Source of the DNA: Eledone cirrhosa
Lineage: Eukaryota
Reading direction: 5' to 3'
Assembly (NCBI GenBank): GCA_964016885.1
Contig: OZ024763.1
Coordinates: 20,584,001 to 20,648,000, forward strand
DNA: 64,000 nucleotides
Shown here: in pieces, positions 1 through 64,000 of the stretch
How the letters are laid out: every line of letters begins with the position of its first letter
How positions within the stretch are numbered: the stretch's first letter is position 1
Made by a program: the position numbers and the translations under genes
Notes under the pieces: model-generated
Databases searched by the model: none
Seen by the model: the letters and a program-made list of their open reading frames with translations, nothing else
What the model was told of the DNA's origin: nothing

Positions 1-3000
1 GCAAAACACTTCATTTCCCATTGCTCCAGTGGTAAAAGTGTTGGCCTGACGATCATAATGTCGTGGGTTTGACTCCTGGACTGGGTTGTGTGTTGTGTTC
101 TTGAGCAAAACACTTCATTTCCCATTGCTCCAGTGGTAAAAGTGTTGGCCTGACGATCATAATGTCGTAGGTTTCACTCCTGGACTGGGTTGTGTGTTGT
201 GTTCTTGAGCAAAACACTTCATTTCCCATTGCTCCAGTGGTAAAAGTGTTGGACTGACGATCATAATGTCGTGGGTTTGATTCCTGGACTGGGTTGTGTG
301 TTGTGTTCTTGAGCAAAACACTTCATTTCCCATTGCTCCAGTGGTAAAAGTGTTGGACTGACGATCATAATGTCGTGGGTTTGATTCCTGGACTGGGTTG
401 TGTGTTGTGTTCTTGAGCAAAACACTTCATTTCCCATTGATCCAGTGGTAAAAGTGTTAGACTTATGATCATAATGTGGGTTTGATTCCTGATCTGGGTT
501 GTGTGTTGTGTTCTTGAGCAAAACACTTCATTTCCCATAGATCCAGTGGTAAAAGTGTTGGACTGACGATCATAATGTCGTGGGTTTGATTCCTGGACTG
601 GGTTGTGTGTTGTGTTCTTGAGCAAAACACTTCATTTCCCATTGCTCCAGTGGTAAAAGTGTTGGACTGACGATCATAATGTCGTGGGTTTGATTCCTGG
701 ACTGGGTTGTGTGTTGTGTTCTTGAGCAAAACACTTCATTTCCCATTGCTCCAGTGGTAAAAGTGTTGGCCTGACGATCATAATGTCGTGGGTTTGACTC
801 CTGGACTGGGTTGTGTGTTGTGTTCTTGAGCAAAACACTTCATTTCCCATTGCTCCAGTGGTAAAAGTGTTGGCCTGACGATCATAATGTCGTGGGTTTG
901 ACTCCTGGACTGGGTTGTGTGTTGTGTTCTTGAGCAAAACACTTCATTTCCCATTGCTCCAGTGGTAAAAGTGTTGGCCTGACGATCATAATGTCGTAGG
1001 TTTCACTCCTGGACTGGGTTGTGTGTTGTGTTCTTGAGCAAAACACTTCATTTCCCATTGCTCCAGTGGTAAAAGTGTTGGACTGACGATCATAATGTCG
1101 TGGGTTTGATTCCTGGACTGGGTTGTGTGTTGTGTTCTTGAGCAAAACACTTCATTTCCCATTGCTCCAGTGGTAAAAGTGTTGGACTGACGATCATAAT
1201 GTCGTGGGTTTGATTCCTGGACTGGGTTGTGTGTTGTGTTCTTGAGCAAAACACTTCATTTCCCATTGCTCCAGTGGTAAAAGTGTTGGCCTGACGATCA
1301 TAATGTCGTGGGTTTGACTCCTGGACTGGGTTGTGTGTTGTGTTCTTGAGCAAAACACTTCATTTCCCATTGCTCCAGTGGTAAAAGTGTTGGCCTGACG
1401 ATCATAATGTCGTGGGTTTGACTCCTGGACTGGGTTGTGTGTTGTGTTCTTGAGCAAAACACTTCATTTCCCATTGCTCCAGTGGTAAAAGTGTTGGCCT
1501 GACGATCATAATGTCGTAGGTTTCACTCCTGGACTGGGTTGTGTGTTGTGTTCTTGAGCAAAACACTTCATTTCCCATTGCTCCAGTGGTAAAAGTGTTG
1601 GACTGACGATCATAATGTCGTGGGTTTGATTCCTGGACTGGGTTGTGTGTTGTGTTCTTGAGCAAAACACTTCATTTCCCATTGCTCCAGTGGTAAAAGT
1701 GTTGGACTGACGATCATAATGTCGTGGGTTTGATTCCTGGACTGGGTTGTGTGTTGTGTTCTTGAGCAAAACACTTCATTTCCCATTGCTCCAGTGGTAA
1801 AAGTGTTGGCCTGACGATCATAATGTCGTGGGTTTGACTCCTGGACTGGGTTGTGTGTTGTGTTCTTGAGCAAAACACTTCATTTCCCATTGCTCCAGTG
1901 GTAAAAGTGTTGGCCTGACGATCATAATGTCGTGGGTTTGACTCCTGGACTGGGTTGTGTGTTGTGTTCTTGAGCAAAACACTTCATTTCCCATTGCTCC
2001 AGTGGTAAAAGTGTTGGCCTGACGATCATAATGTCGTAGGTTTCACTCCTGGACTGGGTTGTGTGTTGTGTTCTTGAGCAAAACACTTCATTTCCCATTG
2101 CTCCAGTGGTAAAAGTGTTGGACTGACGATCATAATGTCGTGGGTTTGATTCCTGGACTGGGTTGTGTGTTGTGTTCTTGAGCAAAACACTTCATTTCCC
2201 ATTGCTCCAGTGGTAAAAGTGTTGGACTGACGATCATAATGTCGTGGGTTTGATTCCTGGACTGGGTTGTGTGTTGTGTTCTTGAGCAAAACACTTCATT
2301 TCCCATTGATCCAGTGGTAAAAGTGTTAGACTTATGATCATAATGTGGGTTTGATTCCTGATCTGGGTTGTGTGTTGTGTTCTTGAGCAAAACACTTCAT
2401 TTCCCATAGATCCAGTGGTAAAAGTGTTGGACTGACGATCATAATGTCGTGGGTTTGATTCCTGGACTGGGTTGTGTGTTGTGTTCTTGAGCAAAACACT
2501 TCATTTCCCATTGCTCCAGTGGTAAAAGTGTTGGACTGACGATCATAATGTTGTGGGTTTGATTCCTGGACTGGGTTGTGTGTTGTGTTCTTGAGCAAAA
2601 CACTTCATTTCCCATTGATCCAGTGGTAAAAGTGTTGGACTGATGATCATAATGTCGTGGGTTTGATTCCTGGACTGGGTTGTGTGTTGTGTTCTTGAGC
2701 AAAACACTTCATTTCCCATTGCTCCAGTGGTAAAAGTGTTGGACTGACGATCAGAATGTGGTGGGTTTGACTCCTGGACTGGATTGTGTGTTGTGTTCTT
2801 GAGCAAAACACTTCATTTCCCATTGCTCCAGTGGTAAAAGTGTTGGCCTGACGATCATAATGTCGTGGGTTTGACTCCTGGACTGGGTTGTGTGTTGTGT
2901 TCTTGAGCAAAACACTTCATTTCCCATTGATCCAGTGGTAAAAGTGTTGGCCTGACGATCAGAATGTGTTGGGTTTGACTCCTGGACTGGATTGTGTGTT

Positions 3001-5530
3001 GTGTTCTTGAGCAAAACACTTCATTTCCCATTGATCCAGTGGTAAAAGTGTTGGACTTACGATCAGAATGTGTTGGGTTTGACTCCTGATCTGGGTTGTG
3101 TGTTGTGTTCTTGAGCAAAACACTTCATTTCCCATTGCTCCAGTGGTAAAAGTGTTGGCCTGACGATCATAATGTCGTGGGTTTGACTCCTGGACTGGGT
3201 TGTGTGTTGTGTTCTTGAGCAAAACACTTCATTTCCCATTGCTCCAGTGGTAAAAGTGTTGGCCTGACGATCATAATGTCGTGGGTTTGACTCCTGGACT
3301 GGGTTGTGTGTTGTGTTCTTGAGCAAAACACTTCATTTCCCATTGCTCCAGTGGTAAAAGTGTTGGCCTGACGATCATAATGTCGTGGGTTTGACTCCTG
3401 GACTGGGTTGTGTGTTGTGTTCTTGAGCAAAACACTTCATTTCCCATTGCTCCAGTGGTAAAAGTGTTGGCCTGACGATCATAATGTCGTAGGTTTCACT
3501 CCTGGACTGGGTTGTGTGTTGTGTTCTTGAGCAAAACACTTCATTTCCCATTGCTCCAGTGGTAAAAGTGTTGGACTGACGATCATAATGTCGTGGGTTT
3601 GATTCCTGGACTGGGTTGTGTGTTGTGTTCTTGAGCAAAACACTTCATTTCCCATTGCTCCAGTGGTAAAAGTGTTGGACTGACGATCATAATGTCGTGG
3701 GTTTGATTCCTGGACTGGGTTGTGTGTTGTGTTCTTGAGCAAAACACTTCATTTCCCATTGATCCAGTGGTAAAAGTGTTAGACTTATGATCATAATGTG
3801 GGTTTGATTCCTGATCTGGGTTGTGTGTTGTGTTCTTGAGCAAAACACTTCATTTCCCATAGATCCAGTGGTAAAAGTGTTGGACTGACGATCATAATGT
3901 CGTGGGTTTGATTCCTGGACTGGGTTGTGTGTTGTGTTCTTGAGCAAAACACTTCATTTCCCATTGCTCCAGTGGTAAAAGTGTTGGCCTGACGATCATA
4001 ATGTCGTGGGTTTGATTCCTGGACTGGGTTGTGTGTTGTGTTCTTGAGCAAAACACTTCATTTCCCATTGCTCCAGTGGTAAAAGTGTTGGCCTGACGAT
4101 CATAATGTCGTGGGTTTGACTCCTGGACTGGGTTGTGTGTTGTGTTCTTGAGCAAAACACTTCATTTCCCATTGCTCCAGTGGTAAAAGTGTTGGCCTGA
4201 CGATCATAATGTCGTGGGTTTGACTCCTGGACTGGGTTGTGTGTTGTGTTCTTGAGCAAAACACTTCATTTCCCATTGCTCCAGTGGTAAAAGTGTTGGC
4301 CTGACGATCATAATGTCGTAGGTTTCACTCCTGGACTGGGTTGTGTGTTGTGTTCTTGAGCAAAACACTTCATTTCCCATTGCTCCAGTGGTAAAAGTGT
4401 TGGACTGACGATCATAATGTCGTGGGTTTGATTCCTGGACTGGGTTGTGTGTTGTGTTCTTGAGCAAAACACTTCATTTCCCATTGCTCCAGTGGTAAAA
4501 GTGTTGGACTGACGATCATAATGTCGTGGGTTTGATTCCTGGACTGGGTTGTGTGTTGTGTTCTTGAGCAAAACACTTCATTTCCCATTGATCCAGTGGT
4601 AAAAGTGTTAGACTTATGATCATAATGTGGGTTTGATTCCTGATCTGGGTTGTGTGTTGTGTTCTTGAGCAAAACACTTCATTTCCCATAGATCCAGTGG
4701 TAAAAGTGTTGGACTGACGATCATAATGTCGTGGGTTTGATTCCTGGACTGGGTTGTGTGTTGTGTTCTTGAGCAAAACACTTCATTTCCCATTGCTCCA
4801 GTGGTAAAAGTGTTGGACTGACGATCATAATGTTGTGGGTTTGATTCCTGGACTGGGTTGTGTGTTGTGTTCTTGAGCAAAACACTTCATTTCCCATTGA
4901 TCCAGTGGTAAAAGTGTTGGACTGATGATCATAATGTCGTGGGTTTGATTCCTGGACTGGGTTGTGTGTTGTGTTCTTGAGCAAAACACTTCATTTCCCA
5001 TTGCTCCAGTGGTAAAAGTGTTGGACTGACGATCAGAATGTGGTGGGTTTGACTCCTGGACTGGATTGTGTGTTGTGTTCTTGAGCAAAACACTTCATTT
5101 CCCATTGCTCCAGTGGTAAAAGTGTTGGCCTGACGATCATAATGTCGTGGGTTTGACTCCTGGACTGGGTTGTGTGTTGTGTTCTTGAGCAAAACACTTC
5201 ATTTCCCATTGATCCAGTGGTAAAAGTGTTGGCCTGACGATCAGAATGTGTTGGGTTTGACTCCTGGACTGGATTGTGTGTTGTGTTCTTGAGCAAAACA
5301 CTTCATTTCCCATTGATCCAGTGGTAAAAGTGTTGGACTTATGATCATAATGTCGTGGGTTTGATTCCTGGACTGGGTTGTGTGTTGTGTTCTTGAGCAA
5401 AACACTTCATTTCCCATTGCTCCAGTGGAAAAAGTGTTGGACTGACAACCATAATGTCGTCGGTTTGATTCCTGGTCTGGGTGATGTGTTGTTTCCTTGA
5501 GCAAAACACTTCATTTCACATTGCTCCAGT
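1..5530 (+). repeat. 104-bp tandem satellite (~53 copies, open at window start) derived from the tRNA-like head plus central conserved domain of a SINE
   Basis: Unit TGCTCCAGTGGTAAAAGTGTTGG(A/C)CTGACGATCATAATGTCGTGGGTTTGA(T/C)TCCTGGACTGGGTTGTGTGTTGTGTTCTTGAGCAAAACACTTCATTTCCCAT recurs every 104 bp (some units 101). It matches the 5' part of the monomeric SINE at 54030-54297(-). The last unit runs into the SINE tail at ~5530. Confidence 0.95.
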
Positions 5531-6570
5531 ATACTCAGCTGAAAATGAGTATCGGCAATAGGTGGGGGTTTTAACACTGTGATGGACTGGCATCCTGTCC
5601 TCTGTCACTTCACATCACATAAACTGGGATATGTACTGGCCTGTTGACTCTGTGCTTGACTGGTGACCTGTCTAGTGGGGATTCTTGTACCCTCAGTCAC
5701 TTAACACTATGGAAACTTGGATAAGCACTTGACTGATGAGCTTTGGGCTTGAGAGGGACTTTAACCCTGTGATGGATTGGTACCCTGTCCAGGGCAGAGT
5801 CTTATACTCTCCGTCACTTATTGCTCCTGAAACTGGGATTAATGCCGGCATGATGAGCCTTCGGGGTCGAGACAGACTTTAACCGTGATGGTCTGGTGTC
5901 CAGATCATTTACTCTGTCTCTTAACCATTTTGCATTTAAACTGGCCATATCTGGCCAGAATTATCTCACCTCTTTCTGTTAAAACTGGCCATAAATGGCT
6001 GCTCATACTGATGTTAAGGTATTGTTCTCAAAATAAATAACATCAAAATCTCATAGATTCGACATTATGCGAGATAATTATGTAAGATAAAGTCTTTAAC
6101 ACAAAACTACAATAGTATATACAGAGTAATGTAAATGCTAAAGGGTTAATGTTACAGAAGCTGGGATAAACATTTGACCAATGAGCCTCAAAGCTTGAGA
6201 CAAACTTTAACCCTAAGATTGTAAATTGGTGTCCTGTCCTGGGGTAGGGAGTCTTGTATTCACAGTCGCTTAACCCCACGAAACCTCGGATAAGAACCAG
6301 CCTGATGAACTTCAGGGCCTGACACAGACTTTAACCCTGTGATGAGGCATTGGTGTCCTGTCCAGGGGCAAGGGGGTTATGTACTCAGTCGGTTAATGTT
6401 ATAGAAACCAGGGTAAGCACTGATGAACCTTAAGGCTTGAAACAAACTTTAACTCTGTGATGAAGCATTGGTGTCGTCTGGTGGGGAAAGGGGGCATGTA
6501 CTCAGTCAATGCCACAGAAACCAGGATAAGCACTGGTTTGATGAGCTTCCGGACTCGAGACAGACACTAG
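5531..6570 (+). repeat. SINE 3' tail followed by diverged ~120-bp tandem copies of the tail, interrupted by a MITE
   Basis: Recurrent AACCCTGTGATGGA...CCTGTCCAGGG...CTCAGTC...GAAACTGGGATAAGCAC...TGATGAG...CAGACTTT units; same sequence as the tail of the SINE at 54030-54180(-). Confidence 0.75.
5921..6149. mobile_element. TTAA-flanked MITE (piggyBac-like ends), ~200-230 bp family
   Basis: Family consensus TTAA-CCCTTTAGCATTTA...TAAATGCTAAAGGG-TTAA, i.e. terminal inverted repeats with TTAA flanks; many copies in the window. Confidence 0.75.
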
Positions 6571-6989
6571 AACTTTTTTCAAAAGTCGCTCAAATTTTTA
6601 TATAGATACAAAAGCTTCAAATTAACAAACCAAAAAATAATAATAATAATTTTATATTCTTTGAACACTGTTGTTTTATTCATTTTATTTAAATTCAGTT
6701 TTTATTTTATTATATTTCATAATTACTTAATACTTCTTCTTCCTTTTCCATCCGTTCTATTCTCAAGTGGATTCAACACAGGCCAACCTGTTTGTCTAAT
6801 GGTTTAAAACATTCAAAACAAATTTACACATTTTCTTTAGAGAGGGGAAACTAATCCATACTAGTACAAGCCTGCCTCTTGTTTCTTTTCAAATAAAAAA
6901 AAACAACATAAAATAAAACAGGAAAAATTAAAGAAGTCCAGTGAAATAATTTGAAATTTTCTGTTTTTTTCTCTCTAATTATTTTTCCC

Positions 6990-7459
6990 TTAACCCTTTA
7001 GCATTTAAACCGGCCTCTCTCACCTCTTTCTGTTCAAACCGGTTGTAACTGGCCGCTCATACTGATGTTAAGGTATTGATCTCAAAATGAATAATATCAA
7101 AATCTCATAGATTCGATATTATGTGTGGTAAAGCCTTTACCATGAAAATATAAGGGTATGTAATAGAGTAATATAAATGCTAAAGGGTTAAACTGACAGT
7201 ATCCAGCTAGAATTCTCTCACATCTTTCTGTTCAAACCAGCTGTAACTGGCCACTCATACTGATGTTAAGGTATTGTTCTCAACATAAATAATCTCAAAA
7301 TCTCGTAGATTCGATATTATGTGAGATAAAGCCTTTACCATGAAAATACAATAGTAAATACAGAGTAATGTAAATGTTATGTGAGATATTAAGTGAAGTA
7401 ATGCCTTTACCATGAAAATATAATAGTAAATACAGAGTAATGTAAGTGCTAAAGGGTTA
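6990..7459. mobile_element. Tandem TTAA-MITE copies
   Basis: TTAACCCTTTAGCATTTAAACCGG...GCTAAAGGGTTAA followed by a second unit lacking the left TIR. Confidence 0.75.
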
Positions 7460-8114
7460 CAAACAAAATAAAAATAATTAATAATTAAACATAATTATAA
7501 TTGATAGATAAACCAATACATTTATAAAGACAATGGGAAACTTTAAAATCTATTTGACTTTTCTTATGCAAAGCTGCAACAATGTATACATTAGATATAT
7601 TAACTATAAAATAGTCAAGTAAGTAAAAATACTCTAGAAGATGGGAAAATGATGGACAGGAAGGAAGTTTTCCAACATACGGCAAATATTCATGGATTGT
7701 TTCCTGCAAGGGGACACTTACAGGAAACAATCTTCCTCTCCAATTACACACTTATTTTATAGTTAATATATGTATTGTGTAAAGTTTTGTTTTCCTAAGA
7801 AAGGCAAATAGATTTATAAAGACATTGAACAGCTTTAAAATCTATTTGCTCCTTTTTTGCTTATGCAAAGCTGCAACAATGCATTTCTTACATATATTCA
7901 CTACAAAATAGTAAGGTAAATCAGGTGAAATAGCCTAGATGATAGGAAAATAGCCTAGACAGTGGGATAATAGCCTAGATGATGGAGAAATAGCCAAGAT
8001 GATGGGAAAATGGTGGATGAGAAGGAAGTTATCTGACATAGGGCTAATGCTTGGGTTGTTTTTCTGGAAGTGTCCCCTGTTCACCTCCCATATATTACAT
8101 AAAATAGTCAGGTA

Positions 8115-8955
8115 GATGAGGTGAAATAGCCTAGAAGATGGGAAAATAGCCTAAGTGATAGGGAAATAGCCTAGATGATGGGAAAATAGCCTAGAAGATG
8201 GGCAAATAGCCTAGATGATGGGCAAATAGCCTAGAAGATGGGAGAATAGCCTAGATGATGGGAGAATAGCCTAGATGATGGGAGAATAGCCTAGATGATG
8301 GGAGAATAGCCTAGAAGATGGGAAAATAGCTTAGAAGATGGGAAAATAGCTTAGAAGATGAGAAAATAGCTTAGAAGATGAGAAAATAGCTTAGAAGATG
8401 AGAAAATAGCTTAGAAGATGGGAAAATAGCTTAGAAGATGAGAAAATAGCTTAGAAGATGGGAAAATAGCCTAGATGATGGGAGAATAGCCTAGAAGATG
8501 GGAAAATAGCCTAGAAGATGGGAGAATAGCCTAGATGATGGGAAAATAGCCTAGAAGATGGGCAAATAGCCTAGAAGATGGGAAAATAGCCTAGAAGATG
8601 GGAAAATAGCCTAGAAGATGGGCAAATAGCCTAGAAGATGGGCAAATAGCCTAGAAGATGGGCAAATAGCCTAGATGATGGGAAAATAGCCTAGATGATG
8701 GGAAAATAGCCTAGAAGATGAGAAAATAGCTTAGAAGATGAGAAAATAGCTTAGAAGGTGGGAAAATAGCCTAGATGGTGGGGAAATAGCCTAGAAGATG
8801 GGAAAATAGCCTAGAAGATGGGCAAATAGCCTAGAAGATGAGAAAATAGCTTAGATGGTGGGCAAATAGCCTAGATGGTGGGAAAATAGCTTAAATGGTG
8901 GGAAAATAGCCTAGATGGTGGGGAAATAGCTTAGAAGATAGGAAAATAGCCTAGA
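8115..8955. repeat. 20-bp minisatellite (GGAAAATAGCCTAGAAGATG)n
   Basis: About 40 near-identical 20-bp units, seeded from a ~290-bp local duplication at 7520-8100. Confidence 0.95.
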
Positions 8956-9084
8956 GGAGCGAACAGGAATTTATCCGACATACAGCAAATACTTGAGTTG
9001 TTTCCCTAGAAGTGTTCCCTATTCCCCCCTCCCCCACTCTACTCTCTACAACTACTCGACTATTTCATAGTTGATATATAGTTA

Positions 9085-9169
9085 ATATATTGAGTCAAGT
9101 ATGAAATTTGTAGAAAAAATACATATGACCATATGCCTCGCTACAAATTTCATACTTGACCCAATATAT
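9085..9169 (-). other. 29-bp-stem hairpin (pre-miRNA-sized) downstream of the polyhomeotic stop codon
   Basis: ATATATTGAGTCAAGTATGAAATTTGTAG...CTACAAATTTCATACTTGACCCAATATAT; the single mismatch is a G-U pair on the minus strand. Confidence 0.6.
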
Positions 9170-9423
9170 CCATTGTGGTAGTTTTTTTAAGGGGGGGGGG
9201 GGGGGGGGGTTACCAAAGGAAGGCAGATATAAATTAAAGTTTGAAGATATTATTTTAACCCTGTCTTCATTGCTGTCTGTTTAACTATCAATTGGTGACA
9301 AATACATCGGAGGGGGTGGGGGGGGGGGGGGTAATTTAAAAAAACAAAACAAAACAGTCAGACAGACAAACAAAACAACACTACAGAAAGGAGGAGGGTA
9401 AGTGTGAGGAGAGGAAGTAAGAT

Positions 9424-9483
<60 letters not shown>

Positions 9484-9873
9484 CAGAGAAGAGAGAGGAG
9501 GAGAGTAGAGGAGAGAGAGGAGGAGAGTAGAGGAGAGAGAGAAAAAGGAATCACACATATATACACATACTGATTCAGTCACACATACATAGATTCCCCG
9601 TAATACATAAACACATACAGAGTGGCACATACACACATTGACATATACACATACAGTCAAACATAAACATACAGATTCACATACACAGATTCACATATAC
9701 ACAGTCACACATAAACATAGATTCACATACACACATACAGTCACACATAAACATAGATTCACATACACACAGATTCACATCTACACCTACAGTCACACAC
9801 ATACAAAGATTCACAGTCACATATATGCACACACACACACACAGATTCACAATCACACACTGAAAACATCACT

Positions 9874-10462
9874 TTAACCCTTTAGCATTTAAACTGGATA
9901 TATCCGGCCAGAAGTCTCTCACCTCTTTCTGTTCAAACCGGTTGTAACTTGCCATTTATACTGATGTTAAGGTATTGTTCTAAAAATGAATATCAAAATC
10001 TCATAGATTCAATACTATGTGAGGTAAAGCCTTACCATGAAAATATAATAATAAATGTAGATTAATGTAAATGCTAAAGGGTTAAACCAGCCAGAATTCT
10101 CTCAATTCTTTCTGTTCAAACCGGCTGCTCATACTGATGTTAAGGTATTGTTCTCGAAATAAATAATATCAAAATCGTATAGATTCAATATTATGAGAGA
10201 TAAAGCCTTAAACACAAAAATACAATAGTAAATATAGAGTAATGTAAATGCTAAAGAGTTAAACCGGATATATTTGACCAGAACTCTCTCACCTCTTTCT
10301 GTTCAAACCGGCTGTAACCAGCCGCTCATACTGACATTAAGGTATTGTTCTCAAAATGAATAATATCAAAATCTCATAGATTCGATATTATGTGAGGTAA
10401 AAAAGCCTTTACCACAAAAATACAATAGTAAATATAGAGTAATGTAAATGCTAAAGGGTTAA
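9874..10462. mobile_element. Head-to-tail trimer of the TTAA-MITE
   Basis: Three successive ~190-bp units, each ending AATGCTAAAG(G/A)GTTAA. Confidence 0.8.
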
Positions 10463-10629
10463 GGTACTTTCTTTCTTTCTTTCCTTCTTTCTTCAACAGG
10501 TTAAATCTGGTAATTACAAAAACTGAAATGCTGGCAGTACAATAAGGAAGAGGATGGTGTTATTTTAACAAAACTAAGATATTATCATCATTATTCCTAT
10601 TATGGTCATTATGATTGATATCAGAAACT

Positions 10630-10798
10630 ATACATATACATATATATATATGTACTTATGGGTATATGATATATGTGTATATATATATATAAATGTATGT
10701 GTGCGTATATATGTTTACACATACACACATACGGACAAATATGCACATACTAACCATATATATATATATAAATATACACATATACATATATATAAATG

Positions 10799-10834
<36 letters not shown>

Positions 10835-10838
10835 AATG

Positions 10839-10872
<34 letters not shown>

Positions 10873-10876
10873 AATG

Positions 10877-10908
<32 letters not shown>

Positions 10909-10911
10909 AAT

Positions 10912-10966
<55 letters not shown>

Positions 10967-10978
10967 TATATATAAATG

Positions 10979-11014
<36 letters not shown>

Positions 11015-11044
11015 CTTATATGTATGTGAGTTATGTATATATAT

Positions 11045-11087
<43 letters not shown>

Positions 11088-11113
11088 CTTATATGTGAGT
11101 TATGTATATATAT

Positions 11114-11158
<45 letters not shown>

Positions 11159-11250
11159 TACACATATACATATATATAAATGATATATATATAATATATA
11201 TATATATATATAAATATACACATATACATATATATAAATGATATATATAT

Positions 11251-11282
<32 letters not shown>

Positions 11283-11308
11283 GTATATATACTTATATGT
11301 ATGTGAGT

Positions 11309-11355
<47 letters not shown>

Positions 11356-11365
11356 TTTTATGTAT

Positions 11366-11405
<40 letters not shown>
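10630..11405. repeat. (TA)n-rich microsatellite
   Basis: Direct inspection; source of spurious YIYI ORFs. Confidence 0.95.
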
Positions 11406-11406
<1 letters not shown>

Positions 11407-11679
11407 CAATAATCCCCAGTACCTGCATTACTGCAGGTACCGGTGGTGTACATGACAATAAGGGTTTCAACGATTAATGCATTATTTAAATAGTTCTGAC
11501 AGAAATGCAATGCAGCGCAGTGGTGTGCAGTTGGGTTCAGGTTAGCAAATGATGCAATACTGTTTGTTTTGAGATGAATGAAACAGTTCGTTGAATTTAA
11601 AAAAAATCTGGTAAAAAAACGATTTTCTTTCTTTCTTATGTTTTTTGGGGTTAAAATTTAAAGTCACATAAAACTTTTG

Positions 11680-12230
11680 GTGTTTTTTTTAGGGGAAGAG
11701 GGTCTCTTTTTGGGGGGGGAAGGTCTTTTGGAAGGGCAGAAGGGTCTTTTGGGGGAAAGAGAGTCTTTTTGGGGGGCAATGAAGCCATGAAGGTCTTTTT
11801 TGTGGGGGAAGAAAAGGGTCTTTTGGGAGGAGAAGGTCTTTTTTGAAGCGATGAAGGTCTTTTTTGGGAGGGAGGAAGGTCTTTTTGGGCGAGAAATAAG
11901 GGGGTCATTTTGGGGGCAATGAGGTTCTTTTTGGGGGACGAAAAAGGTCTTGGAGGAGGTCTTTTGAGGGGCAAGGAAAACTTGGGGGGGGGGGTCTTTT
12001 GGGGAGCAAGGAAGACCTTGGGGGGGGGGGGGTCTTTTTGGAGGGAAGAAGGTCTTTTTGGGGGCGAAGAAAGTCTTTTTTGGGCGGGCAAAGAGAGACT
12101 TTTTTTGGGTAACAAGAGGGTCTTTTTCAGGGGTAAGAGGTTCTTTTTGGGGCGAGGAGGGTCTTTTTTAGTGGTGAAGAGGGTCTTTTGGGAAGTAAAG
12201 GGGGTATGGAGGATGATGGGTTTGTAAATG
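11680..12230. repeat. Degenerate G/T-rich minisatellite (GGTCTTTTTTGGGGG-like) in the probable 3' UTR
   Basis: Repeated AGGGTCTTTTTGGGGG motifs with long G runs. Confidence 0.7.
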
Positions 12231-12611
12231 AAATTCTATTATTAATATTATTATTGTTATTGTTTTTTCTCATTTATTTTTTCTTCAAAATTTTAAGTCA
12301 CAAACTTTTGAGTAGTCGGGGGGGGGGGGTATTTTTTTGAGGAGGGTGAGAGGATGACGGGTGGGGGTTCAAATGAAATTTTATTATTAATATTTTTTGT
12401 CTTTTCTCCCTCTTTTTTTATGTCAAAATTTGAATTCACATACAATTTTGAGTAGTAGTCTGAGGTGGGTTTTATATTTTTTTTTAAGGAAGGGGACAGG
12501 GATAGATGGAGATGGATGGGTGAGGGGGCTTTAAAAAGAAATGTTCACCTTTGTTATAATTATTATTATTATTAATATAATTATTGCTTCCTTTTTTTTT
12601 TTGGTTTCCCC

Positions 12612-12806
12612 TCAAAAGTTGTCTTTCAAAGAATTAATCCTGGCACAGATTTTCAATGCTGGTCCTAGTTTCATGTTCATGGCAGTCATCAAGTGATCCT
12701 CTTTCAGAAGAAGCAGAGCTTGCCCATCAATTTCTTGAGAGCGAAATTCTTCAGCGTACGCTGTACAGCCTGGCATTGATTTAATGAAATCAAAGACTTT
12801 CTGAAC
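12612..12806 (-). CDS. ph: polyhomeotic/PHC last coding exon, SAM domain
   Basis: Acceptor TTCTTCAG, then VQKVFDFIKSMPGCTAYAEEFRSQEIDGQALLLLKEDHLMTAMNMKLGPALKICARINSLKDNF-TGA, a typical Ph SAM sequence; phase 0. Confidence 0.95.
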   Translation of the reverse strand, partial: VQKVFDFIKSMPGCTAYAEEFRSQEIDGQALLLLKEDHLMTAMNMKLGPALKICARINSLKDNF

Positions 12807-13099
12807 CTGAAGAAGAGAAAAAAATGTTACAGTTAAATGTTAATATATACTGAAAAGTGGTCGTCTAGGTGTCACGACAAAAACTCCCCAGTCCACACTG
12901 TAAATTGGTCATGCAGGAGTCACGGCAAAAAGCACCCAGCCCACACTGTAAAGTGGTCATGTAGGTGACACGACAAAAAGCATTGAATCACAGGTTTTAC
13001 ATCAGAGTTTTCCTTCTCCTAGAATGATGTCCTAACAAAAACTAGAGGTCCCTCACTCCAACAGTATATATTATATATAATATAATATATATATATATA

Positions 13100-13976
13100 T
13101 TTTGTTTTAGTCTCATTCATTCTCAGCCCCACACTCATCGACACAGTCTCAACCTCCCGCATCAAATCCTCTGCCTCCTTCACTGTATTTGTCACCAAAA
13201 CTATGTCGTCGGCAAATTCAGCATCCGATACCTTTTTCGCCCCAACTCTCCTGCTCTGAGCCGGTGCTACAGTAAAGCCAGAGTCCTGGTGTTTCTCCAG
13301 TGCAAGGCGCATACAATAGTCCACTACGATGATAAAAAGGTAGGGAGCCAATGTATCTCCCTACCTAATGTTGAGAAGCCAGAGGGGATCACTAATGTAG
13401 GCGGGAAGCCGTTGGAATTGGTTGAGGACTTCCTGTATTTGGGAGCAAAGATTGGGAATACGGAAGATGATGTGGTTGAGAGCAAGAGCAAGGCCTGGGC
13501 GGCGTGTCACAGCTTGGGATCGGTGTGGAAGTCGGACCTTCGTAGAGACCTGAAGGTCCGCCTCTTCATTGCTGTGTGGGTCTGAGACTTGGACACTGAC
13601 CAAGAGACTCACTCAGATGGTGGATGGGTCCTACACGAGAATGCTGAGGATGGCTCTGAACATTAATCAGTATACACTGAGGATGAAAAACTTAGAGCTG
13701 TATGGGAGCATCCCAAAAGTCATCTCAAAAGTGACACAAAGGAGACTGAGGTTAGCTGGACATGCTCACCGACATCCAGAGTTGACATTGCACTCAGTGC
13801 TCCTGCGGGAGCCCCTACATGGACACACTAGAAGAGGAAGACCAAGGTTAACATATGTTGATGCCCTAAGGACAGACACTGGTCTGTTGGAGATGCAGGA
13901 TATGGCAGCGATAATGAGGGACAGAGACCGCTGGAGAGAACTCGTCCATGGATCTCGGGAATTTTACCCGCCTTAG
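13100..13976 (+). mobile_element. 5'-truncated RTE-like LINE with 5' inversion (13100-13363 inverted)
   Basis: Minus part encodes GDTLAPYLFIIVVDY...EFADDI...MNETKTKY. Plus part encodes VEDFLYLG...GSETWTLT...RRLRLAGH...RGRPRLTY...W, with frameshifts. Confidence 0.85.
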
Positions 13977-14002
13977 ATAGATAGATATATATATATAATA
14001 TA

Positions 14003-14395
14003 CGAGGGTAATCCCAAAAGTAAGGTCTCCAAAGCAATGGGAACGCAGAGAAACTGTTCGTACAGCTGTTGGCAACACTGTTGTGATTGGTGCTTCCTTC
14101 ACTCCCAAATAAGCATGCGTGCGCTTTGCTGAGATGTTCAATCTTGGCTTGGCAGCCGTTGAGAATGGAGCTCCCGTTGAACGGTACCGCCAAGTGCGAA
14201 TTTCGCGCAGTTATTATATAGAGGGTAATCACAAAAGTAAGGTCTCCTTCCGAGGAAAACATGCGTAAAGATCGGCGGATCATTCCGGATGCTCTCTGCA
14301 TTTTGGTTCCTGAGGTTTCCCGAAGCACCATCCACAGGATTTTAACGGAAAAGTTGCAATATCGGAAGGAGACCTTACTTTTGGGATTGCCCTCG
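14003..14395 (+). mobile_element. Internally deleted mariner element with an extra internal left TIR
   Basis: TA|CGAGGGTAATCCCAAAAGTAAGGTCTCC ... GGAGACCTTACTTTTGGGATTGCCCTCG|TA. Third TIR at 14221-14247. Transposase pieces MELPLNGTAKCEFRAVI and DRRII...VSRSTIHRILTEKLQYRK. Confidence 0.85.
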
Positions 14396-14411
14396 TATAT
14401 ATATATATATA

Positions 14412-16310
14412 TCATCATCATCATCATCATCAACGTTTAACGTCCGTGTTCCACGCTTGCATGGGTTTGGACGGGGGTAGTCCCACTTGAGGCAAGAGTG
14501 ATTGTCTTGCTCGCATAGGACTGTCTGGCAGGTTTTCTACAGTTAGATGCCCTTCCTAACACCAACCACATTTACAGTGTGGGTCTGGGAGGTTTTTACC
14601 GTGTTGCCTACACGGCCACATTACAGCGTGGACTGTGTGTTTTTTTGTCGTGACACCTACACGATCTCATTTGTTTCGGCCTGGATGGCGCGGCACCAAC
14701 ATAACTTTACATAGAACGGGGTGGTGTGGATGGGGTGGGGGTGGTGGCGGGACGGGGTGTAGTTTGTTAGAGATGCCTACTGGCAAGGCGGGTCTTCTCT
14801 GTTACTGAGTACCGCCAAAGGTCATGGTCCAGTGACATTGTCTTGGAGAGGTGTAAGTGTGTGAGGTCGGAGTTTATCAGCTCATCCCATGTTTTTCTAG
14901 GTCTGCCTATTCCGTGGCTACCGTCTATCTTTATTGCCCTGCACTTTGTAATACAGCTATCGACTTTCATGCGCATCACGTGTCCATACCAACGCAGCCT
15001 TCTCTCGAGTAAACAACATCTGATCCCTCTTATCTCTAATTTTTTCCTTAGTTCGTTTATGCTTTGCCGTTCACGTATATTACTGTTACACATCCAGCGG
15101 AGCATGCAAGCTTCGTTCCTCTCTAGTCTGCGTATATCCTCTGCACACAATGCCCAGGTCTCACTACCATGCAACATTGCTGTTCATATGCAGGCATCGT
15201 ACAACCTGCCTTTCATTTTTAGGGAGAACCCTTTAGCAGCTAATAGTGGTATAAGCTCTCTGAACTTTTTCCAACCAGTTCTGACTCTAGCTACAGTACT
15301 TTCAGAGCACCCTCCCCCACTGCTGATTTTATCGCCCAGGTAACGGAAGCTGTCCACTATTTCTATAGAACCCTCTGCGCAATTGAAAGAGCTAGTATTT
15401 TGTGGGCACTTGCTGCTACTTATTGCACCAGAACACCGGCCACATGTAAAGTCTATGTTCTTAGTTAGCTTACCTGTGATCCCACTACATCTTTTATGCA
15501 CCCATACTTTGCATTTAGGACATAAGATGGAGTTTCTACCTACGCCTTTCCTACATACCGAGCACGACCATTTCCCAGAAGGGACCGCCGCCTTGTTTTC
15601 TTTCCTACAAACTAGAACTTTGGTCTTAGCCAGGTTAATTTTAAGTCCTTTTGACTCTAGGCCGTGCTTCCATGTTTGGAATTTCTTCTCTAGCTCGGCC
15701 ATTGATTCCGCTATGAGTGTCAGGTCGTCTGCGTATAGGAGTTCCCATGGGCAGCCTGTCTTGAACTCCTCTGTTATAGCCTGAAGGGCAATAATAAATA
15801 GTAGGGGGCTGAGAACAGAGCCCTGATGGACGCCAACTTTTACGCTAAACTCTTCACTATATTCGTTGTTAATTCTAACCTTGCTGACTGTTTCTTTATA
15901 CATGGCTTGTATAGCCCTCACAAGCCATTCGTCAACGCCTAGTTTTCTAAGAGCCCACCAGATAATGGAGCGGGGGACTCTGTCGAAGGCTTTCTCCAGG
16001 TCGACAAAAGCTAAGTAGAGGGGTTTACCTTTAGCTAGGTACTTCTCCTGTAGTTGTCGTACTATGAAAAGAGCGTCTGTGGTGCTTTTGCCTGACACAA
16101 ACCCGAACTGCATTTCATCTAGATCAATTCTCTCTCTGATTAGTTGCGCTATTACTTTTTCCGTGACCTTCATGACCTGGTCGATTAATTTAATGCCTCT
16201 ATAGTTACTCCTATCTAGGGCGTCTCCTTTACCCTTATAACAGTTAACGATGATGCTGCTATGCCAGTCCTTCGGAACAACCCCATTCTGTACGACTTGG
16301 TTAACTATGC
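14412..16310 (-). mobile_element. 5'-truncated RTE-like LINE (RT + PHD-type Cys finger), copy A, with (GAT)n tail
   Basis: ORF 15184-16173: QFGF...FVDLEKAFD...GVHQGSVLSPLLF...LYADDL...CSVC..C..C..WVH..C..C..C; C-terminal ORF 14767-15177; 3' UTR ends in tandem GAT. Confidence 0.9.
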
Positions 16311-16321
16311 GTTAACTATAT

Positions 16322-16355
<34 letters not shown>

Positions 16356-16409
16356 ATATATTGGTTAACTATATATCATATATATATGATATATATTGGT
16401 TAACTATAT

Positions 16410-16457
<48 letters not shown>

Positions 16458-16807
16458 ATATAAAATATATAAATATACACATGTATATAGATACACACAC
16501 GCACATACCCACAATTTATAGACACACAATGAACAACATTTCTAAACATTCGAAACATAATTTCATCACTACAACAACAACAAAAATAAATTAAATAATC
16601 AGAATAATATAAATAATAAATAAATAAAACAAACAAATAGCAAATTAAAATAGGGACGTGGGTGAGGAGGGGGATAAGGAAGGAGAGGACAACCAAAAGG
16701 TATTGAATTTGAAACAAACAAAAGACCCACACGTCTAAAGGTCAAAAAACTATAAAGATAGACCCACACATACAAAGTTCAATAAAAATAAAAGTAAAGT
16801 GACCAAC

Positions 16808-16917
16808 ACATACACATATATATACATATATAGACTCAAACATATATATATAGACTCACATACACACACATATATATATATAGACTTACATACACACACA
16901 TATATATAGACTTACAT

Positions 16918-16966
<49 letters not shown>

Positions 16967-17524
16967 TATATAGACTCACATACACACATATATATATAGA
17001 CTTACATACACACACATATATACTTACATACGCACACATATATATATAGACTTACATACACACACATATACATATATAGACTCAAACATATATATATAGA
17101 CTCACATACACACACACATATATATATAGACTTACATACACACACACATATATATAGACTTACATACACACACACATATATATAGACTTACATACACACA
17201 CATATACAGACTCAAACATATATATATAGACTCACATACACACACACATATATATATAGACTTACATACACACACACATATATATAGACTTACATACACA
17301 CACATATATATATATATACACACACACATATATATAGACTCACATACACACACACACATATATACTTACATACGCACACATATATAGACTTACATACACA
17401 CACATATATATATAGACTTACATGCACACACATATATATATAGACTTACATACACACACACATATATATATATATAATATACACATATATATAGACATGT
17501 AGATACAAATAAACATACATATGC

Positions 17525-17563
<39 letters not shown>

Positions 17564-17709
17564 TATATATATGTATAGACATGTAGATTCAAATACACAA
17601 CACATACAAACGTATATACACACACACACATATATAAACATGTAGATACAAATACTCAGATATATATAGACTGTAGTCACAAACTCACATGTATAGACAG
17701 TCACATACA

Positions 17710-17775
<66 letters not shown>

Positions 17776-17974
17776 CTCACACACATACAAACATATCCAG
17801 ATGCAAGCTCACACACACATATAGACTGAAGTCACAAACTCACATACGTAAATGACAGTCACACTAATAGACAGACACAGACATACATGCACATATACAC
17901 ACATATACGCAGATAATAGTTACACAGAGACACACATATATATATAGATAGACAGGCAGACACAGACATATCTA

Positions 17975-18009
<35 letters not shown>

Positions 18010-18017
18010 GTGTGTGT
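16808..18017. repeat. Compound (CA)/(TA) microsatellite and ~30-bp minisatellite
   Basis: Repeats of GACTTACATACACACACATATATATA. Confidence 0.9.
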
Positions 18018-18934
18018 GTGTCGTCGGCAAATTCAGCATCTGATATCTTTTTCGCCTTAACTCTCCTGCTCTGAGCCGGTGCTACAGTAAAGCCAGAGTC
18101 CTGGTGTTTCTCTAGTGCAAGGCGCATACAATAGTCCACTATGATGATAAAAAGGTAGGGAGCCAATGTATCTCCCTGGAGCAAGACATAGTTTTGGTGA
18201 CAAATACAGTGAAGGAGGCAGAGGATTTGATGCAGGAGGTTGAGACTGTGTCGATGAGTGTGGGGCTGAGAATGAATGAGACTAAAACAAAATATCTGGT
18301 AGAGAATGTTGAGAAGCCAGAGGGGATCACTAATGTAGGCGGGAAGCCGCTTGAATTGGTTGAGGACTTCCTGTATTTGGGAGCAAAGATTGGGAATACG
18401 GAAGATGATGTGGTTGAGAGCAAGAGCAAAGCCTGGGTGGTGTGCCACAGCTTGAGATCGGTGTGGAAGTCGGACCTTCGTAAAGACCTGAAAATCCGCC
18501 TCTTCATTGCTATAGTGGAGTCTGTGCTGCTGTATGGGTCTGAGACTTGGACACTGACCAAGAAACTCACTCAGATGGTGGATGGGTGCTACACGAGAAT
18601 GCTGAGGATGGCTCTGAACATTAATCAGTATACACTGAGGATGAAAAACTCAGAGCTGTAAGGGAGCCTCCCAAAAGTCATCTCAAAAGTGACACAGAGG
18701 AGACTGAGGTTGGCTGGACATGCTCACCGACATCCAGAGTTGACATTGCACTCAGTGCTCCTGCGGGAGCCCCTACATGGACACACTGGAAGAGGAAGAC
18801 CAAGGTTAACATATGTTGATGCCCTAAGGACAGACACTGGTCTGTTGGAGAGGCAGGACATGGCAGCGATAATGAGGGACAGAGACCGCTGGAGAGAACT
18901 CGTCCATGGATCTCGGGAATTTTACCCACCCTAG
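18018..18934 (+). mobile_element. Second copy of the 13.1-kb RTE-like LINE, also 5'-inverted (18018-18184 inverted)
   Basis: Minus part LQGDTLAPYLF...EFADD; plus ORFs 18194-18661 and 18689-18934 nearly identical to 13364-13976. Confidence 0.85.
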
Positions 18935-19044
18935 AAATATATATATATATATATAGTTTAATAAATGAACAGAGAACAAAAAACAGAGACAGTACAAATG
19001 ATATTGTTTTTAGTTTCATGCTTGAGAGTGGGGGTGGGGATATT

Positions 19045-19830
19045 ATCATCATCATCATCACCGTTTTACGTCTGTTCTTCCACGCTAGCATGGGTTAGAC
19101 GGGTTGTCCTGTTGTGGGCAGTGTCTGGTCGGCTGACCATGCCTTGCTCATGCAGGAACTGATTTGGCTTGATTTCTACAGCTGGATGCTCTTCCTAACA
19201 CCAACCTCATTTACAGTGAGTGCTGGGTGCTTTTTCGTGGCGTGGCGCCTACACGTTTACAGTGTGGGCTGGGTGCTTTTTGCCGTGGCACCTCCACGAC
19301 CACCTTGCAGTGGGAGGGTGTGGGGGCATATTGTTTATATGCTTCAGCTTGTACCCATGGGAGGTCGGGTACTCTGTATTACTGCGTGACGCCAGAGGTC
19401 ACGGTCGTGTGTCATCGCCTTTGAGAAGTGTAATTGGGTAAGGTCGGCTTTTATCACCTCATCCCAGGTCATCTTGGGTCTCCCCACACCGCGGTTTCCA
19501 TCGACTTCTAGTGCTCTGCACCTTTTTATGCAGCTGTCATCCTTCATACGGATCACATATCCATACCAACGCAACCGCCTCTCCTGCACACAACATTTGA
19601 TTCCTCTTATGCTCAGTCTCTCTCTCAATTCATTTATGCTTTGCCGTTCGCATATATTACTATTACACATCCATCAGAGCATGCAGGCTTCGTTTCTCTC
19701 TAATCTACGTAAGTCTTCCACCTTCAGCGCCCAGGTCTCACTACCATGTAACATTACTGTTCAGATACACGCATCATACAGTCTGCCTTTCATTCTGAGG
19801 GAGAAGCCTTTTGCAGCTAGCAGTGGTAGC
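19045..19830 (-). mobile_element. 3' fragment of an RTE-like LINE related to copies A/B
   Basis: LPLLAAKGFSLRMKGRLYDACI...ERRLRWYG...GRPKMTW, plus 3' UTR and GAT tail. Confidence 0.85.
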
Positions 19831-20181
19831 ATATATATATATATAGTATGGTTGCTTGGATGCCTCCATAGGTGGTATGCCGGTTGAGCACTCTGTATAT
19901 GTGTGGGTGTATACATGTCAGGCGACGGGCAAGCCACAGAATGGCAAGGCAGTTCATAACACCTCGACGACATAGCAGTAATTTCTGGCGACAGAATTAA
20001 GGAGAGTGACAACTCACGCCTGAACGGAAATGGTCAGTGGGCAGTTTTGAATGGTCAAACACACAGATGACGTCTCGAACTATTAATCAATCGACGGGCC
20101 GCACAAACAGGATGATGGCAGATGATAGAAATTCGAAGGGTTGGAGTCCAACAAAAGGAGGACTTGCTTCGAAACCACTAG

Positions 20182-20274
20182 ACGTATCTGAGGAACTTGC
20201 GAATCCAGAGTCAGGTTCTATCCACAAACAGATCACACCTCAAGCTGTTCGCCGGAGAAACAATTGTAATACGT
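20182..20274 (+). ncRNA. Type-I hammerhead ribozyme motif with ~62-nt extended domain II, in a TA-flanked ~470-bp element (19847-20315)
   Basis: ACGTAT-CTGAGGA-[62 nt]-GAAAC-AATT-GTA-ATACGT-AATAAA; 6-bp stem I, palindromic stem/loop III, GUA site; base of stem II is mismatched. Confidence 0.65.
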
Positions 20275-20467
20275 AATAAATTGTGTTCCAATGCATCACT
20301 GATTCTCGTTTTGCATATTATATATATATATTGTAACTCTATGGTGCAAAGCATGGTGCCCAATTCTGTCAATCCACCACCATTTGACAGTTCAAAATGT
20401 TAACTCTGTTGATATCAAACCATTCCTGGTTCTGTGATACAACGCAATAATTAATAATTATAATAAT

Positions 20468-22623
20468 GATGATGGTGTACTTGCCATCACTGACGCTGAT
20501 AAGAAGGTAGCTTGGAAGTGTCACTACGAAAGGCTACTAAATGAGGAGAATAATTGGGAGAAAGACAGTCTCCCCCACATCGACCCAATAGCAGTGCAAG
20601 TTGAAGGTAGTATAATAAGTAAGGCGATCAAAGACGGGCAAGGCGGCCAGGCCTTCGGAAATAGTTGCCGAAATGCTGAAAGCATCTGGAACGGTGAGAC
20701 ACACTGTGGTCACCCAGATAGTAAACCAAGTCATACAGAATGGGGTCGTTCCGAAGGACTGGTGCAGCAGCATCATCATTAACTGCTACAAGGGTAAAGG
20801 TGATGCCCTAGATAGGAGTAACTATAGAGGCATTAAATTAATTGACCAGGTCATGAAGGTCACAGAAAAAGTAATAGCGCAACTAATCAGAGAGCGAATT
20901 GATCTAGACGAAATGCAGTTCGGGTTTGTGTCAGGTAAAAGTACAACAGACGCTCTTTTCATTGTACGACAACTACAGAAGTACCTAGCTAAAAGTAAAC
21001 CCCTATACTTAGCTTTTGTTGACTTGGAGAAAGCCTTTGACAGAGTACCCCGCTCGATTATCTGGTGGGCCCTTAGAAAACTAGGTGTTGATGAATGGCT
21101 TGTGAGAGCTATACAAGCCATGTATAAAGAAACAGTCAGCAAAGTTAGAATTAACAACAAATATAGTGAAGAGTTTAGCGTAAAAGTTGGTGTTCATCAG
21201 GGCTCCGTCCTTAGCCCCCTACTATTTATTATTGCCCTTCAGGCTATAACAGAGGAGTTCAAGACCGGCTGCCCATGGGAACTCCTATATGCAGATGATC
21301 TAACACTCATAGCTAAATCAATGGCTGAACTAGAGAAGGAATTCCAAACATGGAAGCATGGCCTAGAATCAAAAGGCCTTAAAGTTAACTTGTCTAAGAC
21401 TTAAGTTCTAGTTTGTAGGAAGGAAAATAGGGCACCGGTCCCATCTGGGAAATGGCCATGCTCAGTGTGTAGGAAAGGAGTAGGTAGAAACTCCATTTTA
21501 TGTCCCAAATGCAAAGTATGGGTACATAAAAGATGTAGTGGGATCACAGGTAAGCTAACTAAGAATATAGATTTTATATGTGACTGGTGCTCTGGTGCAA
21601 TAAGTAGCAGCAAGTGCCCACAGAATACTAACTCATTCCATTGCACAGATGGTTCTATAGAAATAGTGGACAGCTTCAGTTACCTGGGTGACAAAATCAG
21701 CAGTGGGGGAGGGTGCTCTGAAAGTACAGTAGCTAGAGTCAGAATGGGATGGAAAAAGTTCAGAGAGCTTATACCACTATTAGCCGCTAAAGGGTTCTCT
21801 CTAAAAATGAAAGGCAGGCTGTATGATGCCTGCATACGAACAGCAATGTTACATGGCAGTGAGACCTGGGCATTGTGTGCAGAGGATATACGCAGACTGG
21901 AGAGAAACGAAGCTTGCATGCTCCGCTGGATGTGTAATAGTAATATACGTGAACGGTAAAGCATAAATGAACTAAGGGAGAAATTAGAAATAAGAGGGAT
22001 CAGATGTTTACTCGAGAGAAGACTACATTGGTATGGTCACGTGATGCGCATGAAAGATGACAGCTGTATAAAAAAGTGCAGGGCAATAAAAATAGACGGT
22101 AGCCACGGAGTAGGCAGACCCAGAAAAACCTGGGACGACTTGATAAATTCCGACCTCACACACTTACACCTCTCCAAGACAATGTCAGTGGACCGAGATC
22201 TTTGGCGCTACACAGTAATAGAGAAGACCCGCCTTACCTAAGTGCAAAGTGAAACCTACTACAGTCAGTAGGCACCTCTAACAAAATACACCCCCGTCCC
22301 ACTACCCCCACCCCATCCACACCACCCCTTTCAATGTAAAGTTATGTTGGTACCACAACATCCAGCCCGAAACAAATGAGGTTGTGTAGGTGTCACGACA
22401 AAAAAACACACAGTCCACGCTGTAATGTGGCCGTGTAGGTAACACGGTAAAAACCTCCCAGTCCACACTGTAAATGTGGTTGGTGTTAGGAAGGGCATCC
22501 AGCCGTAGAAAACCCGCCAGACAGTCCTATGCGAGCAAGACAACCACTCTTGCCTCAAGTGGCAAAACTCCCGTCCAAACCCATGCGAGCGTGGAAGATG
22601 GACGTTAAACGATGATGATGATG
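20468..22623 (+). mobile_element. 5'-truncated RTE-like LINE (RT + PHD-type finger), copy B, with stops and frameshifts
   Basis: ORFs 20673-21404, 21465-21959 and 22041-22241 nearly identical to copy A; 3' UTR ending GATGATGATG. Confidence 0.9.
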
Positions 22624-23029
22624 AATAAATCCCTCAAAATTCTTCATTAATTAATTGAAATAGAGTGTATTTCATTAGAAAAATGGCCATGAAAGGGTTA
22701 AATGTTTATATTAATTCAAAAACTTTCCATCATAATTTTATGTAATGACCTATACTAAATATTCTGCTATCAAACTGCCTGAAACCATTCCTGGTTCTAT
22801 ATCACCAAGCTATGTATTTTAACCCTTTAGTTACCAACCTGGCTCTCCAGTCTAAATTAAAATCTTCCAACATAATTTTATATAAGAATCATTAAATTGC
22901 TATATCTTAATAATGAAATAATTAATAATTTTAACGAATCATAACCAGTTGCTCATACTAATGTTAAGGTATCGTTCTCAAAATAAATAATATCAAAATC
23001 TCATAGATTCGATATTATGTGAGATATTA

Positions 23030-23252
23030 TAATAATAATAATAATAATGATAATAATAATGAAATTATTGTGTAAAGTGCTCAGGTGCACTACAACTCGT
23101 CAAAGGTGCATGTATAGTACATAGCATAATATACAAATGTCAGGAAAGTGAATAGTGTATGAGTCATGATATACATGTGTGTATGTGTATGGAGGGGGAA
23201 CATTAGGTGTAGTGTTGGCGAATCTCGGGAAGCATGGAGGTTTTAAAAGATG
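23030..23252 (-). mobile_element. CR1-like LINE 3' tail nested in a TTAA-MITE
   Basis: Matches the CR1 3' end at 47200-47610; (ATT)n tail; MITE sequence on both sides. Confidence 0.6.
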
Positions 23253-24007
23253 TTAGATAAAGCCTTTACCATGAAAATACAATAGTATATATAAAGTAAT
23301 GTAAATACTAAAGAGTTAAAATTCAAATTTCGCTGGAGATGGTTAAGCAAAATTTAACTATAACATTACTCTATATTTACTATTGTATTTTCACAGTAAA
23401 CACTTTAGTACGGTCAGTCGGTTATGACCGGTTAGAACAGGAGGTAAGAGAATTCTGGCCAGATACAACCAGTTTAAATGCTGAAGGGTCAATAAGCCAG
23501 AGCATGGTGGGGTCGTGAAAAAAAAATCTGAAAAATTAATAGCGAGGGAGGAGCGATTATTTGAGACCTGAGAGTGGTTGTAGGTTGGTGGAAAAAAATT
23601 TTAATAGCGGGGGAGAATTGGGGGAAGGAACAATTATTCAAGACCCAATAGTCGAAGAGGGGTGGTAGAAAATATTTTTTTAAACCCTTTAGCATTCACA
23701 TTACTCTATATTTATAATTGTATCTTCACAGTAAAGGCTTTCTCTCACAGGCTTTATCCCATAATTATCTCGCACAATATTGAATCTATGAGATTTTGAT
23801 ATTATTTATTTTGAGAACAATACCTCAACATCAGTATGAGCAACTGGTTACAGCCGGTTTGAACAAAAAGAGGTGAGAGAATTCTGGGCGGATATGGCCA
23901 GTTTAAATACTGAAGGAGGGGTTGGGGGAGGAGCAATTATTCGAGACCCGAGAGTAGTTTACTGAATTTCTAAAATAATAAGGAGAGTGCAATAAAATTT
24001 TACTTAC

Positions 24008-24136
24008 AGTCCATTTAGCTGGATGTGAAGTAGAGGAATCCATGCCGACATCATAGTCTGTTGGTTGTGCTGGAGATGTAGGAGAACTACTGCTTTCATG
24101 GCTGCTGTGAGAGCTGCTGTGTTCTTCGGCTGGAAG
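24008..24136 (-). CDS. ph: polyhomeotic exon (Ser-rich linker and start of SAM, ...HPAKWT)
   Basis: TTGTTTAG|CTT...TGGACT|GTAAGT; 129 nt, phase 0-0; joins in frame to the SAM exon (KWT|VQKV). Confidence 0.9.
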
Positions 24137-24275
24137 CTAAACAATAAACAGACGCCAATGTAGCTTTCTTTATACAATATTCAGGTATAAACATGTGTGT
24201 ATGTGTATACATATATTATATATATATATATTTTTTATACGTCTCAATCAGAGACAACATTGTATTTTCATTCAT

Positions 24276-24310
<35 letters not shown>

Positions 24311-24539
24311 TGTATATATATCATATATGTGACAATTACTTTGTGCTCAATGACTGAACTCATGCTATTTTGATGGCAAGGTGTGAGCTCAGCCGTCGGG
24401 CACTAATTTTTTACAATATATACATACATATATAATATACAGACACACACACACATATATATATACATGCATATATATATAAATATATGTATACACATAC
24501 AAACATTGTAGATACAAAAAGATGCATACGAATATAAAT

Positions 24540-24871
24540 ATCATCATCATTTTACGTCCGCTTTTCCCTGCTTGCAAGGGTGGGACGGGAACTGACTGGC
24601 TCAATTTCTACAGCTGGATGCCCTTCCTAACACCAACCTCATTTACAGTGAGTGATGGGTGCTTTTTTTCCGTGGCGCCTACACACGTCCGCTTTACAGT
24701 GGAATGATAGGGACTGGGGTCCCTATCATCTCATTTCTACAGCTGAGTAAACTGGAGCAATGTGAAATAAAGGTGTCTTGCTCAAGGAAACAACACATCA
24801 CCCGGTCTGAGACTTGAACTCACAACCTTTCGGTTGCAAGGCCAATGCTCTAACCACTAAGCCATGTGCCT

Positions 24872-24873
<2 letters not shown>
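24540..24873 (-). mobile_element. tRNA-derived SINE with central conserved domain and RTE-type tail
   Basis: A box TGGCTTAGTGG, B box-like GAGTTCAAGTC, TCCTTGAGCAAGACAC core, tail GCAAGCAGGGAAAAGCGGACGTAAAATGATG shared with the LINE at 42070-42125. Confidence 0.8.
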
Positions 24874-24929
<56 letters not shown>

Positions 24930-25190
24930 TAAAATATTAGTCTAATGATTCCATTTATACCATAAATTGTTCTCCTCACTCCACATCACAGCGTAATTAT
25001 CCCTGCTTTTATTCCTCCGTTCATTGCCAGAGAATGTCTTCACAAACCAAAGTATCGTCTTCCTGTTTTCCTTTGGTTGCAACGTTTTTCAAAATATTTA
25101 CTTCTGAGTCCACAGATTGATTTTTTTTTAGTTTCAGAAGATCCCGTTAAGGGTGAAAACAGTGATTCTTTGCTTAAACTTTAATCTGTT

Positions 25191-25235
<45 letters not shown>

Positions 25236-25959
25236 AGTCTGTTGGTGAAAATGGAAGCAGCAATAACTGTCAAATAGAAAGTACTAAATATAAAACCTCA
25301 GTAGAATGACAATGTTTATCATTTTCAATTCTCCCTTCGCTTATCGGTGCCATCCAGTACCGGACTCCAAAACTATGGTTCCATTGAGAGATGGGTTCAG
25401 CGCAGCCAACTGGCCTGTCCCTCCTCATAATGGTGTCATCCAGTACTGGGCCCCAGACCTATGGTTCTGCTGTGAGATGGGTTCGGCATAGGCAACTGTC
25501 CTGTCCTGTCCTTTACCATAACGGTGCCATCTAGTTCCACACTGTAAATGTGGTTGGTGTTAGGAAGGGCATCCAGCTGTAAAATATCTGGTCAAATTTT
25601 ACAGTCCATGTCAGAGCAAGGTACGGCATAACCAACCCCAAAACTATGGTTCCACTGTCAGATGGGTTTGGTGCGGCCAGACTTGTCTCCCAATGTGAAC
25701 GACCCGTCTAACCCATGCAAGCATAGAAAAATGGATGCTAAACGATGATGATGATGATGATTTACATTTATAGATGGATTGAGCTGTTTTGTTTAATACT
25801 CATAGCAATGTTGACTTATAATGAAGCAAAAAATAAAGATGGTATGAATCCAATTGAGAAAGTAGTCGGATTAGATGTAGACATAGCTGAGTGGTTGAGG
25901 AGTTCTCTTCCCCATACAAACATAGGTTCGATAATTTACCTCTCTGGTACCACATCCTT

Positions 25960-26305
25960 CCTTTGTTATCATCCTATTTGTGACTTTATGAGACTAACTT
26001 TCTTGGAATCTGTTTTTACCATCACTGCCCAGGTCTTCTTGTTCTTCCTCTTAAATGGCTTCCATCCACTTGGAACTCTCCCAGCACTTCTTCACCAAAC
26101 GGTCATCATCTGTACACATTACATGGCCATACAAGCGCAACCTTCTCTCCAGAGCAACTAATATCTGGTTCCTTGTATGCCCAGTTTTTCTCATTTCAGT
26201 CGTACTTTGCTGTCCATGCACATTCACATCACGCACCCAACAAGGAACGCTCGATTCATTTCTCTCTAGCCTTTGCATACCCTTGGCCTTCACTCTAAAA
26301 GTCTA
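25960..26305 (-). mobile_element. Degenerate RTE-like LINE C-terminal fragment
   Basis: RLERNE...W...ERRLRLYGHVM motif in ORF 26051-26293. Confidence 0.65.
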
Positions 26306-26527
26306 ACATCTGCTCAGTCTAGTGCTTATCTCAGTTTCTGTGGCATGAAACAACTGAGAGGACAAGACTCCTCTCTGGACAGGAAATAGTTTCATTCTGG
26401 GTGATGAACAGCCTTCAGGAACGAATTATGTTTGTGAACTGAGGTTCCATTGTATTTCTATGGAATCTTTCCTGGATTGGATAAACATTTTTTCACTGGT
26501 GTTCTTAACCTTCAGCGTACTCTAGGC

Positions 26528-26881
26528 CAGCAGTTGCCAACCAGTGGTCCAAGAGAAAATTTTGGTGGCCCACAGAAAAATTTGGACATTATTTGCAATT
26601 TTTATTAAAACAAAAATAAAATTCAGTGAAAATACATTTTATAACAACCCTAAAAAATGTTTCCCTTCAATAAAGAACTAACATCGATGAAAGAATTTTT
26701 ACACATGCATCATCTATTGACAATATGACACACGTACGCTTCAGTATTGTTTAAATAAAACGGAAGTTCTCATTATTTTACAAATGTATTAATCTTTTTT
26801 CAAAAATTCATACTACTGTTGCACGGGATTTAAAATTATGAATTTAATGGTTTGTGAGGTCTGAAAGGTTGACGACCGTTG
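26528..26881. mobile_element. hAT-like MITE with 8-bp TSD nested in a small TTAA-bounded element
   Basis: CTCTAGGC|CAGCAGTTGCCAACC ... GGTTGACGACCGTTG|CTCTAGGT; an empty-site paralog of the host element lies at 38949-39063. Confidence 0.7.
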
Positions 26882-27089
26882 CTCTAGGTGCCTCATGTCA
26901 CCAACAGAGTAATTTCCCCTTAATTCATGATACAATGTCAAGGGAAGCAATTCATAAAATAACAGCATGCTAAAGATTAATCAATATATAAGATATAAAT
27001 AGATCTCTTCCTAGACAGAATATTCTGATCAATTTGGTATTATAAGTTAGTTAAACCTGAGTTAGACATGACTAAGATTATCAAATGCC

Positions 27090-27458
27090 TTAACCCTTTA
27101 GCATTTAAACCAGCTGTAACTGGCCACACATACTTATGTTATGGTATTGTTCTCAAAATAAATAATATCAAAATCTCATAGATTCAATATTATAAGAGGT
27201 AAAGCCTTTACTCTGAAAATATAATAGTAAATTTAGAGTAATGTAAATGTTAAAGGGTTAAACTGGCTGTATCTGACCAGAATTTTCTCACCTCTTGCAG
27301 TTCAAACTGGCTGTAACCGGCTACTCATACTGATGTTAAGGTATTGTTCTCAAAATAAATAACATCAAAATCTTGTAGATTTGATATTATGTGAGATAAA
27401 GCCTTTACCGTGAAAATACAATAGAAAATATAGAGTAATGTAAATGCTAAAGGGTTAA
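27090..27458. mobile_element. TTAA-MITE dimer
   Basis: Same TIR/TTAA structure as the other copies. Confidence 0.75.
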
Positions 27459-28049
27459 CTTGAATCTCAACAGTTGCTTGAGGATGGCAGGGGATTCTTC
27501 TCTGAAGACCTGCTGTTGTCCAGCTCTCCTGGGAGTTTTTTACTACTAAACAAATCTATATCAAAGAAATGCTATCCACGAACTCAAACCAACACAATCC
27601 ATAAACCTACCATCCACCCTACCCTACCCCTCCACTCCACTCACCAGACCCATATCGTGCACAAGCTAAAAGAAAAACATCAAACATGTCCTTCAAAAAC
27701 GATACCTCAACTCTCCCGGCAAAACAACATGCCATTTGCAGCAATTTCTGTTTTGGGGCTGGGTGACAGTCATCAACAGGCTAAAGCTGTTGTATTAAGT
27801 AGTTTCTATATTACTCTGCGGCGACCACGTCTCTGTTGCATTTATTGGCATATTGCACCCACACACAACCAATGTAAACACCAGAAATATCTCCAAGCAT
27901 ATAGCCTCCACCCCAGCCCAAACAAGCCAAACATGCTATATTGACCAGTGAAATGTCTGCAGCAGATTTGTATACTCAACACCTATCTAGTTATTCTTCT
28001 ATAAATTAATAGGAAAGATTTAATAAGAAAAATAAAATAAAACATTAAG

Positions 28050-28086
28050 CTATATATATATATATATATATACAAATAAATATATA

Positions 28087-28150
<64 letters not shown>

Positions 28151-28619
28151 AATAAATATATATTCATACATATATATATTTATACATATATATATTTATA
28201 CATATATACATGTATATATATATATTTATACATATATACATGTAGTATATATACATATATACATGTAGTATATATACATATATACATGTAGTATATATAT
28301 ATATAGATACATATATACATGTAGTATATATATATATAGATACATATATACATGTAGTATATATATATATATAGATATATACATGTAGTATATATATATA
28401 TAGATACATACATGTAGTATATATATAGATACATATATACATGTAGTATATATATATATAGATACATATATACATGTAGTATATATATATATATATATAC
28501 ATATATACATGTAGTATATATATATATATATACATATATACATGTAGTATATATATATATATATATACATATATACATGTAGTATATATATATATACATG
28601 TAGTATATATATACATGTA

Positions 28620-28660
<41 letters not shown>

Positions 28661-28710
28661 CATATATACATTTATACATATATACAGGTATATATTTATT
28701 TATACATATA
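28050..28710. repeat. (TA)n / TACATGTAGTA compound microsatellite
   Basis: Direct inspection. Confidence 0.9.
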
Positions 28711-28715
28711 TCCAT

Positions 28716-33097
<4,382 letters not shown>

Positions 33098-33207
33098 TTA
33101 AGCTCTGTAACTTACATAGAGCACTCTTTTTTCCTGGACCTTTCCGACGGAATTACTTCACATATATACATTATATATATATTCATATATACATATATAT
33201 ATACCTA

Positions 33208-33270
<63 letters not shown>

Positions 33271-33474
33271 GTACATAAAATTATATATCCACTGCCATAG
33301 AAGAAAACAAGAAAACAAGAAAAACATTAAGACGAAAAAAAAAAAAGAAAATGATGAGGAAAAAGTTTGAAAAGCTATACAAAAAAAAGTATTTTTAAAA
33401 AAACACAAACCTTCACGATAGATATACAACCAAAATACGCCGAAAAGACAACAACAACGACGACAACAACAACA

Positions 33475-34244
33475 AATATATATCTATATCTATATATATA
33501 TCTATATCTATATATCTATATATATATATATATCTATATATATATCTATATATATATATATATATATCTATATATCTATATATACATATATATATATATC
33601 TATATCTATATATATATATATCTATATATCTATATATATATATATATATATATATATCTATATATATATATATATATATATATATCTATATATATATATC
33701 TATATTTATATCTATATCTATATATATATATATCTATATATATATCTATATACATATATATATATCTATATATATATATATATCTATATTTATATATATA
33801 TATATATTTATACACATATATATATATATATGTAGAGGACCTAAAGAATCACAAACAGAAGGAAAAAAAATAGGAGAGATCAAAAGACAGGACAAGAGTT
33901 GAACAATACCCTATCTCTAACATCATCACGTCTTGTATTGTTTGTCAGAGTGTTTCTTATTCTTTGGAAGGGCTGGAAAAAAGTTAAATATTTTGGTAAA
34001 TACAAGAGTTTCTCTCATTTCATCATGGAAGATTCGAAAGGAAATCGTAAATCGAACGACACGGTCACACATTATGCTATACAAAATTTCACCGTCACTC
34101 TGTCTGTTTCTCTTTCTCTACATACATACATACATATATATATACATATAAATATGTATATATATACATATAAATATGTATATATATACATATATGTATA
34201 TATATGTATATATATACATATATGTATATATATATATATATACA

Positions 34245-34294
<50 letters not shown>

Positions 34295-34352
34295 TGTATA
34301 TACATACATATATGTATATATATACATATATGTATATATATATATATATACA

Positions 34353-34400
<48 letters not shown>

Positions 34401-34550
34401 TGTATATACATACATATATGTATATATATATATGTATATATATACATATATGTATATATATATATATATACATATATGTATATATATATATACATATATG
34501 TATATATATATATATATATGTATATATATACATATATGTATATATATACA

Positions 34551-34602
<52 letters not shown>

Positions 34603-34622
34603 CATATATGTATATATATACA

Positions 34623-34680
<58 letters not shown>

Positions 34681-34958
34681 TGTATATATATATATTTGTA
34701 TATATATACATATATATATATACATATATGTATATATATATACATATATGTATATATATATATATGTATATATATACATATATGTATATATATACATATA
34801 TGTATATATATACATATATGTATATATATACATATATGTATATATATACATATATGTATATATATACATATATGTATATATATACATTATATATATATAT
34901 ATACATATATGTATATATATACATATATGTATATATATACATATATGTATATATATAC

Positions 34959-35044
<86 letters not shown>

Positions 35045-35160
35045 CATATATGTATACATATACATATAAATGTGTATACATATACATATAAATATGTATA
35101 CATATACATATAAATATGTATACATATACATATATATATATATATATTATGTACATATAA

Positions 35161-35203
<43 letters not shown>

Positions 35204-35246
35204 TGTATACACATACTCATATATATACATACACACATATATATAT

Positions 35247-35301
<55 letters not shown>

Positions 35302-35305
35302 AATA
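33475..35305. repeat. Long (TA)n / TACATATATGTA microsatellite fields
   Basis: Direct inspection. Confidence 0.95.
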
Positions 35306-35382
35306 CACATGGCTATACAGATATCATCCTATTCTATACTTCTAAATGGAAAATAACATGAAGAAACAATAGATATTCTTAC

Positions 35383-35486
35383 CCTAGATGGGATATTATA
35401 AGACATTCTGCCAACACGGCTTGGGCGCCACGTCTTTCGAACCTTAAGGGTGGGTTTCCTTCGTTTCACATATTTTGGTCCTGAAC
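35383..35486 (-). CDS. ph: polyhomeotic exon (basic, NLS-like: GSGPKYVKRRKPTLKVRKTWRPSRVGRMSYNIPSR)
   Basis: TTCTAAC branch-like motif, TTCTTGTAG acceptor (second in-frame AG 6 nt downstream), AGG|GTAAG donor; phase 1-0 is exactly what is needed to bridge the FCS exon and 24136. Confidence 0.8.
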
Positions 35487-35594
35487 CTACAAGAATAAGT
35501 TAGAAACATTACATACACTAGCAGAAAAACCACCCTCAGGGTAGTTTTCTGCGAGCATATGTAGTGCACATATTGATATTATACACAAATATAC

Positions 35595-36990
35595 TATACA
35601 CTGCAAAGTGGTCGTGGAGGTGCCACGGCAAAAAAGCACTCAGCCCACACTGTAAAGTGGACGTGGAGGTGCCACGGCAAAAAAGCACCCAGCCCACACT
35701 GTAAAGTGGATGTGGAGGTACCACGGCAAAAAAGCACCCAGCCCACACTGTAAAGTGGACGTGCCACTGCAAAAAAGCACCCAACCCACACTGTAAAATG
35801 GACGTGTAGGTGCCACGGCAAAAAAGCACCCAACCCACATTGTAAAGTGGATGTGTAGGCGCCATGGAAAAAAAAATCACCTAGTCCACACTTTAAAGTG
35901 GACGTGTAGGTGTCACGGCAAAAATCACCCAGCCCACACTGTAAAGTGGACGTGGAGGTGCCACTGCAAAAAAGCACCCAACCCACACTGTAAAGTGGAT
36001 GTGTAGGCGCCATGGAAAAAAAAATCACCTAGTCCACACTTTAAAGTGGACGTGTAGGTGCCACGGCAAAAAAGCACCCAGCCCACACTGTAAAGTTGAT
36101 GTGGAGGTACCACGGCAAAAAAGCACCCAGCCCACACTGTAAAGTGGACGTGCCACTGCAAAAAAGCACCCAACCCACACTGTAAAATGGACGTGTAGGT
36201 GCCACGGCAAAAAAGCACCCAGCCCACACTGTAAAGTGGATGTGTAGGCGCCATGGAAAAAAAAATCACCTAGTCCACACTTTAAAGTGGACATGTAGGT
36301 GCCACGGCAAAAAAGCACCCAGCCCACACTGTAAAGTGGACGTGCCACTGCAAAAAAGCACCCAGCCCACACTGTAAAGTGGATGTGGAGGTACCACGGC
36401 AAAAAAGCACCCAGCCCACACTGTAAAGTGGATGTGGAGGTGCCACGGCAAAAAAGCACCCAGCCCACACTGTAAAGTGGATGTGGAGGTACCACGGCAA
36501 AAAAGCACCCAGCCCACACTGTAAAGTGGATGTGGAGGTGCCACGGCAAAAAAGCACCCAGCCCACACTGTAAAGTGGATATGGAGGTGCCACGGCAAAA
36601 AAGCACCCAGCCCACACTGTAAAGTGGATGTGGAGGTGCCACGGCAAAAAAGCACCCAGCCCACACTGTAAAGTGGACGTGCCACTGCAAAAAAGCACCC
36701 AACCCACACTGTAAAATGGACGTGTAGGTGCCACTGCAAAAAAGCACCCAGCCCACACTGTAAAATGGACGTGTAGGCGCCATGGAAAAAAAAAAAATCA
36801 CCCACTGTAAATGAGGTTGTTGTTAGGAAGGGCATCCAGCTATAGAAATCAAGCCAGAGTCAGATCCTGTATGAGCAAGACAAGGTCGGCCGACTGGACA
36901 CTGCACAGAACAGGACAACCCGTCTAACCCATGTTAGCGTGGAAGAACGGACGTAAAACGGTGATGATGATGATGATGATGATGATGATG
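35595..36990 (+). repeat. 49-bp minisatellite expanded inside an RTE-type 3' UTR/SINE tail, with ~241-bp higher-order unit
   Basis: Unit CCCACACTGTAAAGTGGATGTGGAGGTGCCACGGCAAAAAAGCACCCAG; ends in the LINE tail ...GGACGTAAAACGGTGATGATG. Confidence 0.85.
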
Positions 36991-37732
36991 ACGACATACA
37001 CTAACAGAAAAACCACCCTTCAGGTGGTTTCTGCTAGCATATGTAGTGTGCATATTCATATTATACACAAATATATATCCATGTAGATATGATACGTCAA
37101 ATAAAAATTAAATTGAGAATATGCACAGAAATTGAAGAGAGACTGTGTTACACTCTCTTCTGTAATCAGTAAAGTAATCAATGATACATTTAAAAAAGAC
37201 GATATTATATATAAACTGCATTACAGCGAAATGTTATGAAAACGGAAAAGGAGAAAATTAGCGACAGAAATATAAATGTTATGATATAACGATGCAAATA
37301 TATGAACGTTTATATAAGCGATGTGATATAGTGAATGGCAAGTGTTATGATATAACGGACACTAACAGAGAATCTTAAGATAAGCTATACATTACTTAGA
37401 TATAAGAATATTTACGTATAGTCAACAGTTACAAAATTTAGTAGATAAATTACGTAATATTCATTCATGATTTATTCAAAGTAATTCAACAACGTTTTCA
37501 GAAAAAATAAACCTGACACAGTCGTGCAGTCCGCTAAACATTATATTTTATATATATATATATATTAGAATTTAACTTCGACATAACTGTAAACAAATAT
37601 GTTTGTGAATTTTGTATATCTAAAGATATACGGTATGTTTAATAAATAAACATTTTGAAAGCCTCAGCTATGAATAGAAGGCTGACAATCAGGGCCGTCT
37701 AGCGGAGTCCAGCAGAAGCAAGGGGGGATAGC

Positions 37733-37772
37733 TGTCTATGCATTTCGAACTTAGATGGTCCTCATCAGGACA
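37733..37772 (-). ncRNA. Minimal type-I hammerhead ribozyme motif, sense within a polyhomeotic intron
   Basis: Minus strand TGTC-CTGATGA-GGAC-CATCTAA-GTTC-GAAA-TGCA-TA-GACA; palindromic ATGCAT stem III, AUA site. Confidence 0.7.
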
Positions 37773-37925
37773 ATGCTTCCTTCAGTCTACCACTGGAGGC
37801 TAATCAGCCCATTTACATAGGCGAAAGAAATATTTATTTTCGCTTGTCTCAAAATCATAAACAGTGTTTTTCACTAGAAACATAGCACGAAAGGCTTAAC
37901 GATAACAACAGATATAAAGTCCTAC

Positions 37926-37967
37926 CTGAGCACATCCTTTTGTCTACATTCGGAGGGGCAAGCAGAG
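37926..37967 (-). CDS. ph: Putative 42-nt symmetric microexon of polyhomeotic (TLLAPPNVDKRMCS)
   Basis: TGCTTCAG acceptor, CAG|GTAGG donor, phase 1-1, open frame; no homology support. Confidence 0.45.
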
Positions 37968-38089
37968 CTGAAGCACCAAAAAATTACATAAATTACACAA
38001 ATCATAAAAAATCATTGAAAAATATTCCAAATGAAAGATTTTATAGAATTAGCAAGTAAAACAGTTGTACGGACTATATACAAGATATG

Positions 38090-38700
38090 TATATTCTGTA
38101 AAGTGGTTGGTGATAAGAAGGGCGTCCCTCCTGCTATAGAAGACCTTTAGTATACTCTGTAAAGTGGTTGGTGATAAGAAGGGCGTCCCTCCTGCTATAG
38201 AAGACCTTTAGTATACTCTGTAAAGTGGTTGGTGATAAGAAGGGCATCCATCCAGCTGTAGAAACCCTCTAGTACACTCTGTAAAGTGGTTGGTGATAGG
38301 AAGGGCATCCCTCCAGCTGTAGAAGGCCTACCAAACAAAGGGTTAGATTGACCCTTCCGTTGTGCCATAGACATGACAACTTCTCTATAAGTAATGGTCT
38401 ACATGATAAATACACCCAGTACACTCTGAAAAGTGGTTGGTGATAAGAAGGGCATCCCTCCAGCTGTAGACGACCTGCCAAACAAAGGGTTGGATTGACC
38501 CTTCAGTTGTGCCATAGACATGACAACATGCCATAGTTAATGGTCTACATGTTTACATGATAAATGCACCCAGTACACTCTGTAAAGTGGTTGGTGATAG
38601 GAAGGGAAACCATCCAGCTGTAGAACTTCAGTTGTGTCATACACATGACAACCTCCCTATGGTCTTCATAATAAATGTGCCCAGTACACTCTGGAGGGGA
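38090..38700 (+). repeat. Tandem copies of an RTE-type 3' UTR segment
   Basis: Repeated CTCTGTAAAGTGGTTGGTGATAAGAAGGGCATCCCTCCAGCTGTAGA. Confidence 0.75.
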
Positions 38701-39309
38701 GGGTGGCAAGAAATCCATTATAAATATAAATAAACTCAACTTGCCATTCTCAGGTAAGCTGTGGATCAACTGAGCAGTATACCTCTAATAAGCTTTTGGT
38801 TTATTTGAAAACCACTGGATGACCTACAAACCTTGATGGGAAACAGAAACTGTTGGTGTGAAGTTGTGCTTGTTGTCTTGCCCAAGGGCAATATGGCTGG
38901 ATAAAATAGGAAAGCTTTTGTCTTTTTTCCTCAACAGTTTATTACTATTAATCTTTAACACGCTCTAGGCGCCTTATGTCACCAACAGAGTAATCCCCCC
39001 TTAATACATAATGTAGTGTCAAGGGAAGTAATTCATAAAAACATTCAGCATGTTAAAAGTTAATTTTTAATTGGAAGTCGCTCTCCCAAAAAAGGGTCAG
39101 CAAGTAACCAGCAATAGAGCAGACCCTAATAGCAACCAATATTTGTTTGGGGTTACAAAAAAAGAAAAAGAAAGAAAGAACAAAAGAAAGAAAGAGCAAA
39201 ATAAAGAAAATCTAATGAGATACTGTTGTTGAAATCAGCAGAAAGTCCAGAAAAAATTAAGGGTTTTAGCCATTAAGGAAACAGGACGAATGAAAAGAGT
39301 TTCTAGAAG

Positions 39310-39560
39310 AGAGATGTCTGAGGAAAGGAGTGTCCGAGTAAGATGTCTGAGGAAAGAAAGTGTTTGAGTAAGATGTCCGAGGAAAGAAAGTGTCCGAGTA
39401 AGATGTCTGAGGAAAGAAAGTGTTTGAGTAAGATGTCTGAGGAAAGAAAGTGTCCGAGTAATATGTCTGAGGAAAGAAAGTGTCCGACTAAGATGCCTGA
39501 GGAAAGAAAGTGTCCGACTAAGATGTCTGAGGAAAGAAAGTGTCCGAGTAATATGAGGTT
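39310..39560. repeat. 30-bp minisatellite followed by (GAT)n low-complexity tract to ~39860
   Basis: AAGATGTCTGAGGAAAGAAAGTGTCCGAGT x ~8. Confidence 0.9.
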
Positions 39561-40044
39561 CTCTCAAACGCATCCAACTCCGTACCAGCATGGAATGGAG
39601 GAATATTAAGTGATGATGATGATAGTGTCGGTAATGGTGATGATGATAATGATGATGATAGTGGTGATAATAGTGGCAATAATGGTGATAGTGATGATGA
39701 TGGTGATAGTAATGAAGATGGCGATAGTGATGATAATGAAGATGGCGATAGTGATGATGATGATGGTGACGATGGTGGTGGTGGTGGTGGTGACAATATG
39801 TTGATGGTGATGATGATAATGATAATAATGATGGTGATAATGATAATGATGATAATGATGCTGAAACAAATAAATAGATCACTTAACTAAAACAAAAAAA
39901 AAAACACCAAAACAACAACAACAAAACAAACCCCAACAAAAAAATCTAATAAATCTATTATCAAGAAATAAGATGCTTTTTCAACCGAAAAATTCTCCAG
40001 GAAATTTGGTAACTTGGTAGTTTGGTAGATGAGAAAACTCTTAC

Positions 40045-40206
40045 TTTTGGGCTTGGATGGGGTGGCAAGCCTTCTCGTACAGCCAACGTTATAGCGCTTG
40101 GCACATACCATAGAACAAAAGCGTTTGGAACTGCAAAACTTAGACTCCAGGTCGACTTTGCCACAGAATTCGCACTTCAACGTCGAATCTGTTTCTGGTT
40201 GGGGGT
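40045..40206 (-). CDS. ph: polyhomeotic FCS zinc-finger exon
   Basis: TTTTCCAG|AC...AAAA|GTAAGA; DPQPETDSTLKCEFCGKVDLESKFCSSKRFCSMVCAKRYNVGCTRRLATPSKPK; 162 nt, phase 1-1. Confidence 0.92.
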
Positions 40207-40310
40207 CTGGAAAACCAAAAGGAACCGGTAATAAGGGAGCACACAACAAAAGATAAAAAAAGAGAAACAAAATAAGAAGAAAGAACCATACCAGACACAA
40301 AGAGAAAGAA

Positions 40311-40348
<38 letters not shown>

Positions 40349-40576
40349 CATGGATGTACAACAGAAGTTCTCAAACTTTTGGGGCCACCACCCAACCCCC
40401 TCACGACTACGTATTACTCTCAGATCCCCCAACCCTATTTCTAGAGAGATCTGCCTACAAGCATATTGTAAATAATATATAATATATAAATTGAATATTG
40501 GACTTTAAATTTAAAAAGATTTGTTTAAATATTCAATATTCATCTACTCAATACACTCTTTCTTATTGTTCTCTTT

Positions 40577-40802
40577 GAGGGCAGTGTATTAGCAGAATTG
40601 GTAGAGCATCAGACATCACGCTTTGCAGTATAGAGTTATGGCTTTTAATATTCTGAGTTCAAATTCCACCGAAGTTAACTTTGACTTTCATCCTTACAGG
40701 AGTCGATAAAATAAAGTACCAGTAACGCACTGGGGTCGATTTAATTGACCTTTCCCCTTCCCCCAAATTGTTGGCCTTGTGCCTAAACGAGAAACAATTA
40801 TT
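40577..40802 (+). mobile_element. tRNA-derived SINE, second family (other copies 46848-47053 +; 51170-51300, 53763-53935, 54385-54605 -)
   Basis: A box TAGCAGAATTGG, B box GAGTTCAAATTCC, shared CTTTCATCC...GTCGATAAAATAAAGTACCAGT core. The 54385 copy has a 24-bp TSD AGGAGGGAAATAATAAAAAGATAT. Confidence 0.8.
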
Positions 40803-41189
40803 GCTCTCTTTATCAAAATACACTTAAATAACACGTAAGTGCAACTACCGGTCCACAGAAAGATTGTCCAGCATGAAGCCCATCTGTGGTATAAGAAATG
40901 ATGGGGACCACTGATATAATATATACTATGTATATACTATGTATAAATAAATACTATATTTTTTTTATTTGACTATATATGTCAATACTTGATTGGTTTT
41001 CTCGTTGCTTTGGTTCATGTGGCTGGGTTTACCGGTCACTGTTTTCAATTTGTCAAGCTATCTATATGTTATTACTCTAAGGTGACACAGCCTTATTGAG
41101 TGCTTTGCTGCACATTCCTGATTGTATATCGTTAGCTTGGCCACAGCTAAACTTCGATTTTACTAAACTTCCATTTGTATATATATATA

Positions 41190-42124
41190 GCAGAATCAGT
41201 AGAGGAGCTAGAGAATAAATTCTGGCTATGGAAACAGCAGTTGGAAGCAAGAGGACTGAGAGTGAACCTAGCTAAGACAAGAGTAGAAAAGAGGACAAAA
41301 CTCTGATTCCGTCAGGGAAATGGCCATGTTCGATATGCAGAAAAGGAACTGGTATAAATTCTATAAAATGCACACAATGCAGATCCTGGGTACACAAGAG
41401 ATGTAGCAGGATAGCAGGCAAACTAACAGGTAGGGAGAAATACGTATGCAGTAGATGTACAGGGAAATTAGACAGTAGAAGTCGCACTGATAGAGACATT
41501 TTTCAAATGCAGGCGGGTGCTATACAAGTGGTGGATAGCTTCCGGTGCCAAGGAGCTCAGATTAGCATGGGAGAATATGGACGGATTGGAAGAAGTTTAG
41601 GGAGCTGCTTCCTCTGTTGACAAAGAAGGGTTTCTCCCTGCGTACGAAAGGCTGGTTATATGATGCCTGTGTGAGGAGCGCGATGCTGCATGGTAGTGAG
41701 ACATGGGCAGCAACTGCAGAGGATATACGATGGCTGGAGAGAAGTGAGGCAAGCATGCTCCGTTGGATGTGCAATGTCAATGTGCGTGAACGACCCAGCA
41801 TAAATGTGTTGAGAGAGAAACTGTGTCTGAGAGGGATAGAATGTAGTGTACGGGAGAGGAGACTGAGGTGGTATGGACATGTGATGCGCATTGAGGATGA
41901 CCAATGGGTGAAGAAGTGCCAGGAAATGCCAGTTGGAGGAAGACATGGTAGAGGTAGACCACGAAAAACATGGGCGGAGGTGGTGAGAACAGACCTCAGA
42001 TCGCTGAAGCTCATGGTGGAGATGACGAAGGACCATGACAAGTGGAGAGATGCTGTGCTGAATAAGACCCGTCCCACCCTTGCAAGCAGGGAAAAGCGGA
42101 CGTAAAATGATGATGAGGATGATG

Positions 42125-42125
<1 letters not shown>
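41190..42125 (+). mobile_element. 3' fragment of an RTE-like LINE (PHD-finger subfamily)
   Basis: ORF 41617-42105 KGFSLRTKGWLYDACVRSAMLHGSETW...RRLRWYGHVMR...GRPRKTW; GAT tail. Confidence 0.85.
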
Positions 42126-42161
<36 letters not shown>

Positions 42162-42203
42162 ATAAGAAACGGAGAATCAGTGGTGTGACGAATAAGATTT
42201 ATT

Positions 42204-42300
42204 AGACATATTACAATTGTTTCTGTGGCGACCAGCTAGAGGAACGATCGATACAATGATCAAACCTGACTCTAAAATTGCAAGATCCTCAGATATATCT
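42204..42300 (-). ncRNA. Type-I hammerhead motif with extended domain II (homolog of 20182-20274), sense within a polyhomeotic intron
   Basis: Minus strand AGATATAT-CTGAGGA-[62 nt]-GAAAC-AATT-GTA-ATATGTCT-AATAAA; 8-bp stem I. Confidence 0.6.
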
Positions 42301-42875
42301 TGATTTTTATGTGATATTATACTCTGCTCTGTAAGAGCATCGAGTGCTCAAACGGCATACCACTTACGGACGCTTTAAGCATCCCACACCAATTATATAA
42401 TCACAAACTTTCTGCCTTGACCACTGGCCACCTGACGATTCTTAGCCATTTTGAATTCGTTTCTGGCAGAGATCTTGTAAGAAAAATCTTTGTCCAATTG
42501 AGTTTATCTCCTGATGATTTCCAATCTCGTTGATTTATCCAAGATCGAATATATCCAAAAATGGAATGAAACTGCCGGTAGTAGAGATATTTTGATGATT
42601 TTGGTATGATAATGTACATTTTTTCTTCTAACTTTAATTTTGTACCTAATTATGTATGGTTAACAATATGTCTAGTCAATTTCTACAGGCTATCAGAAAT
42701 ACTGGATAAATTTTCTGTAGCTGTAAGTCGCAGATAAGCTATATCATTTACCTATTATTTCTTCATAAGTATATTTTAAACTTATAGCCTCGTTTAAATG
42801 ATTTTTTGTGTGGTTGATTTATGCTGATTGGAAGAAGAAATACTGTATATATTTTATCTAATGATTCTATGGCCT

Positions 42876-42911
<36 letters not shown>

Positions 42912-43597
42912 TGTATATTTATATATAATATGTATTATTTGATATTTAATATACTATTATATCTCTACCACCCACCACCACCACCTTAGGCCTCAGTGCC
43001 CTCTGGACCTTCTCCATACCCCCTGGGGGAGCGGTAACGCCCACTTTGAGAACTTTTGATGTAGATAATGATTTGTTCTCCTTACTGAGTAGGTCAATAT
43101 TGCTCTTGGGTCCCAAATAATAGGGGGTAGTGGAATAACTGAGGTAGTGAGGTGGGGCAAATCAGTAATATTTCTAGGTTGTCTCCGTTGATATTTTAAA
43201 AAACCAGACTTATACGTTTAGTTTACATATTGAGACCCCCACCCCCAATTCAACTCATCCTATTTATTATATAACATATGGGATTTCTAGTAATGTACCT
43301 TTTTTTTGGTCATGGACCTTCTCAATGCACCCCGGGGTCTCAATATGTAAACTAATTTGAGAACGTCTGATGTACAACAACATAGATAGCAGAACCAGCA
43401 GAACTAACAACAACAGCAACAACAGAAGAAGAAGCAGCAATGAATATTGAAAAAGTTGTAGCTTCTACAAGGAATATAATGATCAACCAATGAAACACAA
43501 ATAAACCCACAAAAATAGAGACAACCAGAACTAGCAACAACAACAACAACAACAGCAGCAGCAGAAGTAATAACTATTGAAGTAGTAGTAGCTTCCA

Positions 43598-44509
43598 TAA
43601 CCCTTTAGCATTTAAACCAGCCATATCTGGCCAGAATTCTCTCACCACTTTCTGTTCAAACCAGCTGTAACTGGCCACTCATACTAATGTTAAGGTATTG
43701 TTCTTAAAATAAATAATATCAAAATTTCATAAATTCGATATTATGTGAAATAAAGCCTTTACCTTGAAAATACAATAGTATATATAGAGTAATGTAAATA
43801 CTAGAGGGTTAAACCGGCCATATCAAGCCAGAATTCTCTCACCTCTTTCTGTTCAAACTGGCTGTAACTAGTCACTTATACTTATGTTAAGGTATTATTC
43901 TCAACCTAAATAACATCAAAATCTCGTAGATTTGATATTATGTGAGATAAAGCCATTACTATGAAAATACAATAGTATATATAGAGTAATGTAAATGTTG
44001 TGAGATATTATGTGAGATAAAGCCTTTACTGTGAAAATACAATAGTATATATAGAGTAATGTAAATGTTATGTGAGATATTATGTGAGATAAAGCCATTA
44101 CTATGAAAATACAATAGTATATATAGAGTAATGTAAATGTTGTGAGATATTATGTGAGATAAAGCCTTTACTGTGAAAATACAATAGTATATATAGAGTA
44201 ATGTAAATGTTATGCGAGATATTATGTGAGGTAAAGTCTTTACTGTGAAAATACAATAGTATATATAGAGTAATGTAAATGTTATGTGAGATATTATGTG
44301 AGGTAAAGTCTTTACTGTGAAAATACAATAGTATATATAGAGTAATGTAAATGATATGTGAGATAGTATGTGAGGTAAAGCCTTTACTGTGAAAATACAA
44401 TAGTATATATAGAGTAATGTAAATGTTATGTGAGATATTATGTGAGGTAAAGTCTTTACTGTGAAAATACAATAGTATATATAGAGTAATGTAAATAGTA
44501 AAGGGTTAA
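43598..44509. mobile_element. TTAA-MITE dimer with an internal ~62-bp tandem expansion
   Basis: TTATGTGAGATAAAGCCTTTACTGTGAAAATACAATAGTATATATAGAGTAATGTAAATGTTATGTGAGATA repeated ~9 times before the right TIR. Confidence 0.8.
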
Positions 44510-44667
44510 AGAATATAATGGTCAGCCTTTAAAATACATAAACCCATCGATATAAAGACAACCATAACTAACAACAACAACAACAACAAAAATAGCAGCA
44601 GAAGTAATAACTATTGAAGCAGTAGAAGTAGTACTAGTTTCTATAAGGAATATGATAGTCGGCCAAG

Positions 44668-45260
44668 TGACATGTTCTCCACCTCCAGCTTAGTCACTTT
44701 GGCCACAAAGCCCGGTACTGTGGCCTGCTATGCAGAGAAAATACTGGGGACTGTCCAGCCATGAGAAAACCCTTACTTTGGGCTTGGATGGGGTGACAAG
44801 CCTTCTCGTACAGCCAACGTTATAGCAATTGGCACATACTATAGAACACAGGCATTTAGAACTGCAAAACTTAGACTCCAGGTCAAATTTGCTACAGAAT
44901 TCGCGGCCCACTATGCAGAGGAAAGGAAGACCAACAAAAAGAGGGTATTGTCTAGCCGCTTCCTCTTCGCACTGGTCGCTGTCGAGACCTCAGGCTTAAT
45001 TGGACCCCATACAGTCGAGCTCCTCTGCAATATCGGAATGTCAGCAGCCCATCCGAGGAAGGAGCCCCACGAGGAGGGGTGGCTGTTACAGAGGGTGTCG
45101 CTGGCCACTGTCCGCGGGAATGCTTTTGTGGCGATATCCATGGAAATGCTTTTGCGATGATGTCTGCGGGAATGGTTTGCAGGCATGTCCACGGGAATGC
45201 TTTTGCGGTGCTGTCCGCGGGGCTCAGCCCCCATTACCACAGCTCCCTAGGTACAAGGCA
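44668..45260 (+). mobile_element. C-terminal fragment of a CRE-like (RLE-type) non-LTR retrotransposon, split by a captured exon
   Basis: DMFSTSSLVTLATKPGTVACYAE (44668-44740) and AAHYAEERKTNK...FLFALVAVETSG...LLCNIG...WLLQRVSLATVRGNA (44903-45160); family assignment is by motif recall. Confidence 0.65.
44777..44910 (-). pseudogene. Diverged duplicate of the polyhomeotic FCS exon (pseudo-exon)
   Basis: REFCSKFDLESKFCSSKCLCSIVCANCYNVGCTRRLVTPSKPK|GTAAGG; keeps the donor and ~15 nt of intron; first Cys lost, RFCS changed to CLCS. Confidence 0.9.
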
Positions 45261-46267
45261 CAGAGCCCATCACCCACCCCTTCCCAACTCTCCCCTTGCC
45301 TTTCCCATGTTTTTTTTTTATATTTTCTTATTTTACATTCTATTCTTTCTTCATCTATTTTTAACTTTTTTCTATGAAATTGTCATAAATAGATATTGTA
45401 ACAATGATAATGATCAAAATAAAGTATATGTACAAACATAGATAAACCCACAGAAATAACAAGTCAGAATTAACAACAACTACAACAACAACAGCAGCAG
45501 AAGAAGAAGCAATGACTATTGAAGAAATAGTAGCTCCTACGAGGAATATAACGATCAGCCAACAAAATATACATAAATTCACAGAAATAAAGACAACCAG
45601 AAGCCAACGAACCGGGTCTGTTTGTATATATTCAAAGCACAACACGTAACATAACACATTACATTTACATTAGATAGGGTTCCATTTAGAAATCTTTCAT
45701 TATGTCGGGTCACTCTTGAGTGCTACTGGCAGCATGTAACCCAGTACAACCTGTCGCATGGTCGGGTCGTCAGCGACTAAACCGGCAACCCCACCAAGCT
45801 TACTTGGTGAGGAGGGTGATTTTGGATACCCTGCAGGACAAAAAACAAAACCTAACAAAGGGCAGAAGAACTCGTTAACGGTCATCTAAAAAAAAAAAAT
45901 CCTGCTAAATCAATGAGTGGCAGTAGTTCCAGCTGCACACATCAAAAGACTGGTGTAGTGGTTCTGAGAACAATGCGGCTTTGCAGATGATTAATGCAAA
46001 TGGACAATGGAAAGCCGCTCCCACTCGAGTTAGAAGAGAACTATTGACCTTCAGGAGAAGCAGCGACCCCTCATTGTATTCAGCAACCAAAACAAATATG
46101 AAGTACACCAAATCCACAGCTCCTAGGGGCGGCCCTGGTCTTTCTTATTTGCGAGTGTAAACTTGGCCAGATTAGATTAGATTAGATTATTTCAAATCTT
46201 AGAAATGAAGACATCTGCAGATGATGGCAGAGCTAAGCAAGGACTCATTGGTGATGTACGTCTAAGG

Positions 46268-46433
46268 CAGTGGTTCCCAAAATGGGAACCACGGAACTCA
46301 AGGGTTCCGTGAAAAAAAGGTAGAGGAGTATATTTATATTACAAACATATTAGACTGTATTAGACTTTGGGGTTCCTCCAAAAGTTTCTGAACCAAAAAG
46401 GGTTCTGCGTTTGAAAAAGTTTGTGAAACCCAG
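46268..46433. mobile_element. hAT/Charlie-like MITE
   Basis: CAGTGGTTCCCAAA start, degenerate right end, GTCTA-type flanks. Confidence 0.55.
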
Positions 46434-46581
46434 GTCTATGATGTGTGAATATGTATGTGTGTGTGTATATATATATATATATATAAGGGAACGGGTGAAG
46501 GATTCAAGAACACCCGCTTTGTCCATTCCCTTGTTGATTCATTTTGGATTGCCCCGGGAACATAACCCTATTATGTAAGAA

Positions 46582-46656
46582 GCTGTCTGATGATGTCACG
46601 GCACTGGGTACACCAAAGCGTGTGGCCACTGTCGTCATTGAAATATGTATCACAGC
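46582..46656 (+). ncRNA. Minimal type-I hammerhead motif (U.U-closed stem II variant)
   Basis: GCTGT-CTGATGA-TGTCACGGCA...TGTCGTCATT-GAAA-TATGTA-TC-ACAGC, then ATTAAA. Confidence 0.6.
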
Positions 46657-47199
46657 ATTATCATTAAAGGACTTTAACATCTGAACTCTTTAGCTGACCC
46701 TCGACGATGACACATGAAGTTTGGAAAGCAATTGTAAACACAGAAAACTGGATGAAAAATTAGGATGACGATGATGCTGATGATGCAGACGTTAAGGTTG
46801 ATGAGGATTTGATGATGATGGTTCTTACAAAATTGAACCATTCAATATTGGCAGTATCGGTAGAGAGTCAGGCGCCATGCTTTGCAGCATAGAGTTACTT
46901 TTCGGTCTGAGTTCAAATCTCGCTGAGGTTAACTTTGCCTTTCATCCTTAAGGGGTCGATAAAATAAAGTACCAGTCACGCACTGGGGTCGATTTAATCG
47001 ACTTTCCCCTCCCCCAAAATTGCTGGCCTTGTGCCTATATCAGAAACCATTATAATCCCCACCAAGCTAGGCCCTCCTGTCAGGTGTTTTAATAAAAAAC
47101 ACCCATCTTACCATGATTTTGATACAGCTCACACCATTGAGTGGTTCAGCTGGCCTCCTATGAGGTTACATTTCATAGGAAGCTTCTTGGGTGATTTAA

Positions 47200-47610
47200 T
47201 AATATAATAATAATAATGAAATTATTGTGTACAGTGCTCAGGTGCACTACAAATCATCAAAGGTGCATGTATAGTACATAGAATAATGTACAAATGTCAG
47301 GAAAATGAACAGTGTATGAGTCATGATATAATAATAATAATGAAATATTGTGTACAGTGCCCAGGTGCACCACAACTCATCAAAAAGTGCATGTACAGTA
47401 CATAGGGCAATGCACAAACATCAGTAAAATGAACAGTGCACGAGTCATGATACACACATGTGTGCATGTGTATGGAAGGGGTACATCAGGTGTAGTTTTG
47501 GCGTATTTCGGGAAGCATGAGTGTCTTAAAGGATGCAGTGTCTCGGCAGCTAACAACTGACGCAGGCAGTTTGTTCCATGCTTCAGCAACTCTGAGCGTG
47601 AAAAAATGGC
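47200..47610 (-). mobile_element. CR1-like LINE 3' end with duplicated tail
   Basis: HFFTLRVAEAWNKLPASVVSCRDTASFK...*, then 3' UTR and (ATT)n, with the tail present twice. Confidence 0.75.
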
Positions 47611-47639
47611 ACGGGTCACAGTCCCTTTAAAAAAATAAC

Positions 47640-48152
47640 AACCCCTACCCCAGGATCGGATGCCAGTCTGTTGCAGGGGTCAACCCCCAGATTCTGCTGC
47701 TACTGGTTTTAGTTTTTGTTTTGTTGGGTTTTTTTCAGCTGAGTTGACTGGAGCGATGTGAAATGAAACTTCTTGCTCAAGAACACAACACACAACCCAG
47801 TCCAGGAATCAAACCACAACATCATGATCATGAGTCCAATACCCTTACCACAGGAGCAATGTGAAATGAACTATTTTTCACAAGAACACAACACACAACT
47901 CAGTATAAGAATCAAACCCACAGATTGTAAGTCCAACACTTTTACCACTGGAGCACCATGAAATGAAGTGTTTTGCTCAAGAACACAACAACAACCCAGC
48001 CCAGGAATCGAACCCATGATATTATGATCATAAGCCCAACACTATTACCACTGGAACAATGTGAAGAACACAACATACAACACAGTTCCAGTATTGAAAC
48101 AACGATATGATGATCCAAAGCCATACACCCTCACCACGAGGTCACATGCCTC
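47640..48152 (-). repeat. Degenerate tandem SINE-head array (same family as the 104-bp satellite)
   Basis: About 4 diverged CAAGAACACAACACACAACCCAGTCCAGGAATCAAAC units plus tail. Confidence 0.75.
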
Positions 48153-48969
48153 TATAAGCCATCGTCTGAAGAAAAAAACATAACAACAACACTGAAATAA
48201 AATATTAAAAAAAATACAAGACAGATCATGCTGTAAGGCCAGGCAGCAGATACATAGACAGACAGACAATAATTAAATAAAGATAATAATGATTAAAATA
48301 AACTATATAAAACAATATTAACAAACATATAAAACAAAATTACTGTATTTATCGGTGTATAACACACAGGTTGATTTTGAAAAAGAGGGTTAAATTTTTT
48401 GGTTTTTAACTCTTCAGCATTTACATTACTCTGTATATACTATTTTATTTTTGTGGTAAAAGCTTTACCTCACATAATATCGAATCTATGAGATCTTGAT
48501 ATTATTTATGTTGAGAATAATACCTTAACATCAGTATGAGTGGCCAGTTACTTCCGGTTTAACCCTTTATCATTTACATTACTCTATATTTACTATTATA
48601 TTTTCATGGTAAAGGCTTTACCTCACATAATGTCGAATCTATGAGATTTTTATATTTATTTTAAGAACAATACCATAACATCAGTATGAGCAGCTAGTTA
48701 CAGCCAGTTTGAACAGAAAAAGGTGAGAGAATTCTGACCAGATGTGGATGGTTTAAATGCTAAAGGGTTGAAATTAACCCTTCATCTTCTTCTTCGCCCA
48801 CTTATTCCTGAGAGGACCATGGGTTGCTCCTGACAGGACCCACTGGAAGGAGTGTTTGAAGACTCTGCCCTCAAAACCCTCTCAGTAATAAATGGCCGAA
48901 TAAAAAGTAGAAGAAGGGTTAAATTTTTTTTAAATTGATCTGCTCAGCCACAGAGATGCTTTATAACAA

Positions 48970-50515
48970 CTTTAAAAAGAAAATAAGACTTTAAAATAAC
49001 TATAAAAAGAAAATGAGACTTTAAAATAACTATAAAAAGAAAATGAGACTATAAAATAACTATAAAAAGAAAATGAGACTATAAAATAACTATAAAAAGA
49101 AAATGAGACTATAAAATAACTATAAAAAGAAAATGAGACTTTAAAATAACTATAAAAAGAAAATGAGACTATAAAATAACTATAAAAAGAAAATGAGACT
49201 ATAAAATAACTATAAAAAGAAAATGAGACTATAAAATAACTATAAAAAGAAAATGAGACTATAAAATAACTATAAAAAGAAAATGAGACTATAAAATAAC
49301 TATAAAAAGAAAATGAGGCTATGAAATGACTATAAAAAGAAAATGAGACTATAAAATAACTATAAAAAGAAAATGAGACTATAAAATAACTATAAAAAGA
49401 AAATGAGACTATAAAATAACTATAAAAAGAAAATGAGACTTTAAAATAACTATAAAAAGAAAATGAGACTATAAAATAACTATAAAAAGAAAATGAGACT
49501 ATAAAATAACTATAAAAAGAAAATGAGACTATAAAATAACTATAAAAAGAAAATGAGGCTATGAAATGACTATAAAAAGAAAATGAGACTATAAAATAAC
49601 TATAAAAAGAAAATGAGACTTTAAAATAACTATAAAAAGAAAATGAGACTTTAAAATAACTATAAAAAGAAAATGAGACTATAAAATAACTATAAAAAGA
49701 AAATGAGACTATAAAATAACTATAAAAAGAAAATGAGACTTTAAAATAACTATAAAAAGAAAATGAGACTATAAAATAACTATAAAAAGAAAATGAGACT
49801 ATAAAATAACTATAAAAAGAAAATGAGACTATAAAATAACTATAAAAAGAAAATGAGACTATAAAATAACTATAAAAAGAAAATGAGACTATAAAATAAC
49901 TATAAAAAGAAAATGAGGCTATGAAATGACTATAAAAAGAAAATGAGACTATAAAATAACTATAAAAAGAAAATGAGACTATAAAATAACTATAAAAAGA
50001 AAATGAGACTTTAAAATAACTATAAAAAGAAAATGAGACTATAAAATAACTATAAAAAGAAAATGAGACTATAAAATAACTATAAAAAGAAAATGAGACT
50101 ATAAAATAACTATAAAAAGAAAATGAGACTTTAAAATAACTATAAAAAGAAAATGAGACTATAAAATAACTATAAAAAGAAAATGAGACTATAAAATAAC
50201 TATAAAAAGAAAATGAGACTATAAAATAACTATAAAAAGAAAATGAGACTATAAAATAACTATAAAAAGAAAATGAGACTATAAAATAACTATAAAAAGA
50301 AAATGAGGCTATGAAATGACTATAAAAAGAAAATGAGACTTTAAAATAACTATAAAAAGAAAATGAGACTATAAAATAACTATAAAAAGAAAATGAGACT
50401 TTAAAATAACTATAAAAAGAAAATGAGACTATAAAATAACTATAAAAAGAAAATGAGACTTTAAAATAACTATAAAAAGAAAATGAGGCTATGAAATGAC
50501 TATAAAAAGAAAATG
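48970..50515. repeat. 30-bp minisatellite (TATAAAAAGAAAATGAGACTATAAAATAAC)n, ~51 copies
   Basis: Direct inspection; variant units GAGGCTATGAAATGAC recur. Confidence 0.95.
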
Positions 50516-51709
50516 ATGCTTTTTAAAAGATATCATTACTCTATATTCTTCTTATTTCCGAGAGGACCATGGGGATAGAGACCTCAAACATTCCTTCCAG
50601 TGGGTCCTGTCAGCAGCAACCCACTGGAAGGAGTGTTTGAGGACTTTGTCAGCTCCTCAGATCGCTGAAGCTCACGGAGGAGATGACAAAGGACCGAGAC
50701 GAATGGAGAGATGCTGTGTCCCACCCTTGCAAGCAGGGAAAAGCGGACGTAAAATGATGATGGTGATGATGATGATGATGATCCCACACTGGTAAAAGTA
50801 TAAGGAAAAGAAATTGAAAATGCAACTGGAGTCTTTTAAGAATATTTATATAAAAATATATAGTGTCTCCCCAAAATGTACACATACTTTGATTACCTAT
50901 ACAAGCACAGCTTTTCCCAAAAGTAAAATGGTCTACAGACATAATTCAATTGTATGCAAACACCCCAAAAATATTTACATAACTTGAATAAATGTTTCTA
51001 CTTTTGGCACAAGGCCAGCAAATACCCCAGTGTATTTCTGGTGCATTATTTTATTTTGTATGTAAACACTCAAAAATGTTTACATAATTTAAATAATTGT
51101 TTCTACTTTTGGCACAAGGCCAGCAATTACCCAGTGTATTAAGAATATTAGTAATAATTGTTTCTAATTTTGGCACAAGGCCAGCAATTACTCAGTACAT
51201 TACTGGTACTTTTTTATCGACCCCGTCAGGATGAAAGGCAAAGTTGACCTCGGCGGGATTTGAACTCAGAATGGAAAGGGCCGTAACTCTATGCGTCAAT
51301 GCATATAAAACAGAATATATTTTAATGCATTTTTGGGGGACACACTTTATATAAAAAAGGTAGTGTCCCCTATATAACATACAGGTAGATTTTAGGGCCT
51401 GAATTTTAGGGCAAATAGTGCGAGTTATTCATCGATAAATACAGTAATTACTTAAATTTAAAAAGGTAAATGAATAAATTAATTAAGCAATTAAGAAAAT
51501 AAATAAAGAATACAGAAAAAAATATATTTCAAAGATGGTAATTAAAATTTTTTTTTTTTTGTGTTATTTTATCTTTTTTTTTACAATTTACAAGGGTGGG
51601 CTGAAAAGTTCATAGGCTGATTATAAAGGACTGATGGTGGTGGAGCTGTGAAATCTTGTATGCATTTATTTCAGCTCTTGTCATTGATAACTGCATTGTT
51701 TCTTTCCAG

Positions 51710-52385
51710 GGACTTACCACTAGAGCAACATGAAACGAAGTATTTTGCTCAAGAACACAACACAAACCAGTCCAGGAATCAAACCTATGACATTATGATC
51801 GTAAATCCAACACCCTTACCACTGGAGCAATGTGAAATGAAGTATTTTGCTCAAGAACACACCACACAACAAAGACTAGAAATCAAACTTCTAACATTAT
51901 GATCGTAAGTCAAACTTACCACTAGTCTAGAGTTGACTGGAGCAACATGAAATGAAGTGTCTTGCTCAAGAACACAACACACAACCCAGTCCAGAAATCA
52001 AACCCATGACATTATGATCGTAAGTCCAACACCCTTACCACTAGGCCAGAGTTGACTGAAGCAACATGAAATGAAGTGTCTTGCTCAAGAACACAACACA
52101 CAACCCAGTCTAGGAATCAAACCCATGACATTATGATCGTCAGTCCAACACCCTTACCACTAGGCCAGAGTTGACTGAAGCAACATGAAATGAAGTGTCT
52201 TGCTCAAGAACACAACACACAACCCAGTCTAGGAATCAAACCCATGACATTATGATCGTCAGTCCAACACCCTTACCACTAGGCCAGAGTTGACTGAAGC
52301 AACATGAAATGAAGTGTCTTGCTCAAGAACACAACACACAACCCAGTCTAGGAATCAAACCCATGACATTATGATCGTAAGTAAG
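51710..52385 (-). repeat. Tandem SINE-head array with 104- and ~120-bp units
   Basis: Same head/core as the 1-5530 satellite; the later units join via CACTAGGCCAGAGTTGACTG. Confidence 0.85.
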
Positions 52386-52481
52386 TCAAAACAATTACAA
52401 CTGAATATTTTTTTTAAATGGCAAAAATGTAATATTGTGAACAAGAAAGAATAAAGCAAAAAAACTATATGTTTCCCTTAC

Positions 52482-52650
52482 CATCAGCCTCTCCATCTCT
52501 TGTCTCTGTGTCATCAGCCATGGGAACGTCAGGGTCATGACCTGACCCATTCGTTTCTTCTTGTTCAGATTCTTTCTCCAAATTAGTGGTGCTTGCATTG
52601 CTGCTGGACTTTGAAGGAATGTATTCTGTCAGCAATGATGACCTTTGAAC
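52482..52650 (-). CDS. ph: polyhomeotic exon (VQRSSLL..., acidic)
   Basis: TTGTTCAG|GTT...GATG|GTAAGG; phase 0-1; completes the conserved EPFPVxRSSLL HD1 motif. Confidence 0.9.
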
Positions 52651-52829
52651 CTGAACAATAAACCAAGGACAACATGAGGTTCTAGTTTTTCTCACAAATC
52701 AACAAACAAACATACAATCAACTGTGTGGACATTGACAGCCCCAGGGGCTAAAAGATTGAACTCACGACATTACAGCCAGTCATGATCCCAACACCATTG
52801 ACTACTATACTACACTGTATGACTTCACT

Positions 52830-53680
52830 TAACCTTTTAGCATTTACATTACCCTATATATACTATTATATTTTCACAGTAAAGGCTTTACCTCACATAA
52901 CATTTACATAACATTTACATTACTCTATATATACTGTTGTATTTTCACAGTAAAGGCTTTACCTTACATAATATCTCACATATTTACATTACTCTATATA
53001 TACTATTGGATTTTCACAGTAAAGGCTTTACCTCACATAATATCTCACATAACATTTACATTACTCTATATATACTATTGTATTGTCACAGTAAAGGCTT
53101 TACCTCACATAACATTTACATTACTCTATATATACTATCGTATTTTCACAGTAAAGTCTTTACCTCACATAATATCAAATCTATGAGATTTTGATATTAT
53201 TTATCTTGAGAACAATACCTTAACCATTCAGCATTTCAACCGGCCATATCCGGCCAAAATTCTCTCACCTGTTTCTGTTCAAACTGGCCGTAACTGGCTG
53301 CTCATACTGATGTAAAGATATTGTTCTCAAAATAAATAACATCAAAAGCTCGTAGTTTCGATATTATGTGAGATAATTATGTAAGATAAGGTGTTTACCA
53401 CAAAAATACAATAGTATATAGAGAGTAATGTAAATGCTAATGGGTTAACATCAGTATAAGCGGCTGGTTACAGCCGGTTTGAACAAAAAGAGGTGAGAGA
53501 ATTTTTGCTGGATCCGGCAGGTTTATATGCTAAAGAGTTATGGTATTGTTCTCAAAATAAATATCAAAATCTCATAGATTCGATATTAAATTAGGTAAAT
53601 ATACAATAGTATATATAGAGTAATGTAAATGCTGAAGTGTTAAATAAAGTCATACAGTCGGTTTAAATACTAAAGAGTTA
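52830..53680. mobile_element. Cluster of nested and tandem TTAA-MITEs in both orientations
   Basis: TIR motifs and the internal ~62-bp repeats. Confidence 0.75.
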
Positions 53681-54029
53681 ATTATTTTTTTAAAAAAAGA
53701 GGGGGGTGAAGATTAACTTTCATCTTTTAATACCAATCTTAGAAAAAAAAGGATAAGAGGGAATAATTGTTTCTATTTTTGGCACGAGGCTAGCAATTTG
53801 TAGGGAAGGGGAAAGTTGAATAAATCGACCCCAGTATGTAACTAGTGCTTTATTCTATCAATCCTGTAAGGATGAAAGGCAAAGCTAACCTCACCAAGAT
53901 TTGAACTCAGAATGTCAAGGTACATAACTCTATAACATCAAAATCTCATAGATTCGATATTATGTGAGATAATTATGTAAAATGAAGTGTTTACAATAGT
54001 ATATATATTCATGCATGCATGCCCTCGTG

Positions 54030-54297
54030 TGCTGCAAGCAGCATGTTGAGCCAGTGCTTATCCCAGTTTCATGGCGTGAAGCGACTAAATGTGTAAGACT
54101 ACCCGCTGGACAAGACGCCAGTCCATCGCCTGGGTTAAACCCCCAAATATTGCTGGTACGCATTTTCAGCTGAGTATACTGGAGCAACGTGCAATGAAGT
54201 GTTTTGCTCAAGGACACAACACACAACCCAGCCCAGGAATTGAACCCACGACATTATGATCCTAAGTCCAACACCCTTACCACTAGGCTACATGCCT
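54030..54297 (-). mobile_element. Monomeric tRNA-derived SINE, progenitor type of the 104-bp satellite
   Basis: GGCATGTAGCCTAGTGGTAAGGG (A box), GGGTTCAATTCC (B box), GTGTCCTTGAGCAAAACACTT core, GATGGACTGGCGTCTTGTCC tail. Confidence 0.85.
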
Positions 54298-54657
54298 TCA
54301 CATATAGTATGTAAATAGTATATATAGAGTAATGTAAATGCTAAAGTGTTAAAGAAGGGGAGGAGGGAAATAATAAAAAGATATCAATGGTTTCTTATAT
54401 AGGCACAAGGCCAGCAATTTTGGGGGAGGGGAAAGTCGATTAAATCGACCCCAGTACCTGACTGGTACTTTATTTTATCGATCCCGTAAGGATGAAAGAC
54501 TAAGTTAACCTCGACGGGATTTGAACTCAGTATGGCAAGGGCCATAACTCTATGCGTCAAAGCATGGCGTCCGACCCTCTACCGATACTGCCAATCCACC
54601 GCCCAAGGAGGGAAATAATAAAAAGATATTAATAAATATAGAGAAAGAATAACTCAC

Positions 54658-55686
54658 AGGGAACGGTTCAGGTCCTTCGTGGATGATGAAACCCTCAATA
54701 ACATGAGTTAGAATATGAGGTTTCACTATAGCCTTTTGTTTCTCTACGACCACGGTATTATCCAACATGGTCGACACAGGATGCTGTGGTTTGCCTGAAG
54801 AAACGTCCATCGACTCAACCTGCCTGTTATCTTGAGTGGGTGTCGGTGGTTGGGCCGCATCGGCCTGTGCCCTTTTCTCTTGTTTCTGCTCGGATGCCGT
54901 CTGCTTTGAAGTGGGTTCAGCGAGGGTCTTCTTCTCCGAAGCGCTCTCCATCATGGCTATCGTTTTACGCCCCGTTTCAACCTCCGAGTCCGACTGACTC
55001 TTCGGTAGACTGATAGTCCCGTTTGTCTGGCTGGTTGGGGTAGTTGGTTTAGAGAGGCTTGTGGGCATCGTGGGTTTCGTTTGAGAGCCTGTTGACGAAG
55101 GGTTGCTCTTTTTCGTACGCACTTTTGTAGTTGTCTTTGGTGTGATGGTCGGAATATTGAGTTTCGGACCAGAGTTTGGTTGCATAGATATATTTGTCGG
55201 GTGTATTTTGGCAGTGTTTGAACCTTTGGAAGTCGAAGGTAAAATCGTTGAAAGTCCTTTATTGCCTTGGGTTGTGGTTTTTGCCGGTAATCCAACAGTT
55301 TTAGCCTGTAGGCCCGTTGTCATATCAATAAGTTTGGCAGTTTTCAACGGGTTAACAGGCTGCATCCCAGTAGGGGTGGCAGTGGCTGCAGCAACCATGG
55401 ATGGCTGTTGTTGAAGTGGCGTAGCAGTGCGGATATAGAGGGGCTGGCCAGCCAAGATGGTTGGTGATTGAGTCGTAAGTAACGGCTGGTGAGCTGAGAG
55501 AGGGATGCCCTGTTGCAAACTGGCCATGGCTTGCAGCATGGCTGGGTTCGTGAGCATCGGTTGAGATGCGAAGATCTGACCGCCGCTTGTCACAAGTTGA
55601 GATTGACTGTTCATGCGGAGAGGCGATTGGGAATTGATTAGTTGAGGTTGAGAGACAACGGTGTGACATGCTGATTGATTCTTTGA
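54658..55686 (-). CDS. ph: polyhomeotic large exon (Q/T/S-rich region + HD1 domain)
   Basis: TTTTCCAG|TCA...; 1029 nt open; ends KQKAIVKPHILTHVIEGFIIHEGPEPFP|GTGAGT (Ph HD1 motif); phase 0-0. Confidence 0.93.
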
Positions 55687-55893
55687 CTGGAAAAAATAAA
55701 AAAAATAAAAAAAGAGAAAAGAGAAAAAGAAAAAAAAATGATTAGTAAGTATTAATTATCAATAATGATTATATGGTCAACAAATCAATAATGTTAACTG
55801 CAGGGATATGATCTCCAAACTTTTTAGACCCCCTCTTCACCAAACCCCACATTATAATATATATATATATATACACATTAAATATCTATATGT

Positions 55894-55970
<77 letters not shown>

Positions 55971-56210
55971 TTTAGATAGATAGAGATATATATTTATTAT
56001 AATAAATATTTACTCTACGGGTTTTTATATATATAATCCATATCGAGCCCTCTTCGGATTTTAGTCTTTACATTTATTATTACTATATATATATATATTA
56101 GTGGTGTGAGTTTGTGAGACACGCTAAGTTCCGATACCATGTGCGTTATTATATATGCGCACACTATTCAGTTTTTTAATATACTTAGAAGTGACCAGGA
56201 TACTAATTCT

Positions 56211-56291
56211 TCACCCACTGACGAGCAAGAATCAGTATTCCTCTTCACAATTAATTTTGCGAAACAGCATAGCCAAATGCTGTCTGGGTGA
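56211..56291 (+). ncRNA. Complete type-I hammerhead ribozyme
   Basis: TCACCCA-CTGACGA-GCAAGA...TTTTGC-GAAA-CAGCAT-AGCCAA-ATGCTG-TC-TGGGTGA; 7-bp stem I, 6-bp stem II, long stem III, GUC site at 56282-56284. Confidence 0.85.
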
Positions 56292-56568
56292 TTGGTAGTT
56301 ACTACAATTCCGCTTTGTATTTATTTTCTTGATTTATTCTTAAATTGAGTCTGTCAAACCCTATTGTCCATAGTTAGTATTCTTTTCACCTTAGCGAATC
56401 TGGTCCCTTACGATTTGAACACATATATGTATATATCTGTGTTTATCTTTCTTTTATATTCAATTATAATATACGGCTCGGAAAAATCTCTTTCCTAGAG
56501 CTATTTTATTGTAAGAGACTATTTTGAGTTTCTAACTCAATATATACCTTTGATATATATATATATAT

Positions 56569-56606
<38 letters not shown>

Positions 56607-56745
56607 AATCGTGACTACTTGAGGCCAAGCAGTCAGGATTATATTTATCTCTATACCCACTCTGCATCTATCCATGCATTGAGTACGCCTATGATCTGCA
56701 GTCTCCTTGGACTCAGCACTGCAGACTCTCCCTCTCTCTCTGTAC

Positions 56746-56795
<50 letters not shown>

Positions 56796-57129
56796 CTATG
56801 TCTGTGATGCTTATGTTCAAATAAACTAAGAATATAACAAAAACCCCCCAAAAAGACCCATAAAATAAATAAGTACTAGGGTTAATATGATCGAAAAAAC
56901 CTCTTCAAAGCAGTGCCCCAGCATGGCCTCAGTCTAACAAATGAAACCAGTAAAGGAATCAAAGAATAAGAATAAGTAAGTAAATAGATGAATAAAACCA
57001 AAACCTTGCAGATTTCTCATAAATTATCAACTGTTAAAAGTAGCTTACCTTTCAAGGACAGCTTCATTGTGTGTCATTGATACATGATTTAACAATTACC
57101 AGGAAGGAATCATCACCATTGCTGTCATT

Positions 57130-57920
57130 GTTTTAACATCTGCTTTCCCTGCTATCAAGGGTTGGACAGGTCTATATAGACTAAGTCACTACTGAAGCAG
57201 AGCTATTGATCTCCCAGACAAACCAGAGATCTGTGTCTCTCTCGCTTATGTACGGTCGATGATCCACCGAGTGCACAGGAGAGGTTGTCATGTCTTTGAG
57301 TCAACCGAAGGGTCCTCCCAGCCCTTAGTTTGGCAAGCTTTCTATGGCTGGATGCCCTTCCTATCACCAACCACTTTACAGCATGTACTGGGTGTTTACC
57401 ATGTAGATCACCAAACACTAAGAAGACTGTCATGTCGCTGATATGAGTGAGGGGTCTTCCCAGCCCTTAGTTTGGCAGGCTTTCTACGGCTGGATGCCCT
57501 TCTTATCACCAGCCACTTTACAGCATGTACTGGGTGTTTTATCATGTATATCAGGCATGTCAAACATGCGGGCTGCATGCGGCCCTTTACAAGCATAGCT
57601 ACGGCTTGCACAAAGGTTTTTACAGCACGAGAGTAATATAAAATAAAAAATATTAGTTGTAACTTGGCTCTCAGACAACACGTGAGTGACCCATGTAGCC
57701 CTTGGGGGACCCTCAGTTTGACATGCCAAAACTAGGAAGGTTGTCATGTCGTTGATATGGCTGAGGGTTCCTCCCAGCCCTTTGTTTGGCAGGGTTTCTA
57801 CAGCTGGATACCCTTCCTATCACCAACCACTTTACAGCATGTACTAGGTGTGTTTATCATCTAGATCACCAAACACTAGTAAGGTTGTAATGTCGTTGAC
57901 ACAACTGAAGGGCCCTGCCG
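57130..57920 (-). repeat. Tandem RTE-type 3' UTR segments
   Basis: Repeated TTTCTACGGCTGGATGCCCTTCCTATCACCAACCACTTTACAGCATGTACTGG. Confidence 0.7.
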
Positions 57921-58279
57921 ACTCATGGTATGGCAAATATATATATATTTCTGAGTTAACCAGGTGGGTGCTTACTGCTTTTTCTAGCAAATACAGTACT
58001 CGTTTAATGTCCACCTTTACCTCCCTTCTGTGACCGCTGTATCATGTTTAAATTTCTCCCTCCGCCTCTCGACAATTATGCACTTGTCACAATCAGGTCA
58101 AGAAACAGTCCACTAACTGATGGGTCTCTTGATAAGCCTTATTAACCTCACAGCGATGGTGCACTTCGATAGTGCACAATTGCTGCAAAGCAATTCGGTG
58201 AAAATGCAGTCGGGACTTTGAAGAGAAAATAGGTATATTTTTGTCTATTATTTCTTTGCATTTTTTATTTTATATATAT

Positions 58280-58316
<37 letters not shown>

Positions 58317-58519
58317 AATATATATATATATAGGTATGTATATTTAATCTTGATAATTTGTATAATTTTGTATAATTTTGTACATAGATCTGTTAAATAT
58401 GCATACCAATTATAACACATATATACCCTAGAAACGATCGTTAAATAGTGAACTTTTTTTGTTTAATATAAGGAATTGTTTGTTCATTATTTGTTTAATA
58501 TTTTATATATATATATATT

Positions 58520-58575
<56 letters not shown>

Positions 58576-58579
58576 TTAT

Positions 58580-58614
<35 letters not shown>

Positions 58615-58874
58615 TTTATCTTATCTACTCTTGTCTGTTCTCTTATCCATGTGTCTACTCTTGTCTGTTCTCTTATCCATGTGTATGCTTGTATGTAACT
58701 ATATGTTGACAGCACCCTGCCCAACTGTGACTGATAGCACCCCTTATTTTTATTTTTATTTTTATTTTTACTTTTATTTTTATTTTTATTCTTATCCTCT
58801 ATCGTCTATTATTACCTTTCATTCTTCAATGTCTTGGATTTGTTATTGCTTGTGTGGTATGTAATTAACCTTTA

Positions 58875-58920
58875 TGCTCTGATGAGTCCCACTTATAGTG
58901 CGGATGAAACAATGTTAGCA
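58875..58920 (+). ncRNA. Minimal type-I hammerhead motif (slightly degenerate)
   Basis: TGCT-CTGATGA-GTCC-CACTTATAGTGC-GGAT-GAAAC-AAT-GTT-AGCA, then AGTAAA. Confidence 0.65.
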
Positions 58921-58963
58921 AGTAAAGATATGCATATGCTATAAGCGTTCTTTGTTATTTATT

Positions 58964-60560
<1,597 letters not shown>

Positions 60561-61070
60561 TTATTATTATATGTGTTACTTATAACTATATCATATTATT
60601 ACCTCATGTATATTGGGTAGTTGTATTAGTACTATTATTATTATTATTTTCATTCCTACCATGCTTATTTTTATATTCAAATTCTTAATAAGGTTTAATT
60701 TGTGCAGTGGAAGATGGATGTGCGTATTGTTGTATGTGTATGTGTGTGTACGTGTGCGCACATATATACATATGCATATTGTATCTTTTGATTTTTATTG
60801 TAATTTTTTATTCTAATGTTGGTAAAGGTATATTATTGTATGTTATATTGTATTATATAAAATTCCTGCTCTATATAACCACCTTTGTTTAGCTCTAGTT
60901 TTTGCTTTGGACTATATTTGTAATATGATTCTTAATGTTATATACATCCTTAGTAATTATTATCATATATTTTTATTATATATTTTTGCAATACTTTAGT
61001 GTATGTACACTCCATATTCTTCGGAGATTCCGGCTTGTATCTGCCGATATTACTTCTTGTTGTTTTAATT

Positions 61071-61108
61071 GCCCTGATGAGTCCTTAATAGGACGAAACA
61101 TTGTCGGC
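61071..61108 (+). ncRNA. Minimal type-I hammerhead ribozyme, canonical core
   Basis: GCC-CTGATGA-GTCCT-TAAT-AGGAC-GAAAC-ATT-GTC-GGC, then AATAAA. Confidence 0.8.
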
Positions 61109-61153
61109 TAATAAAGACTTTTGATGTATTGAAGGCTTCTTTGTTTTACTCTC

Positions 61154-61295
<142 letters not shown>

Positions 61296-61296
61296 A

Positions 61297-61337
<41 letters not shown>

Positions 61338-61345
61338 TATATATA

Positions 61346-61541
<196 letters not shown>

Positions 61542-61544
61542 AAT

Positions 61545-61858
61545 CATCATCATCATCATCATTTCATTTTACGTCCGCTTTTCCCTGCTTGCAAGGGTGG
61601 GACGGGAACTGATTCTGGCTTGATTTCTACAGCTGGATGCCCTTCCTAACACCAACCTCATTTACAGTGAGTGCTGGGTGCTTTTTTGCCGTGGCACCTA
61701 CACGACCACTTTGCAGTGGAATGATAAGGACCTCAGTCCCTATCATCTCATTTCTACAGCTGAGTAAACTGGAGCAATTTGAAATAAAGTGTCTTGCTCA
61801 AGGAAACAACACACCACCCGGTCTGAGAATTGAGTGGTGTGTTGTTTCCTTGAGCAAG
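61545..61858 (-). mobile_element. 5'-truncated SINE (24540 family) with a short terminal inversion
   Basis: Same core and RTE-type tail; 61833-61858 is an inverted copy of the core. Confidence 0.7.
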
Positions 61859-61864
61859 ATATAT

Positions 61865-61967
<103 letters not shown>

Positions 61968-62439
61968 AATATATATATTTATTCAGGTTTGAGGTTCACC
62001 ACTGTATAGAGCTGGTCTATTCCGTATGGTCAATCGTAATGCAATAATATAGAGAGTACTCAACGTAAAGCAGTTCAACCGTCTTTGTTTTTGTAGTTGG
62101 TGGTGCTATTACGGAGTTAAATATTATAATGAAATGACAGGAGGCTACCCATTAGGTACCCATTAGCACACGACACTAGAATGTCTCCTCCTGAGAACAA
62201 AAATTAAACATTACACGACTATATCCCGTACTCTACATCCCACTAGGATAAATTACAGATCTACATAATACAATTAACGTTTCTTCATAAAAGACTATTT
62301 AATTAAACCCCGCAACCCAAAACCTCATAGAAGTTATTTGAATGTCGAATCTTCAATTTTCTGTTTGTTCAATTCTCAATCCTCTTACTCCTTAGTTTTA
62401 TAATGTTATTCTGAATTCTTTCAACTTCATCCGATAGAG

Positions 62440-63460
62440 TTAAGCAAAATTCTAAAGTTCCAACTTTCTGTCGGACCGTTGGGTGGGTTTTAGCGGCGGC
62501 GCGACCAGCTCCCTGGCGAACGGGCTCACCTGGAGTGCTTGGAAAAATAAATTCCCCTTCTTTCAGTAAATGAAAATACTCGGCGTGGCTTAATTAGCCA
62601 TGGGGCCCGGGGCGCGGCCGGTGTTTTAACCGCCAAATAGTACCTTTAGATTACAGAACAAATCGGAACTATTATATATATCAACCTGAAACTGTTGAGC
62701 TTTAAGTTTTCTAACCTCTTTAATATGGAATATTGATTATTAATTTATTAATTTTTTAACTTCATCCTATAAGTCTAAACATTGTAACACACTGACCCCC
62801 AATATATTCACCTCTGCTAAGATGCGAGTCCCTGTGAAAATTTTGTCGCGCCACTCCTGGCCCGACTGTGGTGTGACATTAATATCGACCTTCCTTCCTC
62901 TCTCTTTCTATCTTCCTTCTTGTAGCTATCAACCATTACTCTTTTACTTCTCTAAGCTAAATTTTAAAGTTCCAACTTTCTGTCGGACTGTTGGGTGGGT
63001 TTTAATGGCGGCGCGACCAGCTCCCTGGCGAACGAGCTCACCTGGAGTGCTTGGAAAAATAAATTTCCCCTTCTTTCAGTAAATGAAAATACTCGGCGTG
63101 GCTTAATTCGCCATGGGGCCCGGGGCGCGGCCGTTGTTTTAACCGCCAAATAGTACCTTTAAATTACAGAACAAATCGGAACTATTATATAATTAATTGT
63201 TAAACTGTTGAACTTTAAATTTTCTAACCTCTTTAATATTGAATATTGATTATTAAATTTTTTTAACTTCATCCTAGAAGTCTAAACACTGTAAAACACT
63301 GACTCCCAATATATTCATCTCCGCTAAGATGCGGGTCCCTGTGAAAATTTTCTCGCGCCACTCCTGGCTTGACTGTGGTCTGACATTAATATCGACCTTT
63401 CTTCCTCTTCCTTTCTATCTTCCTTCTTGTAGCCATCAACCCTTACTTTTCTACTTCTCT
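62440..63460. repeat. ~510-bp tandem direct duplication with a GC-rich structured core
   Basis: AAAGTTCCAACTTTCTGTCGGAC...GGGGCCCGGGGCGCGGCC...CTAAGATGCG.GTCCCTGTG occurs twice. Confidence 0.9.
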
Positions 63461-63832
63461 CTTCCCTTCCTTCTCTCCTCTCCTCCTCCCGCAGACTTAT
63501 CTTCCTTCCCCCTCTTGCTTGCCTATATCTGACCAGTAGTAGTTACCTTCCTCTTTTAGCTGACATTAACCCTGACTTCTCTTCTTCTTTCTTCCCCCTT
63601 CTTCTCCTTCCTTTCTTTCTTTCTTTTACCTTGTGTCATGGGATCGACGTTAACCTATGCTCCCATCTCTTTCTGTTTTCGTTCATCTGACCGGTAGTAG
63701 CATACTATAAAATTTAGCCACGTCACTCCAGGGCGACCGGCTGAGGTTGAAGGAACAGAATAGCGGTCGCCCTCGGGTCCTGATTTTCAGCCCCATGGAT
63801 TTTACCTATTACATTCACGTATTATATTTCGA

Positions 63833-63890
63833 ATACCTGATGATATCACCGGATTCATACGGAACCCGGTCATTGAAATGATCATAGTAT
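63833..63890 (+). ncRNA. Minimal type-I hammerhead motif (same stem II architecture as 46582)
   Basis: ATAC-CTGATGA-TATCACCGG...CCGGTCATT-GAAA-TGATCA-TA-GTAT, then AATAAA. Confidence 0.65.
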
Positions 63891-63944
63891 AATAAACCTT
63901 TCAAGGATTTACACAAATCCAGCCTCCTGTCATTTCATTATAAT

Positions 63945-63988
<44 letters not shown>

Positions 63989-64000
63989 TATATATATATA

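What the first reader, a model, noticed from the sequence alone, without database searches (positions are those of the whole stretch)
44668..45260. FCS zinc-finger exon captured inside a CRE-like retroelement, forming a candidate poison exon of its own gene
Seen: a diverged copy of the FCS exon, including its GTAAG donor and ~15 nt of intron, lies 4.7 kb upstream of the real exon in the same orientation. It interrupts a plus-strand CRE-like ORF and is flanked by an ~18-bp imperfect direct repeat (GTGGCCTGCTATGCAGAG / GCGGCCCACTATGCAGAG). The antisense retroelement supplies an acceptor (CTTCCTTTCCTCTGCATAG) in the correct phase 1. The copy lacks one A before the donor (134 nt), so inclusion shifts the frame and hits TGA nine codons into the true FCS exon, giving NMD or an HD1-only protein without SAM. 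Orientation and retained intron argue for a DNA or antisense template rather than spliced mRNA (inference).
Basis: partly seen in the sequence, partly recalled or inferred. Interest (0 to 1): 0.75.

Follow-up and report, generated by a model that had tools for sequence, protein, structure and literature searches.

The report
Polycomb exon fragment trapped in retrotransposon
A dead jumping-gene copy in an intron of an octopus-relative's polyhomeotic gene contains a 144-base duplicate of the end of that gene's own zinc-finger exon, likely picked up by a one-off copying detour when the element inserted; splicing it in would create an early stop, but it is decaying like junk and is most likely skipped rather than a control switch.

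Summary
The structure is real. Window 44761-44904 is a 91%-identical, genome-unique copy of the last 128 nt of the polyhomeotic FCS exon plus 16 nt of intron. It sits inside a 5'-truncated RT/restriction-like-endonuclease LINE with thousands of relatives (CRE clade untested). The '18-bp direct repeat' is really a 55-nt duplication of LINE sequence (one arm lost 14 nt), matching the loop and 3' arm of a predicted hairpin. Both LINE arms and the captured piece have similar non-CpG divergence (7-8%), so capture probably happened at insertion, by a template switch out and back. None of 84 other family loci shows this. The poison-exon arithmetic holds (134 nt, frameshift, TGA after nine codons), but function is unsupported: all 8 amino-acid changes fall in the copy, its acceptor is weak, and 27 other intronic AG-GT pairs in this gene score as well on a crude model. 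Splicing itself could not be tested. Verdict: a templated insertion of a known kind, probably a dead pseudoexon. The scan noted a similar exon-end capture in a CR1 element in another genome. Side lead: all eight annotated Octopus and Argonauta Ph proteins seen lack this FCS exon.

The parts
44668..44760 (+). 5' piece of the 5'-truncated RLE-type LINE; 44720-44760 is the left copy of the 55-nt duplication, with a 14-nt deletion after 44737
   Evidence: non-CpG divergence 6 of 78
44761..44904 (-). Captured Ph segment: last 128 nt of the FCS exon (44904-44777, one A deleted) plus 16 nt of the downstream intron (44776-44761); 2-nt microhomology with the LINE at 44903-44904, 0-1 nt at the other junction
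   Evidence: non-CpG divergence 9 of 132
44777..44910 (-). Candidate 134-nt pseudoexon: AG acceptor and pyrimidine tract from the antisense LINE, host-derived GTAAG donor; frameshifting; inclusion untested
44903..45395 (+). 3' piece of the LINE: right copy of the duplication (44903-44957), end of the RLE domain, pyrimidine-rich 3' UTR; 3' end approximate, no target-site duplication found
   Evidence: (non-CpG 15 of 183 over 44903-45131)
45110..45213 (+). Four diverged head-to-tail copies of a 26-nt LINE segment that is single in the family
40045..40206 (-). Real FCS zinc-finger exon of polyhomeotic, 162 nt, phase 1-1; source of the capture (40173-40029)
52482..52650 (-). Upstream Ph exon (169 nt, ends in phase 1)
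37926..37967 (-). Downstream Ph exon (42 nt)
54658..55686 (-). Large Ph exon ending in the HD1 motif (name recalled)
12615..12806 (-). Last coding exon of Ph (SAM domain)

Best explanation
A 5'-truncated RLE-type LINE in a polyhomeotic intron holds a unique 144-nt copy of the host's FCS exon end between two copies of a 55-nt LINE segment, likely made by one template switch out to the host gene and back during integration, and now most likely a dead, skipped pseudoexon. Shown: anatomy, uniqueness, equal age of the three parts, neutral decay of the copy. Inferred: the growing strand left the LINE template at the edge of a predicted hairpin, copied the locus 4.7 kb away (either the DNA, or nascent unspliced Ph pre-mRNA during plus-strand synthesis; I put these at about 60:40), and re-annealed 55 nt back with 2 nt of microhomology. 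Predicted: any inclusion is low-level splicing noise that would give a premature stop.
For: Insert sits inside collinear LINE sequence with a 55-nt overlap. Non-CpG divergence: left arm 6 of 78, right part 15 of 183 from the family majority, insert 9 of 132 from the real exon; Fisher p = 0.84; arm against arm 6 of 35, i.e. about twice that, so the arms decayed independently from near-majority sequence. Both arms share a base found in only 3 of 26 other scorable copies, pointing to one source molecule. The same copy has a second go-back-and-recopy feature, a 26-nt unit four times. The duplicated segment is the loop plus 3' arm of the best-folding of 18 windows of the majority sequence (z -2.4 RNA, -2.7 DNA). 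Decay: 9 codons differ, 8 non-synonymous, on about 96 non-synonymous and 27 synonymous sites; at all 8 the outgroup protein P0046 agrees with the real exon. 28 AG-GT pairs of 50-250 nt in 65,288 nt of introns, the copy included, score at least as well at both sites. Templated insertions in LINEs are documented (bioRxiv 2024.08.27.596794 passages; PMC11702581 section 7).
Against: Equal divergence cannot separate capture at integration from repair soon after (wide sampling error on 78-183 sites). Published L1 templated insertions usually come from within 15 bp of the site, not 4.7 kb. Hairpin support is modest: four natural, decayed sequences of this segment fold no better than shuffles (z -0.5 to +0.2) and 72-78% of positions lie within 3 nt of some predicted helix edge. 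The donor scores above 8 of 11 real donors, the acceptor has a 39-nt AG-free zone, and 91% of the exon body is retained, so inclusion is plausible. Neutral amino-acid decay is also what a frameshifting poison exon would show. The splice model is trained on this gene's 12 acceptors and 10-11 donors only.
Confidence: 0.68

Rival explanations
1. The LINE inserted intact; a later replication-fork or double-strand-break template switch (microhomology-mediated, DNA-templated patch) copied 144 nt from the nearby exon and duplicated 55 nt of the LINE. The product is equally dead.
For: Same orientation, short distance, 0-2 nt microhomology, no poly(A), and a hairpin that ssDNA could also form. Many family copies show 10-40-nt deletions with short junction overlaps, so such repair is common here. 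Class 2 templated sequence insertions are described (PMC5110952 abstract and section 5).
Against: The arms show independent decay to full depth and the insert is as old as the element, which confines the event to a short time after insertion; a second recopying anomaly lies in the same copy.
Confidence: 0.22
2. The copy has been co-opted as a regulated poison exon that tunes Ph dosage through nonsense-mediated decay or yields a SAM-less protein.
For: Strong donor, usable acceptor, frameshift with a stop 473 nt upstream of the last junction; exon-body signals inherited from a real exon.
Against: No sign of constraint: substitution level equals that of the dead LINE around it; acceptor weaker than 10 of 12 real ones and C-rich where this gene's tracts are T-rich; 27 other equally scoring pairs; lineage-young, whereas regulatory poison exons are typically conserved (own knowledge).
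Confidence: 0.05
3. A separate retrotransposition event pasted a cDNA of an antisense RNA into a pre-existing LINE copy and made an 18-bp target-site duplication.
For: An 18-nt repeat is visible at 44720-44737 and 44903-44920.
Against: The repeat extends to 55 nt once the 14-nt deletion is allowed, and the left junction lies 23 nt further on; no poly(A) or other tail; insert as old as the host element.
Confidence: 0.03

Closest known systems
Templated insertions within L1 integrations (bioRxiv 2024.08.27.596794, passages read; PMC11702581, passages and section 7 read)
   Same: Short (<250 bp) non-LINE genomic segment copied into a LINE insertion during integration, duplicating local DNA.
   Different: Here the element is an RLE-type LINE in a mollusc, the insert is internal (LINE on both sides with a 55-nt overlap), and the template lies 4.7 kb away rather than typically within 15 bp.
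mRNA/LINE-1 chimeras in antisense orientation, attributed to twin priming (PMC13174262, passages read)
   Same: Host transcript sequence antisense to the LINE, no splice junction at the fusion.
   Different: Those lie 5' of the LINE inside one pair of TSDs; here LINE sequence resumes on both sides, intron is retained, the source is the host gene itself, and no TSD was found.
5' extra nucleotides of ZfL2 LINEs derived from flanking DNA (PMC4245944, abstract and passages read)
   Same: Local genomic sequence templated into a truncated LINE junction.
   Different: Described as several nucleotides at the 5' junction; here 144 nt, internal.
LTR-mediated retrocopies flanked by discontinuous retrotransposon (PMC5131818, abstract read)
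   Same: Gene fragment between two retrotransposon pieces, formed by template switches at microsimilarities.
   Different: LTR elements and mRNA captured before integration elsewhere; here a non-LTR element, unspliced template, single local copy that did not spread.
Exonization of antisense retroelements (Alu paradigm; PMC3629564 seen in search listing only) and NMD-coupled poison exons (recalled)
   Same: Antisense element supplies a pyrimidine tract and AG; inclusion would shift frame.
   Different: Donor and exon body come from the host's own exon; no inclusion, regulation or conservation shown.

Membership tests
RLE-type non-LTR retrotransposon | Reverse transcriptase upstream in the same family | tested here: met
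   Loci found by DNA similarity to a family member align over the RT region of P0170 in 5 of 30 (L075, L084, L089, L098, L099); protein relatives carry PF00078; best PDB hits of P0170 are R2 proteins.
RLE-type non-LTR retrotransposon | C-terminal CCHC knuckle followed by PD...D...K endonuclease | tested here: met
   Longer copies translate to CRCG...HPLSC, RH..LND, RPDG, WD, K..KY; motif meaning recalled; no Pfam model hit for the window fragment.
RLE-type non-LTR retrotransposon | Shared 3' ends with variable 5' truncation | tested here: met
RLE-type non-LTR retrotransposon | Target-site duplication around this copy | tested here: inconclusive
   Longest shared word 7 nt, inside the 3' UTR; old AT-rich site.
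CRE clade | RT groups with CRE1/SLACS/Cnl1-type references in a tree | not testable with these tools
   No reference sequences obtainable; resemblance rests on recalled motifs. ESM Atlas gave only RT and PHD labels.
LINE templated insertion | Non-LINE segment duplicated from an intact genomic donor, embedded in the insertion | tested here: met
LINE templated insertion | Arose during integration | tested here: inconclusive
   Ages indistinguishable but no pre-capture allele or sister species available.
Poison (NMD-coupled) exon | Inclusion creates a premature stop upstream of the last junction | tested here: met
   In silico only.
Poison (NMD-coupled) exon | Included in transcripts, stabilised by NMD inhibition | not testable with these tools
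   No RNA data could be laid.
Poison (NMD-coupled) exon | Sequence constraint above neutral flanks | tested here: not met
   Non-CpG 9 of 132 against 21 of 261 in the LINE, p = 0.84; low power, single lineage.

The most novel reading that the evidence does not exclude
An RLE LINE reverse transcriptase copied the nascent, unspliced pre-mRNA of the very gene it was inserting into, and in one step built a new exon (element-derived acceptor, host-derived body and donor) that now acts as an NMD-coupled brake on Polycomb Ph in this octopod, at an FCS exon that other octopods skip or have lost.
Probability: 0.03. Interest if true: 0.7.

Novelty: new member of a known kind. Interest (0 to 1): 0.22.

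Why it matters
As it stands it is a well-preserved fossil of a messy LINE integration: it shows that RLE-type elements, like L1, can pick up local host sequence, here an exon-intron boundary of the host gene several kb away, and so assemble a spliceable unit in one event. It would matter more if RNA showed regulated inclusion, as a recent birth of a poison exon in a PRC1 subunit. The side lead, that Octopus and Argonauta Ph models lack the FCS finger that this genome keeps under selection, is an independent and testable question on Polycomb evolution.

Tried and rejected
RNA test: no RNA holder listed; this is no evidence either way. Other individuals: of three RAD-seq runs laid at 96% likeness, one gave a single read of at least 99% identity from about 44898 onward (too little of the insert to bridge), one gave a 37-nt partial read that may come from the real exon, one gave none; presence in other individuals is therefore not established. 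Pattern search for two exact 17-mers 40-400 nt apart found 0 matches, uninformative at this divergence. Survey of 85 family loci (5 duplicates dropped from 90): only the window copy has an internal foreign insert; the sample is biased to contiguous matches and 1.5-kb flanks. Family 5' ends near the hairpin: 12 of 29 fall in a 50-nt stretch over its loop and 3' arm, but truncation is as frequent just upstream, so no hotspot is claimed. One search was mis-aimed and hit an unrelated repeat. The RT-bearing loci are a sister family (about 66% DNA identity) and were not used for membership. No cephalopod FCS-containing full-length Ph turned up (the latter unnamed and clustered at 50%). The 18-bp TSD reading was rejected. 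Literature searches for Ph FCS splicing and for Ph in octopus found nothing relevant; searches for CRE in octopus or metazoans gave no usable definition. Supplements of the bioRxiv preprint (its Fig. 4d on template distance) were not seen.

Full report
Context. The window lies in a 3.0-Gb animal genome and holds most of a minus-strand polyhomeotic gene; its large exon is 91% identical to Octopus sinensis Ph, so the organism is an octopod. Twelve coding exons were mapped from 80398 (beyond the window) to 12806 and give an 817-aa protein ending in SAM. The FCS exon is 40206-40045, 162 nt, phase 1 at both ends, with Pfam zf-FCS_1.

Observation. 44761-44904 matches 40029-40173 at 91% with one deleted A. 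It covers the last 128 nt of the exon and 16 nt of intron. Only these two places match in the genome. Contigs from three short-read runs of one sample bridge both junctions without a difference; that sample may be the assembly's own, so this excludes an assembly error but says nothing on population frequency.

The host element. The flanks belong to a repeat with 3,989 first-look candidates. Copies share 3' ends and are variably 5'-truncated. Longer copies encode a CCHC knuckle and a PD...D...K endonuclease region (motif meaning recalled), relatives carry RT, 5 of 30 long family loci reach into the RT region, and the best solved relatives are R2 proteins. It is an RLE-type LINE. CRE fits motifs I recall, but no tree with references could be built.

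Junction anatomy. Against the family majority, the left piece runs 44668-44760 and the right piece restarts 55 nt earlier in element coordinates at 44903; the left copy of that 55-nt segment has a 14-nt deletion, which is why only 18 nt looked repeated. The right junction has 2 nt of microhomology, the left 0-1 nt. No poly(A) and no TSD of the whole element were found. The same copy carries a 26-nt segment four times. In the majority sequence the duplicated segment is the loop and 3' arm of the best-folding of 18 windows (z -2.4 RNA, -2.7 DNA); I looked for this after an earlier scan note on a CR1 case. Support is modest: natural copies fold no better than shuffles and most positions lie near some helix edge.

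Timing. Non-CpG divergence is 6 of 78 (left), 15 of 183 (right) and 9 of 132 (insert against real exon), Fisher p = 0.84; arm against arm is 6 of 35. Both arms share a base seen in 3 of 26 other scorable copies, and this base creates the AG. So the duplication and capture date from about the time of insertion and most simply come from one source molecule. None of 84 other family loci has an internal foreign insert (biased sample), and the chimera did not spread.

Mechanism. Inferred: a template switch out to the host locus and back. Spliced mRNA is excluded by the retained intron. A repair or replication switch shortly after insertion gives the same product and cannot be excluded. Templated insertions in L1 (22 cases, usually under 250 bp and within 15 bp), local templated additions, antisense chimeras by twin priming and DSB patches are the known kinds.

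Poison exon? In silico, 44910-44777 inclusion gives TGA after nine FCS-exon codons, 640 aa, 473 nt before the last junction; use in place of the real exon also shifts frame. Whether this organism applies the junction rule for NMD is untested. For inclusion: the donor scores above 8 of 11 real donors, the AG-free zone is 39 nt, and the exon body is mostly kept. Against a role: the acceptor scores below 10 of 12 real acceptors, and 28 AG-GT pairs in 65,288 nt of Ph introns, the copy included, score at least as well on a crude gene-trained model. The copy changes at the rate of the dead LINE around it. Nine codons differ from the real exon, eight non-synonymously, and the outgroup P0046 sides with the real exon at all eight: the real exon stayed under purifying selection while the copy lost the first Cys and the Phe of the FCS motif. 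This rules out a functional second finger; it does not rule out a poison exon, which needs no coding constraint. Splicing could not be tested.

Novelty. No paper on this locus or on Ph FCS splicing appeared; searches returned only the general classes above. The scan has noted a similar exon-end capture in a CR1 and a stowaway exon in a shark gene in other genomes (unchecked notes). I file this as a new member of a known kind, unusual in being internal, distant from its template and self-derived, with low odds of function.

Side lead. All eight annotated Ph proteins of O. sinensis, O. vulgaris, O. bimaculoides and Argonauta hians returned join the upstream exon directly to the 42-nt exon and lack the FCS finger; Patella has isoforms with and without it. 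Exon loss and skipping could not be told apart.

Noticed in passing
window 40045-40206; proteins P0001, P0002, P0038-P0042, P0045: All eight annotated Octopus and Argonauta Ph proteins seen lack the FCS exon that is intact and constrained here; Patella has isoforms with and without it. Either a skipped cassette or a lineage-specific loss of a conserved PRC1 zinc finger.
   Followed up: partly
window 40020-40230; protein P0046: An unnamed genomic ORF reads through the exon's flanks with near-identical translation on both sides, implying conserved intronic sequence at both splice sites, as is typical of regulated cassette exons (inference).
   Followed up: partly
window 40100-40140: The real exon reads KFCSSKRFCSMVC where three outgroup proteins read KFRRSKRFCSMAC; these changes are shared with the copy, so they predate the capture.
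   Followed up: partly
window 45110-45213: Four diverged tandem copies of a 26-nt LINE segment bounded by a short direct repeat; not seen in the other family loci surveyed.
   Followed up: partly
loci L061-L070 (G000): A sister RLE-type LINE family, about 66% identical in DNA, has many long RT-bearing copies, some with open frames of 500-950 codons; the octopus LINE paper read (PMC9115989 passages) mentions only RTE and Dong.
   Followed up: partly
proteins P0188, P0195, P0199, P0170: Relatives of this LINE protein carry N-terminal PHD fingers or ubiquitin C-terminal hydrolase domains.
   Followed up: no
window 43370-43610, 44500-44667, 45430-45602: The LINE sits amid degenerate copies of an AAC-rich repeat of about 140 nt.
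   Followed up: no
window 33910-33972: A 63-nt Ph exon with the weakest donor of the gene is present in some Octopus isoforms and absent in others: a second cassette exon.
   Followed up: no

What the first reader, a model, noticed from the sequence alone, without database searches (positions are those of the whole stretch)
56211..56291. Intact full-size hammerhead antisense to polyhomeotic, ~0.5 kb upstream of the HD1 exon acceptor
Unlike the minimal motifs, all three stems are stable (7-bp stem I, 6-bp stem II, stem III CAGCAU/AUGCUG plus the core A-U pair), and the core and GUC site are canonical. It should therefore be able to cleave as a monomer (inference). It could process an antisense RNA or mark a retrozyme-like element spanning roughly 55990-56550.
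Basis: partly seen in the sequence, partly recalled or inferred. Interest (0 to 1): 0.75.

Follow-up and report, generated by a model that had tools for sequence, protein, structure and literature searches.

The report
Retrozyme hammerhead with long knotted helix
This hammerhead RNA motif, predicted to cut itself, belongs to a small jumping repeat with hundreds to thousands of copies that likely landed in this gene's intron by chance; its unusual feature is an extra helix of about 18 base pairs that likely braces, and may lock, the cutting fold.

Summary
The motif is real: a type I hammerhead at 56211-56291(+), antisense in a polyhomeotic intron, 524 nt from the acceptor. It is not a polyhomeotic feature. 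It lies in one 5'-shortened copy (56098-56560) of a 516-bp non-coding unit that is dispersed through the genome (664 exact 3' ends, 293 exact hammerhead halves). Copies end in (TA)n at two fixed points about 83 nt apart and form partial tandems and inverted arms. This is a non-LTR retrozyme with a Penelope-like insertion footprint; the scan has noted that kind before on other DNA. The claim of three stable stems is only partly right: across the family stem II is 3 bp and stem III 4 bp plus the core pair. It is kept in a distant 547-bp family and is pseudoknotted to stems I and II. It probably braces the active fold; fully zipped it may block cleavage within one unit. Cleavage, circles and the partner enzyme are untested. 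New variant of a known kind; interest 0.42.

The parts
56098..56560 (+). 5'-shortened single copy of a 516-bp non-coding retrozyme unit (unit positions 59-516), flanked by (TA)n
56211..56291 (+). Type I hammerhead motif: stem I 56211-56217/56285-56291, core 56218-56224, conserved stem II 56225-56227/56258-56260, GAAA 56261-56264, stem III 56265-56270/56277-56282; predicted cut after 56284
56191..56210 (+). 5' strand (F) of the long extra helix, directly upstream of stem I
56228..56248 (+). 3' strand (F') of the long extra helix, inside loop II; 17 bp in this copy
56293..56304 (+). Small hairpin 3' of stem I, weakly supported (72% of cells paired, one column pair with three pair types)
56474..56560 (+). 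'Tail' of about 83 nt between the two fixed 3' ends of family copies (unit positions 433 and 516)
55994..56097 (+). 3' tail of a different (TA)n-ending repeat in the same TA tract; not part of the element
54657..55687 (-). Polyhomeotic exon holding HD1 (left end approximate; acceptor at 55687)

Best explanation
This is a type I hammerhead motif inside one 5'-shortened copy of a 516-base non-coding repeat (a non-LTR retrozyme) that sits in a TA microsatellite of a polyhomeotic intron on the opposite strand, and it was likely pasted there by the enzyme of a Penelope-like retrotransposon with no role for the gene. Shown: the repeat is dispersed, lacks a long reading frame, ends at two fixed points next to (TA)n, and occurs as partial tandems, true tandems and inverted arms; its hammerhead carries a covarying helix between the 5' flank and loop II. 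Inferred: tandem loci are transcribed, the hammerheads cut out unit-length RNA that would be circularised, and a Penelope-type endonuclease/reverse transcriptase nicks (TA)n and starts copying at one of two internal sites, running through the hammerhead and the unit junction. Inferred: the extra helix forms first, holds the core in its loop, and its proximal 12-14 bp likely act as the pseudoknot that props stems I and II together in place of the usual loop-bulge contact. This copy has one hammerhead and no tandem partner, so it could not release a circle, and it cannot cut the polyhomeotic pre-mRNA because it is antisense.
For:: 3047 first-look candidates; the 40 scored are 93-100% identical over 410-421 nt on many contigs; 664 exact 3'-end 30-mers and 293 exact hammerhead halves, controls 0; unit 516 bp; locus L032 holds three hammerheads 519 bp apart; of 75 pieces in the 30 loci, 48 end near 516 and 18 near 433; of the 48, 28 run into TA and 15 into the next unit; 5' ends are scattered with no pile at the cut site; longest ATG frame 52 codons; GC 33%. 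The same anatomy (partial tandem, inverted 5' arm, optional tail, TA bias) defines Penelope-like insertions in PMC8557442, and two internal start sites bounding a tail were shown in vitro in PMC11167929. The genome is rich in GIY-YIG elements with the Neptune-type Cys linker. Extra helix: 42 of 46 hammerheads pair F with loop II better than 95% of shuffles, and the 4 misses visibly lack an intact flank; F pairs better with loop II than with the 3' flank in 46 of 46; 86.7% of 603 cells paired against 36-60% for slid controls, with A-U/G-C, U-A/A-U and G-C/U-A swaps; kept in a 547-bp family only 69-77% alike in its 3' part (-17.7 kcal/mol).
Against: No autonomous element sharing this unit's ends or hammerhead was found among 50 GIY-YIG loci (30, 20), so the partner enzyme is unidentified; rare full-length parents could be missed. 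No cleavage or circle data. In Xenopus only 1 of 9 predicted retrozyme dimers cleaved in vitro (bioRxiv 10.64898/2026.07.22.740005). The covariation rests on few independent events (1-3 changes per pair on the tree), and two of five measures did not beat the shuffles (414/500 and 449/500). By rough geometry the stretched linker cannot span the fully zipped helix in 22 of 40 cases, so the simple bracing model needs the far end to fray. The unit (516 nt) is longer than the 170-400 nt given for invertebrate retrozymes in PMC7229834.
Confidence: 0.85

Rival explanations
1. Same element, but the long helix is a lock: fully zipped it keeps stem II from closing within one unit, so a monomer or monomeric circle stays uncut and cleavage needs the 3' half of a neighbouring unit (swap through stems I and II) or a protein that frays the helix. 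(This rivals only the helix step.)
For: Median helix 18 bp over 21 nt with an 8-nt linker; linker too short for the full helix in 22 of 40. Distal pairs are conserved (32-36 of 38 paired). Stem II is only 3 bp. PMC7229834 states that some unknown block must protect animal retrozyme circles; the Poseidon hammerhead needed protein.
Against: Opening a few distal pairs would restore reach (inference), and the middle of the distal part is often mismatched (11-15 of 38 unpaired at three columns). A 6-bp stem I with a short stem II and a pseudoknot is the known activating arrangement (PMC3088659).
Confidence: 0.3
2. The unit is simply the terminal repeat (pLTR) left by 5'-truncated insertions of an autonomous Penelope-like element not yet found.
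For: Penelope-type ends; donor-like and acceptor-like signals just upstream of the hammerhead, recalling the intron that ends at helix I in Drosophila Penelope.
Against: Where a main copy reaches unit position 1-2 it is preceded by the unit's own 3' end (18 of 18 such copies among the 30 loci, read); no ORF was linked in 30 loci chosen only by the 3' end; Neptune elements here carry different, minimal hammerheads.
Confidence: 0.1
3. The hammerhead has been co-opted to process an antisense RNA that regulates polyhomeotic.
For: Intact core and GUC site; 411 nt from an exon; a private change lengthens stem III.
Against: Hundreds of equivalent copies elsewhere; 5 private changes fit recent neutral decay; other hammerhead repeats lie in both orientations in the same gene; the X4 contig over the hammerhead differs from this copy at 9 letters, so it comes from another locus.
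Confidence: 0.03

Closest known systems
Metazoan non-LTR retrozymes (Cervera and de la Pena 2020, PMC7229834; passages, part 3 and Discussion read; Li et al. bioRxiv 10.64898/2026.07.22.740005, parts 1-3 of 5 read)
   Same: Non-coding, GC under 45%, one type I hammerhead per unit, monomers plus tandems, coexists with Penelope-like elements, stem III stable as in invertebrate retrozymes.
   Different: Unit 516 bp (invertebrate range given as 170-400; vertebrate consensus 51-972); mostly dispersed with Penelope-type ends; 30-nt loop II forming a long helix with the 5' flank; expression as circles untested.
Penelope-like element pLTRs and insertion footprint (Craig et al. 2021, PMC8557442, passages; Frangieh et al. 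2024, PMC11167929, parts 1-2 of 4)
   Same: 5' truncation, partial tandems, inverted 5' arm, optional tail between two 3' ends, (TA)n bias, sense hammerhead near the 3' end.
   Different: No ORF; tail about 83 nt rather than 30-40; hammerhead is full-size, not the minimal dimer type (PMC4209133, passages).
Pseudoknotted hammerheads (Perreault et al. 2011, PMC3088659, passages on 'pseudoknot')
   Same: Watson-Crick pairing links the ends of stems I and II; reported for all three types; short stem II.
   Different: The examples in the passages read are 4-6 bp; here a median of 18 bp, in a repetitive animal type I family, and too long to coexist fully with stem II in about half of the copies.

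Membership tests
Type I hammerhead ribozyme | Core CUGANGA / GAAA / NUH with three stems, stem I open | tested here: met
Type I hammerhead ribozyme | Match to Rfam Hammerhead_1 | tested here: not met
   no hit at this place at E<=1 (likely because loop II and stem III exceed the model)
Type I hammerhead ribozyme | Self-cleavage in Mg2+ | not testable with these tools
   no assay
Non-LTR retrozyme | Short non-coding, low-GC unit with one type I hammerhead | tested here: met
   516 bp, GC 33%, longest ATG frame 52 codons
Non-LTR retrozyme | Tandem copies with two or more consecutive hammerheads | tested here: met
   family level: L032 (three, damaged), L003, L034, L035; 547-bp relative L220/L223. 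The window copy itself is a lone partial monomer.
Non-LTR retrozyme | Expression as unit-length linear and circular RNA | tested here: inconclusive
   only contigs, run kind not on record; circles cannot be seen
Penelope-like element (autonomous) | ORF with RT and GIY-YIG endonuclease | tested here: not met
   no shared ends with 50 GIY-YIG loci
Penelope-like element (insertion footprint) | 5' truncation, partial tandem, inverted arm, tail, (TA)n bias | tested here: met
Pseudoknotted hammerhead | Covarying pairing between stem I extension and loop II | tested here: met
   (few independent events)
Pseudoknotted hammerhead | Pseudoknot needed for fast cleavage | not testable with these tools
   needs mutation and rescue

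The most novel reading that the evidence does not exclude
This clan of retrozymes uses an 18-bp flank/loop II helix as a built-in lock: a single unit, linear or circular, cannot close stem II, and cleavage happens only in multimers by swapping 3' halves between units. That would be a new dimer mode (through stems I and II rather than stem III) and a concrete answer to how animal retrozyme circles avoid cutting themselves open.
Probability: 0.2. Interest if true: 0.72.

Novelty: new variant of a known kind. Interest (0 to 1): 0.42.

Why it matters
As a polyhomeotic feature it is ordinary: a repeat insertion. As a ribozyme family it offers two testable things. First, a long covarying helix that I did not find described for animal type I hammerheads in the searches run and that Rfam's model misses; it bears on the open question of what keeps retrozyme circles closed. 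Second, a non-coding retrozyme with the exact insertion footprint of Penelope-like elements, including two fixed start points conserved across three families, which gives defined RNA templates for testing the proposed mobilisation by Penelope-type enzymes. The young 547-bp relative (98-100% identical copies, true dimers) is the better test object than the window copy.

Tried and rejected
Rfam scan of the window: no hammerhead hit at this place; only the minimal motif at 61068-61112. Search for an autonomous partner: PF26215 is not in the library; PF01541 gave 10,596 candidates, 150 scored; I examined 50 loci. Related pieces beside some of them (L063, L081, L088, L124, L137, L138) are separate insertions into TA tracts, not shared ends. 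Expression: no RNA holder listed; this is no evidence either way. Canonical stem I extension (F with the 3' flank, the fold ViennaRNA prefers) was rejected as the conserved structure because F pairs better with loop II in 46 of 46. A loop II/loop III pairing seen by eye was dropped: it fails in several subfamilies and was not counted. A pile-up of 5' ends at the cut site, expected from a linear cut template, was not seen. The ensemble calculation stopped with an error after 18 of 47 rows were folded (4 more skipped as broken cores) and cannot model pseudoknots, so it says little about activity. Rows dropped: alignment A1 used 43 of the 74 motifs plus 4 added sister copies; one search kept 24 of the 36 stretches fetched (the rest failed the core pattern) plus motifs from 19 earlier loci; alignment A2 used 38 of those 46 rows, leaving out flank-damaged and same-locus rows. 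The structure counted was read from these sequences, which favours it over slid controls. Whether the insertion is polymorphic could not be tested: no contig spans it. The supplement of PMC7229834 could not be read and bioRxiv supplements are closed; either may show mollusc hammerheads with a similar helix. An upstream polyhomeotic exon candidate lies about 3.7-3.9 kb beyond the window end; its splicing was not tested.

Full report
1. The observation. The sequence at 56211-56291(+) holds every conserved hammerhead nucleotide in type I order, with a predicted cut after C56284. The gene on the other strand is polyhomeotic: the exon below 55687 matches the HD1 peptide of PHC2, another exon has a zf-FCS domain, and a contig of run X4 leaves the genome exactly at 55687. 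Rfam did not detect the motif. The claim of three stable stems needs correction. Folding gives stem II almost no pairing probability, only three of its pairs are conserved, and the 6-bp stem III comes from T56278, present in 1 of the 30 closest copies.

2. It is a repeat. A search of the own genome (3.0 Gb; probably an octopus, which is my inference and was not tested) gave 3047 candidates; the 40 scored are 93-100% identical across the query. Homology runs from 56098 to about 56560. Other copies carry 58 more bases at the 5' side, preceded by the unit's own 3' end, so the unit is 516 bp and closed on itself. Exact patterns give lower bounds of 664 3' ends and 293 hammerhead halves, with 0 in the controls. 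A sister subfamily at about 79% identity and a younger 547-bp family share the plan. The stretch 55994-56097 belongs to another repeat.

3. The insertion footprint. Of 75 pieces in the 30 loci, 48 end near unit position 516 and 18 near 433; ends run into (TA)n or into the next unit, and 5' ends are scattered. The loci, chosen only by their 3' end, show the same. Many loci have an inverted, 5'-shortened arm that ends at 433. The 547-bp family has two ends 82 nt apart. This is the structure described for Penelope-like elements (PMC8557442), whose tail is bounded by two internal start sites of reverse transcription (PMC11167929). Copies run through the cut site and the unit junction, so the template was likely an uncut multimer or a circle (inference). 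The unit has no frame above 52 codons. The genome has many GIY-YIG elements with a Neptune-type linker (clade name from the Cys linker described), but none of 50 loci examined shares this unit's ends or hammerhead. The best label is a non-LTR retrozyme (PMC7229834; bioRxiv 10.64898/2026.07.22.740005). The window copy has one hammerhead and no tandem partner.

4. The 20 bases before stem I are complementary to most of loop II. In the window copy 56191-56210 pairs with 56228-56248 (17 bp, -14.0 kcal/mol as a hairpin). Of 46 hammerheads tested, 42 beat 95% of loop shuffles, and the other 4 have a damaged or missing flank. In 38 aligned copies 86.7% of 603 cells pair, against 36-60% for slid partners, with double changes at four column pairs; two of five measures did not exceed the shuffles. 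On a tree built from downstream sequence these are 1-3 events per pair, so the support within the family is modest; the stronger argument is that the 547-bp family and the copy in L137 keep a helix of 19-20 bp with different letters. The helix encloses the 5' strands of stems I and II, so it is pseudoknotted to both. Pseudoknots linking stems I and II are known and are needed for fast cleavage (PMC3088659), but the examples in the passages read are 4-6 bp. Here the median is 18 bp with an 8-nt linker, too short to span the full helix in 22 of 40 cases by rough geometry. I put about 60% on the proximal part acting as the activating brace with a frayed far end, 30% on a lock that favours cleavage between units, and 10% on no effect on cleavage.

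5. Relation to polyhomeotic. The motif is antisense and cannot cut the pre-mRNA. It shows 10 differences from the majority of its closest relatives, 5 of them private, as expected of a recent insertion drifting neutrally. Other hammerhead repeats lie in the same gene in both orientations. Run X4, whose kind is not on record but which behaves like RNA, holds family sequence from other loci, including a 486-nt contig of a diverged member; contigs cannot show strand, level or circles.

6. Novelty. Retrozymes, Penelope footprints and pseudoknotted hammerheads are all known, and earlier notes of this scan describe similar TA-inserted retrozymes here and in another genome (unchecked notes). I found no description of this family or of so long a flank/loop II helix in an animal type I hammerhead in the searches (one search returned only unrelated papers); unread supplements and repeat databases could hold it. 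Papers seen: PMC8557442, PMC4209133, PMC3088659, PMC7936874, PMC7761336, PMC6962438 as passages; PMC7229834 as passages, part 3 and Discussion; PMC11167929 parts 1-2; the bioRxiv preprint parts 1-3. Verdict: real motif, mobile-element origin, no evidence of a host role; new structural variant of a known kind; interest 0.42.

Noticed in passing
L213-L227 (e.g. L223:1031-2124 in the oriented copy; G000:C2:205665092-205665863): A young 547-bp relative (copies 93-100% identical, true dimers) with a hammerhead that has a stem III region of about 60 nt, the same long flank/loop II helix and two 3' ends 82 nt apart.
   Followed up: partly
window 58879(+), 61074(+), 37768(-), 33013(+)/28800(-): Other hammerhead motifs in the same gene, with minimal stem III; the one at 58879 also occurs in L128; 33013 and 28800 are an identical inverted pair.
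   Followed up: no
window 56106-56189: Donor-like and acceptor-like signals bracket 84 nt just before the F strand and recur in some subfamilies; possibly a relic of the Penelope 5' intron.
   Followed up: partly
run X4 laid on L023:1420-1990: A 486-nt contig of high word depth from a diverged family member in a run that behaves like RNA; a candidate abundant unit-length transcript.
   Followed up: no
window 55994-56097; L090, L097, L131, L155, L171: 3' tail of another TA-ending repeat family with inverted arms, found in 12 other loci.
   Followed up: partly
window 1-5300: Tandem array of about 104 bp carrying the 5' core heptamer of a hammerhead but no matching remainder in my scan; the same repeat occurs at 52143-52262(-).
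   Followed up: no
L061-L090, L121-L140: At least four Neptune-like families with long open frames; one has a variant hammerhead core in its 3' region and its own short tail between two TA tracts.
   Followed up: partly
just beyond the window, G000:C24:20651700-20651920(-): Candidate upstream polyhomeotic exon (Ser/Gly/Gln-rich frame ending at a donor-like site).
   Followed up: partly
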